Assembly (NCBI GenBank): GCA_950097015.1 | Contig: CATNEN010000011.1 | Location: 5,084,001 to 5,148,000 of the forward strand | Origin: Macrostomum hystrix | Lineage: Eukaryota > Animalia > Platyhelminthes | Length of the DNA stretch: 64,000 bases | Reading direction: 5' to 3' | Part shown: piece by piece, positions 1-64,000 of the stretch | Layout: each line of letters opens with the position of its first letter | Numbering within the stretch: position 1 is the first letter of the stretch | Notes under the pieces: model-generated | Database searches by the model: none | Told to the model about the DNA's origin: nothing | The model's input: only the letters and a program-made list of their open reading frames with translations | Position numbers and translations under genes: made by a program

Positions 1-124
1 GGATGTTTGAGTAGGGATAAAAAGCATTAGGAATTGGCAAATCTAATAGCAAGCGGAGGAACGTGGTGGGAAACAGATTGAATTGCTAATGAGAAGTTGA
101 TCAAGAAATCGCAGCGGAAGATTT

Positions 125-800
125 TAGAGGGTATGAAGTAGATTGAAGAGGCTGAGAGGTACGTTGAAGACGGTGAGTGGTAGGTTGAACAGGATGAGAA
201 GTAGGTTGAAGGGGGTGAGATGTAGATTCGAAGAGGGTGAGAAGAAGGTTGAAGAGGGTGAGAAGTAGGTTGAATAGGGTGAGAAGTAGGTTGAAGGGGG
301 TGAGATGTAGATTCGAAGAGGGTGAGAAGAAGGTTGAAGAGGGTGAGAAGTAGGTTGAATAGGGTGAGAAGAAGGTTGAAGAGGCTGAGAGGTACGTTGA
401 AGACGGTGAGTGGTAGGTTGATCAGGATGAGAAGTAGGTTGAAGGGGGTGAGATGTAGATTCGAAGAGGGTGAGAAGTAGGTTGAAGGGGGTGAGATGTA
501 GATTCGAAGATGGTGAGAAGAAGGTTGAAGGGGCTCAGAAGAAGGTTGAAGAGGGTGAGAAGTAGGTTGAATAGGGTGAGAAGAAGGTTGAAGAGGCTGA
601 GAGGTACGTTGAAGACGGTGAGTGATATGTTGAACTGGATGAGAAGTAGGTTGAAGGGTGTGAGATGTAAATTCGAATAGGGTGAGAAGAAGGTTGAAGA
701 GGCTCAGAAAAAGGTTGAAGAGGGTGAGAAGTAGGTTGAATAGGGTGAGAAGAAGGTTGAAGAGGCTGAGAGTTAGGTTAAAGAGGGTGAGAGGTGGATG
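125..800. repeat. Degenerate purine-rich tandem repeat (~21-bp units such as GAAGAGGGTGAGAAGTAGGTT)
   Basis: Repeated GAAGAGGGTGAGAAG(T/A)AGGTT units with higher-order blocks visible directly; edges approximate. Confidence 0.85.
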
Positions 801-983
801 TGAGAACTCAGGTACCAGACGTGTGAGAGCTAGATTAATCGATGGTATGAGGAGGTAGATTGGTAAAGCGAGAAGTAGGCTATATGAGAGTTAAGACGCA
901 GATATAAGATAGGATGCGAGGTGGGGAATATTCGGAGAAGCAAGTTACTCCCCCTGCAACCCAACCGGACGACTAACGCGCAG

Positions 984-1136
984 TGCGACTTCAACGACAC
1001 CGGCTCCACCATGGACTTTGAGCTGGCCGGCAAGAAGGCCTGCGTGAAGATCCAACCGGGCAGTCGGGGCACGAAGTACCGACTGACCTTGGACGGCGTC
1101 AAGGTGCCCAAGTCCAAGTACTCGGGCCACGACTGA
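984..1136 (+). CDS. Probable last exon of a FAIM (Fas apoptotic inhibitory molecule)-like gene; upstream exons lie outside the window
   Basis: Acceptor GACTAACGCGCAG| at 983. The exon reads CDFNDTGSTMDFELAGKKACVKIQPGSRGTKYRLTLDGVKVPKSKYSGHD*, which resembles the FAIM C-terminus as I recall it (GEFVDDGTETHFSIG...HTLIVDNREIP). Judged by eye only. Confidence 0.55.
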   Translation, partial: CDFNDTGSTMDFELAGKKACVKIQPGSRGTKYRLTLDGVKVPKSKYSGHD

Positions 1137-2439
1137 GTCCGATTTAACGAAATCGATACATATCGACTATCGACAGTTTAAACTGACTGACAATAGCGCG
1201 TGTAACAAAATTCAGTAATCTGTCATTTTCGGCGCAAAAACTTACAAAGTTTTCCTTTCTGTTTCATTACCAACATAATGTATAGGCTTTGGCTTTTTAT
1301 TCAAGAGCGATAATCTTGTCTAGAGGTTTTCCGAATCTTTAACTGTTTAAAGGGAGATTTTCAAAGCAATGTTTCTAGGAAATAAATCTTCTTTTTCTGA
1401 TTTGCAGTATATAGGTTCTTTGAAATATCTGGGTGACATTATGCCCATACTCTTTTTCAATTGAAACGCAACTAAAAATTGATACTATAAAAAATTGTAT
1501 TTGCCTGTGAAGACGTGGTACATTTACATGTGTATTCAAATTTCTATCAGGCTATTGCAGACTTGAAACAAAAACAGCTTTTGTTTAATTTTAATTTTCT
1601 GTTCTCTTCTCGTTTGTGCTTTTCGATGTGTGCCAGAATGTTTCTTAATGTTTTGAAACAATATATATTTGTTATGGCAAACAAATTCTATCCTTTTTGA
1701 GAGAAAACTCTAATTAATATACGAACTACGAGTATACTACTTTACTAGTAAATTTCGTTTACTTCCACTCGTACTTTTACTATTTTAAATGGTTGTAAGT
1801 ACATATGTGTACAATTTAACAAAAAATTTCCTGATTTATGACATTTTTATGACAATTTTTTGTCATAAAAAGTTAGCAATATTAAAACTTACATAATTAA
1901 AAGTAACAGTTAGTTATACTACTAGTACTAGCATTGGCTAAGTGATGTCCCGTGACATTTCCCTCGTCCCTTCCCTTCCCGATGACTCACCTTTTGTGAC
2001 CTTTACATGTCAAAACCTCTGCCGCGATTATAATCAAACCTTTCTTCTCTTTTGCCTGTCCAGCCCTCCCACCTCTCCTCTCTTTATCAATACGCACATC
2101 GGCATAAATTATTTTTTTTTTCGATTGCGCACCCACCCCCCTCCCTCCCTTTGTTCCCTAGGTAAATAAGTCATTTTCTTTACCAGTCGCGCACTCACCC
2201 CACTCCCATCCCGACCAATCACCGACCGGCTGGCGAAGCATGTGATATGGCTGTCCAGCAAACAGGTCAAGGTCGAGCTAAATCACGCGATCACGGCTCG
2301 GCTCTATATAGCGAGTGGTGTCGTGCGCCGTTTCGAGTAGACCTTTCCGACGTGACCGCGATCTGACCTTTGTTCGGGACCTTATTGTTCCTTTCCACCG
2401 TTAGGACCCCTGATCGGGACCCCTGGTCTTTTCTCCTTG

Positions 2440-2590
2440 GTCACTGGGATCTTGGCCACTGCAGTCACACCCCAAAGCTACCAAGTGCATCAGTGGTGGG
2501 GTAGTTACTGAGGGATGAGGCCCGGTTCTCTCATTGCCATCACTCAGGAGCTGCGACAGTGTGCACTGTATTACCGCGTGCACTGCTGCG
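2440..2590 (+). ncRNA. Candidate structured element, copy C (most diverged of three)
   Basis: Shares ordered motifs with 16.7 kb and 50.2 kb: TGCAGTCACA (2460), CCAAGTGCATCAGTG (2481), a long hairpin carrying GATGAG (2514), CTCAGGAG (2543), GCGACAGTGTGCA (2553). Confidence 0.3.
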
Positions 2591-5500
2591 GTGAATCTAA
2601 TATTGCGATATAGATCAGACTTAATTAATGATGTTTTCCTGAGAAGTTCCCAAAAAATGTAAATTTTTAGTTGCTATAGCATTACAACTACAAACTGTTT
2701 GTACTATTACTAACGACCATTTTTTTCTTAAGTGAATCAGCATCATTTCTGTCTATGCAGCCAATGCATAAAACATTACTGACACGAATTAATTATTACT
2801 GATTACTGACATCACTGATATTGTACGTCGTCGAGTGTTGGCAGTGGCTTAAGTGTGTGTCTGCGTGCGTGAATTGATCAGTCCATTGTTAATAAGAATC
2901 AAAGCCACGGCAGTGTTAATGCGGTAAAAAAGAAGGTAGATGGCTACTTCATTCATGGGCTTCAGTTGATGTAGTTGTACCCGATTGAGTTGGGAATTTA
3001 ACAAATAGGATTATGCTTAATATCATAAAAATGTGACCATACGAGCTACACATCCACAATGCAACCAAGCCAGATGAGTTCAAATTAATTACGTGGACTC
3101 ATGATTCCCACCAATCAGAAATATGCTCCTATCCTCACATGCTGAGAGCCCCTAATCAACACAGTTTTTACGTGCTCAGTTTAGCCAATTTAAAAGGTAA
3201 AGTAATGATTGCATTAATTATTAACAACCAGTGCTTGCGCGCAAAATTTAGCTAATAATGCGCTCTGCATTAAATTGCTATGCGAAATATGATTGAAATT
3301 ATCAGAAATCTAACCCCACTGTTATTTACCCTCGGAATGATTGATTGTACACGTCAATATAAGTAATGAAGCTATATTGATCCGTTTCATTTTAACGATA
3401 GCTGCAATTAAATTTCTGCACGAAAATTAGGACGAATGTATCATATTTTTCTTATTGACCCAAGTAAAAGCCATTCTTATAAAGGAGGATACTTCAGTAT
3501 CTTAGTACATTGTTGCTCGGCTCTAGCTGCTTTTATTGAATCGTGTCGAGTCCAGTTATTTCGGCACGAATGTGGAATTTAGATGAAATACGCAAATTCA
3601 GTATGCATGGGATTTAAGATATGCAATGAGCCAACAAATTCCAGACTACATTTTTTCGCTGATAAAAAGTATACTTTGAAACTGCGCGCTGGATGTACTA
3701 CTTAAAGTAGTTAAAGTTACGTTAGATCGAGAAAATTAAAACCCAAAGAAACATTTTCTCTTCACTTGCGGTAACAGCATGCGGTAACACATTAAGCACA
3801 TGTCTCGAACAGTAAATACGCCACTCGCACATGCGATTACCGCATGTTGATTACCATTATTTATTGATTAGCAAATGGTGCAGATCGCATGTTAAACCAA
3901 ATGGTTTGGTTAAATAATTTACTTATAGGCAATAGAAATCATCATTATGCTAAGTTTTATATATACTACTTAAAAAGCTCGAAAGGACTACTGAATATTC
4001 ATGTTTATTTACTTGGCTGTCCCTGAACTTCACTACTATACTTCTGTCGAGTAGGGAAAACTCAGATTGTTTCATGATATATTTGTAGCAGATTCGAAAG
4101 TCAAAACTTATGAACTCGATAACTCGTGTACCTTTGATTGCATAATGCATTGGAAAGATCGTTTAGTAATTAAAATCGAATGCCTTAAATAAAAAATTTT
4201 ACTAGAAGCAAAAATGAATGTTTTTTTTCACAGGCTGTGATACATATACACGCTGAATTCATTTGTTTTACAGCGTAGTTTTTCTGTTTAAACTGACGAC
4301 GGCTATAACATATTGATTTAAATGATGCAATAATATTTTAGTATGAGACTTGATTCAACAATAGTTCGGCCTAGTATAGTATTTGACAATAACTGATAAT
4401 GAAAAAAATCGTCAAAGGGAAAAGTAAAAAAATAGCTACTGATCTATGTAGTTTTTGCAGCCTTTTTAGTATATTAATGCTACTTAGTTAAGCGTAGGCC
4501 TTGGCTTGAGCAAATATTTTTTATCATTGTCGATAATCTCACCTTTTCTGTAATATGTTGGGCTGGCCCAAAAATGTTTTATTTTATTGTTTCATTGTTT
4601 TTATGCCTATTCAGATTTCTATTCTAGGCGTCTCTCAAACAAATGACTAGGCCTATAAAATTCGGCTTATATTTGTTAAATGACTAGGCCTAACTTAAAA
4701 AAAGTTAATTTAGAATCATTCCTTGATTTGATTGGTGTGATCAGTTTAAAATAGAAGAGTTTTATTGTTTTTTTTAAATTAGGTTGCCTACCAAAGTAAG
4801 TCATCGTCTCCAAAGCCATAGCATAAGCATCATTGTCATCAAATAAACCTGCCAAAAAACTTGTCTTGGTGCCATTGTCTGAGATTCCTGAGAACTCAGT
4901 CTGACAAGTTAACTTCTATTTAGGGGCTCCAGTGAGAAATTAAAAATAAAAAATTCCATATTTTTGGTTTTCTTGTGTTACAGATCTTGTATGTCTGAGT
5001 TAAAAGACACCTCACTCATCAAAATTGGTCAAGTAATAAAAAAGTTATAACAATTTTTGATCAACATTTTAGTTGTTTTTGTAATGTATTTTTCCCAGAA
5101 GGGGCTGTGATCCAGATGACCGGATAGATTTGACTTAGAAAAACAAAAAAATTGCAATACCTTTTTTGTTTTTAATGAATTTAAATAATTCTAAAAGTAT
5201 TTAGTTCATTTTTTTGTTATCAATCTACACTATGGAATATGTAAGATAAGTTCTTATATTAACACTCAGTATTAAAGTATCAAATTTTGATTTTACATTG
5301 AATATGATTGCTATGCTGACAAGACGTGTTTATTTGTTTACAATATAAAACTATTTTGGCTTTAAAGATGTGGCAAAGCCATACCTATTCCATAGTTAAC
5401 AAATAGATGTCACAGAGACATCAATTTAATTTACTATTTACAGTCAATTGCAAAAGCCATCTGAAATGTGTAAAGGGGGTACATTAGAGAAACATGTTTT

Positions 5501-5903
5501 TGGGGGATTCCACTAAAGGAAAATAAAAAGGCTTGAGTATTCTATGTAAAATTATAATGGGATACACTTGGAAAACACTATTTAAACAATGATTAAAAAA
5601 AGAAAAAGAAAATTTCAACCAAAAAATTCACGAAGTAAAAAAACTGTCTTTTACTAAAAAAGAATTGTTTATATAGATTTTTATATCCTCTTTCTTAATT
5701 TTTTATTTTTTTATTTTTGTATCAATTCATTAGTAAAATTTTAAGTTCTATGTGTCGTAAGGTAGGGTAATGTATCATCAACTGAACTGTGTATCTTCAA
5801 AACTGAACAAGAATGTTGACTCCTTCCTTGGTCTCATATAAGACAGAAACAAGCTATTGTTTTTCACAGAACAACTAATTTAAAAGGCAAAGAAATTAGG
5901 CAG

Positions 5904-6337
5904 TTGTTATTTGTCCGGTTAACTGGACAAATAGCCGTTTGATTATTTGTCCGGTTAACCGAGGTTGTAGGGGTTGTATAGCGCTACCTCGAGAACCTCT
6001 ATCATTTGTAAGATAAAATAATTAACAAGCTGCAAAAGGACAGTCATTCAGATTTGAAGTTTGTGTCTCAAATTATTTTCGTTTATCAACTAATTTAAAA
6101 AATTAAAACCTTTTCCAGAAATTCGGTTGTTTCAGGGACTAACTTAGTTCAAGGGTATAGTTTGGTCTTTGTGAGGTCAAAGACTCAAGATGGCTATTAG
6201 CAGGGCAAGAGTGGTTTTTTGGGAGGATCGTTGCTCCTGCTCATTGAAAGGGGAGAAATTAAGTCCTTGGGTGGTTAACCGGTTAACCGGACAAATAATC
6301 GAATGGCTATTTGTCCGGTTAACCGGACAAATAACAA
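5904..6337. mobile_element. Foldback/MITE-like element with ~57-bp inverted ends built from internal palindromes
   Basis: 5904-5959 is the near-perfect reverse complement of 6280-6337, and each arm contains TATTTGTCCGGTTAAC(C/T)GGACAAATA. No TSD seen. Confidence 0.6.
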
Positions 6338-7250
6338 ATACTAAGAAATTATCTAGAAGCTGAGGCATGATATGCAATCAAGCATTAAGAGGAAGGAAAG
6401 ATATGGACATTTCAGTAGAATTTTTTATTGCAAAAAAGCATACTTTTTAACAACATTTTATCAGCATGTACTTTAGACTAAGATTGTATGTGGTTGTTTT
6501 CCAATTAAATGACCATAAATGTAGTTATTTATAGAGCATGGAAAATGCTTTCAAATGGCATAATTCATGATAGTTCACTCCTTAAAATAAGATTAAACCA
6601 CTCACTCAAATTGTGAAACTGAATATCAAATTCTCCATTCAGTTTGAAGATACATGAAAATCATTGTTCGGTTATAGTTGAAAAACACGAATAACTTTTT
6701 TCCTATTTGACAAAATAGCAAAAGCAGATACTTTTAGAAAGTTATAAATGTGTTCTATAACTTGGCTTTTGATTTATCATCATCAATCAAAATAGAAAAT
6801 TTGTGTTTTTGTTTTTGCACTAATTGTAGTGTATAAACACTTGTTGTAAAGTTAATTTTATCTTCTTTTTATTGATAGTAGGCTTTATTTTCTTAACATA
6901 AAATTTAGGTTCTTTTTTTCATCAGAACATAGCATTTTTAAATCTTTTTAAAATTTTGAAGTTTCAAGTTCCAAAATACCCTTAGCTCAGATTAAGTAGA
7001 TCTAACTTAGTTTAATTTGAATAAATAGGTTTATAAAGTTGGTTTTACTTAGTTTTGCAATACAATCATAGGCTCTGCCACTCTAGGCCTAGCTAATTTC
7101 TAAATTATTTATAATTCTTAGTTCCTTATTCATAGGACATATAGACCCAAGTAAAAAGTTAACAAAATTGACTTATTTTTCCTTTTATAAGTTTGCTGCA
7201 TAGTCTGAATAGTTTAATTCCTGCTGAAATTTTCTAGGCCTAGTGTGCAT

Positions 7251-7753
7251 CCATAGTCCAGATCATGTAGTGCACGCTGGAAATTCCAGCATGCATTTGT
7301 TTTTTAGCTGGCATGTATGGCGTGCATTGGTATATATATTAAGGGTTGGCATACACTTTGGCATGCAATGCATGCATGGCGATGGTATTGCATGCAATCA
7401 TAGATTGCATTTAAAAAGAGATCAAATATGTGTTTTATGTATCCGTATGTACAATTATGATCACACAATTATGACTAAAACAAAATGTTCTGTTATCTGT
7501 GAAAACATTTTTAAGTTTTGTAAATTGGACTGTAAATACTATAAATAAATAAATTGTTCTGTTTGATATTGTTTTTGCATTAAATACAAAAATGTCTTTT
7601 TAAAGCAAAAAATGTGTTAACATGTCTTTTTTATACAAATTATATGATGTACCACATTGTCGTGCACTGGCATGCAATTTGCAAAAAAACTCAGCATCCT
7701 TGGCATGCAAATAATTTTTTTCCGGCATGCAGCCAACATGATCTGGACTATGG
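7251..7753. mobile_element. MITE (non-autonomous DNA transposon), copy 1
   Basis: Perfect 18-bp TIR CCATAGTCCAGATCATGT / ACATGATCTGGACTATGG; 8-bp TSD GTGTGCAT at 7243-7250 and 7754-7761; interior rich in TGCATGCA. Confidence 0.9.
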
Positions 7754-8069
7754 GTGTGCATTTTCTTTGGACTAAATTGCAGTGTGCAGTATTTAGAAAG
7801 GGTCTACAAAGTTTGCTTGCAAGATATCACTTATTGACACTTATACATGTATCAAACAAAGCTGGCCTAATTAATGACATAGCAGACAAGTAACACTAGT
7901 TTGCTCTGGTATATTCTAAATTACCATAAGTATTTGCAAATGTGTACTATAAGAATTCCAGTGTATACTAGAATTTTCTTACCAAACTGCCACCCTCCTT
8001 GACTTCCTGGAAATTTGCTATATATAGTTTATTGATAAGACAATAAATAGTAACAGGGTGCCACAAGTA

Positions 8070-8463
8070 CAATAGTCCAGATCATTTAGTGCATGCATTC
8101 TAATTTTCTGGATTTCAGAATTTTCTGGCGTGCATTAGAAAAGTTGGGGTGCACTAGCATGCAAAAGCAATTGCATGGCATTGGCCGGCATGCAGGAGGG
8201 TTGGCAATGGTACACATAGCAATGCATGAGTCCACTATGCAGTGATACAGCATGTGTATATAATAAATGCGTAATGATGCGCAGATAATACAAAAATAGA
8301 CTTACAATCAGTTGAAAGAAATGTCTGTTGAATGCCTTAAGCAATGCATCATGGAATGTAATGTTTGAATAGATAAGCTTTTTCATGTATCTATTTTATG
8401 TCAATAGTCAAAGAGAAACTATGATTTTGTGTTGACATGCACCTAGCATGCTCTGGACTATGG
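8070..8463. mobile_element. MITE of the same family, copy 2 (more diverged)
   Basis: Ends CAATAGTCCAGATCAT / ATGCTCTGGACTATGG; flanks CACAAGTA / TACAAGTA (7/8 TSD match); ATGCA-rich interior. Confidence 0.8.
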
Positions 8464-8676
8464 TACAAGTATTTGCTTAAGCTTGTAAATGAATTAAGAT
8501 CTATTGGTTTTGTTCACTTGTTTTGTGTCTATTATCAATATTTAAACAAATATTTTGCAGATAAGTCTGATATGATGACATTTTGAGTAATTTTATATGT
8601 TTTAAGTCATGCTTATCAACCTGTAAAAATGAAAAAATCCCCTAATTGCATCAAACTTTTCTTTTCTTAATTCCAG

Positions 8677-9456
8677 AATTCTCATCAGTCAAAAATCTCA
8701 CGCCAAGCCAGTGGCAGTGGCCGGGCCAACCCAGTTAGCTATATTGACATCCCAGACGACAGCAGTGATGATGAAGATCATCAGCAGGGCTCAGTTTGCA
8801 CTATTGTCATCAGTGACGATGACAGCAGGGAAGAACAAGGAGACCTAGATACCATCAACATTGATCCAGGAGACAGTTCAGACAGTGATGACGTCATCAT
8901 TGTAGCAACCACATCCGCACCCCCGTGCAACCCGTTGGTCACTTCTAGGCGTCGCAAATGCAAATCAAATAAGCGCTTGTTGCCTAGGCAACAGCGGCGA
9001 ATCTTGCGTAACTGTACCATTTGCAACACAGATTATAGAGATTCTACAGCTAAGCATGAGTCTTCCATTGTGCATCAGCTGGCTCTCATTTCCACTAGCG
9101 ATACAGCAGAACCTGACGGAACTGTGACAGCGCCGCCGTCCCACACTCGGCGCAGGCAGTTGGAAGATGTTGAGTTCAACGGTCCCTATCTGAGTCCCGC
9201 CTATCGCATGATGCTCAAACAAGGTTGGACACCTGGCAGTGGTCTTGGCCGCAACAGCCAGGGTCTAGCCAAGCCTCTAGCAACCGTTGTCAAGCGCGAT
9301 CGACGCGGACTCGGCATGGCGCCGCCGCCATCATCGGACAAGAGAAAATCCGTTAAGCCAGTCTCATCGGCAAAGTTGTCTTCTGATACTGCAAAAAATT
9401 TTGAACGCGATTTTCGACGATACATCAATGGACCCGACACTGCAAAGTGGCCTTAG
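8677..9456 (+). CDS. G-patch domain protein, GPANK1-like (acidic SIM-like region + C2H2-type finger + G-patch); terminal exon
   Basis: Open frame from the TTCCAG| acceptor at 8676 to the stop at 9456 (259 aa). Contains CTICNTDYRDSTAKHESSIVHQL, the G-patch AYRMMLKQGWTPGSGLGRNSQGLAKPLATVVKRDRRGLG and ERDFRRYIN, the motif order of the GPANK1 C-terminal half. Confidence 0.8.
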   Translation, partial: NSHQSKISRQASGSGRANPVSYIDIPDDSSDDEDHQQGSVCTIVISDDDSREEQGDLDTINIDPGDSSDSDDVIIVATTSAPPCNPLVTSRRRKCKSNKRLLPRQQRRILRNCTICNTDYRDSTAKHESSIVHQLALISTSDTAEPDGTVTAPPSHTRRRQLEDVEFNGPYLSPAYRMMLKQGWTPGSGLGRNSQGLAKPLATVVKRDRRGLGMAPPPSSDKRKSVKPVSSAKLSSDTAKNFERDFRRYINGPDTAKWP

Positions 9457-9552
9457 ATGGGCACTTGCTTCAATAAATATTTACTGACCCAATTAGCTGC
9501 CCTGCTTTTTTCAAATCAAATCATTCCCCTTGCAACTTTTTGCTTATTGCTC

Positions 9553-10130
9553 AGTGAGTGCTCCGATTCTGGGTCATTGAGTGCTCAGATTCTGGGTCAG
9601 TGAGTGCTCACATTCTGGGTCAGTGAGTGCTCAGATTCTAGGTCAGTGAGTGCTCACATTCTGGGTCAATGAGTGCTCAGATTCTAGGTCAGTGAGTGCT
9701 CACATTCTGGGTCAATGAGTGCTCAGATTCTGGGTCAGTGAGTGCTCACATTCTGGGTCAGTGAGTGCTCAGATTCTAGGTCAGTGAGTGCTCACATTCT
9801 GGGTCAGTGAGTGCTCAGATTCTGGGTCAGTGAGTGCTCACATTCTGGGTCAATGAGTGCTCAGATTCTGGGTCAGTGAGTGCTCACATTCTGGGTCAGT
9901 GAGTGCTCAGATTCTAGGTCAGTGAGTGCTCACATTCTGGGTCAATGAGTGCTCAGATTCTAGGTCAGTGAGTGCTCACATTCTGGGTCAGTGAGTGCTC
10001 AGATTCTAGGTCTAGTGAGTGCTCACATTTTGGGTCAGTGAGTGCTCACATTCTGGGTCAGTGAGTGCTCACATTCTGGGTCAGTGAGTGCTCACATTCT
10101 GGGTCAGTGAGTGCTCACATTCTGGGTCAG
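9553..10130. repeat. 23-bp minisatellite (TTCTGGGTCAGTGAGTGCTCACA), ~24 copies
   Basis: Direct tandem units just downstream of the G-patch stop; each unit contains the mini-palindrome TGAG-TG-CTCA. Confidence 0.95.
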
Positions 10131-11113
10131 AACAGCCATGCTTTGCGAAACAGCCATGTCCAGAGACGGCCATGGTGACTGCCCTGAGATATTCTGGGTC
10201 AGTGATGCTGAGGATGAATTTTTAACTGCCTCAGACTTTATATATAATACTTACGTCTTTCTTATTATAAAATATTCGACACCATATGACATAATATTCG
10301 ACATAATGTACCTTAAAAAAATCATTGCTTAAAAAATTGTCATTCATTGTCAAAAAGATTTCCGTTGAATTAGTAATATCATTGTGTATTTTTTTAATAT
10401 GCCAGTGTGTTGTCACTAGTTACCAAGCATTCAGCACCCACATATGTTATTAGATCTTGTGAGTAATAATAGATTCATATTTCACGTATTTTGGCAAAAT
10501 ACTTATAGTTTTTTTGCTGTCTAAATCCGTCACTCGCTACTTAATCGTGAGTACGCAAGTAGTACAGTCTGCTTGGTAAATATCATGCTCTGGCATTCGC
10601 GACTCTGAAATAAATTAATTTGTCTTTTGTTACTTCATATGATGCTAGAAGGATAAATATTTAACAAAAGCAAATACCTTAAGCGATTTCTTAGAGTCAT
10701 AATTTTTTCTAAGAATGTAAAAGAATTGTTGTTCGTTTCCTTTTAATTAGTCCTTAACAAGTAGAATTGCCACAGGGGGGTATTCTAAATACCCACATTT
10801 TTCTTTTCTGTATCCCACATTTACAATTAATTGCCGTGAAAATCTAAAACAAAGGATAAAACAACTTCCAGAATCTCAAAACATCGCCATCGTCGAGATA
10901 TTCAACGATTCGCGTCGGCGTGTCTGTTGGCAAAGAACACCAATATAAGCATAGCTTTTTACCTAATATGGATTCGCCATAGAAGTTTATACTTGTATAA
11001 AGCAATGTTGGTTATTCTTGTGACCAGTGTCTAGTTCATCTTAAAGGGCGGGAAATTCTTTTTGATTTGTTGGACTTCGTTATTTTCCTTAACGAATTCG
11101 GTCAAAAGTAACG

Positions 11114-12150
11114 CTAGTTTGGCTGTGCGGTTACTCCGCAGTCCACAATGACCAGCCGTTTAACGGGTGCGCCAGACGGTGAGCCGAGCTTTTCAACGCA
11201 TCGCAGCACGTCCCAGCCGGAGGCCAGCTCGCCGAAGATCACGTGACGCCCGTCAAGCCAAGGACAGGCGGCTAGGGTGACGAGGAACTGAGATCGGTTC
11301 GAATCCGGGCCTAGAGTTGATGGGAGACAGCTGTTTCTTTATCTCCTAAAGTTTCCACTCTATCCGATGAAACAAATTCCAGGATCAAAATCATTGCCAT
11401 CGTCGAGTTATTCAACGAGTCTAGTCGGAGTGCCTGGTGGCAAAACCAAAAATACGGGCATAATTTTTCCGCGGACAAAAAAGCATCACATATAGCCATG
11501 TCGGCTTTTTTACTGTTTTTATTGCCGAATATATAGTTAGTAATCCTTGTCACCAGGTTCTTGGACAGGAATCGCTGAATATCCCGACGGTGCTGACGTC
11601 AGACGGCTTTGAAAGTTATTTCATCGTAAAAATTGCGTGATTCTACTACTGATAATGGCAAATGGCTGTGTACAGCTGTCTAGTCCATGGACTAAGCGGG
11701 GGCCGCCACTCCAATCCCAAAAATGTCCACCCCCAGCTGTTGCTGGTTCTAGGGTTAAGAAATCGAGTCGAACTCCAGACTTCTTGGTCTAAAAATGTCT
11801 CAGCCACCCCGGAGACCCAGACCGGCATTGGCCATGCTGAGCAGTCCCGCTCTGTCGTGCCTCCCAGTCAGGTCCTCGTCTGGAAACTGGCCGCCGTAGA
11901 TGGACCAGCCTCCGGTGCCGTTCCCCGATTGAAAGTCGCCGGCCTGCAGTGCGAAGCCGGGTATGCAGCGGTGAATCCGGCTGCCCCTGTAGCCCCAGCC
12001 GTTCTCCGCGCCTGAGCACAGGCTCAGAAAGTTGCGACAAGTCATTGGCACTCTGTCAGTGTAGAGCCTGAATTCTAGGCGACCGAGTGGTACCGAGTCC
12101 GCTTCTAGGCGTAGGTAACACCAGTTTATTAACTGTTGTTGCTGCTGCAT
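11114..12150 (-). CDS. Cyclophilin-type peptidyl-prolyl cis-trans isomerase (single domain), 2 exons
   Basis: Exon 1 12150-11823 (MQQQQQLINWCY...IHRCIPGFALQAGDF...LSMANAG), phase-1 intron 11822-11311, exon 2 11310-11114 (PDSNRSQFLVTLAACPWLDGRHVIFG...IVDCGVTAQPN*). CypA-equivalent R55, F60, Q63, W121 and H126 are present; M61 is Ala. Confidence 0.93.
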
Positions 12151-12545
12151 TCCTGAAATTTTATTACAAAATTCCAATACTTAACTGGACTTTGACAAGC
12201 AATAACTGAAGCAGCCAATATTCGTTACAACAAAAATTACCTTTCTTACCTTGTTTGATTTATATTATAATCAGAACTTTTTCTGCAAAACTACTGCTTC
12301 CAGGAAATGTTATAGGAAGCGGGCGAAATTTCAAACTCTTTTGGTAAAGCTTTAGCTGTAAGAAAATTATATTATGCTCTGAAAGACTATATATACTGTA
12401 AACTGCATGGCTTAAGATTGATATGAGCAAGCAGGAGGGAAGATGGCTGTCAGTTTGGCAAACAAGGTCGCAGCTTCACATGAACCTGTACGCTCGTACG
12501 TCCCGATGAGGATAAGACTTTTGTCAGCGCCTAAGCGTGTACAGT

Positions 12546-12559
12546 GTTGCCGTAGCAAC
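12546..12559. promoter_or_regulatory. RFX X-box motif GTTGCCGTAGCAAC in the divergent cyclophilin/regucalcin promoter region
   Basis: Matches the X-box consensus GTNRCC-N(0-3)-RGYAAC and lies between two head-to-head genes. Confidence 0.5.
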
Positions 12560-13031
12560 TGAGTGAAAAACGAGGAGAAATTTTCCGGTCTCTGAACTGT
12601 GTCTTGTAAATTTTGCGAGGTTACAAAGCTTATAATTGATCAAGCCAATTGTTCTTTTATTTTTTGCTGGTAATTCAATTATCTGAGCATTTTTGCATCA
12701 ATGGAGAAAGGCTTTTCATTTTTTAAACACAAAGGGTGTGTTTTGTTTTTAGCAAAAGTATTTCATATTTTATATGCTCTAAGTAGGGTGAAAGGGTTCC
12801 ACTTGAGTTTTATCTATCGGCTTTTTTGAAAGACATTCTTTGTGTGTGGTCTAAGTCACGTGGACGCTTTCTTATTTAATATTCGAGTCAGTTGTCTCAG
12901 TTTTGAGATAACGCCTTGTACCTGGGTACAAATAGAGAGACTAGCCCGGTATTCTCTTAGTCAACTATCAAGAATACCCAACGATTTGATTGCAGATCTT
13001 AATAACGATCCTTCATAGATTGCCATAGACA

Positions 13032-13351
13032 ATGTCCGCCTTCAATGTGAGCTGTCTGCTCGACTCCGTGGCCAGTACAGTTGGCGAAGGTCCATTCTGG
13101 GAGCCAATCACTAAGACGCTGTACTTTGTCAGCATCCAAGACGGCCAGGTGCACCTGTGGAGCGAGCCGAACAATTTTCACGACACAATTCAGGTTGGCG
13201 AGAAGGCCGGAGATCATGTCAGCTTTGTGATTCCCTGCCAGTCTGGGGGCTTCCTGGCTGGCCTGAATCGGAGCATTGTACACTGCGACTGGCAGGCTGG
13301 CCAGTTGAACAGGCGCCTACTTCACGAAGTAGATCCCGAGGAGCCCATACG
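13032..13351 (+). CDS. RGN: Regucalcin/SMP-30 duplicated first coding exon (1a)
   Basis: ATG at 13032; 320 nt ending CG|GTGAGT (phase 2), the same length and phase as exon 1b; contains GEGPFWEP; no disabling mutation. Confidence 0.85.
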
Positions 13352-13764
13352 GTGAGTGACGTCATCATCGAGTAGTGCACTTTTAATTTCATTTCCGATT
13401 GTTTGTCGTCATTGGTGGCATTTTGAAGGTAGTTTTATTCCGCTAGTTAAACTGACTTCGTTGTTGCCCAAAATTAGCGCCTGGAAATAAAAAATATTCG
13501 CAAGGTATACAATGCTGTGACTGGAGATTGTGACTGGTCCTAATCGGCCTCCTATAACCTTATAATGCTAGGGCTCTACACACTTAATCTCATTTTTATA
13601 TCTAAGAATATAAAAATACTGCGAGCAGAACCAGTTTGCACACTCTGACGGGGGCTTATATCTATTGCAGTAACTGCTTCTTTTCTAAGTCAGTTCAGGC
13701 CAAGGTGAATTTAGTTAGAAACCAAAGAGTAAACAGAGCAACAGTCGCAGACGAAAGCAGAAGC

Positions 13765-16247
13765 ATGTCCAGTTACAATGTGAGCTGTCTACTCGACTCC
13801 GTGGCCAGTACAATTGGCGAAGGTCCATTCTGGGAGCCAATCACCAAGACGCTGTACTTTGTTAGCGCCTTTGATGGTCAAGTTCAAATTTGGAATGAGC
13901 CGAGTAATTATCGCGACACAATTCAGGTGGGAGATAAACCTGACGATTGCGTCAGCTTTGTGATACCCTGCCAGTCTGGGGGCTTCCTGGCTGGCCTGAA
14001 TAGGAGCATTGTGCACTGCGACTGGCAGGCTGGCCAGTTGAACAGGCGCCTACTTCACGAAGTAGATCCCGAGGAGCCCGTACGGTGAGTGACGACGTCG
14101 CGCGCAAGAATTTCGGCACCGGATTTTCATTACCTTGTTGTAAAAGCTGATGAAGTCAGTAATGAGCCGTCCATCCCGATGGCTTTTGAATTTTAATGTA
14201 TTGTGAAGTCCTCCGTTCAATTGCGCCATTTTCTCTTTTTCTTTGTTTCTTTCATAGGGCATTCTTTGTTTCAATGTCTGTTTTGAAATCTTAACGTATA
14301 GTAACGTCATCCCTTCAATTTATTCTCTCCGATTCGTTTGTAATTCTCACGTAAAGTGACGTCATCAAACCAATGACGCCATGCTCTCCGATTGCTTTGA
14401 AATGCAAACGTAAAGTGACGTCATCTACCCTATGACGTCATTCTCTCTTATTTGCAAAAATCATCCTTTAGTTTTAACGACGCCAAATGCGACCCCGCTG
14501 GACGACTTCTAGCTGGCACAATGAGCCTGGAGAAGGAGGCCGCCGTGCTAATCAAGCCAGGTGTTGGCAGTCTCTTTGGTATGGATCTAGACGGCTCCAT
14601 CAAACGGCTGGACAGTGGCTTCTCGCTAAGCAACGGCCTCGGTTGGCATGGCAACCAGTTTTACTTCACCGACTCCGTTGCTAGGACGATCTACGCCTAC
14701 GACTGGGACGCCGAAGGCTTCAGCGTCTCAAATCGTCGAGTCGCTATCGATTTCTCTAAGCTCCCTGACTCGGAACAGATCGGCGTGCCGGACGGCATGG
14801 CTGTCGACGCCGACGGCCGACTGTGGGTGGCCTGCTTCTTCGGATCGCGGATTCTCTGTCTGGACCCGACCACTGGCCAGGTAGTGAGCCAGATACCGCT
14901 GCCCGTGCCCAATGTCACCTCGTGCTGCTTCGGATCGGACGGAGAGCTGTTTGTCACCACGGCGAATCGGTGGGGCCAGAAACTCGATGCCGCTCCGGTG
15001 CCTCAGGTGCGCGACGTTTTTCTGGCTCTCACCTAGGGTTCGGACTCCAACATAGGTTAGACTTCAGGTGGAAGGTAGACTTCTCAGGTCGTAGGTTAGA
15101 CTTCTCAGGTCGTAGGTTAGACTTCTCAGGTCGTAGGTTAGACTTCTCAGGTCGTAGGTTAGACTTCAGTTGAAAGGGTAGACTTCTCAGGTCGTAGGTT
15201 AGACTTCTCAGGTCGTAGGTTAGACTTCTCAGGTCGTAGGCTAGACTTCTCAGGTCGTAGGTTGTAGACTTCAGGGCATAGGTTGTAGACTTCAGAGTAT
15301 AGGTTTTAGACTTCAGGGCATAGGTTGTAGACTTCAGGGCATAGGTTGTAGACTTCAGGGTGTAGGTTGTAGACTTCAGGGTGTAGGTTGTAGACTTCAG
15401 GGCATAGTTTGTAGACTTTAGGGTGTAGGTTGTAGACTTCAGGGTGTAGGTTGTAGACTTCAGGGCATAGGTTGTAGACTTCAGGGTGTAGGTTGTAGAC
15501 TTCAGGGTGTAGGTTGTAGACTTCAGGGCATAGGTTGTAGACTTCAGGGTGTAGGTTGTAGACTTCAGGGTGTAGGTTGTAGACTTCAGGGTGTAGGTTG
15601 TAGACTTCAGGGCATAGGTTGTAGACTTCAGAGTATAGGTTTTAGACTTCAGGGCATAGGTTGTAGACTTCAGGGCATAGGTTGTAGACTTCAGGGTGTA
15701 GGTTGTAGACTTCAGGGTGTAGGTTGTAGACTTCAGGGCATAGTTTGTAGACTTCAGGGTGTAGGTTGTAGACTTCAGGGTGTAGGTTGTAGACTTCAGG
15801 GCATAGGTTGTAGACTTCAGGGTGTAGGTTGTAGACTTCAGGGTGTAGGTTGTAGACTTCAGGGCATAGTTTGTAGACTTCAGGGTGTAGGTTGTAGACT
15901 TCAGGGTGTAGGTTGTAGACTTCAGGGCATAGGTTGTAGACTTCAGGGTGTAGGTTGTAGACTTCAGGGTGCAGGTTGTACTTGAGGGCGTAGGTTAGAC
16001 TTCAGGTCGTTAGAATATTTGACTTAATGCGTTGTGGTGATTTTACTTCAGGTAATTAGTTTAAACAGAGTTCAGGTGCTAAGTTAAGTAGACTTCTAAT
16101 CCCAATCGTCCTACGATAGCAAAATCCCATCCAATGGCAATTGTACCATTGCAGGCTGGAAGCGTGTTTCGCGTCACCGGTCTTGACGGAATCCGCGCCA
16201 CACCCAGCGTGATGTACAAGGGTGCCCTGCCTCCGGCCAATGAGTAA
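13765..16247 (+). CDS. RGN: Regucalcin / SMP-30 / gluconolactonase family protein
   Basis: Exon 1b 13765-14084, exon 2 14472-15006 (R|FNDAKCDPAGR, SNGLGW, PDGMAVD), exon 3 16155-16247 (AGSVFRVTGLDGIRATPSVMYKG...*). Splice phases are consistent and the metal-ligand E, N, N, D positions are present. Confidence 0.93.
14357..14440. promoter_or_regulatory. Cluster of three perfect CRE palindromes TGACGTCA (14357, 14416, 14433) in regucalcin intron 1
   Basis: Exact matches inside a ~60-bp local duplication; a fourth lies at 13357 beside the exon 1a donor. Confidence 0.35.
15045..16010. repeat. ~20-bp minisatellite (GTAGGTT(GT)AGACTTC(TC)AGG(G/T)) in regucalcin intron 2
   Basis: Two related unit types in tandem, visible directly. 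Confidence 0.95.
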
Positions 16248-16619
16248 AACGAGCTGCTGCATAACGTACTACTACTACTACTATAACTACGATGTTAAGT
16301 AGTTATAGCGAGCAACTTTCAGAATGAAATAATTTTCGACTTTTAGCTCTAGAAACTGTAACCAATGTATTAACTATCAGTACGTATAACTTTATATAAA
16401 AAATTTAGTTCCAGTGTTTATCGGATTACTTACTCTGATTCACATTCAAATTAGTCTTTTTACTATAAGTTTGACTAGCTATTGGATCAAATACATTTTT
16501 ACCGAATCCAAATCTTATTCCAAAAAATCCCAATACATTACAGTGATTTTTTACAATATCAGATAGCCTAAAGTTTGTGTAAATCTGTTATACAAGGCAT
16601 TTATTATCATCATCTATTG

Positions 16620-16850
16620 ATGCTGGAGGTCCCTGAGCTCCATTCAGCGGCGAGGCCACGATCATTTGGGGCGCAGTCGCGTAGAGAAGGCTTGGGGGGC
16701 TTGTCGTGCAATTTACGCCCTTGAGGGCCAACCTCCAAGGCACAGTGAGAGTGTACACTGCCTGACGATGAGAAAGTCAGGACCGATGTACACACCTGTG
16801 TGCGTGTGTGCTCAGGAGTCAGCGAAATGTGCAGAATTTTTTCCTGGCAG
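16620..16850 (+). ncRNA. Candidate structured element, copy A
   Basis: GC-rich island in AT-rich DNA. Helices CCTGAC/GTCAGG, GTGTACA/TGTACAC, CACAG/CTGTG, TGGAGGT/ACCTCCA, CCTGAGC/GCTCAGG; motifs shared with 50.2 kb and 2.5 kb. Confidence 0.45.
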
Positions 16851-17436
16851 GCTGTGGGTCTAGTGCCACCAAATGATGTTCTATTACAAGTATTAACCTA
16901 TCAATGCGTGTCTGTAGCTTTCACTGTCATTTCCACAGTTACTAAAGACCTTGTTGTAAAGTACGCCTTGCTTCGTTTTTATCTAGTTTGTTTTTACAGA
17001 TATGTGAAGGTCACAGATGCAAACTACTAGTTTAACAGTTGAATTCCCTTGTGTAGCACGCATATCAAATGTCAGCGAATGCCTAGCAAAAGTTGAGTGA
17101 CTTGTGTCAATCAAAATTTTTGTAAGCTAGTCCCATGGTTCTCAAAAGTGAAGATGCTCTCACAGTTTTGTATTTTTATATTGCTTTTGTTGCCATATGA
17201 CTGCTATTAAAGGCAGTATTTGAGCACAAAAATTTACGGTGTGTGCTCAACGTAGGACAAAGCTTCATAACCTTAAAGGCCTCTGGGAAAACACACGGAC
17301 CCGCACTCACACATGGGTGGCGCTATTGGCTGCATTTTCTGCAAGAATCTATCGATCGATGGATTCCATGCAGGACACGATGAAAACGACGATACCGCAA
17401 GGCAACCTGAAGGTAAATTGTGCTCTGCTTCTGAGG

Positions 17437-17592
17437 AGAGATGAGACACGAGAGAGATTTGACGGGGTAGAGATGAGACACAGGAGAGATGAGACACAGG
17501 AGAGATGAGACACGGGAGAGATGAGACACGGGAGAAATGAGACACGGGAGAAATGAGACACATGAGAGATTAGACACGGGAGAGATGAGACA
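17437..17592. repeat. 16-bp minisatellite (ATGAGACACGGGAGA(G/A))
   Basis: About 9 tandem units. Confidence 0.9.
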
Positions 17593-18081
17593 GTCGAGCA
17601 CTCATCAATCGAGCACTTAACGGATCTGTCAAATCCAGGTCCCTCGCTGACCTGCCCCCGGGCACTCTGGCTCCTCTGTGGCCACTCGGCATCCAACACT
17701 GGCGTCACTGCCACTAGAAGCAGAAACGGTGGCAAAAAATTCAGCAACCGGAGCAGCCTTCCCGCGGAAATGAATCTCAGCGATCCGTCGCTAAGTCCGT
17801 CAGCAGCGCTTTCTAGGAAAGTTTTTGTAACTCGTCACACCCAGACAATGTCCACTCTGGTTAGCGTTCGACTTCCAGCCATCGTGGCTGTGGGCGGCTG
17901 GGCTCCGGACTTCAACAATCGTAGAAATTATCAGCGACGTAGCCGACAGTTGGAGGCATCGGCAGCGTTGAAGAGCTTGACGCCGACGACTGTAGAGAAG
18001 TCCGCAGCTACGGAGCAGCTGTCGGACACCCCGTCGAGTGCCGAATCGTATTTTACTATCTCGGTGGCTTCGTCAATGTGA
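17593..18081 (+). CDS. Unassigned Ser/Thr-rich open frame (possible terminal exon)
   Basis: Frame is open 17593-18081, GC-rich, with no recognisable domain and no confirmed splice partner. Confidence 0.25.
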   Translation, partial: VEHSSIEHLTDLSNPGPSLTCPRALWLLCGHSASNTGVTATRSRNGGKKFSNRSSLPAEMNLSDPSLSPSAALSRKVFVTRHTQTMSTLVSVRLPAIVAVGGWAPDFNNRRNYQRRSRQLEASAALKSLTPTTVEKSAATEQLSDTPSSAESYFTISVASSM

Positions 18082-18152
18082 ACATTACTAATACTGCTTT
18101 TGACTTATGGATTTATGTTTGAGAAATTAAAGTTTTTTGTTTATACATGATA

Positions 18153-20571
18153 CTAGCTTTTTTTGCCCGTTGTTTTTGGGGCAGAAATTTAAAGCAAAGC
18201 AGTAAGCAATTCACGTCTCTGTATTAACTTTATAGTGAAGGTCACCATTTATTTATTTACTGCATGAATGAAAAGTGAAGAGTTTGTTTAAGGGCGTACT
18301 GGCTCTGACAGCCAGTCAACGTCAGCATATCGAACCATCAGGTTCGGGTAAACTTTTGCCTTGAGCTCCTGCACTGACTGCACAATGGTTCCGATTGTAG
18401 CGATCGATGACTGCCCATTCTCTGTGCTAATCTCCAGCAGACCATTGCCGATTCGCAATAGATTGGCAGAGAACTCATGAGCTGTTTCGTCTCCTTGAAT
18501 TGTAGCTCTCATGTTTGTTCGTAGGTGCAACTTCACAACCGATGGCCACAGGTGAGATGATTTTAGGAAAGCATTAATCTCATCAGCAGGAGTGCCTCGC
18601 GGAATCACAGGCAGCGTCTGTCTAAAGTCTCCAGACAGCAGCAGAGTGACACCACCCATCAGTTGATTGCTATTGCGCAGGTCTTTCAAAGTTAAGTTGA
18701 GTGCTTCAAATGCCAGTTTGTGGGACATGGTACACTCATCCCAGACGATAAGCTTGCAAGCCTGAAGCACTCTGGCAGTGCCTGTGTTTTTCTTGATGTT
18801 GCACAGCGGATTCTCCGCTCAAGACAGATCAAGCGGCAACTTCAGTGCTGAGTGGGCAGTGCGACCGCCTGGCAGCAAGGTGGCTGTAATTCCAGAGGAA
18901 GCTACAGCAATGGCAACGTCGCCTCGTTGCCTGACCTTTGCCAGAAGGAGGTTGATTAGAAATTTTTTTCCTGTGCCACCTGGAGCATCAAGAAAAACCA
19001 TGCCACCAACGTTGTTGTTGACTCTGCGCAATAGCTCGCGGTACGCCTCTAGCTGCTCAGGCATGAGTCGGGGCTCATTCTCCTCTATGAACTGTCCCAG
19101 CTGCTCCTGGTCATCCAGCTCTTCCAGCAGTCCCAGTCGCTGACATGCTTCATGAAAAGTTTGGCAGGTATGGCCTTCCACCGTTCTAATGTGTCTAAAT
19201 GACGTCGGACCAATCACGGTGTGTAGCAGGTAGTAGCATTCACTGTGGTTTGGGTGCACCGTGTACTCTGGCTAATGCATCAGTCTGTCGTATTTCAGGA
19301 TGGCCTGGAACTGCAGCGCCTTGAACCCGCCGCTTCCATCCTTTCGAAGAGGCGTTCCATGTGTAATAGGCAGGCACCTGGTGGTACAGCAAAGTCCTGG
19401 CAAAGGGGTCTTCAGCGCACAACTTGAAGAAAGCAGTAAGAGTAGTGTCCTGTGGCCTTTGAGCACGCTGCTGGATGTTCTCCTCCGTAAAGTATACTCT
19501 CTGACCGTTTTCCAGGTGCACACTGAGGTGCATGACAGTTGGGTGGCGTTCATGAATAGAGAATCCGAAGATTCGCCACATTGCCTCGTTAGAGCTGATA
19601 CCTTCCGCTCTTGAAGCGATTGACTTCGTCAAATTCGTTTACTATGCCTCCAGGTCCCTCAATGTTGAACACTGCTTGGTCGCTACCCTTGTTCACGTAC
19701 TTGCAAATGTACTTGATTGATTTAACAGAGTTGCAGTACTCAACGTTGATGTGTGGATTGAACACCTTGGACAGTAGCGGGCAGTAGGGAACGACCCATC
19801 TGTTGTCCAGATCGATCTCTTCATTCCCATGGCTGCATAGAATAATGCGAGTGGTAAAGCCGCCATCCTCACGTGATCTCCGTCGATACAGCGGATAACC
19901 GTCTTGTATTTTAGCAAAGCACTGTACGCCAGCCTCTCTCTTTCTTCTATCCCAGGCTGGCTGGAGAGAAATATTGACCGGAGAGCCCTGCGCACTGGGA
20001 CGCCACCGCACTCACCGCACTCAGTCTCAGTGCTGCTTGGGGGCCAGTAGACAGTCTAGGGGTTTGGGCTGTGTACATTCACGGCTTGAAATGCAATGTA
20101 CAGTCTGGGACTTCGGCGCCCGGGGAAGGGAGGGGGTGGCTGTATTAAAATTTGGCCCGCAGAGTGGCGGAGGGGAGTTGGGGTGGCTGTCCTCGGAAAA
20201 CAAAAAGTGACTCACTTTGAGATGATGCAGCTTTGCTCTGGATTGAGTAGAGATGTTCAAAATTGACAGCATTGTTGGAAAACATGTAAAGTGTAAGTGG
20301 ATCAAATTTGGAGAAAATCTGACAAAGTGGGGCGACGATATGTCGAATTGAGTGATTTTTTGACGATTTTTGAGCAGTTTTTTGCACTTTTGAGCAGGAA
20401 GGAAATGATTTTTCGGGAATTTGAGTAGCCTATTGCACTCAGCGTAGGTGGTTTTAGGTATGTGCAAAGTTTGGTGCGATTTGGTTGAGCGGTTTCGGCG
20501 TCTATAAAGACAAAAGGTTGCACACAGACAGACAGACAGACAGACAGAGTTTTCACTTTTATATATATAGA
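18153..20571 (-). mobile_element. Internally deleted Helitron with both termini intact; frameshifted Rep and Pif1-helicase remnants
   Basis: 5' end A|TCTATATATATAAAAGTGAAAACTC(TGTC)n at 20571; 3' hairpin GCCC..GGGC then CTAG|T at 18153 (A|T target). Remnants: DGYPLYRRR, DNRWVVPY..HINVEYC..SIKYICKYVNKG (Rep); DAPGGTGK, DECTM, GDFRQTLPV (helicase). Confidence 0.93.
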
Positions 20572-20734
20572 TGTAAGAAGGCAAAGGCATTAAATTTTTG
20601 TAACAACCTAAGTAAGCGATAACTAAAATGGTCGAGTTGAAATCGCATTTTCACTGATTAGCGTAAATTAGAGGGGCGTTTTTAATTAAGTGCTAAATGT
20701 TTTTTATGAGCGAGTAGGTGAGTTGTGATGTTTG

Positions 20735-21135
20735 AGGAATGAGGTGGGTGTTTCTAAGTGTTAGGGAGTGAGGTGGGTGTATTTTATGGTAGGGTGGAAA
20801 TTTTTAAGGGGACAGGGAATGAGGTGGGTGTTTTTATGGGGCAGGGAGTGAGGTGGGTGTATGTTATGGTTAGGGAGTAGGGTGGAGATTTTAAAGGGAC
20901 AGAGAATGAGGTGGGTGTTTATCATGGGGCAGGGAGTGAGGTGGGTGTATGTTATGGTTAGGGAGTAGGGTGGAAATTTTAAAGGGACAGAGAATGAGGT
21001 GGGTGTTTATCATGGGGCAGGGAGTGAGGTGGGTGTATGTTATGGTTAGGGAGTAGGGTGGAAATTTTAAAGGGGCAGAGAATGAGGTGGGTGTTTTTCA
21101 TGGGGCAGGGGGAGTGAGGTTTGGAGTTAGTGAGG
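20735..21135. repeat. G-rich tandem repeat (~88-bp unit with GAGGTGGGTGT subunits)
   Basis: Repeated blocks starting near 20845, 20933 and 21021. Confidence 0.85.
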
Positions 21136-21958
21136 TGTGTGTTTCTTAGTGTTAGGGAAGCATAGTATAATTTTTATAGCCAAACCATAAATAAAAGCAA
21201 ACACTTACTGGCCTTTGAAGGCCAAATTTATTTGGCCTTCAAAAATACAGAAAAAATCAACAGACCAACAGGTTTTACTTGAGTCTAACTTTCTCGTGTT
21301 AAATATAAAAAACTGATTAAAAATTGGTCTTGCTAAAACTTTTAATGTCAATATTGGAATGTATTTGAATAGGACAGGTGAAAGCTATTTTTTACAATTA
21401 TGTAAGAAAGTAAAAATGACTTGTATATAACAGCTTTCATTCGTCAAGTAAATAAATTTGATACTAGAGCGTGACATGGAAGACTGCTTACATAGTAATT
21501 AAAAGTCATTTTCAAATGTTGCATATTTTCTGTGTTCGCAAAAAACTCGCAACTTTTCAGGCAAAGTAATGTGAGACTCAGAGACAAAAGTTATAATAAA
21601 GAAGCAATTGTATCAAAACTTCAAACCGCACCGAAAGTAAAAACACTTAAAAATACGATTGTAGACCAGCTGTATTGTAATTACCTATCGTAAAAAGTAT
21701 ATTAGGAAGCACATGTTACAGAAAAATGAGCAAAAAAAGATCTTCAACGACTGCTTAACAATAAAAACGTTAAAGCTAAAAAATGTGAATATAGTGTGGA
21801 ATACCGCATTACAAAGATATCATTGAACTCAACTGAGATAAAAACAAATAACCAGGATTCTAAAAGTAAAAAAGTAACAATTACTACATTTCCGCTTAAC
21901 TTCAGATACCCGATATGTATCGAAAAAGCTAGCACTTAGATGACGAGAATATCTGAAT

Positions 21959-23642
21959 TCAATTGTCTTTCGGGCCCTTTCTGTCGGCGGCAGCCATCGC
22001 GGCTGCCTCATCGCTCAGCGGCCTGTAAGCCAAGCTCATGTCGGCGCGAACCCGCTCGCTGAGGGCTGCAACATCAGCCTCCGTCAGGCCGCGGGTTGGC
22101 ACCGGCTCCAGCACTCTGGCCAGGACCAGGCCGGGCGAGTCGAAACGGCGCTGACGCTTTGAGTAGAAATTTGAGTAGCTGGAGAACACAATCGGCACGA
22201 TGGGGACCTGTTTAAGTCGGACGGAGGGGTTGAAATCCGTAGAATAAGTCCTACTGTTACAAAATTATGTGCAAGTGCTCGGGACATAATATTTTTGTCA
22301 TACTATAGTCGTAATATAAAATTGTATATTCGATTCGGTTGAGGTCCAGGGTTCGAGTCCTGTCGAGTCGGATCAACTCACCTGAGCCTGCACCGCCAGA
22401 TGGAAAGCGCCCTTTTTAAACTCGCCAAACTCTCCGCCAGCCCGCCTGGTGCCCTCCGGGAAGATCCACACCCGAAGCCGCTCCCCGGCGTTGGCCAAGC
22501 GTTGGCCTAGTCGGCGCATCTCGGCAATGGCCGACTGCCGACCCCTGGAGATGAACACGCAGCCGCAGAGCCAGCCGCCAAAGCCGAACCAACCAGCGAA
22601 CAGCAGCGACTTTTTGGCGACCAAAGTGCAGGGCGAAGGCCATGCGTGACTGATGCCAATTAGATCCAGACTGGACTGGTGATTGGACACAACAACAAAG
22701 TTGCCTGGGAGGTCGCGGATTCGATTCTCGTCTAAGATGCAGACTCGAACACCAAATATTCGACCAGTGGCCCACATTAGCACCATGGGGTACCTGGGGG
22801 TAGGTGAAAGAATTATGGAGTGGAATAAAATTGTCAATTCTAAAATAGAAATTATTTCTGTGAGATGCATTTTATTTTAATAAACACTTTTGTAATTAGA
22901 AAAATTATTAAAAACACAGGAAGAAAAAAACTAGTGTTTAAACAACTTACTTAGTCAGATGTCTCTTATTTTATTCTTATATTTGACTATACAAGCTTAT
23001 TGATTTTTTGTAAATTGTAAATCTTAAATAAGATCTTAGGTCTTAGATCTAAGGTAAACATTAATTATGCTTAGTTTTAGTGTTATAATATGTGGTGAAA
23101 TCTATTTTCTATCTAAAATTCGTTTTGTTTCATGTTATTATCTGCTTGAAAATGAAATTAACTGAATTCCGTTTTGTATAATTTTTTAAATAAATTAGGG
23201 CCTATCTAATCAGAACATTATAGTTTCACATTTACATTGTGCTTGCTTAATTTTTTTAGGACTTCTCTACTCATTTTTAGTATATTTTTAAGCGAAATGA
23301 ATCGACTGTTATATTCATTGTTGCCTTTATTAAAATTAAAATTAAAATTAAAGGAGGAAAATGTTTTTAAGTTTAGTTTGCTGGACTTTAGTTTAAGCAA
23401 GAGCCAACTTTTCTACTTATTGATTATCTTTAAAAACTTTAATAACAACACACAAACCTGAAATTACTCGGATCCATTGGTGTAAGCAAACTCGGAAATG
23501 TCACCAAAAATCCATGCGTCAGTAGATGCAAATAGTAAACTGTCATTTTAATTCTGTACCTGATTCCAGTTGGAAGTATTGGGAAAATAAAAAAGTAAAA
23601 CAACAAAGAAGCGATAATAGCTCCTGCTATGTAACTAAACAT
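21959..23642 (-). CDS. AGPAT: 1-acyl-sn-glycerol-3-phosphate acyltransferase (AGPAT1/2-type LPAAT), 3 exons
   Basis: Exons 23642-23458, 22793-22382, 22207-21959 with consistent phases; motifs NHQSSLD, FISR, FPEGTR, VPIVPI; hydrophobic N-terminus. Confidence 0.93.
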
Positions 23643-25864
23643 TGTCACAGCCTTGGATGCGCTGAAATACATAAATTAACTTCTACATACAGAAAAACGT
23701 GAGAAGAATTATTTGAAGCTTTTAAATAAAACTCAACGTACTGTAAGTCAGCTTGGTTGATGGTTTTTTCCATGTGTAATTTAATAGTTAAATGTTCTCG
23801 AGTTAAATAAAAATACCTCTGAAGCTTACAGATATAAATTGTAAAAAATGTAATTTTAAAATACTTTCTAGTTGTTAAAAAATTTTTTTATAATTAATAA
23901 ATTTGTTTTGTATTAAAATATTATTTAAAGTAACTGCGTTTGTTATAACTCGTTGTGACAAAAACGAGAACATTCGTTACGTAAGAACTACTAACAATAT
24001 AATACTGTAGTGCTCCATGTTTTTATGGTGAAGAAACTTAAGGTTGTTATATCTAAAATTCATAAAGCAATAAAATGTTTCCGAAACGTAACTTTTTAAA
24101 AGAATGCACTCGGCATATGGATATTAAGTTTTAGAAATCAGAACAATTCTGACCAGCCAAACTTCCTTGACAGCACAACTGTAGACGATTCAAGCTACAA
24201 ATGTGGCTACAAATGTAGCTACAAATGAAGAGTGCCTATTGGCTGAGCAATAATGAACAACAATGTTGTAAAAATATTTTTTCGCACTCGCTTTTTACAC
24301 ATTTTTCTTTTAAAGTTAACTAAGCAGTAGAGGAAAACTTTAAAGCGCGCAGGACACTGACAGCTAACTATTTGTCCTTCGTCCTCTTAACTTTTACTTT
24401 AACAGCTTTATGAAATAGACGGAATATAATAAAACGATAAATCTGCGACATTTTGTTTATATTTTGTTTGAATACATGTAGATTGTGTACATTTGTGGTA
24501 ACGCTAAAATATTTGTTTAAATGCACTATTAATATATTGTTTAAAATGAAACATTTTGGTACAAATACAAAGTACAGGAGCAGAATTCAGGGAAAACCTC
24601 AACCTTATTCGACTTGTGGTTTTATACAAGTTCGTATAAAATACTCCGAAGTGTTCTTTCATTCTTTATAAGACGTACGGAGACAAATACTAAGAGAATT
24701 CAAGATAAAGAGAAGTAGAAAGTACACTTGCGATCATTGGTAACGCTCTTCGGAAAGTCTATACTCAGAAATACATGAATACGATAAAGTAATCAGCCAG
24801 AATAACTAAATACTTTACTAGACTAACTAAATGCGCTACTAAGATGAACTAAATACGATACTTATAGACTAACTAAATACGCTACCAAGAAATTCTTTTA
24901 AATATATAAAATACATTGAAATTGAATGTATTGAAATTGAAATTAAATTAAAATACCTATGTAAACAACTTTTGTAGAATATTAAAAATTAAAAAATACC
25001 GCAACTTTGGTGGCATAGTAATTAGTCCTAGGACAACTTTGGTGACATCATATCCTTAGTGATAATTAAAAAGAGAAGCACTAGGACAACTGGCAACATT
25101 GGGATAAAGACTTTACTACGAAGTTAGGGCTACGACATTTATATTGCAAAAAGTGTTGTCTCATCAAAGGCCTTTGATTCGGATCAATTAATTAAATAAA
25201 AATGTAGTTAAGAAATTTAAATAAATTTTCAAGACCCTGTAATGCATTTTTACATGGTAAAAACAACGAAGCATTTGCACTTTAACAGTTAAAAGTGCAT
25301 GTGACTGTGCATATTTGCAATATATATTTCTTTTCCAACTTTAGAAGCTTTCTTATTGCACAGAACACAAAATGACAAAAAATAATGAAAAGCAAAGCGT
25401 GTTTTTAATGCAGAAAAGCTGCTAATAACGAAATGAGAATATTAATAATTCAATTGAGAACAAAACAAATTTAGTAAAAACTCAGTTTGCGCTACAAACA
25501 AGCACTTTGTAAATCTGAAAAAATAAATACCATGAATCCATGATACTCAAAATTATTCACAATGGAAAAATACAGTTTGACTTGCGTCAAAAACAATTGT
25601 GAAAATATAATAGCCAAATTCTTTCACTATTGACTTAATATAGACTTTTGCAATAACCAACATAAAATCTGTTTTGATTCAAGCAAGCATAAAATATTTC
25701 ATAACAATAAACTAATTTAACTGAAATAATAACAACATATCCTAACAAATAAATAAATATTAGCCCAGAAAATAGCGTCCATCGACACTTGCAAGATAGA
25801 AACGTTTATTTAACCGGTTTTAAAGCTGTAGCTGACTGTAGTTACCGCACCAATTCAACAACCG

Positions 25865-26410
25865 AGATTCTAGCTGCGATTCTAGCAACGGTTCTTGCTG
25901 CGATACTAGCTTTGGTTCTTGCTGCGATACTAGCTTTGGTTCTTGCTGCGATACTAGCTTTGGTTCTAGCTGCGATACTAGCTTTGGTTCTTGCTGCGAT
26001 ACTAGCTTTGGTTCTTGCTGCGATACTAGCTTTGGTTCTTGCTGCGATTCTAGCTTTGGTTCTTGCTGCGATTCTAGCTTTGGTTCTTGCTGCGATACTA
26101 GCTTTGGTTCTTGCTGCGATTCTAGCTTTGGTTCTTGCTGCGATACTAGCTTTGGTTCTTGCTGCGATTCTAGCTTTGGTTCTTGCTGCGATTCTAGCTT
26201 TGGTTCTTGCTGCGATACTAGCTTTGGTTCTTGCTGCGATTCTAGCTTTGGTTCTTGCTGCGATTCTAGCTTTGGTTCTTGCTGCGATTCTAGCTTTGGT
26301 TCTTGCTGCGATTCTAGCTTTGGTTCTTGCTGCGATTCTAGCTTTGGTTCTTGCTGCGATACTAGCTTTGGTTCTTTCTGCGATTCTAGCTTTGGTTCTT
26401 GCCGCGATTC
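25865..26410. repeat. 24-bp minisatellite (GCTTTGGTTCTTGCTGCGAT(A/T)CTA), ~22 copies
   Basis: Perfect tandem array just past the FAM102 stop; one stray unit near 26715-26735. Confidence 0.95.
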
Positions 26411-26474
26411 CAAAAATAGTTTTCAGACAAATAGATTTTGTAATAGGTGTTCAAACCAAGTGAGGAGTCTGCAG

Positions 26475-28673
26475 TCATGAGTACAGATAATTAAAAGTGC
26501 GGCCGTGTTCAGTTATCGGAGGGCCAACAATACGAATGCCTTCCTGTTCCAAAACTTCACGAACGATTTTAAAATTGTCCGTCCTAGTGTTGGCGATGCG
26601 GCTGTTTGCTTCTCTGGTCGATGTGAGGGCAACCTGTAGGAGGTTCGGCACCACGGCTGATTGCAACTAAGATTTCTAAGAATCATGTAGTACGCTTGCT
26701 TTTTAAGCAATTGTTCCTGCTGCGATTCTAGCTACAGATATTGTAGCTTGAATTTTAAAGTAGATTATTTAGAACCCTTATCTAAATCTCTAATGCCATC
26801 AACCCGTTTTTTACTTTTAATTTTTCAATTGAAGTACTTTACCCGTTTTCTCTCCAGACTGGATGGCAAATGAAGGTCAAACGACGGCACACTAGACGAC
26901 TGACTCGGACTGGAAAATAAATTAGAGAAAATTCAACGATCAGAGAGGGTGAGAAAGTGAGACAGTAAAAATCGGTTATCGAACTCAAGACGCTGTGGTA
27001 TCGCAAGAATTAACTGAGACTCACACTAGGGTATCCTGCTCTAAACTGTTAGTCCGGCTGTGCGTCCTGAAGGAGCCGAATGAGAAATTTGACGAATTTC
27101 GACAATGAGCAGCAGCAGCAGCAGAAGACGAGGTGGCAGCAACAGCAGCAGTAGCTAAAGAGCTATTGGCTGTGGAACTATTCGGATCGATAATTAAATT
27201 TGATATAGCCAGGCGCTCTCCGTGACCAATCAGTTTAGCAGCAACGGCAGCAGCAGCAGCTCCTGAAATTCCATTTTCATCCGCTTCCTTGACGGCCGCC
27301 GAGTCAGCGCCGACCGCTGCAACAGCTGGTGTCGCATGATTTGTCAGCCGCCGAATGCCCAGCCTGAGGGTGCTATTGTCCAGCCTCTGTCTCTGATTAT
27401 AGGGACTCAGAATGCAGCTGTGCTCAGCTGAGTCAGATAGGCCGGCAGCCGATTGAGCCGTGCCGAGCAGTTCAGTCAGGTTGAGCACAGCGAAGCCCAG
27501 TTTTGAGTAGGACCGACCGCCGCGCTCCTCTTTGCGCACGGAGACTCGAAGAGCGACTGGAGGCACGCCAGGACACGAATCACCAAGGCGACAGGCGAAC
27601 TCCATGGGACTCTGATCGACCCAAGCCACCTGCGCGACAACATGATTTTGATTTTATTTCAAGATTCTTGTTATAGTGCATCCACATTCTAGTTTATTTG
27701 AGTTTAAGATTCTAGTTTATTGGAGTTTTAAGATACTAGTTTATTTGAGTTTAAGATTCTAGTTTATTGGAGTTTTAAGATTCTAGTTTATTTGAGTTTA
27801 AGATTCTAGTTTATTGGAGTTTTAAGATACTAGTTTATTTGAGTTTAAGATTCTAGTTTATTGGAGTTTTAAGATTCTAGTTTATTGGAGCTTAAGATAC
27901 TAGTTTATTGGGGTTTTTTATTTTAGTTTATTGGAGTTTAAGATTCTAGTTTATTGGAGTTTAAGATTCTAGTTTATTGGAGTTTTAAGATTCTAGTTTA
28001 TTTTAGTTTAATATTCTAGTTTTTTGGAGTTTAAGATTCTAGTTCATTGGAATTCAAGATTCTAGTTTATTGGAGTTTAAGATTCAAGTTTATTGGAGTT
28101 TAAGATTCTAATTTATTGGAGTTTAAGATTCTAATTTATTGGAGTTCAAGATTCTAGTTTATTGGAGTTCAAGATTCTAGTTTATTGGAGTTTAAGATTC
28201 TAGTCTATTGGAGTTCAAGATTCTAGTTTATTGGAGTTTAAGATTCTAGTTTATTGGAGTTCAAGATTCTAGTTTATTGGAGTTTAAGATTCTAGTTTAT
28301 TGGAGTTTAAGATTCTAGTCCATTGGAATTCAAGATTCTAGTTTATTTGAGCTTAAGATTCTAGTTTATTTGAGCTTAAGATTCTAGTTTATTTGAGCTT
28401 AAGATTCTAGTTTATTTGAGTTTAATATTCTAGTTTATTACAGTGGGTGACAGCAGTATTTAAGCTCTAACTTTATACCTTATTGTCGCGTATTTCTTTC
28501 CGAGCTGAGTAGGCACAGAATCTGCCACCATTGAGCAGGCGAATCTTAGCAAACAGCACCCCATTGCTAAGTGTGACACCCTCTAGTTCAATGAGTTGAA
28601 GTTGGACCCGTTGTTTGTGAGGACTTCTTTGATCATGATGACTATTTAAGCCCATTTGAGAGCAGCAGAACAT
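26475..28673 (-). CDS. FAM102: FAM102/EEIG family protein (N-terminal NT-C2 domain), 4 exons
   Basis: Exons 28673-28479 (NGVLFAKIRLLNGGRF), 27629-27025 (LRVSVRKEERGGRSYSKLGFAVLNL, RLDNSTLRL), 26909-26843, 26666-26475 (SRIANTRTD). Phases 0/2/0 are consistent; the 3' end is less certain. Confidence 0.85.
27685..28438. repeat. 23-bp AT-rich minisatellite (ATTCTAGTTTATTGGAGTTTAAG) in FAM102 intron 1
   Basis: About 32 tandem units. Confidence 0.95.
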
Positions 28674-31063
28674 GGCTGTCGTAGACTAGCTATTCCTGGA
28701 AGCATAGATATTATAAAAAATTATGAAATAAATTATATATTCAATTAACTGAATTGAATAAGATTCAATCCTATCACTACTATAGGATATAGGATTGATA
28801 GGATCCTATTATTGAATGATTGAATTAATAGTAAACAACTTGCTAGATTACATACATGCGCAACCCCCCAAATCTTAGCCAGCCATGCGACTTAGTTTTT
28901 GCTCTATTTACGACTTAGTTTGCTCTCATTTGCTCTCTTTTTCTCTCCCTTTTTTCCTTTTCTTCATGCCTTCCTTTTTTGTCCCTTGGTCCCCCCTTTG
29001 ATTTTTTTGCGCTTGGTCGATTGGTTTTTGCGACTTACCTTGCTTGGCCCTCATTTTACCCGGCCGGGTGTTGCACATGTATGCTAGATTATATAAATAC
29101 CGTTGATTGGCCAACCTTATTAAACAACAGACAAAGTCACAACCCACAATGTGAATGTTTATTACTTATTAAGCCAAGGTAGCCAGTCAATTTTGGCCAT
29201 AACCATTTCAGCCTCAAAAACTTTTCAGCCCACTTGTAACCCAAAAAACAAAGTTGCAGTAAAGAGAATTACTAAATTGCAGTTAGTTTTGCCCTCCTTC
29301 AAGGGGCCCAGATGATTCTTGAATCTGTGGCTCAAGTTTTGCCTAAACTACAACTTAGTTTTCTCTTGTCTGCAACTTTGTTCTCCCACATCTTTGGTTC
29401 CCTCAACCGCTACTTTATTTTCCATCACCCACTTAACTGCAACGGCATTTTCTATCATCTGCAGCTTTGTTTCTCTCTAAACTACAACATTTTTTCATCT
29501 ATGAGTCTAGGACTTTGTTTGCTTTTTTGCTTCATTTAGGACGTAAAACACAAGTCTTTATGCCTATTTTTACATCATCATCTTCTTTGTTCTTTTTCTC
29601 TTCTTTCTACTTCTCTTCATTCTTATTTTCTCAATTTTCTCTTTTTGGGCTTTTTTCTTTCCCTCTTTGTCCCTTAGTCCTTGAGATTTTATAGCCTTAC
29701 TTTGTTTGACAATCATTTCAATCAGAAAATTCAGCCATTCAGCCAGGTGTTATGTATATATTTTTATCTATCAAAAGAAAAATTAATTTAAATTCAAAAC
29801 ATTTTTCTGTAAGTCAGAAAACTTTGACTAAATATTAGGAAAGTAGGGCCTATTTGATTTAATACATAAAAACCTTATATTCCATTGTGATGAAATTATT
29901 GCCTAAATGTGGATTTATATTCTGTATTTAGAGAGCTTATCACTCTTTTGTGTACCACAGCCATCCACTCAGCGTTTTAAGTACATGAACAGCAGTTATG
30001 GACATTTTACCTCTTAGGCCTAGTCTTATCATAAAACTTAATTGAAATTTTAGATCTACATAACTAGTGCACCAAGCCCCCTTAGGGCGCACTACTGTTT
30101 GGACAAAAAATATTGTGTAGGCCTAAAGCAGGACATGCATAATTCAAGAAAATGTCTGGAAAAATGAGGATAAAAGTAATAAAACTCAAAACTAGAAATA
30201 ACATTATGAATTATGTTAAATATAAATATATTTATTAGTTTGTCCAACTGTCATGCCCTTTAAATGCGCAAGAACCGACTGAAAAAAATTATCAAATGAA
30301 TCAAGTTAGAGCGTTTGATGTGGGCCAAAATGGTTTTAGGATGAAAAAGTTTTGGGACAAAAACACACAACATGGTTTTGGCCGAAGTTGCTTGAGGCCA
30401 AAACAAGAGGTATTCCTAATAAGACTCTAAAATTTCCTATGATAAGTTAGAAGTTAAAACAAATGTTCAAGTAACATATTGTAAGACTAGTGTTTTTAGT
30501 TTTATAAGATCGGCTTGTATCGACAATAATAAGAGAAGGAAACCGATTGAATATGTATTAAAAAATATGATGGAGATTTCCCTTCACAAAAATTAGTCGT
30601 TGGAAAAACACCATTAATATGTGAATATGGTGTACAATGATAAAATCCCCATTAAATATTCACCGATCAAAATTATAGTGATGTAAAGTTATGCACACTT
30701 CGTCTCAATATATATTTCTTTATTTCTAAGAAAAAATAAGTTTATAATTTAGCTTTTCCTCGAACTTTATAACTTGGTCTAACAGTATATAAGCAATAAA
30801 GGCGGCAAAAATTAAAAATATCAACATTTATTGAAAAATGCTGAGTTATAAAACAGTTTTTTAATTTTTCTTTATTTAGCCAAAAACATATGTACGTGCA
30901 AGTATCAAAACGTAAACGAACAAGTTTTTTCCATGATATTAGAAGTTTTGCGACTTGCAATTAAAAATTCTAGTGCATGCCCTTTGCTACAATAATGAGA
31001 TGTAACACGGGGATTAAAATTAAAAAATTGATAATAGTAATACGATTTTAAGATTGACAAGTT

Positions 31064-31975
31064 GTGTGTAACAGCATGGTCGTTATAATTGATATCAGGG
31101 CTGCGTACATCATTGAAGCTTTCAGGCAACTCTCTAACACAGACTTTTACCGGCCTGTCGATTCTGCCTCAAGAAGTAGAACATGTTCTGTAATTAGGGA
31201 AATCTTTCAAGAACTCCGTAGGGATAAGATAATTAGCAACAGTTTACTCAGTTAGTTCCTCCCTTGGAACCCAGGGACAGAATCTTCTACCTGCTCCCTA
31301 AAGTCCACAAGGACACTGCTACCTGGCCCGTTCCCGGCATTCCGCCTGGCAGGCCCATTGTCTCGGACTGCAGTTCGGAGAGCTACATGAGCGCGAAATT
31401 CATTGATTATTTTCTACAACTGAGAGAGTGCAGGATTCCTACATCTGTGACACTGACCATTTCCAAGCTATTATCAACGTCAGTGAGGCGTTCAACAATT
31501 TCCCTGCGCCATCCAGACCGGACCGTCAACTGCTCAGACTCCTTGATATTAATCTTAACCTGAATGATTTCGTTTTTAATGAATGTCGCTTCTTGCAGAT
31601 GATCAAGGGCACCAGCATGGGGAAGACTTTCGCTCCCTCCTATGCCAATATTTTCATGTCCGATTGGGAATCCAGGGCACTGGCAAATGCCCCTTTCACT
31701 CTACGTCGACTGTACAGACGCTATATCGACGACATTTTCATGGTGTTTTTGGGCACAGAAACTCAACTAAAGCAACTCTACCAACATTTGAACGAGTTCG
31801 ACACCAGCATCAGACTCTCTATGCAGTACAGTAAAGACTGTGTCAACTTCCTTGACTGCTTGTATCCCTCACCGAAGTGGGCAATATGAAGGTTTTAACG
31901 ACTTCCATGCATCTACTTCAAGCCGACTGATTCTAGTCATTTGCATAATCCTGACTCCTTCCTCATGATTCATGA
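31064..31975 (+). mobile_element. Penelope-like element reverse transcriptase remnant (frameshifted, motif A deleted)
   Basis: FYLLPKVHK, PGRPIVS, SYICDTDHF, GTSMGKTFAPSYANIFM, YRRYIDDIF, VNFLD and YFKPTD lie across three frames; the DVxSLYTNI motif is absent. Confidence 0.92.
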
Positions 31976-31979
31976 TTGT

Positions 31980-32740
31980 CAAGGACTGTACTGTGCCCTT
32001 AAGCGATCTCGGGTCGGTGTTCTAGAACCCAAGCGAGATGCTGTAGTAATTCAGAAGCGTTTGTCTCGCCAACCTGCTGCCCTGATAAACGTTGGTCGGA
32101 TCAGGTACGAATATCGATTTTGAGTTGAAAGTTTGACTGCGCAGAGCCGCTGAAGTGACTCCAACCTCCACGAAGCCGTTTGGGTCGTAATAGTTGGTTG
32201 ATGTGTCCGTAGAAAACTGGATGGCGTTAATATTGTAACGAAAGAAGTACAGTCCCAGGGTCCGCTTGGCGACCCGTCCCACAAGGCGGCTCTCCTCTCC
32301 TTGCTGTCGCATGTATAAGTCTCCAATTGCGTTGCCTCCCGAGTAATCGTTTAAGCCTGATCAGCTACGTCTGGCCTTGCTTTAGGTTCGCAAAGTCCAC
32401 AGCCTCCAGCCCCATTCTGGACGACACTCCATCGAACTTGGCTCCATCGGTGCTGAATTCCACAGCCTCAGACTTCCACTGCTGAGTCTGGCCGCACACC
32501 AAGTTGTTCCGGCTGGACTCAACGTCTTCGCTCATCTTCCAGGCTGCCCGGAGCTTGGAGCACGCAGCACTCCTGCTGTTGGACATGAACCTGACGATCC
32601 TTGTATTGGCATATGCGTCACAGCCATGCGATGGTAAGCTGATCCCATCATTAGCTAGTTCATCAATGAGGTGGCACACGTTGATGTACTGGAACAGTGA
32701 GCACTGACGACTGGCTGCGTTGAACTGGGCCACGTAGCCC
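31980..32740 (-). other. Unidentified GC-rich coding-like insert (two ORF pieces, 122 aa and ~105 aa)
   Basis: ORFs 32365-32733 and 32022-~32360 on the minus strand interrupt the PLE; a partial inverted copy lies at 36614-36726. No family recognised. Confidence 0.3.
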
Positions 32741-32961
32741 CGTGCAAGCGAAAAAATGTGTTTCGTCTCTGACTAAAAGCGCTTTAATCGACCCTCAATT
32801 TACATCTGGGCCAGGACAATTGCTAATTTAATTTTATTCGGCTTGTCTTATCAAAAATTCTGCAGCTTACTAATGCATCTATTTGAGCATGGCGTGAAAG
32901 CATGAGAAAAGAACCATTGTTGCAATGTTTTAAATTATCCGATATGTCCCACGTATACCTA

Positions 32962-33237
32962 TTTGTCTATTCATTGAGCACATGCGTTTCGATAGTCAAA
33001 ATGTTTATTTTTTCTACAACTTTCTCTTTTTTTAATCGTGTTTCGCGAATCAATAGACCCAGGGCTAGTATTTCTATGCAACAGATCAGAAACTTTGAAG
33101 AAAAAAATTGTTTGCCAGAAAGTTGGCTCAGAAAAAATGTATTTCATTTAAGCAACATTTTACAAAGTAACTTAGACTATAAAGTAAAGAATGCCACCAC
33201 AGAGCACATTCCATGAAAGAGAATAAGTGGAAGCCCT
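32962..33237. repeat. Dispersed direct repeat, copy 1 (copy 2 at 35122-35399)
   Basis: Long identical runs, e.g. GGCTAGTATTTCTATGCAACAGATC and AAGTTGGCTCAGAAAAAATGTATTTC. Confidence 0.9.
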
Positions 33238-33494
33238 ATTCTATTTCGTATCTATCTTTATAAACTATCTATTGATGGATTGTCGTATCTGACAGAGGGA
33301 TTATCGTGTCCTACAGGTGGACTATTGTGTTTAACAGATCGATTGTGGTGTCTAACAGCTGGATTAACGTGTTAAAGAGATGGATTATCGTGTCTTACAT
33401 GCGGATTATCCTGTCAAATAGTGAATTTCCTGTCTAACAGATGGATCTCTATCTTACAGGTGGATATCTATAAGCAGAATTTGTCTTCCATATC

Positions 33495-33775
33495 TTTGGC
33501 ATTCCAACATAAATTCGAATTCTGATAAACTGAATTTCAAATCTGATAAACTCAATTCAGAATCTGATAAACTCAATTTTGAATCTGATAAACTCAATTC
33601 AGAATCTGATAAACTCAATTCAGAATCTGATAAACTCAATTCAGAATCTGATAAACTCAATTTTGAATCTGATAAACTCAATTCAGAATCTGATAAACTC
33701 AATTCAGAATCTGATAAGCTCAATTCAGAATCTGATAAACTCAATTCAGAATCTGATAAGCTCAATTCAGAATCT
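33495..33775. repeat. 21-bp minisatellite (AATTCAGAATCTGATAAACTC), inverted relative of the 39.8-41.2 kb array
   Basis: The reverse complement GAGTTTATCAGATTCTGAATT matches the (C/T)(T/A)GTTTATCAGATTCCGAATT units. Confidence 0.92.
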
Positions 33776-33797
33776 ATGAACCTGGATTAGGATTAGG

Positions 33798-34159
<362 letters not shown>

Positions 34160-34801
34160 TCGGAACGCCAAATACTCCGCTCTCATCCAACTGCAGGGTT
34201 TCTTCATCGACCGCCAGTGGGATTTTGGCTTCCACAACTGCAATAATGAAACCTGTCGGGTGTGTAGACAACATGGCCAATTTGGACAGATCTGTCCAGG
34301 ATCCAACTCTACCAACATGGTATATAGGATCTGCCAGAAAGTCCGTTGCGACTCTAGAAACGTTGTGTACTCAATCTTATGCAGGAGCTGTAATGACCGT
34401 TGTGTCTACATTGGAGAGACAGAAGGGGCCCTTAAAGTCCGACTGCAAGCCCACCTGAGCGACATTAGACTGGCAAAAGATACCCCGGTCTCAAGACATT
34501 TTCGCTCTACAGACCACAGCCTGCTGGACTTACGGTTCATGGGTCTTTGGTACCTCAGCCCTGAATGTGAGACGCACAGAGAGGCAACTCAACGCAGGAG
34601 AAGAGACATGGAACTCAGACTCACTAATCTCCTGAAAACTCAGACCCCAGCTGGCCTGAACTCCATTGACACTAACCGTAGTGCGTGCGTCCCCATCGTC
34701 ATTCCTTATACGGACCACTCTGGACGCATTGTACACGAAATCCGTTCGGTTATCGCTGACCATGCCAGTGACTTGAGCACAGTGGCAGCGTACACACGCT
34801 C
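34160..34801 (+). mobile_element. Penelope-like element GIY-YIG endonuclease fragment with Cys linker (Neptune-like)
   Basis: Open frame CNNETCRVC...CDSRNVVYSILCRSCNDRCVYIGET...RLQAH...VSRHF...ELRLTNLLKTQTPAGLN, bounded on both sides by TATC repeats. Confidence 0.9.
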
Positions 34802-35121
34802 ATCTATCTATTTATCTATCGGTAGTGGCAAGCATTCATTTGCACTACTGCTTGAGTAGTCTGGTTTTTGTACGGCATAGGCTGGTTCCAGATGGTAGTT
34901 CCTCTGGATAAAAGCGCTTACCGCGCCCATTGGCTTTCCAGCTGCCTTAATCGTTTCCGGTGATCTTGTGTGCGTGCATTCAGCGTGATTGGCTGCGGCA
35001 AGCAAGCTCGAAACTCGCTTTCGAGCTCGCTGCGATTCTCGCTTTCTATATCTATCTATCTATCTATCTAGAGATAGAAAAGTAGAGATATAACTATGTA
35101 GCTCGTGTGTATATCTATTTA

Positions 35122-35399
35122 ATTGTCTATTCGTTGAGCACTTTCGTTTCAATAGTCAAAAAGTTTATATTTTTATCTACTTTCACATTCTCAATCGTCT
35201 CCTTCGAAAATCAATAGACCCAAGGCTAGTATTTCTATGCAACAGATCTACCTTTTTTTTCAAAAAAAATTTTGCTTAGCTGAAAGTTGGCTCAGAAAAA
35301 ATGTATTTCTTTTAAGCAACATTTTACAAAGTAACTAAGACTATGCAGTAAAGAATGCCACAGGAGCACATTCCACGAAAGAGAATAAATAGAAGCCCT
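35122..35399. repeat. Dispersed direct repeat, copy 2
   Basis: Aligns by eye to 32962-33237. Confidence 0.9.
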
Positions 35400-35580
35400 G
35401 AAAACGCAAAACAACAGCTCCACTATTCTTTCAATTAATTGTTAGTCAGCAACTGCAATCTATAAATCTGTCTATCTATATAAACTATCTACCTATCTAC
35501 TGTGAGCAAATCTAAATTCTCAACCTGCACTTTACTGCGCTGACTTAGATCCAGGGCCAGCGACAGTGATAACAGAAGAC

Positions 35581-35793
35581 ATGGCCTTCTCAAGTAAGCA
35601 GAGACTGCCACTGCTGCTGCTGACTGGGGCCCTACTGCTAGCTGCTCTGGCGCCGCCATCAGTGTTCAAGGTCGACGCCCTGGTTGATTTGCCGGAACCT
35701 AACTCAATGCAAGTTTTTTTGTGCAGAGCATTTCGCAAGGCCGGTATAAATCCGTCTGCCCTGGAGGAATTCGGCTGCCCTGGAGTTAACTGA
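35581..35793 (+). CDS. Candidate small secreted peptide precursor (70 aa)
   Basis: MAFSSKQR + hydrophobic core LPLLLLTGALLLAALA + VDA| cleavage-like site; mature part LVDLPEPNSMQVFLCRAFRKAGINPSALEEFGCPGVN* has two Cys; GC-rich versus flanks; TATATAAA near 35476. Confidence 0.55.
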   Translation: MAFSSKQRLPLLLLTGALLLAALAPPSVFKVDALVDLPEPNSMQVFLCRAFRKAGINPSALEEFGCPGVN

Positions 35794-35945
35794 CTTTGCT
35801 GAGCCCATAGAAACTAAACTTATGGTCATTCATTCTCACTCAGCTGCTAAACGTACGCATGGTCCTAATATCCTATTCTCCAATAATAAGTGTCTCGTTT
35901 ACTGTCAAAATAAGGTCGCTCAATCTTGGTTTATCTAAATATACA

Positions 35946-35984
35946 GACCCTGAAAAAGGCCCGGCCAGAGCCAAAATATTGGTC
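35946..35984 (+). ncRNA. Decayed minimal type I hammerhead ribozyme (PLE pseudo-LTR relic)
   Basis: GACC-CTGAAAA-A-GGCCC-GGCCA-GAGCC-AAA-ATAT-T-GGTC gives stem I, core, stem II and a palindromic stem III, with G8 and G12 replaced by A. Confidence 0.6.
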
Positions 35985-36807
35985 CGTCGATAATTGCTTA
36001 AAACGAAGACGGAAGTCTTCTCTGTGTTGTGATCTTTGCATTTCGTCTACTTACTCCCAGGAGCAGTGATAAAGTTCTCCTTAGCTTTACTTTGTAATTT
36101 GTAAGCCTTGAAATTCAAAATGCAGTGATTCCTGAGTGACCATATTCACACTATAATGACACCGCAGGTATCAGCCTGGATCATTGTGTGGAATCAACTC
36201 AGAGACCAACGCCCCGAATCTAACATTAGCTCTAGGAGCATTGTTTGTTCGCAAAAAATGCGTTTGACTTACCGGAATCGGAGTTGAGGTCAGCTGAACG
36301 ACCAGGTGAATGCGATGCGAGACCATGAGCAGAGACCGCGGCGCACTTGGAGATGAATTGAAACGCCTATCTAAGTCCTCGGAAGCCCATCGGAAGCCAA
36401 CTTGCCAGCCAGTAGGGATGTCAGTTGGGCTGGACGTTACAGCGGCCTCCTCGATAGCAGTCGACCGACGGAGAAGGCAGGACTCATAGTGTGACTCAAT
36501 AGTGTCCTGGGTATTGCCTGACAGGTTTCTGCGTTTGACTTCAGTCGGCGAATGCAGGCGTCTGAAGGCATGGCATGGCGAATAAAGGTACGCAGTTGCT
36601 CAGGACCCAGTAAGCAACGCAATCGAAGACTTACACATTCGACAGCAAGGAGAGGGGAGCTGCCTTTTGGGACGGGTCACCAAGCGGACCCTGTGGACTG
36701 TACTTAATTTCGTTTCAATATTAACGTTTTATATTGCCCGGAGTATTCGTACTTGCTGTTGAAAGCCGTTGCACAGACTCGGTCAAGTAAAAAGTTCTGA
36801 GTCAGTC

Positions 36808-37472
36808 ATGAAACCGCTTCAGACTGAATTCCGGTCGCTACTGGCCCTGGCTGACGAGTCGGCCAAGCAGTCGGAGAAGCGAAGACGAGTTGCTGCTGAG
36901 TGGAACGACTTCCTTGAGCGCTGCTTCGTCCAGCTTCGAAACGAGCTGCGAAATTGTGCTGCTGATCTGCGAGCCGCAATCAACTCTGACAACCTGCGAG
37001 CTGCCGACAAGGCCTCAGGGAGACTCAAAGCGCTGTCCAAACGATCGCGAACGGATGAGGATCAGCGACAGATTATCGCAGAGCCAAAGTTGGAGACGCT
37101 TTCACCTGCGATGCTGGAAACAATGTCCGCTGTGCTAGATGAGATCGAGCGAGCTTATCTCGACCGGGCGTGGGGTCTGACGGAGAGGCAGTGCACTTTT
37201 AAGGTTGTCAGCGTGTCATAGTGTCGAATGGCAAGGAGTTTCTCAAAATAAAGGAAAACAGCTGCCGCGTTGCTTACGAAATGCCAGGCCACGGCGATCA
37301 GTACTCTCAGTACGAGGTGTTGTCCGCCTGCGCTATACCTAGTCGATCATCCAATGAAATCATCATTCGATTCGACTTTGAGAAGACTTTCGACTACAGC
37401 ATCAGAGCAGAGTGCAATGGTCGTTCGATTCTGGTGAACTTTCTATCTCAGAGAATTGCTGAAATTGTTTAA
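36808..37472 (+). CDS. Orphan coiled-coil + beta-rich protein split over two frames (short intron, indel or pseudogene)
   Basis: ORF 36808-37221 (helical, heptad-like) abuts ORF 37221-37472 in the -1 frame; both are GC-rich; AATAAA near 37574. Confidence 0.45.
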
Positions 37473-38182
37473 TTAATAATCAAATAAGCATGACACGAGT
37501 GAACATGTACTTTAATTTTTTTGTAGATAAAAACACTGATATGAATTAGTCAGAATGTGAAACTCCATTTATTAATAAAACAATAACTAATCACTACATA
37601 TTGCGCATTAGTCAACCATTTTTAGCACTCATTTTAAGGCGGTGCAGAAAGCGTGGGTATGCAAATCTGAAACACAAATTAACAACCGTATAAAGAATGA
37701 ATAAGCACTGAAAGAAAAAATGTAGATAAAAGTAATATTCAACTGGAAAGCTGGCGTCAGAAATCTAAAAAGGCCACTGTTCAAAAAAACACCATTGTTC
37801 CTAGTAGATCAGTTTTTTAACTTAATTCGATAAAACAAAAAATGTGTCCCGAATTAAAACAAAAAAAGTTTTAAAACAAACAACCTACAGATAGATAATT
37901 CATTGCAGAGTTGGAAAGGAAATAGATTTAATCAACTAAGTTTATATAAAAAACTTTTCCATGATGAAGAGAGCAAAAAACCTCGCAAGTGCAAAATATT
38001 TTCTTTCGACGGAATGATCAGGCTGCGAGGCTGAAAATCGAAAATAAATTTCTATAATTTGTCGGAATCATATTGGGTCAGGTTAAACAAGTTTTAAGTA
38101 AAAAAATAACTAGACAAAAATGCACACTGCAGATACGAACAGGTGACGGGTACAGATTTAGAATCAGGTGAGAGCTGACAGG

Positions 38183-41100
38183 TCACTGCGGCGGCTGCTG
38201 CTGCTGCTGCTTGCAGTGTCTGGCGTGCATGTGCTGGGCCACCTGGTACACGTGAGTCACATCCGGCCTGGCGTCCGGATTCGAGCTGATCATCGTGACA
38301 ACCAGCTCGCGCAGCTGATCAGTGTGGTTGAGGAATGCCTTTGAAACCAGCCTACCCACCCAACCCAACATTCCCATGCCTCCACCCACCCAACCCAACA
38401 TTCCCATGCCTCCACCCACCCAACCCAACATTCCCATGCCTCCACCCACCCTACCTACCCCACAGATTCCCATGCCTCCACCCACCCTACCTACCCCACA
38501 GATTCCCATGCCTCCACCCACCCTACCTACCCAACGATTCCCATGGCTCCACCCACCCTACTACCCCACAGATTCCCATGCCTCCACCCACCCTACCTAC
38601 CCCACAGATTCCCATGCCTCCACCCACCCTACCTACCCCACAGATTCCCATGCCTCCACCCACCCTACCTACCCCACAGATTCCCATGCCTCCACCCACC
38701 CTACCTACCCAACGATTCCCATGGCTCCACCCACCCTACTACCCCACAGATTCCCATGCCTCCACCCACCCTACTACCCCACAGATTCTCATGCCTCCAC
38801 CCACCCTACCTACCCCACAGATTCCCATGCCTCCACCCACCCTACCTACCCAACGATTCCCATGGCTCCACCCACCCTACTACCCCACAGATTCTCATGC
38901 CTCCACGCACCCTACTACCCCACATACTCCCATGCCTTTACCCAAACTATTTCTTTGCCTCCAAATTAACCTACCCAAACATCTACTCAACTTACCCACG
39001 CATCTACTCAAACTACCCAAGCATCTACTCAACCTACCAACGCCTCTACACAAACATCGAACTCAAGCCTTACCTCGGCCGAGTAAATGTCAGCCGGCAG
39101 CGGTGGATAGTCGCACTGTTCAATTTTCTTGCACAATGAGTACAGGTTCATTTGCTCGCCGTAGAAGGGGCTCTGCAGGGCGGCCATTTCGTACAGCAGG
39201 CAGCCAAGAGACCACATGTCCGACTTGAAATTGTAGCCAGTTTCATGAATTCTCTCAGGACTCATGTAGTAAGGCGTGCCAACTGGAACAACAGAAATAC
39301 TTCTATTTTTATCTATCACGCAAGCCAATATGTATTAAACGAGATTTTTTCACAACATATCGGCTCACCCAAAGAATGAGCATTCGTTGTCTTGGAGCTG
39401 AAGAACCTGCCAAGACCCAGGTCGCCAAGCTTCACCTGCCCGGTGGCTGTGATGAACACGTTGGCGGGCTTGATGTCTGCGATGAAAACGGGTCTCATAG
39501 ATCTATATCACCGTAGATCTATATTTAAGATTTCTTAAGCTTTTAAGCAGTCTTCAAATCCCTGGTCTTATAGGACCCGCCTATCATATCTCACCTCTGT
39601 GCATGATCCTCTTGGAGTGCATGTGATCTAGGCCGCTGCAGATCTGTACAAAGTACTTCCAAATTGTTCGCTCGGGTATTAAACGTTGCTGCTTTTTGAA
39701 GTGCTGAAATTGGCAAACAACCTCACGACTATCAAAGAAGTGGTAACAAATTTTCAGATTCCTTTCAGCGTCCTAACCCATTTTATCAGGTTTCAAATCC
39801 AGTTTTTTCTGATTCCAAATCTATGTTCTCAGATTCCGAATTCTATTTATCAGATTCCGAATTCTGTTTATCAGATTCCGAATTCTGTTTATCAGATCCT
39901 GAATTCTGTTTATCAGATTCCGAATTCTGTTTATCAGATCCTGAATTCTGTTTATCAGATCCTGAATTCTGTTTATCAGATCCTGAATTCTGTTTATCAG
40001 ATTCAGAATTAAGATTTATTAGATTCCGAATTCTGTTTATCAGATTCAGAATTAAGATTTATCAGATTCAGAATTCTGTTTATCAGATCCTGAATTCTGT
40101 TTATCAGATTCAGAATTAAGATTTATTAGATTCCGAATTCTGTTTATCAGATTCAGAATTAAGATTTATCAGATTCCGAATTCTGTTTATCAGATCCTGA
40201 ATTCTGTTTATCAGATTCCGAATTCTGTTTATCAGATCCTGAATTCTGTTTATCAGATCCTGAATTCTGTTTATCAGATTCCGAATTCTGTTTATCAGAT
40301 CCTGAATTCTGTTTATCAGATCCTGAATTCTGTTTATCAGATCCTGAATTCTGTTTATCAGATCCTGAATTCTGTTTATCAGATTCCGAATTCTGTTTAT
40401 CAGATTCCGAATTATGTTTATCAGATTCAGAATTAAGATTTATCAGATTCCGAATTCTGTTTATCAGATCCTGAATTCTGTTTATCAGATTCCGAATTCT
40501 GTTTATCAGATCCTGAATTCTGTTTATCAGATCCTGAATTCTGTTTATCAGATTCCGAATTCTGTTTATCAGATCCTGAATTCTGTTTATCAGATCCTGA
40601 ATTCTGTTTATCAGATCCTGAATTCTGTTTATCAGATCCTGAATTCTGTTTAACAGATTCCGAATTCTGTTTATCAGATCCTGAATTCTGTTTATCAGAT
40701 CCTGAATTCTGTTTATCAGATCCTGAATTCTGTTTATCAGATTCCGAATTCTGTTTGTCAGATTCCGAATTCTGTTTATCAGATTCCGAATTCTGTTTAT
40801 CAGATTCAGAATTAAGATTTATCAGATTCCGAATTCTGTTTATCAGATCCTGAATTCTGTTTATCAGATTCCGAATTCTGTTTATCAGATCCTGAATTCT
40901 GTTTATCAGATCCTGAATTCTGTTTATCAGATTCCGAATTAAGATTTATCAGATCCTGAATTCTGTTTATCAGAGTCAGAATTAAGATTTATCAGATTCC
41001 GAATTCGGTTTATGCGATCCTGAATTCAGTTTATCAAACTCCGAATTCAGTTTTTAGATTCCGAATTCAGTCTATCAGATTCCGAATTCAGTTTACCAGA

Positions 41101-41934
41101 TTCCGAATTCAGTTTATCAGATTCCGAATTCAGTTTACCAGATCCTGAATTTAGTTTATCAGATTCCGAATTCAGTTTACCAGATCCTGAATTTAGTTTA
41201 TCAGATTCCGAATTCAGTTTACCAGATCCTGAATTTAGTTTATCAGATTCCAGTTTCTCTGGAATCCAGTTTCTCTTATTTCTTATCCAGCTTCGGATTA
41301 CAAATCCAGTCTTGTCATTTTCCTAATCCAGTTATTTTAGTACCAATCATCACTAATAGTAACTATTAGTAGAGTTGGGCTAATATAAATCAATAGAAGC
41401 TGCACAAACCCGGATCATGCGCGAAAGATCCCCTGCGTCCGCCAATTCTAGGACAATGTTGAGCTCATTGTTCTCGATAAATGATGCCAAATAACGGATT
41501 ACATTGGGGTGGTCGAGTTGCTGAAAGAGTTTTTAAGCAATTATCTTATAATAATGATTTCATACGCAGAACATATTTCGTTATAATTTGTTAGCAAAGC
41601 ATGCTGCGCACCTTCAGCAGGTCAATCTCCTTGATGCAGTCCTGCCTTGCCTTCGCGTCCATCATTTCGAAGATCTAAAATAGTGGCGAATTGTGATAAA
41701 GTTTAGTGTTAAACTAAAAAAATTTATTACATTCAAAAAACAAGACAATAGACATTCTAGTATCAGCCAGACCTGAACTTTTTTCAAAGCCACAATGCAG
41801 CCATCCTCCTTGCACACTGCACGCCAGACTTCACTAAACTGGCCTTTGCCAATCTTCTTGTCAATGTTGAACTTGTCCAGTGAGCCATATTTGTTCTGAG
41901 GATCATAGCTGGGCACACCAAAGTCCACTTCCAT
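38183..41934 (-). CDS. NEK7: NIMA-related kinase NEK6/7, 7 exons, 297 aa
   Basis: Exons 41934-41773, 41674-41612, 41520-41410, 39703-39595, 39476-39369, 39282-39074, 38314-38183; all phases consistent. Motifs [42 protein letters not shown]. Confidence 0.96.
38345..38940. repeat. C-rich ~36-bp minisatellite in the NEK7 last intron
   Basis: CCCATGCCTCCACCCACCCTACCTACCCCACAGATT-type units. Confidence 0.92.
39810..41250. repeat. 21-bp minisatellite (GAATTCTGTTTATCAGAT(T/C)C(C/T)) in NEK7 intron 3, ~68 units
   Basis: Direct inspection; an EcoRI site occurs in most units. Confidence 0.97.
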
Positions 41935-43898
41935 GGCTGAGCGATTGGTGGCTGAAATTAAAGTGGCTAGAGAAAATAAAAAAGCATAATGAAAAAAACT
42001 GTTTTGTTAATTAAAAATCCTTTTCCTTTTTGGTAAAAACAAACTTAAAAAAACTATTTAAATATAATTTAAATAGTTAATAACAAATAACAAATAACAA
42101 AGTATTGAACCTTGCATTAAATTGAAAAACATAACATGAAAAATTAACTTTTTCTGCTTTTATTTAAACTAGGCCTAGTCATGGTTTAAGTGCAGAGCTT
42201 CACACCAATGAACAAAAAATACTAGGCTAATAAAGCACAATAAATTGCTATATATTTATATATTCAGTATATGAAAACCATCCAACAAGGAACTATATAA
42301 ACATGTAGTTGTTTTTCGATTTTTTAATATAAAACTAGGAAGTTAATTAGTACAAAAATAGGGCTTAATATTCTACATACTATCTAAATATTTACTTTAT
42401 CTACCCATTCTACTTGGCGGTGAGTGGATTTGAGTAGAAGTTTAGAACATATAAATAAATCTTAAAATCTCTAACTTAGAGACAAAGCTTTCAAATCAAG
42501 CAGAGCAGAGGCTATTACTCCTACTGGTATAATATAAAAAATTAAATCAAGAAAGTTTTATCGCTGTGTACAGGTGGATATATATGAACAGAATATAAAT
42601 TATGTAAAATATAAAAAATGTAAAGGAAAGCAGTTTTAGGACCAAAAAAGCGTATGAAGCTATTTACCATAACAGATACGCAAGATATATGTATACATTC
42701 AATATTTTATAATAGCAACAACTTAATAAAAACATTAAAATCAATACCAATTACCAACTAGATTAGAGCAACTAGATCATAAAAATAAACTGCTTGCTAA
42801 ATTTTAAATAAAAAAGACACGCAAAATTTTTATGTAGAATGTATAATAAAGAAACTCTTTATCGGAAAAATCTGAGTTTTTCAATGCCGTCAAACGTCAA
42901 GAAAGTTTTATATTTAGTTCTTTGTTAAGTATAACTGCAAGTAATTTGTTTTACGTATGAGAATTTCGCGCAAATATGCCGTAAGGCATGAGGAAAATGT
43001 CGAGTTAAATTATATTTAACTTATAATATTTTTCTTTATATTAAATTAAATTATTTTATATCGTGGTTTCAGACTACTTGCTTATATGGCGTTGAAATTG
43101 TGATAATTAAAATACAATTTTCAAAAAATCTTTTTGGTAATAATCGTAACTTCCATAACGTTACTATTCCACTGACCATATTGAACTTAAAAGAACTTTA
43201 TCAGTCTAGAATAGTTATTGCGACTCTAATACGAGCATCACATTATTACTTTTGTAGTTGTGCAGAACAAACTTCGTGAAATGTTTCTTCTAACTGCAAC
43301 AGATACGAGTACTTCCACAAAAGTTTCCCGGTAGTGGAATTCTTTGGAGTAGTGGAGTTGCATAATTAAAATTTAAAGTGTACAATGTTTGTGTTTCAAG
43401 TGTATATATAGCGTGTAGCTAAAATAACTTATACCGTCAGAAGTTTTCATAATGAATAATTCCTCAAGCAAAAGATGTCATTACTAAAGACTTCACGTTT
43501 TTGCAATCGTTTATTAGAGCAAATAACAACATTATGGTTATAATAGTTGAATTAGTAACAATAGTGATGATGAAAAAACCAAACACAGCAAAAACCAATA
43601 ACAGCTTGCACAACCGGTTGGGCAAAGCATCAGCAATTAGAAAACGACCGCCGTTTCGGTGCATGTCTCTAGGCGGAAACTGGCTGTCCGGGTGGTGCCA
43701 AAACAGAGAAAAAAAGATAGTAAAATGGTTTGGGAACTTCATTTATATGTTAAGGAGTCCTGTCTATCAATGACAACAGAATTTGCTGCCAGTGTTATTT
43801 TAGTCTAATGTTAAGTTATATATATGCTATAATAGTTAATAGTATAGTTTAAAACGTTGACTTTTTGTACACGATGGGCCTGGGTCGACTTGTACCGT

Positions 43899-46800
43899 CT
43901 ACTGCTGCCTCTTGTACGGATGGAAGCTGTGAGCTCCGGCGCCGCCCCCGCCGCCGCCGCCTCCGCCTCCGCGGTTGAAGTCGCCGCTGCCGCCGTACAT
44001 GCTAGTCGGCGGGGCGCCCCAGCCGCCGGCCTGCTGACCGGAGGCGTCCCAGCTGGCAGTGGTTGGCTGGCCGCCCCAGGCGCCGCCCTGGCTACCCCAG
44101 GCGCCGGCCATCTGCTGCCAGTTGTTGCCCATCTGGTCCCAGCCGGCACCAGTCTGGCCGTTCCACTGCTTAGATTTTGGAATTGCGGGGTCACAAGTTC
44201 GAGTCCCAAATCAATAACTGGAGCTAAGCGTAGAGTTATGTAAAATGAAAATAGGATATATTAAGCTTAGTCGGGAGGAAATTTAGTGAGCCTGAGAAAG
44301 AACTCGCTTAGCTAAGTAAGCTTGTAGAACAGTGGTTTAACTGAGAGGTCAAGAGTTCGAATCTCAGCCAAATAGAAGCAACTATCTTGTCATCGAGCAA
44401 GACATCCAATTCTCAGCGCTTCGGTCTATCCAGCGTAGAAAGTAGAGTGGGATTGTCCATGGACTGAGCAGCGCTTTTGATAGCTAGAGACTGTGCAACT
44501 GAGTGGTTATCTATCTGGTCATGGAAACATCACCAGCCCAATCCCATCCTATAAATCGAATGGTAGTTAATAGCTACACGGACCTGATTCCAGCCATTCT
44601 GATCCCAGCCGGTTTGGCCCCAGTTCGAGCCGCCAGTGGCGCCAGGCCAACCGGCTGTGCTAGTGCTGGGATTGCTCCAGCTCTGGCCCCAGCCCTGACT
44701 CTGCGTGTTCCACATTCCGCCGCCGCCGGCGCTGCCGCGACCGCGTCCGCGGCTAGGCGCGCCTGGACCGCCGCCGTTGCCGCCGAGTCCGCCGTTTCCG
44801 CCACCGCCGCCGGTGATTCCGGGCGGTCCGCCTTGCATGCCTCGGCGACTATAGTTTGGCGGCTCCATGGCTTTAATCTCCACCTGGAAACAGCATAGCA
44901 ACACAATTCCGGTGTTATCCCACATCCCAGTAGAGTTTTTATGAGATGTCGATTCTCTGCTGAGGATACAGTTCCGGAATGGGAGAATGGGAGCAAACAA
45001 GGCAGATTTCAACGGGTAGTATTACCATGGAAGTAATACTACGAGATAATAAATCCTTATATGCACACAACCCACCCTGGGGGGATATTGTAGCTCAGTA
45101 GTGGTCAGAGCTCTAAACGGCTAATAAAGAGGATCTCTCCAATTCATTTGGAGAGATCTCATTGTGTGTAACAAATGTTTAAATAGAAGCAAAGAAGACA
45201 GGAAAACCACATGTCACATGTTGAAAAAATTACTACAAATAAATTCAACAGCAAACAAGAGAGTAAGCACCTGTTTTCCGTTTAACTGCACATAGTGTGT
45301 TTGAATCAATCTTTTCACAGTCGTTTCGTCTTCAAAGCCGACGAATGCAAAGCCTACAGTTTGTTTAAAAGAGAATAGTCAAAGAGCTGTCAGATGCGAA
45401 TTTTGCTTTGACAGAATGACTTTCCCGAAAGCAAGTTCCAAAGCTGACTTTCTTCTAGCATTTTTTCTTCTAATTTTTTCGAATAGAAATTTGATCTGCC
45501 AGAAGTACAGAAGTTTTATTTGGCTTTTTGTCTAAGGAAGAAATTGTTGTTTAATTTTACGAACAACAATTTCTTCTTTTCCATATTTTCTTGCATTGTT
45601 TTAAAAAACTGATTGTGCTTAAAAAGCAAAAATTACTGACAATAACAAGACTGGGTAACACGGCTTTAGTATACAGTACTGCACACCAGTCACTATCGCT
45701 TGCGTACAGTACAGGACTGCATAAAAGGCGAAAGCAACTGACACAAAGCTGTACCGTACACACTATCGAATTGAAATTGTGGAGCGCATTTTAATACGCT
45801 ATAGATTAATTTACTGTACTTCTTTAGACAGGGATTTCAATACTCGTACACTTTACCGTATTGGTGTAAAGCATACCATAGTAAGTTTCTCTAACAGTTT
45901 TAATACTTGCTTACGGTAGTCATACTGGTAGAATTCAGTTGAATTATTTGTAAAAAATGAATGCACATTAGATTAATATCGATCTCAGCTATTGTCTGAC
46001 TGATTAAACTAGAAAATGGAAGTTAGTTGATTTTATTTTATAAAAGCACATAGTAGAATCTCTGTAGATAACTAACAAGAAAACACTGCCATGACAAAAT
46101 ATCAACTAGATAAACTTGAATATTTACAAAATCCTATAACTTTTCTAACGCGGAGATCGATATTAATTTTTACTAATAAAATAGAATATTTAAGGCTCCT
46201 GCTAGAGCAGATTTCGTACCTCGATGACGCTGCTTTGACATGTCCATCATTAGGTTGACGTCGGTAACCTGTGGAAAACACAAATTACTTTGTAAAACAG
46301 AATATAAACCCAGCGGTTCTATAAATACGATATGAAAAAGTTTCTCACATTGCCGAATGCACTAAAGAAGCTGCGGACTGTCTCCTCGTTGTGCTCAGGG
46401 GCAATGCCGCCGACGAAGATCTTTAGGCTGCGTCGATTCTGAATGCAAAAATAGTTATAATTTTTTAGCATATTTTCGATTCGCTACAAAGGCTTCAATT
46501 ATTAATCTGCACTGAACGCACCTTGCCCTTCATGTTGACATTGCACTGCTTGGGATCGACCTCCTTTCCATCGATGACATGCGGATTAGGGGCACTAAGC
46601 ACTAGATCAACAATGTTAGGATCTTTGTAGCGAACATAGCCGAAGCCGCGCGATCGGTTAGTGCGGTTGTCCATCATGACGGCGGCGTCTTCGATTTCGC
46701 CAAATTTAGAAAAATACTGCCGCAGCGTATCATTGCTGGTGTTCTGCGACAAGCCGCCAACGAAGATTTTTCTAAGGCAGTTCAAAAAAAATAGGATAGC

Positions 46801-48946
46801 ATTAGTTTTTGGAATAGGTACTAAATTAAAATTATGCATCAGAATTAAGCAATTAATGTGCTGTGCAAAGCTTCCTTAAAAATATAATCGCTATTTAATG
46901 ATTCAGTTTCCATGCCATGAAAACAATGCCAACACTAAGTAAATCCCTTCGAATGTGCCATAGATGGAAATTAAGTTTGCTCAATAATGGATGTCGATTT
47001 CAAGACTATCTTTATAATATCGGCAACTTAAAAGCATAAAAACCAGTTAGAGCTTATATTTTACTATATTTCGTAACACATTTTTAGATTCCAAGACTAG
47101 TCTGAATAACATTCTTCAAGCTGCATTTGCACAAAAGCAAATGTGCTCAGATAATCTCATTTGCAACAATGTCATTAGTAAAAAATAATGTTTATTGACA
47201 ATATTATTTTGCCTTAAAAAGTCAATAATAGTTTACATATATATACTACAGTAAAACAATCCATGCTTACTTGCTTTTGTATTTAAATAGAACTATAACC
47301 TTCTTTAATATATGGTATGCAAACTAAATTCACTTATTTACTTTACTGGATCAAAATATTTTGCTTCTATTAACCAGTTTGATGAGCTACACAAAGCTTG
47401 CTTTAGATGGTTGTTAGTCAGTGTATGCTAGATAATCAATATTGTATACAAACACAAGAAAAATGTACAGTACACAACACTAGCAAGTAGTAAAAGTAGG
47501 ATATGTTGCTGCAGCTGGTCCATAGTGCTAATCATAAAATTGGTACAAAGCCAGGATAGAACTGTTGTATTAAGCAAGTCTAAAAACAATTATTTTAATG
47601 GCAAAAAAATTAAGAGTTACATTTTTTCAATATTGATATAAAAAATGCAAGCATTGAGAGATTGTATGGTGCAGCCTAAACAGCTTTCCAGGACAACAGT
47701 TACATCTCTAATGCTGTTAAATGTACATAATTTTGTTAACGAGTGAAGAAAACAGTGTATTAAAAACATTTAAACATAATTCTAATCATTTGCCTCTAGC
47801 AAATAAGACTTCTACTCTGACTTGAGTTTCTAAATCTCTCCAATTTTCTTGGTTACAATAACTTTAACTGTCCAATATACTTTAGGTTTCATGATAGAAA
47901 TAGATTACCAAAATACCAAACTTAAGCTATTGACCTACTTCTACCAAAAATCAGGCATAAACCAACTGTTATAAAAACGATTGGAAGATTTATAAACTAG
48001 AACAATTTTTTTGCTATATTACCAGGATATAGGTCCAAAGAGCCTTGTTGTTTGTCATGTACCAACAATTTTCATTACACATTGCTGATGGAATGTGTCG
48101 GGAAAAGCGTCAGGAAAAGTTTACATCGGCAATGTATTTTGGTATACTGCATCCTGCATATATATTTTTAGTTAGTGTCGGGAAAAGTTTACGTCGGCTA
48201 TACTACGAGTATATATAGTATGTTTTTTGAGAGATGAATCATCAGCATGACTAATTGTCCACTTGGGGTGGGTTTGGGAATTCCCTGTCACACACCCCAA
48301 TTAAAATCTCATCCCGCTAGCAGCCACCCCACTCCAGTGTATGTACATTTTAACGTCGGTTTAACGTCGGTAAAAACCGATCGGCCAAAGTTATATACAT
48401 AGCAAAGCAAGAATAAAATAAAAAAATAAGGAAAGAAAATAATTTTAAATAAAAAAGAAAATCATAATTTCAGAAATTTCATAACTTTTTACTCTAATTT
48501 AACCTTTATATCTAAACTTTGTAATTTGATTTCACTTTCTCTGTCCTTAAAAAGTTGTTTTGTCTGCCTGCAAAAAAACTAGCAGCAGATAAAACAAAGG
48601 CCCACTGTCCTTTAGTTAGCTACTTTGTTATGACATCATTGTCTGAATTATGTAGAGCATACATGACTTTGAGGTAAAAATAAATGTGTTACAGTCCTTT
48701 CTGACCAGACTAGCTAGCTATTAGTCAGTGAGTCATGAACTTTTTTTAATTATTCATTGCATTGCATCTATAGTTTAAACTAAGACTTAGAAGCTAGTAT
48801 AAACAATCAAACGACTTAACTATAGTATAAGGTCTCGACTAATAAAAAAATAATAACAATATTAATAATAATAATGTCAATGCAAAACAGATAGAGTTAG
48901 CAACATACCCTATTTCGTTTCCAGCTGCGTCCGTCGGCACATCCAT
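43899..48946 (-). CDS. DAZAP1: DAZAP1/hrp48-like hnRNP with two RRMs and a G/Q/W-rich low-complexity tail, 7 coding exons
   Basis: Exons 48946-48909, 46771-46522, 46438-46349, 46268-46220, 45353-45271, 44883-44584, 44165-43899; phases consistent. NEIG|KIFVGGL, RSRGFGYV, KIFVGGI, RHRGFAFV and a C-terminal FHPYKR (PY-NLS-like). Confidence 0.9.
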
Positions 48947-50069
48947 CTCTGTAGACATTTACAATATATAATTGTGATAACAGATATAAATAATTACTTT
49001 TAAGTGTACGGTATGTATATTACAATACGATACGATAGTAAAATGACTAAAATAGAAATTACATTCAATGACACGCGACCGATATTCTGTCAAAACCAAG
49101 TTTAAATTCAAAAGCGTGGTAAAGAGCTTTCTTCGACAACCTCAGATATTAAATGGAGGAGTTTATATAAATTGTTGTTTCTTAGCTGCAGCTAAAGAAA
49201 AAAAATTAATGTTTTGTGCTCATACAATAATTATGATTTTATTCCATTCTTTTTGCCTTACAAAAAGAAATATAGATATTAAAACTGCGTTTTCACATCT
49301 AAACTAAAAAATCTGACCTACTTTGCGGTAGTTACACGGGTTTGCAGCAGAAAATCAAAGTTTTGAAATATAATACTCATATACTTGCCTGTATATACAC
49401 AGTTTATGTCTGAAGATAAATTATTATTATTTTTAGCGAGGCATTTTGAATTATGCAACTTTGCAGCACAAAGAATGATTCTTCTAATCGCGATTTACTT
49501 TAATCTTAATAAATAGACAAAAAGCGAGTATTAAACGACTTGGATTGTTCGAGCCAATGGTGTTGCCAAAAGCCACACCCAATTTCGTTGTTTATTGCTG
49601 TCAGGAATTTTGCTTTTATAATCATCTGAGTTGAATAGATAGACAAGTTTTTACGAATGTTGCTATAATTTTGTTTGTAAATCTGCACGCTTTTATCCCG
49701 GTCTTTTATCCTTTACATATTGATACAAGGCTACAGTAGTGAGTTACTTGACTTAGCTGCAGGGTGCTACGCACCGGCGGACGCAGCGAGGAGGCGGAGG
49801 GGACCGCCCATTCCGCTAAACCCCATGGCAGGCTTGAGTAGTGAATAGTAACATTTTTACTTAAGCTCGAAAAAACTGATCGTAATTTGCTTTATTTTAG
49901 AGTCTTGAAGTATCGCATGGGTATTGACATTAATGGATTATGTAGATAGACACGAGATTAGTTACTAATTTAGTATTAATGCATTTAAAAAAAACTTAGG
50001 ATAAATAATAGAAGATTGTAATTTTCTTTCAAAATCATATTGATGCGGCTTTACTTAGCTGTTATTGAC

Positions 50070-50310
50070 ATGTGGTCCGATTGCGATCGATCGCAACCGA
50101 GGAGAGAACCAAATTTGGGCCTTTTCAGGCAATTCGCGCCATTGAACGTATTCCGAGGCATAGTGATGGTGTGACAGTGACAGTGACGATGAGAAAGTCA
50201 CTGAGAGTCAATGAGAAAGGCAGTTGTAAATACCTTCGTGTTAGTGTTCGCACAGGAGTCAGCCGGCATGTGCAAAAATGAAATTATTCGCTGGCTGCAC
50301 GGCTCGAATT
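50070..50310 (+). ncRNA. Candidate structured element, copy B
   Basis: GCAATTCGCGCC (50129), CCGAGGCATAGTGA (50153), CAGTGAC-GATGAGAAA-GTCACTG (50181-50203), CAGGAGTCAGC (50253) and ATGTGCA (50268), in the same order as copy A. Confidence 0.45.
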
Positions 50311-50525
50311 TTAAATGATGCGCCAGTGCCCACAGCCCAATTGTTATGTAATTTTGAGTTCTTATTAATTCTTTAGCTTCAAGCTTCGTACAAAAGTCTA
50401 GTTATTTGTTTCTCTATAACTGCAAAGCGCTGTTGTCGATTTGTATTATTCGTTGATGTTTTTGCCTTGGAATTTTTCATATAAATTTGTGTAGAGTCTG
50501 ATGTTGGCCGTTATTAAACAGCTCA

Positions 50526-52938
50526 CTATGAGATGAGTTCAATGTCTTCTAGGACCCTTCCTCGATTGACATTTGCCGCCGACTGCAACAGCTCCGACCT
50601 CGGCGTTGGAGCCACTTTGGACGGACGAAATTTGAACGGCAGAGCGCGACTCCCTCTGCTGCTGACTGGCCATCGCAGTTTGACAGCCGCGGCTAGAGCG
50701 ACCAGGATCACAGCTGACGCAATGATGACACTTGAAACTAGAAAGGAAGTTAGCAATTCTAGGAACCAGTTGTCGCGTGGTACCACAGGTTGAGTTGTCC
50801 GCGGCGAGGTTGCCGAAGTTGGATTGACTTTTGTTCTAGTTTGAGTTGACTGTGAACTGGCCGTCTGGTCCGTGATTCCGGGTGGGGGTGGACTTGTGAA
50901 GTTGGCTATGATTTCATCCGTGATATCAGCTGATGTGGAAGGATCAGTTGCTGTTGGTTCCTTATTCCCATCCGTTCCTGAAGTAAACGATGTCATCCTC
51001 TCTGAGGTGAGTCCCGTTTGTTTAGTCGAATCGAAAGTTGTTTTAGGCGTCGAAGCCTCTAAATTAGTTGGTACTTGCTCTGTTGCAGTTGCCTCTGGAG
51101 TTGTTAGCCCTGTTGTCGTTGTCTCTGGAGTTGTTGTCTCTGGAGTTGTTGTCTCTGGAGTTGTTGTCTCTGGAGTTGTTGTCTCTAGTGTTGTTGTCTC
51201 TGGAGTTGTTGTCTCTGGAGTTGTTAGCCCTGTTGTCGTTGTCTCTGGAGTTGTTGTCTCTGGAGTTGTTGTCTCTGGAGTTGTTGTCTCTGGAGTTGTT
51301 GTCTCTGGAGTTGTTGTCTCTGGAGTTGTTGTCTCTAGTGTTGTTGTCTCTGGAGTTGTTGTCTCTGGTGTTGCAGTTGCCTCTGGAGTTGTTAGCCCTG
51401 TTGTCGTTGTCTCTGGAGTTGTTGTCTCTGGAGTTGTTGTCTCTGGAGTTGTTGTCTCTGGAGTTGTTATCTCTGGAGTTGTTGTCTCTAGTGTTGTTGT
51501 CTCTGGAGTTGCAGTTGCCTCTGGAGTTGTTGTCTCTGGAGTTGTTGTCTCTGGAGTTGTTGTCTCTGGAGTTGTTGTCTCTGGAGTTGTTGTCTCTGGA
51601 GTTGTTGTCTCTGGAGTTGTTGTCTCTGGAGTTGTTGTCTCTGGAGCGGTTGTCTCTGGAGCGGTTGTCTCTGGAGCGGTTGTCTCTGGAGCGGTTGTCT
51701 CTGGAGTTGTTGTCTCTGGTGTTGTAGGTTCAAGTGTCGTTTCTTCAGTTGTACTTTGTTTAGTGGTAGCTTCCGTGATAGTAGTTGACTCCGTTGTTGT
51801 AATGGGATCGCTAACTTTGCAAATATGCCAGATTGTCTCATTTCCTAAATTGTTTCGATACTTTATTCGGCTGTCAGACAGCTCTGTAATTGCCGACTGG
51901 AAATTCTGTCGATTCGGAGGTAAGCGGTGATTCAGGTACCAGTCTGCGATTGATCTGTAATTTAGAAAGATCTACTGATTATGCCAACACTGCTTCCGAA
52001 ATCTACGCATAGAGACACAGATAATGTCTCACAGAATTGTGTCTTTCACTGGCGGTCCATTGCCTCTTTCCCAATAGAAGCCGAAAGGTTCACGTGGCTC
52101 CCTGTACAGCGCCACCCAGGCCGCCTCCAACAGTCCGCAGTTCTTGCATTTGTCACGCTGCGACCTCAGATCCCAGGCCTGTCTGTCGACCCAGTTCTGC
52201 GAAGACAATTAAGTTGTCGGGTGGGGTAATTTACAACTTCTGATAGCTAGCTCTTTTGGGTCATCGTCAACTAAAGGAGATGTCAACTGAAGGCTTTAAA
52301 ATGGAGCCCGAGGTCCATCCTCTAACCATTTTTTCTATTTATTTAGTTATTTTTAGTTATTATTCTAGTTATTTTTTATCAAAAAATCAAAATAAAAAAT
52401 CAAACTATCTAAACTTAATTCTGCTCACAAAATTACATCCTGTGTCAGATGACTTTGAAAGTACGCGCTCGTAAGTTTTGATCGGTCATTCGGTTTGGGT
52501 GCTATCATGAAGTAGGCAGTGCTTGGGTCTTTGAAATACAGCCGTGGTCTTCCCCCCTGGGGAAATATGGTGCTGTTTCTACTTTTAAGAGGGATACAAA
52601 GTGCCTAGTCATGTGGGTCAGGTGTAAAGGTCCAAATAAACAGTTTTTTGTGGTTCAATGAAAACAATGACCTACATCGAAGCACTATAATATACCTTCT
52701 CATCCAGTGAATCGAGCCAGAGCAGTCCGCCGTATTCATGCAACTCCCGACAATGAGTCCGCGCCCGAGCGTGCGTCTGACCAAATTCTCCGCCAACTAG
52801 CAGGTAGCAGCTGTCGCCGTAGCTTAGCCAGGTGGAGTCCGGGCAGTCGATGCATCGGACAATTCTGACACCAACCAAAACGATAAGTGCAATGGCTAGA
52901 TTAGTGACAACGGTTTTAACGAAATGGCAAGCTAACAT
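50526..52938 (-). CDS. Type I membrane C-type lectin-like protein with a PETTT mucin stalk, 3 exons, ~611 aa
   Basis: Exon 1 52938-52696 (signal peptide, CPDSTWLSYGDSCY, ARTHC), exon 2 52196-52033 (WVAL..FYW), exon 3 51954-50526 (WHICK, ~40 15-bp PETT(T/A) repeats, TM segment, tail ending EDIELIS*). Phases 0/2 are consistent. Confidence 0.85.
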
Positions 52939-54254
52939 TCTAATATATAAATTTAGATTTTCGCTAGTTTTTGTCTTCGTTTTCAGTTTTCACTCTCCTT
53001 TCTCTTGATCCGGCCGACAAGTATATTATTTTTTGGCCGATTTCATGTCAGTTGAGATAAAAAGCTATTTCGGTATGGCTTGAGCAGATAACAAGCCATA
53101 GGAGTTTCTTAGAAATTTCTTTAGGAGTCCGTACAGTGCTGTCATGTGCAATGCATACACTTGTGGCTTCTGTGGACTAGTGTTTCACTCTCAAGGTGAG
53201 CAGACCTGTAATCGACAAGCAATTACCGATTGTACTTACCCAAAATGCCAGAATATGAAATCTTATAGGCACTCGCTGCTTTAGTCCTCAGGAATAAATA
53301 TATTGCACTTTCTTATCATTTTGGTTAAAAAAAGTGCGTTCAAATATCTGCGTCAAAAGTAAAATTTTCAAGCAGGCAATATTTGCATTTGTTGACATCA
53401 GATTTTGAAATTGTACTGCAAGTAGCACGCCACGCGCATGTATGAAGTGTCCTATTCTTCACTTGTGGACCTAAAAGCCATTTTTTAAATAATATCAGGG
53501 GGCAGTCCTATACAACTTGTGGGTAACACAATAAAAACAAAAGAAAATACAATAGACGAGTGGTCGGGAGTTCGAATCCGAGTCGAAGGGAGGCCGTTTG
53601 TGATCTTGTGCAAGACAATTGATGCCCTAGTGCAGCTACTGCTTATTCAGCTGCAAAATTGTAGAGATTTGGGTGGATGGTGGCCCCACGGCCCTGTCCA
53701 TGGACAGGTGTACACAGTCTGAACTGGAAGACTCCAGTTATCTACACGCAATTGCTGTGGCTGTCACATCTAATAAATCAATGATAAAAAGCATTATGTC
53801 ACTTTCGCAGCAATGTTCTTGTTGATCCAAGTGCAACACAATAATTATTTTGCATGGTCACATGCTCAAAATAATTACAGTATTCTTTTTCAATGGACAC
53901 TAACAATAGACCAATTACAAGGTTCTGTTTTGCGATTGCTTTTAAGCAAGAGGCAAACTCATGCATAGATGGAATAACCTTCACTAGTATCGCCTTTGAG
54001 TACTGACTATTTAATCTTGGGCGAGTCGTCAACTTTTTCTTCAGTCGTTCCATTGCGCGCGTGTGTCCCAATGTAGAGACCTTTTTATTGCGAAAGTAAG
54101 CGACGAAAAGCAAAGCAGACTAAACATAATCTGTGCGGTTCCTTTTTTGTAAAATGAGCATTCTGTTTGATGTCGAACAAACCACTCTGTCACTACGGAA
54201 CTGCTTGGGACTTCTACCGAACCTAGATATAATGTGGCAGTGACAGTGGGGGAT

Positions 54255-54900
54255 TGAAGTAGTGATGCACTGTGGTAGTGACGGACTGTGGTAGTGACGG
54301 ACTGTGGTAGTGATGCACTGTGGTAGTGATGCACTGTGGTAGTGACGGACGGTGGTAGTGATGCACTGTGGTAGTGACGGACTGTGGTAGTGATGCACTG
54401 TGGTAGTGATGCACTGTGGTAGTGATGGACTGTGGTAGTGATGCACTGTGGTAGTGATGGACTGTGGTAGTGACGGACTGTGGTAGTGATGGACTGTGGT
54501 AGTGATGGACTGTGGTAGTGACGGACTGTGGTAGTGACGGACTGTGGTAGTGATGGACTGTGGTAGTGATGGACTGTGGTAGTGAAGGACTGTGGTAGTG
54601 ATGGACTGTGGTAGTGATGCACTGTGATAGTGATGGACTGTGGTAGTGATGCACTGTGGTAGTGACGGACTGTGGTAGTGATGCTCTGTGGTAGTAACGG
54701 ACTGTGGTAGTGATGCACTGTGGTAGTGACGGACTGTGGTAGTGATGCACTGTGGTAGTGACGGACTGTGGAAGTGACGGACTGTGGTAGTGACGGACTG
54801 TGGTAGTGACGGACTGTGGTAGTGATGCACTGTGGTAGTGATGCACTGTGGTAGTGATGGACTGTGGTAGTGATGGACGGTGTTAGTGACGGACTGTGAC
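54255..54900. repeat. 16-bp minisatellite (CTGTGGTAGTGA(C/T)G(G/C)A), ~40 units
   Basis: Direct inspection. Confidence 0.95.
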
Positions 54901-55504
54901 GGTGAGAAAGTGTAATTACTACTTAGCTTGAGTTTATGAAAACAGATATTCTTGGTGCTTGCATCGCATTGTAAGGTGTCAATCCGTTGAATTATTCTGT
55001 CTCCGTTCGTACCTGCATATCCGAGAGCTTAACGTATCGCTGCTCTGAATGCCCAGATGAGCGGAAAAATCCGATTAGCCCATCTGAGCTAGGTATTGTG
55101 TTGCCCGGGTTCATAGGGGATAACACCCAGACGAAGGTTTGTTACGAGCTTGTAATCTCTACGGACACATTAATCGTCTTATCTGAGTGCCGCTTGTAAG
55201 GAAATTGAATTTGAAATGGAGAGAATCTTTTTTGAGACCCAACTTATCAAGCCTGTACTGCTTGGGAGACAATCTTTTGGAGAAATCTAGCTTATCCTAC
55301 ACATTTCTATAGAGTATACTTCTTAGATTCCTACCAATGGACTGTTGATCGATCCCTGTCGAATGGTTTTCGAGTGCACTCGGATGCTGATTGGATGAGA
55401 ATGACAGATTGATGAGCATAGAAGCTAAATAGTTTGGACGAAATTAGAGGTGTAAGAGGGCAACCGCAATCTGGCCAAAATTATGGGCTTTAAAGAACTT
55501 AGGA

Positions 55505-55855
55505 GATAGGGAGAGAAGAAGGAAAGGAGTGAGGGAGAGGAAGAGGGGGAGAGGGGAGAGAGGAGGGAGATGGGGAGAGGGGAGAAGAGGGGAGAGAAGG
55601 AGATGGGGGAGAGAGGGAGATGGGAGAGAGGGAGAGGAAGAGGGGGAGGGGAGAGGGAGATTGGGAGAGAGGAGAGGGAGAGTGGGAGAGGAAGAGGGGG
55701 AGGGGAGAGAGGGAGATGGGGAGAGAGGGAGAGGAAGAGGGGGAGGGGAGAGAGGGAGATGGGGAGAGAGGGAGAGGAAGAGGGGGAGGGGAGAGAGGGA
55801 GATGGGGAGAGAGGGAGAGGAAGAGGGAGATGGGGAGAGAGGGAGAGAGGGAGAA
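55505..55855. repeat. GA-only polypurine low-complexity repeat
   Basis: GGGAGAGAGGGAGAGGAAGAGG-type units. Confidence 0.92.
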
Positions 55856-56344
55856 AATGTATTAAAAAAAAGTTTTTTATTATTTAAATTAGCGCTGAAT
55901 ACTAAATGAAGTTATATATTGTGAATCTAAAAGCAGCACTAGCTAAATCAGTTGCAGAATTGAGGCAAGAAAAAGATTCGACAACAGGGTCTAATGTGAG
56001 CGGAACATGTTTTTAAAAGCAGAAAGTTACTTGTCGATTAGAAAAACTGGCTTGAAGGCACAATTTTAACTTCGCCAAACTTCCTGCTTTATTAGAGGCT
56101 GATTTTGCTGAAAAATGATTCGTCGTGAAATCCGTCTTTTGAAAGCGAAGTTTAGCTTCATATTAACCTTGTACAATGCCCATAATCTAAATCTCCGACA
56201 TAGATTAAAAAGCAAATAATGATGACCACTCTCATTGTAAGGAAATCTGCTTATCTGCTTAATGCACTGACTTTGCAGTTATCACTTACATCCAAGGCAA
56301 GATTTCAAACCCTTTTTATATCGGGTGGAATGCTTTAAGGGTCC

Positions 56345-56785
56345 TTCTACTCCTTGGATAATGGGTTCAAGGGTTCTACCCCTTGGATAATAGGTTCAAG
56401 GGTTCTACCCCTTGGATAATAGGTTCAAGGGTTCTACCCCTTGTATAATGGGTTCAAGGGTTCTACCCCTTGGATAATGGGTTCAAGGGTTCGACCCCTT
56501 GGATAATGGGTTCAAGGGTTCTACCCCTTGGATAATGGGTTCAAGGGTTCTACCCCTTGGATAATGGGTTCAAGGGTTCTACCCCTTGGATAATGGGTTC
56601 AAGGGTTCTACCCCTTGGATAATGGGTTCAAGGGTTCGACCCCTTGGATAATAGGTTCAAGGGTTCTACCCCTTGGATAATGGGTTCAAGGGTTCTACCC
56701 CTTGGATAATGGGTTCAAGGGTTCTACCCCTTGGATAATGGGTTCAAGGGTTCGACCCCTTGGATAATGGGTTCAAGGGTTCAAC
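56345..56785. repeat. 29-bp minisatellite (CCCCTTGGATAATGGGTTCAAGGGTTCTA), ~15 units
   Basis: Direct inspection. Confidence 0.95.
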
Positions 56786-57725
56786 TCTTTTGTTAATAGG
56801 CAGAGGCTACTGTACTGGGTTATAAAACAGAGTTCTAAGATTCGAAGCAAAGTTATCCATTCACAATACATGTGCAGATGAATAGTCAAAGTTTCTTATT
56901 CTTTTCTTTAGCAAATTTTAACTTCTGCTTGAAAGAACAAAGACATCTTTTGTGATTATCCAAGCAAATTTCTTTGTGCTTTCTATTTTTATAAATAAAA
57001 TTTTTGTGATTGTTGTTTGATTATGCGTAACTTCGGTAAGAAAAAAAAACATTTTAGTCGAATCCTCACTTATTGATTTGTCGTGCACCTATCGTCAAAC
57101 TCGGTCTGATCCTTATCTTCTAGCTTTCCCCTGATCCTATTGGCCGGCCCACTGCTCAGAGGTGAAACTGAGGTGAGACAGACAGGGAGACAGGGGTCGT
57201 TCAGGAACTAATAAGGAAGTGAGGAGAGGGAGATAACTTATAAATCGATTAACCATTTTACCTACCCAGATAAGTTTCGAAAGGAAGTTCAACTGTTAAA
57301 GATTCCGCTACTAGATTCTGCTGCCGCCGTTGCTGATTAAGCATCGGCTGAGTGGTATAAAGAAATTTTCGAATCCCAACTTCAAACCGATCCTCTGAGC
57401 TGATAGTTAAGATTCCATAATTGGCATTCTAGAAATTCGCTTTCCACAGACTAGCAGCGACCCAGCCGAGTCTGCTTTAGCTCCGCGTGGAATGAAAAAC
57501 AATTAACTCGTCGATCTGATTCAACTAGCATCTACTTTGGCTATCCACTGTTAATGGGATAAAATAGTCTTTCCTTTTCTGCCAGGGAATTTTGTCTTAA
57601 AAACCCGGATAGTCAGAGGAGATATTTAAAAAGGACGACTCGGTCAACGTTGCGAAAAATAAGCCGATAAGGGCTTTGATTTTCTTGGAAAGACCACCGA
57701 CAAAATCAGTCAAAGCGCTTTTCAG

Positions 57726-57821
57726 AACTTCACCGACAGTCGCCAGATCCATTCTGGTTGAGCAAACTGCATGAGCATGAGTTGTTGTGCTCAGAGATCT
57801 CAGAGTACGAGCAGCATTGCC
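57726..57821 (+). CDS. Candidate 96-nt phase 1-1 internal exon, possibly of the Ig-domain gene
   Basis: TTTTCAG| acceptor, |GTAAGT donor, open reading xLHRQSPDPFWLSKLHEHELLCSEISEYEQHC; phase compatible with 61988. Confidence 0.35.
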
Positions 57822-58964
57822 GTAAGTTTGCTCTTAATGCCTGTCAAAATGAAGTTTAATCCACCCGAAACTCCAACGAAGCTTAACTTCTTGCACTTAT
57901 TTATTTTCTTAAAACCGTCACTTCTTTTGAAGCTTCACTTTCTAAGAAACTAATTTTTCTAAGAAACTTCACTTTGTTTCTAAGAAAAGTATTTTTCTAA
58001 GAAAACTCATTTTCTGTGATAGACTTCACTATGTTTCTAAGAAAAGTATTAATTTCTAAGAAAACTCATTTTCTAAGAAACTTTACTTTGTTTCTAAGAA
58101 ACTTCACTTCACTTTCTATATGTTGCAGCTGTCAAAAGAAGAACTGACACGGAAACAGACCCTCAAATATAATTATTTAGCTTAAAATTAGCTCAATGCT
58201 AATTTTAAAATGCCAATTTGACCTTAAGTTTTCGAGTTCAACAGATTCCTAAAAGGCCATGACACGTAGTCAATTTTTTTACGTTTTAAAAACTTCCTTT
58301 TCACCTCCCTTCCCATTAAAACAAAACTCGAACTTTGTCACGTGCGCTTTCTAAGAAAGCAAGCCGATTCCTCCCACCCACCCACTCCCCTTAGAGGAAA
58401 AGAGACTCGTGAAAAACAACGAGCCACAATGACTCTCTTTTGAGCACGGAGTTGAGTTAAAAAGGTAAAAAGGCAAACCTGACGCACCGTAGTGACAACT
58501 GACGAACGTGTTAAAATTTTTTGTCTTTGACGCCCCCGATGAATTAGGTTGTCGCTGTCATGCCCTCAGGCGGTTGGCCTAGACGTGATTTGATACGTAG
58601 AGTCACACCTTCCATAGGATTCAAATACCCTGGAGAATTAGCTCGTAAAAAAATATACTACAGTAACAAAACTTGATATAGTTTGCACTTGTTAGTAATC
58701 TAATTACCTGTTATAGATATAGTTATAGTTATAGTTATAGAAGATTTCGATAATGATTCTGGCTAGCAAAATAAACTTCTGTGTAACGGGTGTGTTCACA
58801 TGCCGCCGGTCAGTGTCATGATGACTGAAATTATACTAAGGCGATGAAATCTGTCATCCCCTATAGTTTCCCCAAGTTTAGGTGACGAGTGGAAATGTTT
58901 TGATTAAAATATCCGAGTATTTTATATCTGTAGCGACAAGTAATTCCATTTGGATACAAGATAA

Positions 58965-59680
58965 TTAAATCTCAGATCCCAAATCCCAGATCCCAGATCC
59001 CAGATCCCAAATCCCAAATCCTAGATCCCGAATTCCAAATTCCAAGTCCCAAATTAAAAGTACCAAATCACTGATCCCAAATCTCAGATCCGAAATTACA
59101 AATCTCAGATACCAAATCTCAAATCCCAAATCCCAAATCCCAAATTCCAAGTCCCAAATCCAAAATCCCAGATCCCAGATCCCAGATTCCAAATCCCAAA
59201 TCCCAGATCCCAAATCCCAGATCCCAAATCCCAGATCCCAAATCCCAGATCCCAAATCCCAGATCCCAAATCCCAGATCCCAAATCCCAGATCCCAAATC
59301 CCAGATCCCAAATCCCAGATCCCAAATCCCAGATCCCAAATCCCAGATCCCAAATCCCAGATCCCAAATCCCAGATCCCAAATCCCAGATCCCAAATCCC
59401 AGATCCCAAATCCCAGATCCCAAATCCCAGATCCCAAATCCCAGATCCCAAATCCCAGATCCCAAATCCCAGATCCCAAATCCCAGATCCCAAATCCCAG
59501 ATCCCAAATCCCAGATCCCAAATCCCAGATCCCAAATCCCAGATCCCAAATCCCAGATCCCAAATCCCAGATCCCAAATCCCAGATCCCAAATCCCAGAT
59601 CCCAAATCCCAGATCCCAAATCCCAGATCCCAAATCCCAGATCCCAAATTCCAAATCTCTGATCGTAAATCCCAAATCAC
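58965..59680. repeat. 7/14-bp microsatellite (ATCCCAG ATCCCAA)n
   Basis: Direct inspection. Confidence 0.97.
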
Positions 59681-60059
59681 AAACCCTAAAATCAGATCCA
59701 AAATCTCGGATATCAAAACAAAGATACTGAATCTCACACCAGAGCCAAATATACTAACTATAGTTCGGGCTGTCTTTTCTCTGATCTAAAGTTATACTAC
59801 TTTTGTTGTTTTGAGGCTATTATCAGTAAAAAATGCTCTCATAGTCCTATATGTAAGAGAGCCGATTTCACCACTAAAGCAAGTACTATACAGTGACAAG
59901 GCGTAGCCAAGTGTACCGTTATTCTAAGCGGTCATTATCGCTGCTTAGTAAAGCGGGATATCCAGGTTTAGATACAGGCCTACAACAGATTAAATACTGT
60001 GCCTTTGCATCTAAGTATAGATTTCTGAATTATTTGTTAGTAATAAAACAGGTTTCTAC

Positions 60060-61535
60060 CATGTCTAACAGATGTCTAACAGATAGCGTAACTGATTAGA
60101 ACAGGTATCACAGATGTCTAACAGATAGCATAACTCATTAGAACAGGTATCACAGATGTCTAACAGATAGCATAACTCATTAGAACAGGTATCACAGATG
60201 TCTAACAGATAGCATAACTCATTAGAACAGGTATCACAGATGTCTAACAGATAGCATAACTCATTAGAACAGGTATCACAGATGTCTAACAGATAGCGTA
60301 ACTGATTAGAACAGGGATCACAGATGTCTAACAGATAGCGTAACTGATTAGAACAGGTATCACAGATGTCTAACAGATAGCATAACTCATTAGAACAGGT
60401 ATCACAGATGTCTAACAGATAGCGTAACTGATTAGAACAGGTATCACAGATGTCTAACAGATAGCGTAACTGATTAGAACAGGTATCACAGATGTCTAAC
60501 AGATAGCGTAACTCATTAGAACAGGTATCACAGATGTCTAACAGATAGCGTAACTCATTAGAACAGGTATCACAGATGTCTAACAGATAGCGTAACTCAT
60601 TAGAACAGGTATCACAGATGTCTAACAGATAGCATAACTCATTAGAACAGGTATCACAGATGTCTAACAGATAGCATAACTCATTAGAACAGGTATCACA
60701 GATGTCTAACAGATAGCATAACTCATTAGAACAGGTATCACAGATGTCTAACAGATAGCATAACTCATTAGAACAGGTATCACAGATGTCTAACAGATAG
60801 CATAACTCATTAGAACAGGGATCACAGATGTCTAACAGATAGCGTAACTGATTAGAACAGGGATCACAGATGTCTAACAGATAGCGTAACTGATTAGAAC
60901 AGGTATCACAGATGTCTAACAGATAGCATAACTCATTAGAACAGGTATCACAGATGTCTAACAGATAGCGTAACTGATTAGAACAGGTATCACAGATGTC
61001 TAACAGATAGCGTAACTCATTAGAACAGGTATCACAGATGTCTAACAGATAGCGTAACTCATTAGAACAGGTACCACAGATGTCTAACAGATAGCGCAAC
61101 TGATTAGAACAGGTATCATAGATGTCTAACAGATAGCATAACTCATTAGAACAGGTATCACAGATGTCTAACAGATAGTATAACTCATTAGAACAGGTAT
61201 CACAGATGTCTAACAGATAGCGTAACTCATTAGAACAGGTACCACAGATGTCTAACAGATAGCGCAACTGATTAGAACAGGTATCATAGATGTCTAACAG
61301 ATAGCATAACTCATTAGAACAGGTATCACAGATGTCTAACAGATAGCGTAACTGATTAGAACAGGGATCACAGATGTCTAACAGATAGCGTAACTGATTA
61401 GAACAGGGATCACAGATGTCTAACAGATAGCGTAACTGATTAGAACAGGTATCACAGATGTCTAACAGATAGCGTAACTGATTAGAACAGGGATCACAGA
61501 TGCCTAACAGATAGCGTAACTGATTAGAACAGGTA
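60060..61535. repeat. 42-bp minisatellite (GATGTCTAACAGATAGC(A/G)TAACT(C/G)ATTAGAACAGGTATCACA), ~35 units
   Basis: Direct inspection. Confidence 0.97.
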
Positions 61536-61987
61536 TCCCATCTGCCTGATTAGAAAACTATTGCTTTTTGTGCTGGTGACATAACTTAATCCAACAGGAA
61601 AACAATAAATAAAAAGGACACGAAGACACTATCTACAGGTAATTATGCTCCAAACTAATACACTAGACTGTCACATTAGCTAAAGGGGTATCCAAATCGA
61701 CCTTATTTACTGTTTGTGTCTATTAGGAAAGCGAGCCAGACCTCCTAAATCTATATTGTGCGACGTTTAAGACAAATGAAAAGTACACAGTCTGGAAGTT
61801 TCGCGTCTCCTAGGGTAGGTAAATTGCATATCTGTTAACAGCTCTGATTGGCAGGCAGTTAGGTAGATAGCTGTCTATACTTTTTTCCTGACTCTAAACT
61901 GCTCCTTTCAGAATCGACTAATCAGTAGAATTCTACTAATTGCTCTATTGTTGCTATGCAAACTGTTGTCATGGCAACCGATACTAG

Positions 61988-62341
61988 CTGCCGAAATCAG
62001 TATTCGATTGGAGCGCACGGTGACAGTTGGCGAGTCGGTTGTTCTGCCCTGCCCGGTTTTGCCAAGCTCTGCAGTTCTTCCTGGCGCCCCTGTAGCCAAG
62101 TACCTGGAATGGTCGTTGCCTAGCAACGGATTAACGCCAGTCAAATGTCCGGTCTACCTGATGAAAGACGAGGACGAAGACCCCGGCTGTTCTAGAGAGC
62201 TGGACGGTCGCGGGGTGTCTCTTTGGCGTCTCACTCAGCTGCGAGTGCAATCAGCCGAGTTGAGACATGACGGCCTGTACAACTGCTCAGCCTATTGGAA
62301 TGAGACCGGAGCGAGTGGCAACGTGTGGCTGCGAGTGCGAG
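61988..62341 (+). CDS. Immunoglobulin-domain exon (phase 1-1) of a larger cell-surface protein gene
   Basis: ACTAG| ... G|GTAAGG; VTVGESVVLPC...W...LRVQSAELRHDGLYNCSA...WLRV carries the B-strand Cys, C-strand Trp and D-x-G-x-Y-x-C motif. Confidence 0.85.
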
Positions 62342-62369
62342 GTAAGGCCTGCAAATCCCCCACCTCCTA

Positions 62370-62910
62370 GGTGGCTGAACCCTTTTTAAATCCAATGTGG
62401 CTGAACCCCTACCTCAAAAACCAAAACGGCTGAACCCCCTTACCCAAATCCAATGTGGCCGAATCCTCACCCTGAAATCCAAGGTAGTCGAACCCCCTTA
62501 GACAAATCCAAGGTGGTCGAACCCCCTTACCCAAATCCAAGGTGGCCGAACCCCGTTACCCAAATCCAAGGTGGTCGAGCCCCCTAACCCAAATCCAATG
62601 TGGCCGAATCCTCACCCTGAAATCCAAGGTAGTCGAACCCCTTTAGACAAATCCAAGGTGGTCGAAACCCCTTACCCAAATCCAAGGTGGCCGAACCCCG
62701 TTACCCAAATCCAAGGTGGTCGAGCCCCCTTACCCAAATCCAAGGTGGCCGAATCCTCACCCTGAAATCCAAGGTAGTCAAACACCTTTTAACAAATCCA
62801 AGGTGGTCGAAACCCCTTACCCAAATCAAAGGTGGCCGAACCCCTAGCCCGAAATTTAAAGTGGCCGAACCACCTTACCAAAATCCAAAATCCAAGGTGG
62901 CCGAAACCTG
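62370..62910. repeat. Degenerate ~29-bp repeat (CCAAATCCAAGGTGGTCGAACCCCTTAC)
   Basis: Repeated units following the Ig exon donor. Confidence 0.88.
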
Positions 62911-63429
62911 ACCCTAAAATCCCTAAAGAATGTTCAAGTAGGCGGAAAAACTAAAAAAACTAAAAAAAACTAAAAAACTAAAGAACACTTGGGCAGCTTT
63001 TGGGACCCCCGAAGGAAAAGTATTTTTGGTCATTGTTTAAAACTCAATTCATATCTGAGATAATAATGGACCATTTCTTTCCCTGCTGTTGAGCTACTCA
63101 GGTGATGAAAGATTAGGTACAACCATTGAAACAATGCCCTCCATCTGCGAAAGCTGACCTGTGATTACAGTAATGCCATGCATGCCTTATTCATGCCTTA
63201 TTCAAGCTGCAGCATTCGATTAATGGCAGACTAAAGCCGTATCCTAATCACAAGCCAGAAAATCAGCGAGTCCCGTTCGAGTGCACCTTTTGGCTGTTTC
63301 AATGAAACAGCTCTCAGATTTTAAAAGTTTAATGTTTAATTTCCAAAAAATGCCCCACTAAATTCATCTGCAGAATTGCATTGAGCCTTGACTGAGAGAT
63401 GACTTAACCTTAGCTGATCTTTCCCATTT

Positions 63430-64000
63430 CACCTCACTTCCTTTCCTTCCCGTTACCCTCCGTTTCTCTCGTCCTATTTCCATTTTCTCTCTTCGGCTTC
63501 CGATTTTCCTTTTTATGTTCCCCTTTCCATACTAATATTTTTCCCCTTTCCATTTTCCTCTTTTTATTCCACTTCCCATTTCCTATCTTTCTTCCCCTTT
63601 CCATTTCCTCTCTTTCTTCCCCTTCCCATTTCCTCTCTTTATTCCCCTTCCCATTTTCCAATTTACATTCCCCTTTCCATTTCCTCTCTTTCTTCCCCTT
63701 CCCATTTCTTCTCTTTCTTCCCCTTCCCATTTTCCACTTTATATTCCCCTTTCCATTTCCTGTCTTTCTTCCCCTTCCCGTTTTCCTAACTTTCTTTCCC
63801 TTCCCATTTCCTCTCTTTTTTTCCCCTTCCCATTTCTTCTTTTTCTTCACCTTCCTATTTTCCACTTTATATTCCCCTTTTCATTTCCTGTTTTTCTTCC
63901 CCTTCCCATTTTCCTAACTTTCTTTCCCTTTCCATTTCCTCTCTTTCTTCCCCTTTCCATTTCCTCTCTTTCTTCCCCTTCCCATTTCTTCTCTTTCTTC
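63430..64000. repeat. CT-rich polypyrimidine ~25-bp repeat running off the window end
   Basis: TTTCTTCCCCTTCCCATTTCCTCTC-type units. Confidence 0.92.

Follow-up and report, generated by a model that had tools for sequence, protein, structure and literature searches.

Stringent-type tRNA-derived SINEs possess a 3′ stem-loop and a short repeat tail that are recognised by a partner LINE (e.g. eel UnaSINE1/UnaL2). They are the closest known kind to the repeat family described here, with which they share a head carrying A- and B-box-like motifs, a unique body, and a 3′-terminal GC stem-loop with a short tandem repeat after it, as well as TSDs, 5′ truncation, and copies numbering in the thousands. 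The family differs from these SINEs in that its head is weakly tRNA-like and its tail unit is ATT. More broadly, SINE superfamilies are set by a shared central domain, and those recognised include CORE, V, Deu, Ceph, Meta, Nin-DC, and Snail (PMC4824008, PMC4758252, PMC11481361). SINEs with such domains resemble the present family, compared by layout alone, in their division into head, body, and tail, the middle part being conserved and structured. Retroelements that carry ribozymes (LINEs with an HDV-like ribozyme at the 5′ end; hammerhead-bearing Sm-alpha or retrozyme-like elements) are alike in producing repeated, GC-rich, hairpin-rich RNA, but no ribozyme model matches the SINE family on either strand, an intact copy included (E ≤ 10).

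Here, we analyse a stretch of 64,000 nucleotides (hereafter ‘the window’) in which a first-pass annotation had noticed three GC-rich islands, at 2.4, 16.6, and 50 kb, all carrying the same short motifs in the same order. Islands and motifs are indeed present at these positions, amid AT-rich DNA. The annotation took the islands for three copies of one element; this relationship holds for the 16.6-kb and 50-kb islands, which are homologous, but not for the 2.4-kb island. Very probably, the two homologous islands are defunct members, differing in age, of a single abundant SINE family in an animal genome, which is probably spiralian. The 16.6-kb island (copy A) is an ordinary SINE insertion, the 50-kb island is an older relative, and the 2.4-kb island is unrelated. 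The SINE itself is a non-autonomous host repeat and not a virus. The features concerned are the following:

2421–2551, plus strand: member of a separate and older interspersed repeat family (34 genomic matches at 72–85% identity)
16627–16892, plus strand: copy A, a 5′-truncated SINE (nhmmer E 5e-93, consensus positions ~46–310)
16751–16793, plus strand: long hairpin within the SINE body (9-nt loop, GATGAGAAA), placed by the family alignment
50090–50348, plus strand: older headless SINE copy (nhmmer E 4e-28, consensus positions ~89–324)
50181–50203, plus strand: hairpin with this loop unchanged but its stem altered (CAGTGAC/GTCACTG), inside a local GTGACA tandem run

A search of the 220-Mb genome with copy A as the query returned 2134 first-look candidates; 40 of these were scored over query positions 28–280 of copy A, and all 40 are 88–92% identical. 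The 19-mer at the hairpin tip, CTGACGATGAGAAAGTCAG, occurs exactly 2,950 times in the same 220 Mb, about equally on both strands and across contigs, versus zero occurrences of the reversed control. Additional copies were met by chance in loci retrieved for unrelated reasons.

Aligned with their flanks, these copies delimit an interspersed repeat unit of ~325 bp plus tail, short and non-coding, for which a majority consensus of genomic copies was derived. Full-length copies share one 5′ end, at which a G-run (GGGGG) precedes a head of ~75 nt. This head contains an A-box-like motif, TGGCAGAGCGG, and, ~45 nt from it, a B-box-like motif, AGTTCGATTCC, each agreeing at 10 of 11 positions with the consensus given for its box in textbooks. 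Located 3′ of the head is a GC-rich body of ~250 nt made up of local hairpins, and it is this body that the first-pass annotation had seen. That annotation had listed the head of a non-tRNA SINE among its options: the stretch is indeed part of a SINE, but it is the body rather than the head, and the head of the family is tRNA-like. The 3′ end forms a stem-loop with a 9-bp GC stem (GGCTGCGGG/CCCGCAGCC), and in most full-length copies the sequence closes with …CCTCCTGCA followed by an (ATT)n tail.

The likeness of the head to tRNA is faint. ARAGORN draws a tRNA-Glu(CTC)-like cloverleaf in the head only at the 70% threshold; at default settings, it reports no tRNA in the 64-kb window or in 13 loci, and the Rfam tRNA model, applied to an intact copy, yields no match at E ≤ 10. 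A tRNA origin of the head is only weakly indicated.

TSDs of 8–14 bp directly adjoin the two ends in ~7 of 26 full-length copies (e.g. 14 bp in L015 and 12 bp each in L028 and L017). Most full-length copies are without an exact duplication of at least 8 bp, and the fraction that retains one is roughly what a decay of ~5–8% per copy would leave. Among the 43 matches that reach the 3′ region of the SINE, 27 begin at or before consensus position 8, and the other 16 are 5′-truncated at scattered positions. It is the copy number, together with the common 5′ end, the box-like motifs, the (ATT)n tail, the TSDs, and the 5′ truncations, that identifies the family as a SINE.

From what is known of SINE biology, a life cycle can be proposed for it. 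Master copies would be transcribed by RNA polymerase III from the internal boxes; the reverse transcriptase of a partner LINE would recognise the 3′ stem-loop and the repeat tail of the transcript; and target-primed reverse transcription would insert a copy of the RNA in the genome, a process expected to leave TSDs and frequent 5′ truncations. Copy A would then be a product truncated at consensus position 46, and the 50-kb copy one without the whole head. Since copy A has no A box and the 50-kb copy no head, both are presumably inert and undergoing neutral decay. The series of motifs and the helices that had attracted attention would be an inheritance from the SINE master and not something maintained at the window loci.

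The present state of the two copies can be read directly from their alignment to the consensus. Copy A, at 93% identity, is missing the A box and retains a mutated B-box remnant, and its last ~30 nt are degraded along with the (ATT)n tail. The 3′ arm of its long hairpin is already mutated (GGACCG versus GGGCAG in the consensus); in the consensus, the inner pairs of this hairpin have pairing probabilities of 0.89–0.99. The first three bases of the TGGAGGT of copy A (16624–16626), one strand of a helix proposed in the first-pass annotation, belong to the flanking DNA and lie outside the repeat. The 50-kb copy is 78% identical to the consensus. Like copy A, it contains, in this order, the hairpin, whose 9-nt loop GATGAGAAA is the same in both copies, CAGGAGTCAGC, and TGTGCA. 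The 19-mer spanning its changed stem, GTGACGATGAGAAAGTCAC, is found at a single site in all 220 Mb of the genome; the swapped stem (GTGAC...GTCAC), considered as a subfamily feature, was rejected on this count as private to the 50-kb copy. At the 3′ stem, the CG steps have become CA in both arms of this copy, so that the pairs are broken and not compensated.

The 2.4-kb island was tried as a third copy of the SINE and rejected. In a first alignment of the islands, copy A resembled the 50-kb island, and the fit of the 2.4-kb island was poor and gappy. When the window was searched with an HMM derived from SINE copies elsewhere in the genome, the only matches were at 16627–16892 and 50090–50348, and the 2.4-kb island gave no nhmmer match to this HMM at E ≤ 10. 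Its local alignment to the SINE consensus scored 23, versus 17.8 ± 2.3 for dinucleotide shuffles, of which 12 of 300 did equally well or better. It belongs instead to a repeat family of its own, the consensus of which is without the CAGGAG and TGTGCA motifs present in the island, and, at the level detectable by such comparisons, it appears unrelated to the SINE. The conserved sequence of that other repeat (at least 34 copies; loci L035–L045) reaches ~150 nt upstream of the match in the window.

Compared with shuffled sequences, the fold of the intact young copy L021 has a z score of −5.0, that of copy A −1.15, and that of the 50-kb copy +0.24; fold stability is lost in old copies and kept in the intact one. 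The intact SINE master is strongly structured, probably for its own retroposition. One may go further and suppose that the body is a selected RNA module on which retroposition depends, made up of a 16-bp hairpin with a GAUGAGAAA loop and of the GC stem-loop at the 3′ end; this extension is tentative, and we rate it as rather unlikely. Were it correct, the module might bind the reverse transcriptase of the partner LINE or might correspond to a central domain shared with SINEs of other phyla, and the family would be a member of an undescribed SINE superfamily in a poorly sampled animal lineage. The body may be faintly similar to the ‘CCTTGAG...AAGGCAC’ motif of the Deu type.

The first-pass annotation had described compensatory base changes among the islands. 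To assess them, the minimum-free-energy structure of the consensus was mapped onto diverged copies, and substitutions were permuted among columns sharing the same consensus base. The 50-kb copy keeps 54 pairs, versus 49.4 ± 3.5 in the null (P = 0.11), and has 6 two-sided changes, versus 3.9 in the null (P = 0.19); for copy A, the permutation test gives P = 0.21. In neither copy do compensatory changes exceed the permutation null. The fragmentary copy L039 gave P ~0.01 from an alignment covering less than half of the pairs, and no weight was given to it. The long-range helix said to join the first and last motifs was likewise rejected: the bases of its 3′ strand pair instead within a strong local hairpin, its pairing probability in the intact consensus is ~0, and enforcing it costs ~10 kcal/mol.

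At the gathering score, Rfam has no match anywhere in the 64-kb window. At E ≤ 10, copy A has none, the 50-kb copy matches only a snoRNA at chance level (E 5.5, 13.6 bits versus a gathering score of 50 bits), and the intact copy L021 only sR19, also at chance level (E 2.1). The hammerhead, HDV-like, twister, pistol, and hatchet models of Rfam match neither strand of copy A, the 50-kb copy, or the intact L021 at this same threshold of E ≤ 10.

These results bear on a rival explanation, namely that the SINE body contains a functional structured RNA module—a new self-cleaving ribozyme or a protein-binding domain—with the hairpin of the invariant GAUGAGAAA loop as its core and the window copies as instances of it. 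The departure of the intact copy from shuffled sequences (z −5.0) speaks for such a module, as does a 9-nt loop that is identical between two copies otherwise 78% alike, but no Rfam ribozyme matches at E ≤ 10, no catalytic-core motif was found, covariation does not rise above the null, and the swapped stem is confined to a single copy. We also know of no need for self-cleavage in a Pol III SINE, and count this against a ribozyme. On balance, we consider the explanation highly improbable. The first-pass annotation had proposed a new conserved fold, perhaps a self-cleaving RNA, in three copies with covariation; two of the three are related, their covariation is at chance level, their folds are shuffle-like, and no ribozyme match was obtained at E ≤ 10, even with an intact copy. 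Among the outcomes that it had itself named as speaking against its proposal, two were observed: covariation was not significant, and one island resembled the motifs no more closely than shuffled controls. At the window loci, we see nothing that points to a new ribozyme or to a conserved structured RNA.

Returning to the reading of the islands as remnants of a LINE-dependent SINE, a partner was sought in the genome, which holds ~2000 reverse-transcriptase candidates in several length classes. BLAST and nhmmer searches of the 30 best reverse-transcriptase loci (the match ±1.5 kb) revealed no SINE body or tail in a LINE context; all that these loci yielded was a SINE insertion and a tail of (AAT)n, the opposite repeat unit to (ATT)n. 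One young LINE family (loci L050–L067) has an intact ORF of ~1153 aa and many near-identical copies (in L052, the reverse transcriptase is at 1501–2265). In this family, (AAT)n is situated ~1.2 kb downstream of the reverse-transcriptase domain and is probably the 3′ tail.

The same loci weigh on the suggestion that the copies are 5′-truncated 3′ ends of a LINE and not a separate SINE. Truncation at the 5′ end and a simple-repeat tail are both present, as this would demand, but 27 of the 43 copies share their start, which is a Pol III-type head, longer versions were not seen, and 0 of the 30 reverse-transcriptase loci carry the SINE body or tail in a LINE context; we regard this origin as scarcely credible. 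Hardly any credence can be given either to a MITE or another non-autonomous DNA transposon, which would likewise be short, abundant, non-coding, and hairpin-rich, since the ends of the repeat are asymmetric (a GGGGG-tRNA-like start versus an (ATT)n tail) and without terminal inverted repeats in the alignment, the TSDs vary in length (8–14 bp), and the truncations are at the 5′ end.

Within the SINE family, copies differ by insertions. Some old copies, among them the 50-kb copy (window positions 50205–50225) and L033 (L033:1410–1758), have in common an insertion of ~20 nt directly 3′ of the hairpin, in which the GAGAAAG loop segment is duplicated, and other copies have an insertion of ~15 nt (…GCCTGCGTACAGTATCTG…) further 3′. 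Judged from these sequences, the differing insertions point to several candidate SINE subfamilies. Scans of metagenomes for relatives of the SINE gave none that is real (two 19-mer matches were without further similarity), and a literature search for its motifs returned primer coincidences.

The family makes up ~1 Mb or more of the genome, and its importance beyond annotation is small. With the family masked, many spurious leads of the ‘structured RNA’ or ‘ribozyme’ kind would disappear. If the body were a central domain shared across phyla, or if the LINE partner were found, the family would provide a data point for SINE evolution in under-sampled animals.

Elsewhere, the window contains regucalcin exons and an unusual wealth of minisatellites, with periods of 14–42 bp and 15–67 copies:

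13636–15036: regucalcin/SMP-30 exons (Pfam SGL, E 5e-47)
126–792, 9551–10130, 15075–16010, 25868–26410, 27686–28439, 38370–38944, and 39829–41251: minisatellite arrays
51088–51725, 54259–54898, 56345–56782, 58967–59657, 60068–61537, 62388–62888, and 63509–64000: further minisatellite arrays

The closest protein to the regucalcin is 81% identical and comes from a transcript assembly; the best named match, from the annelid Owenia, is at only 42%, which suggests that public protein sets cover the host lineage poorly. The minisatellite arrays account for the strong GC-skew spikes and for most of the long ORFs that have no Pfam match. An ORF of 400 aa at 60065–61267 consists of a 42-bp repeat, and its Pfam matches are spurious and of low complexity.
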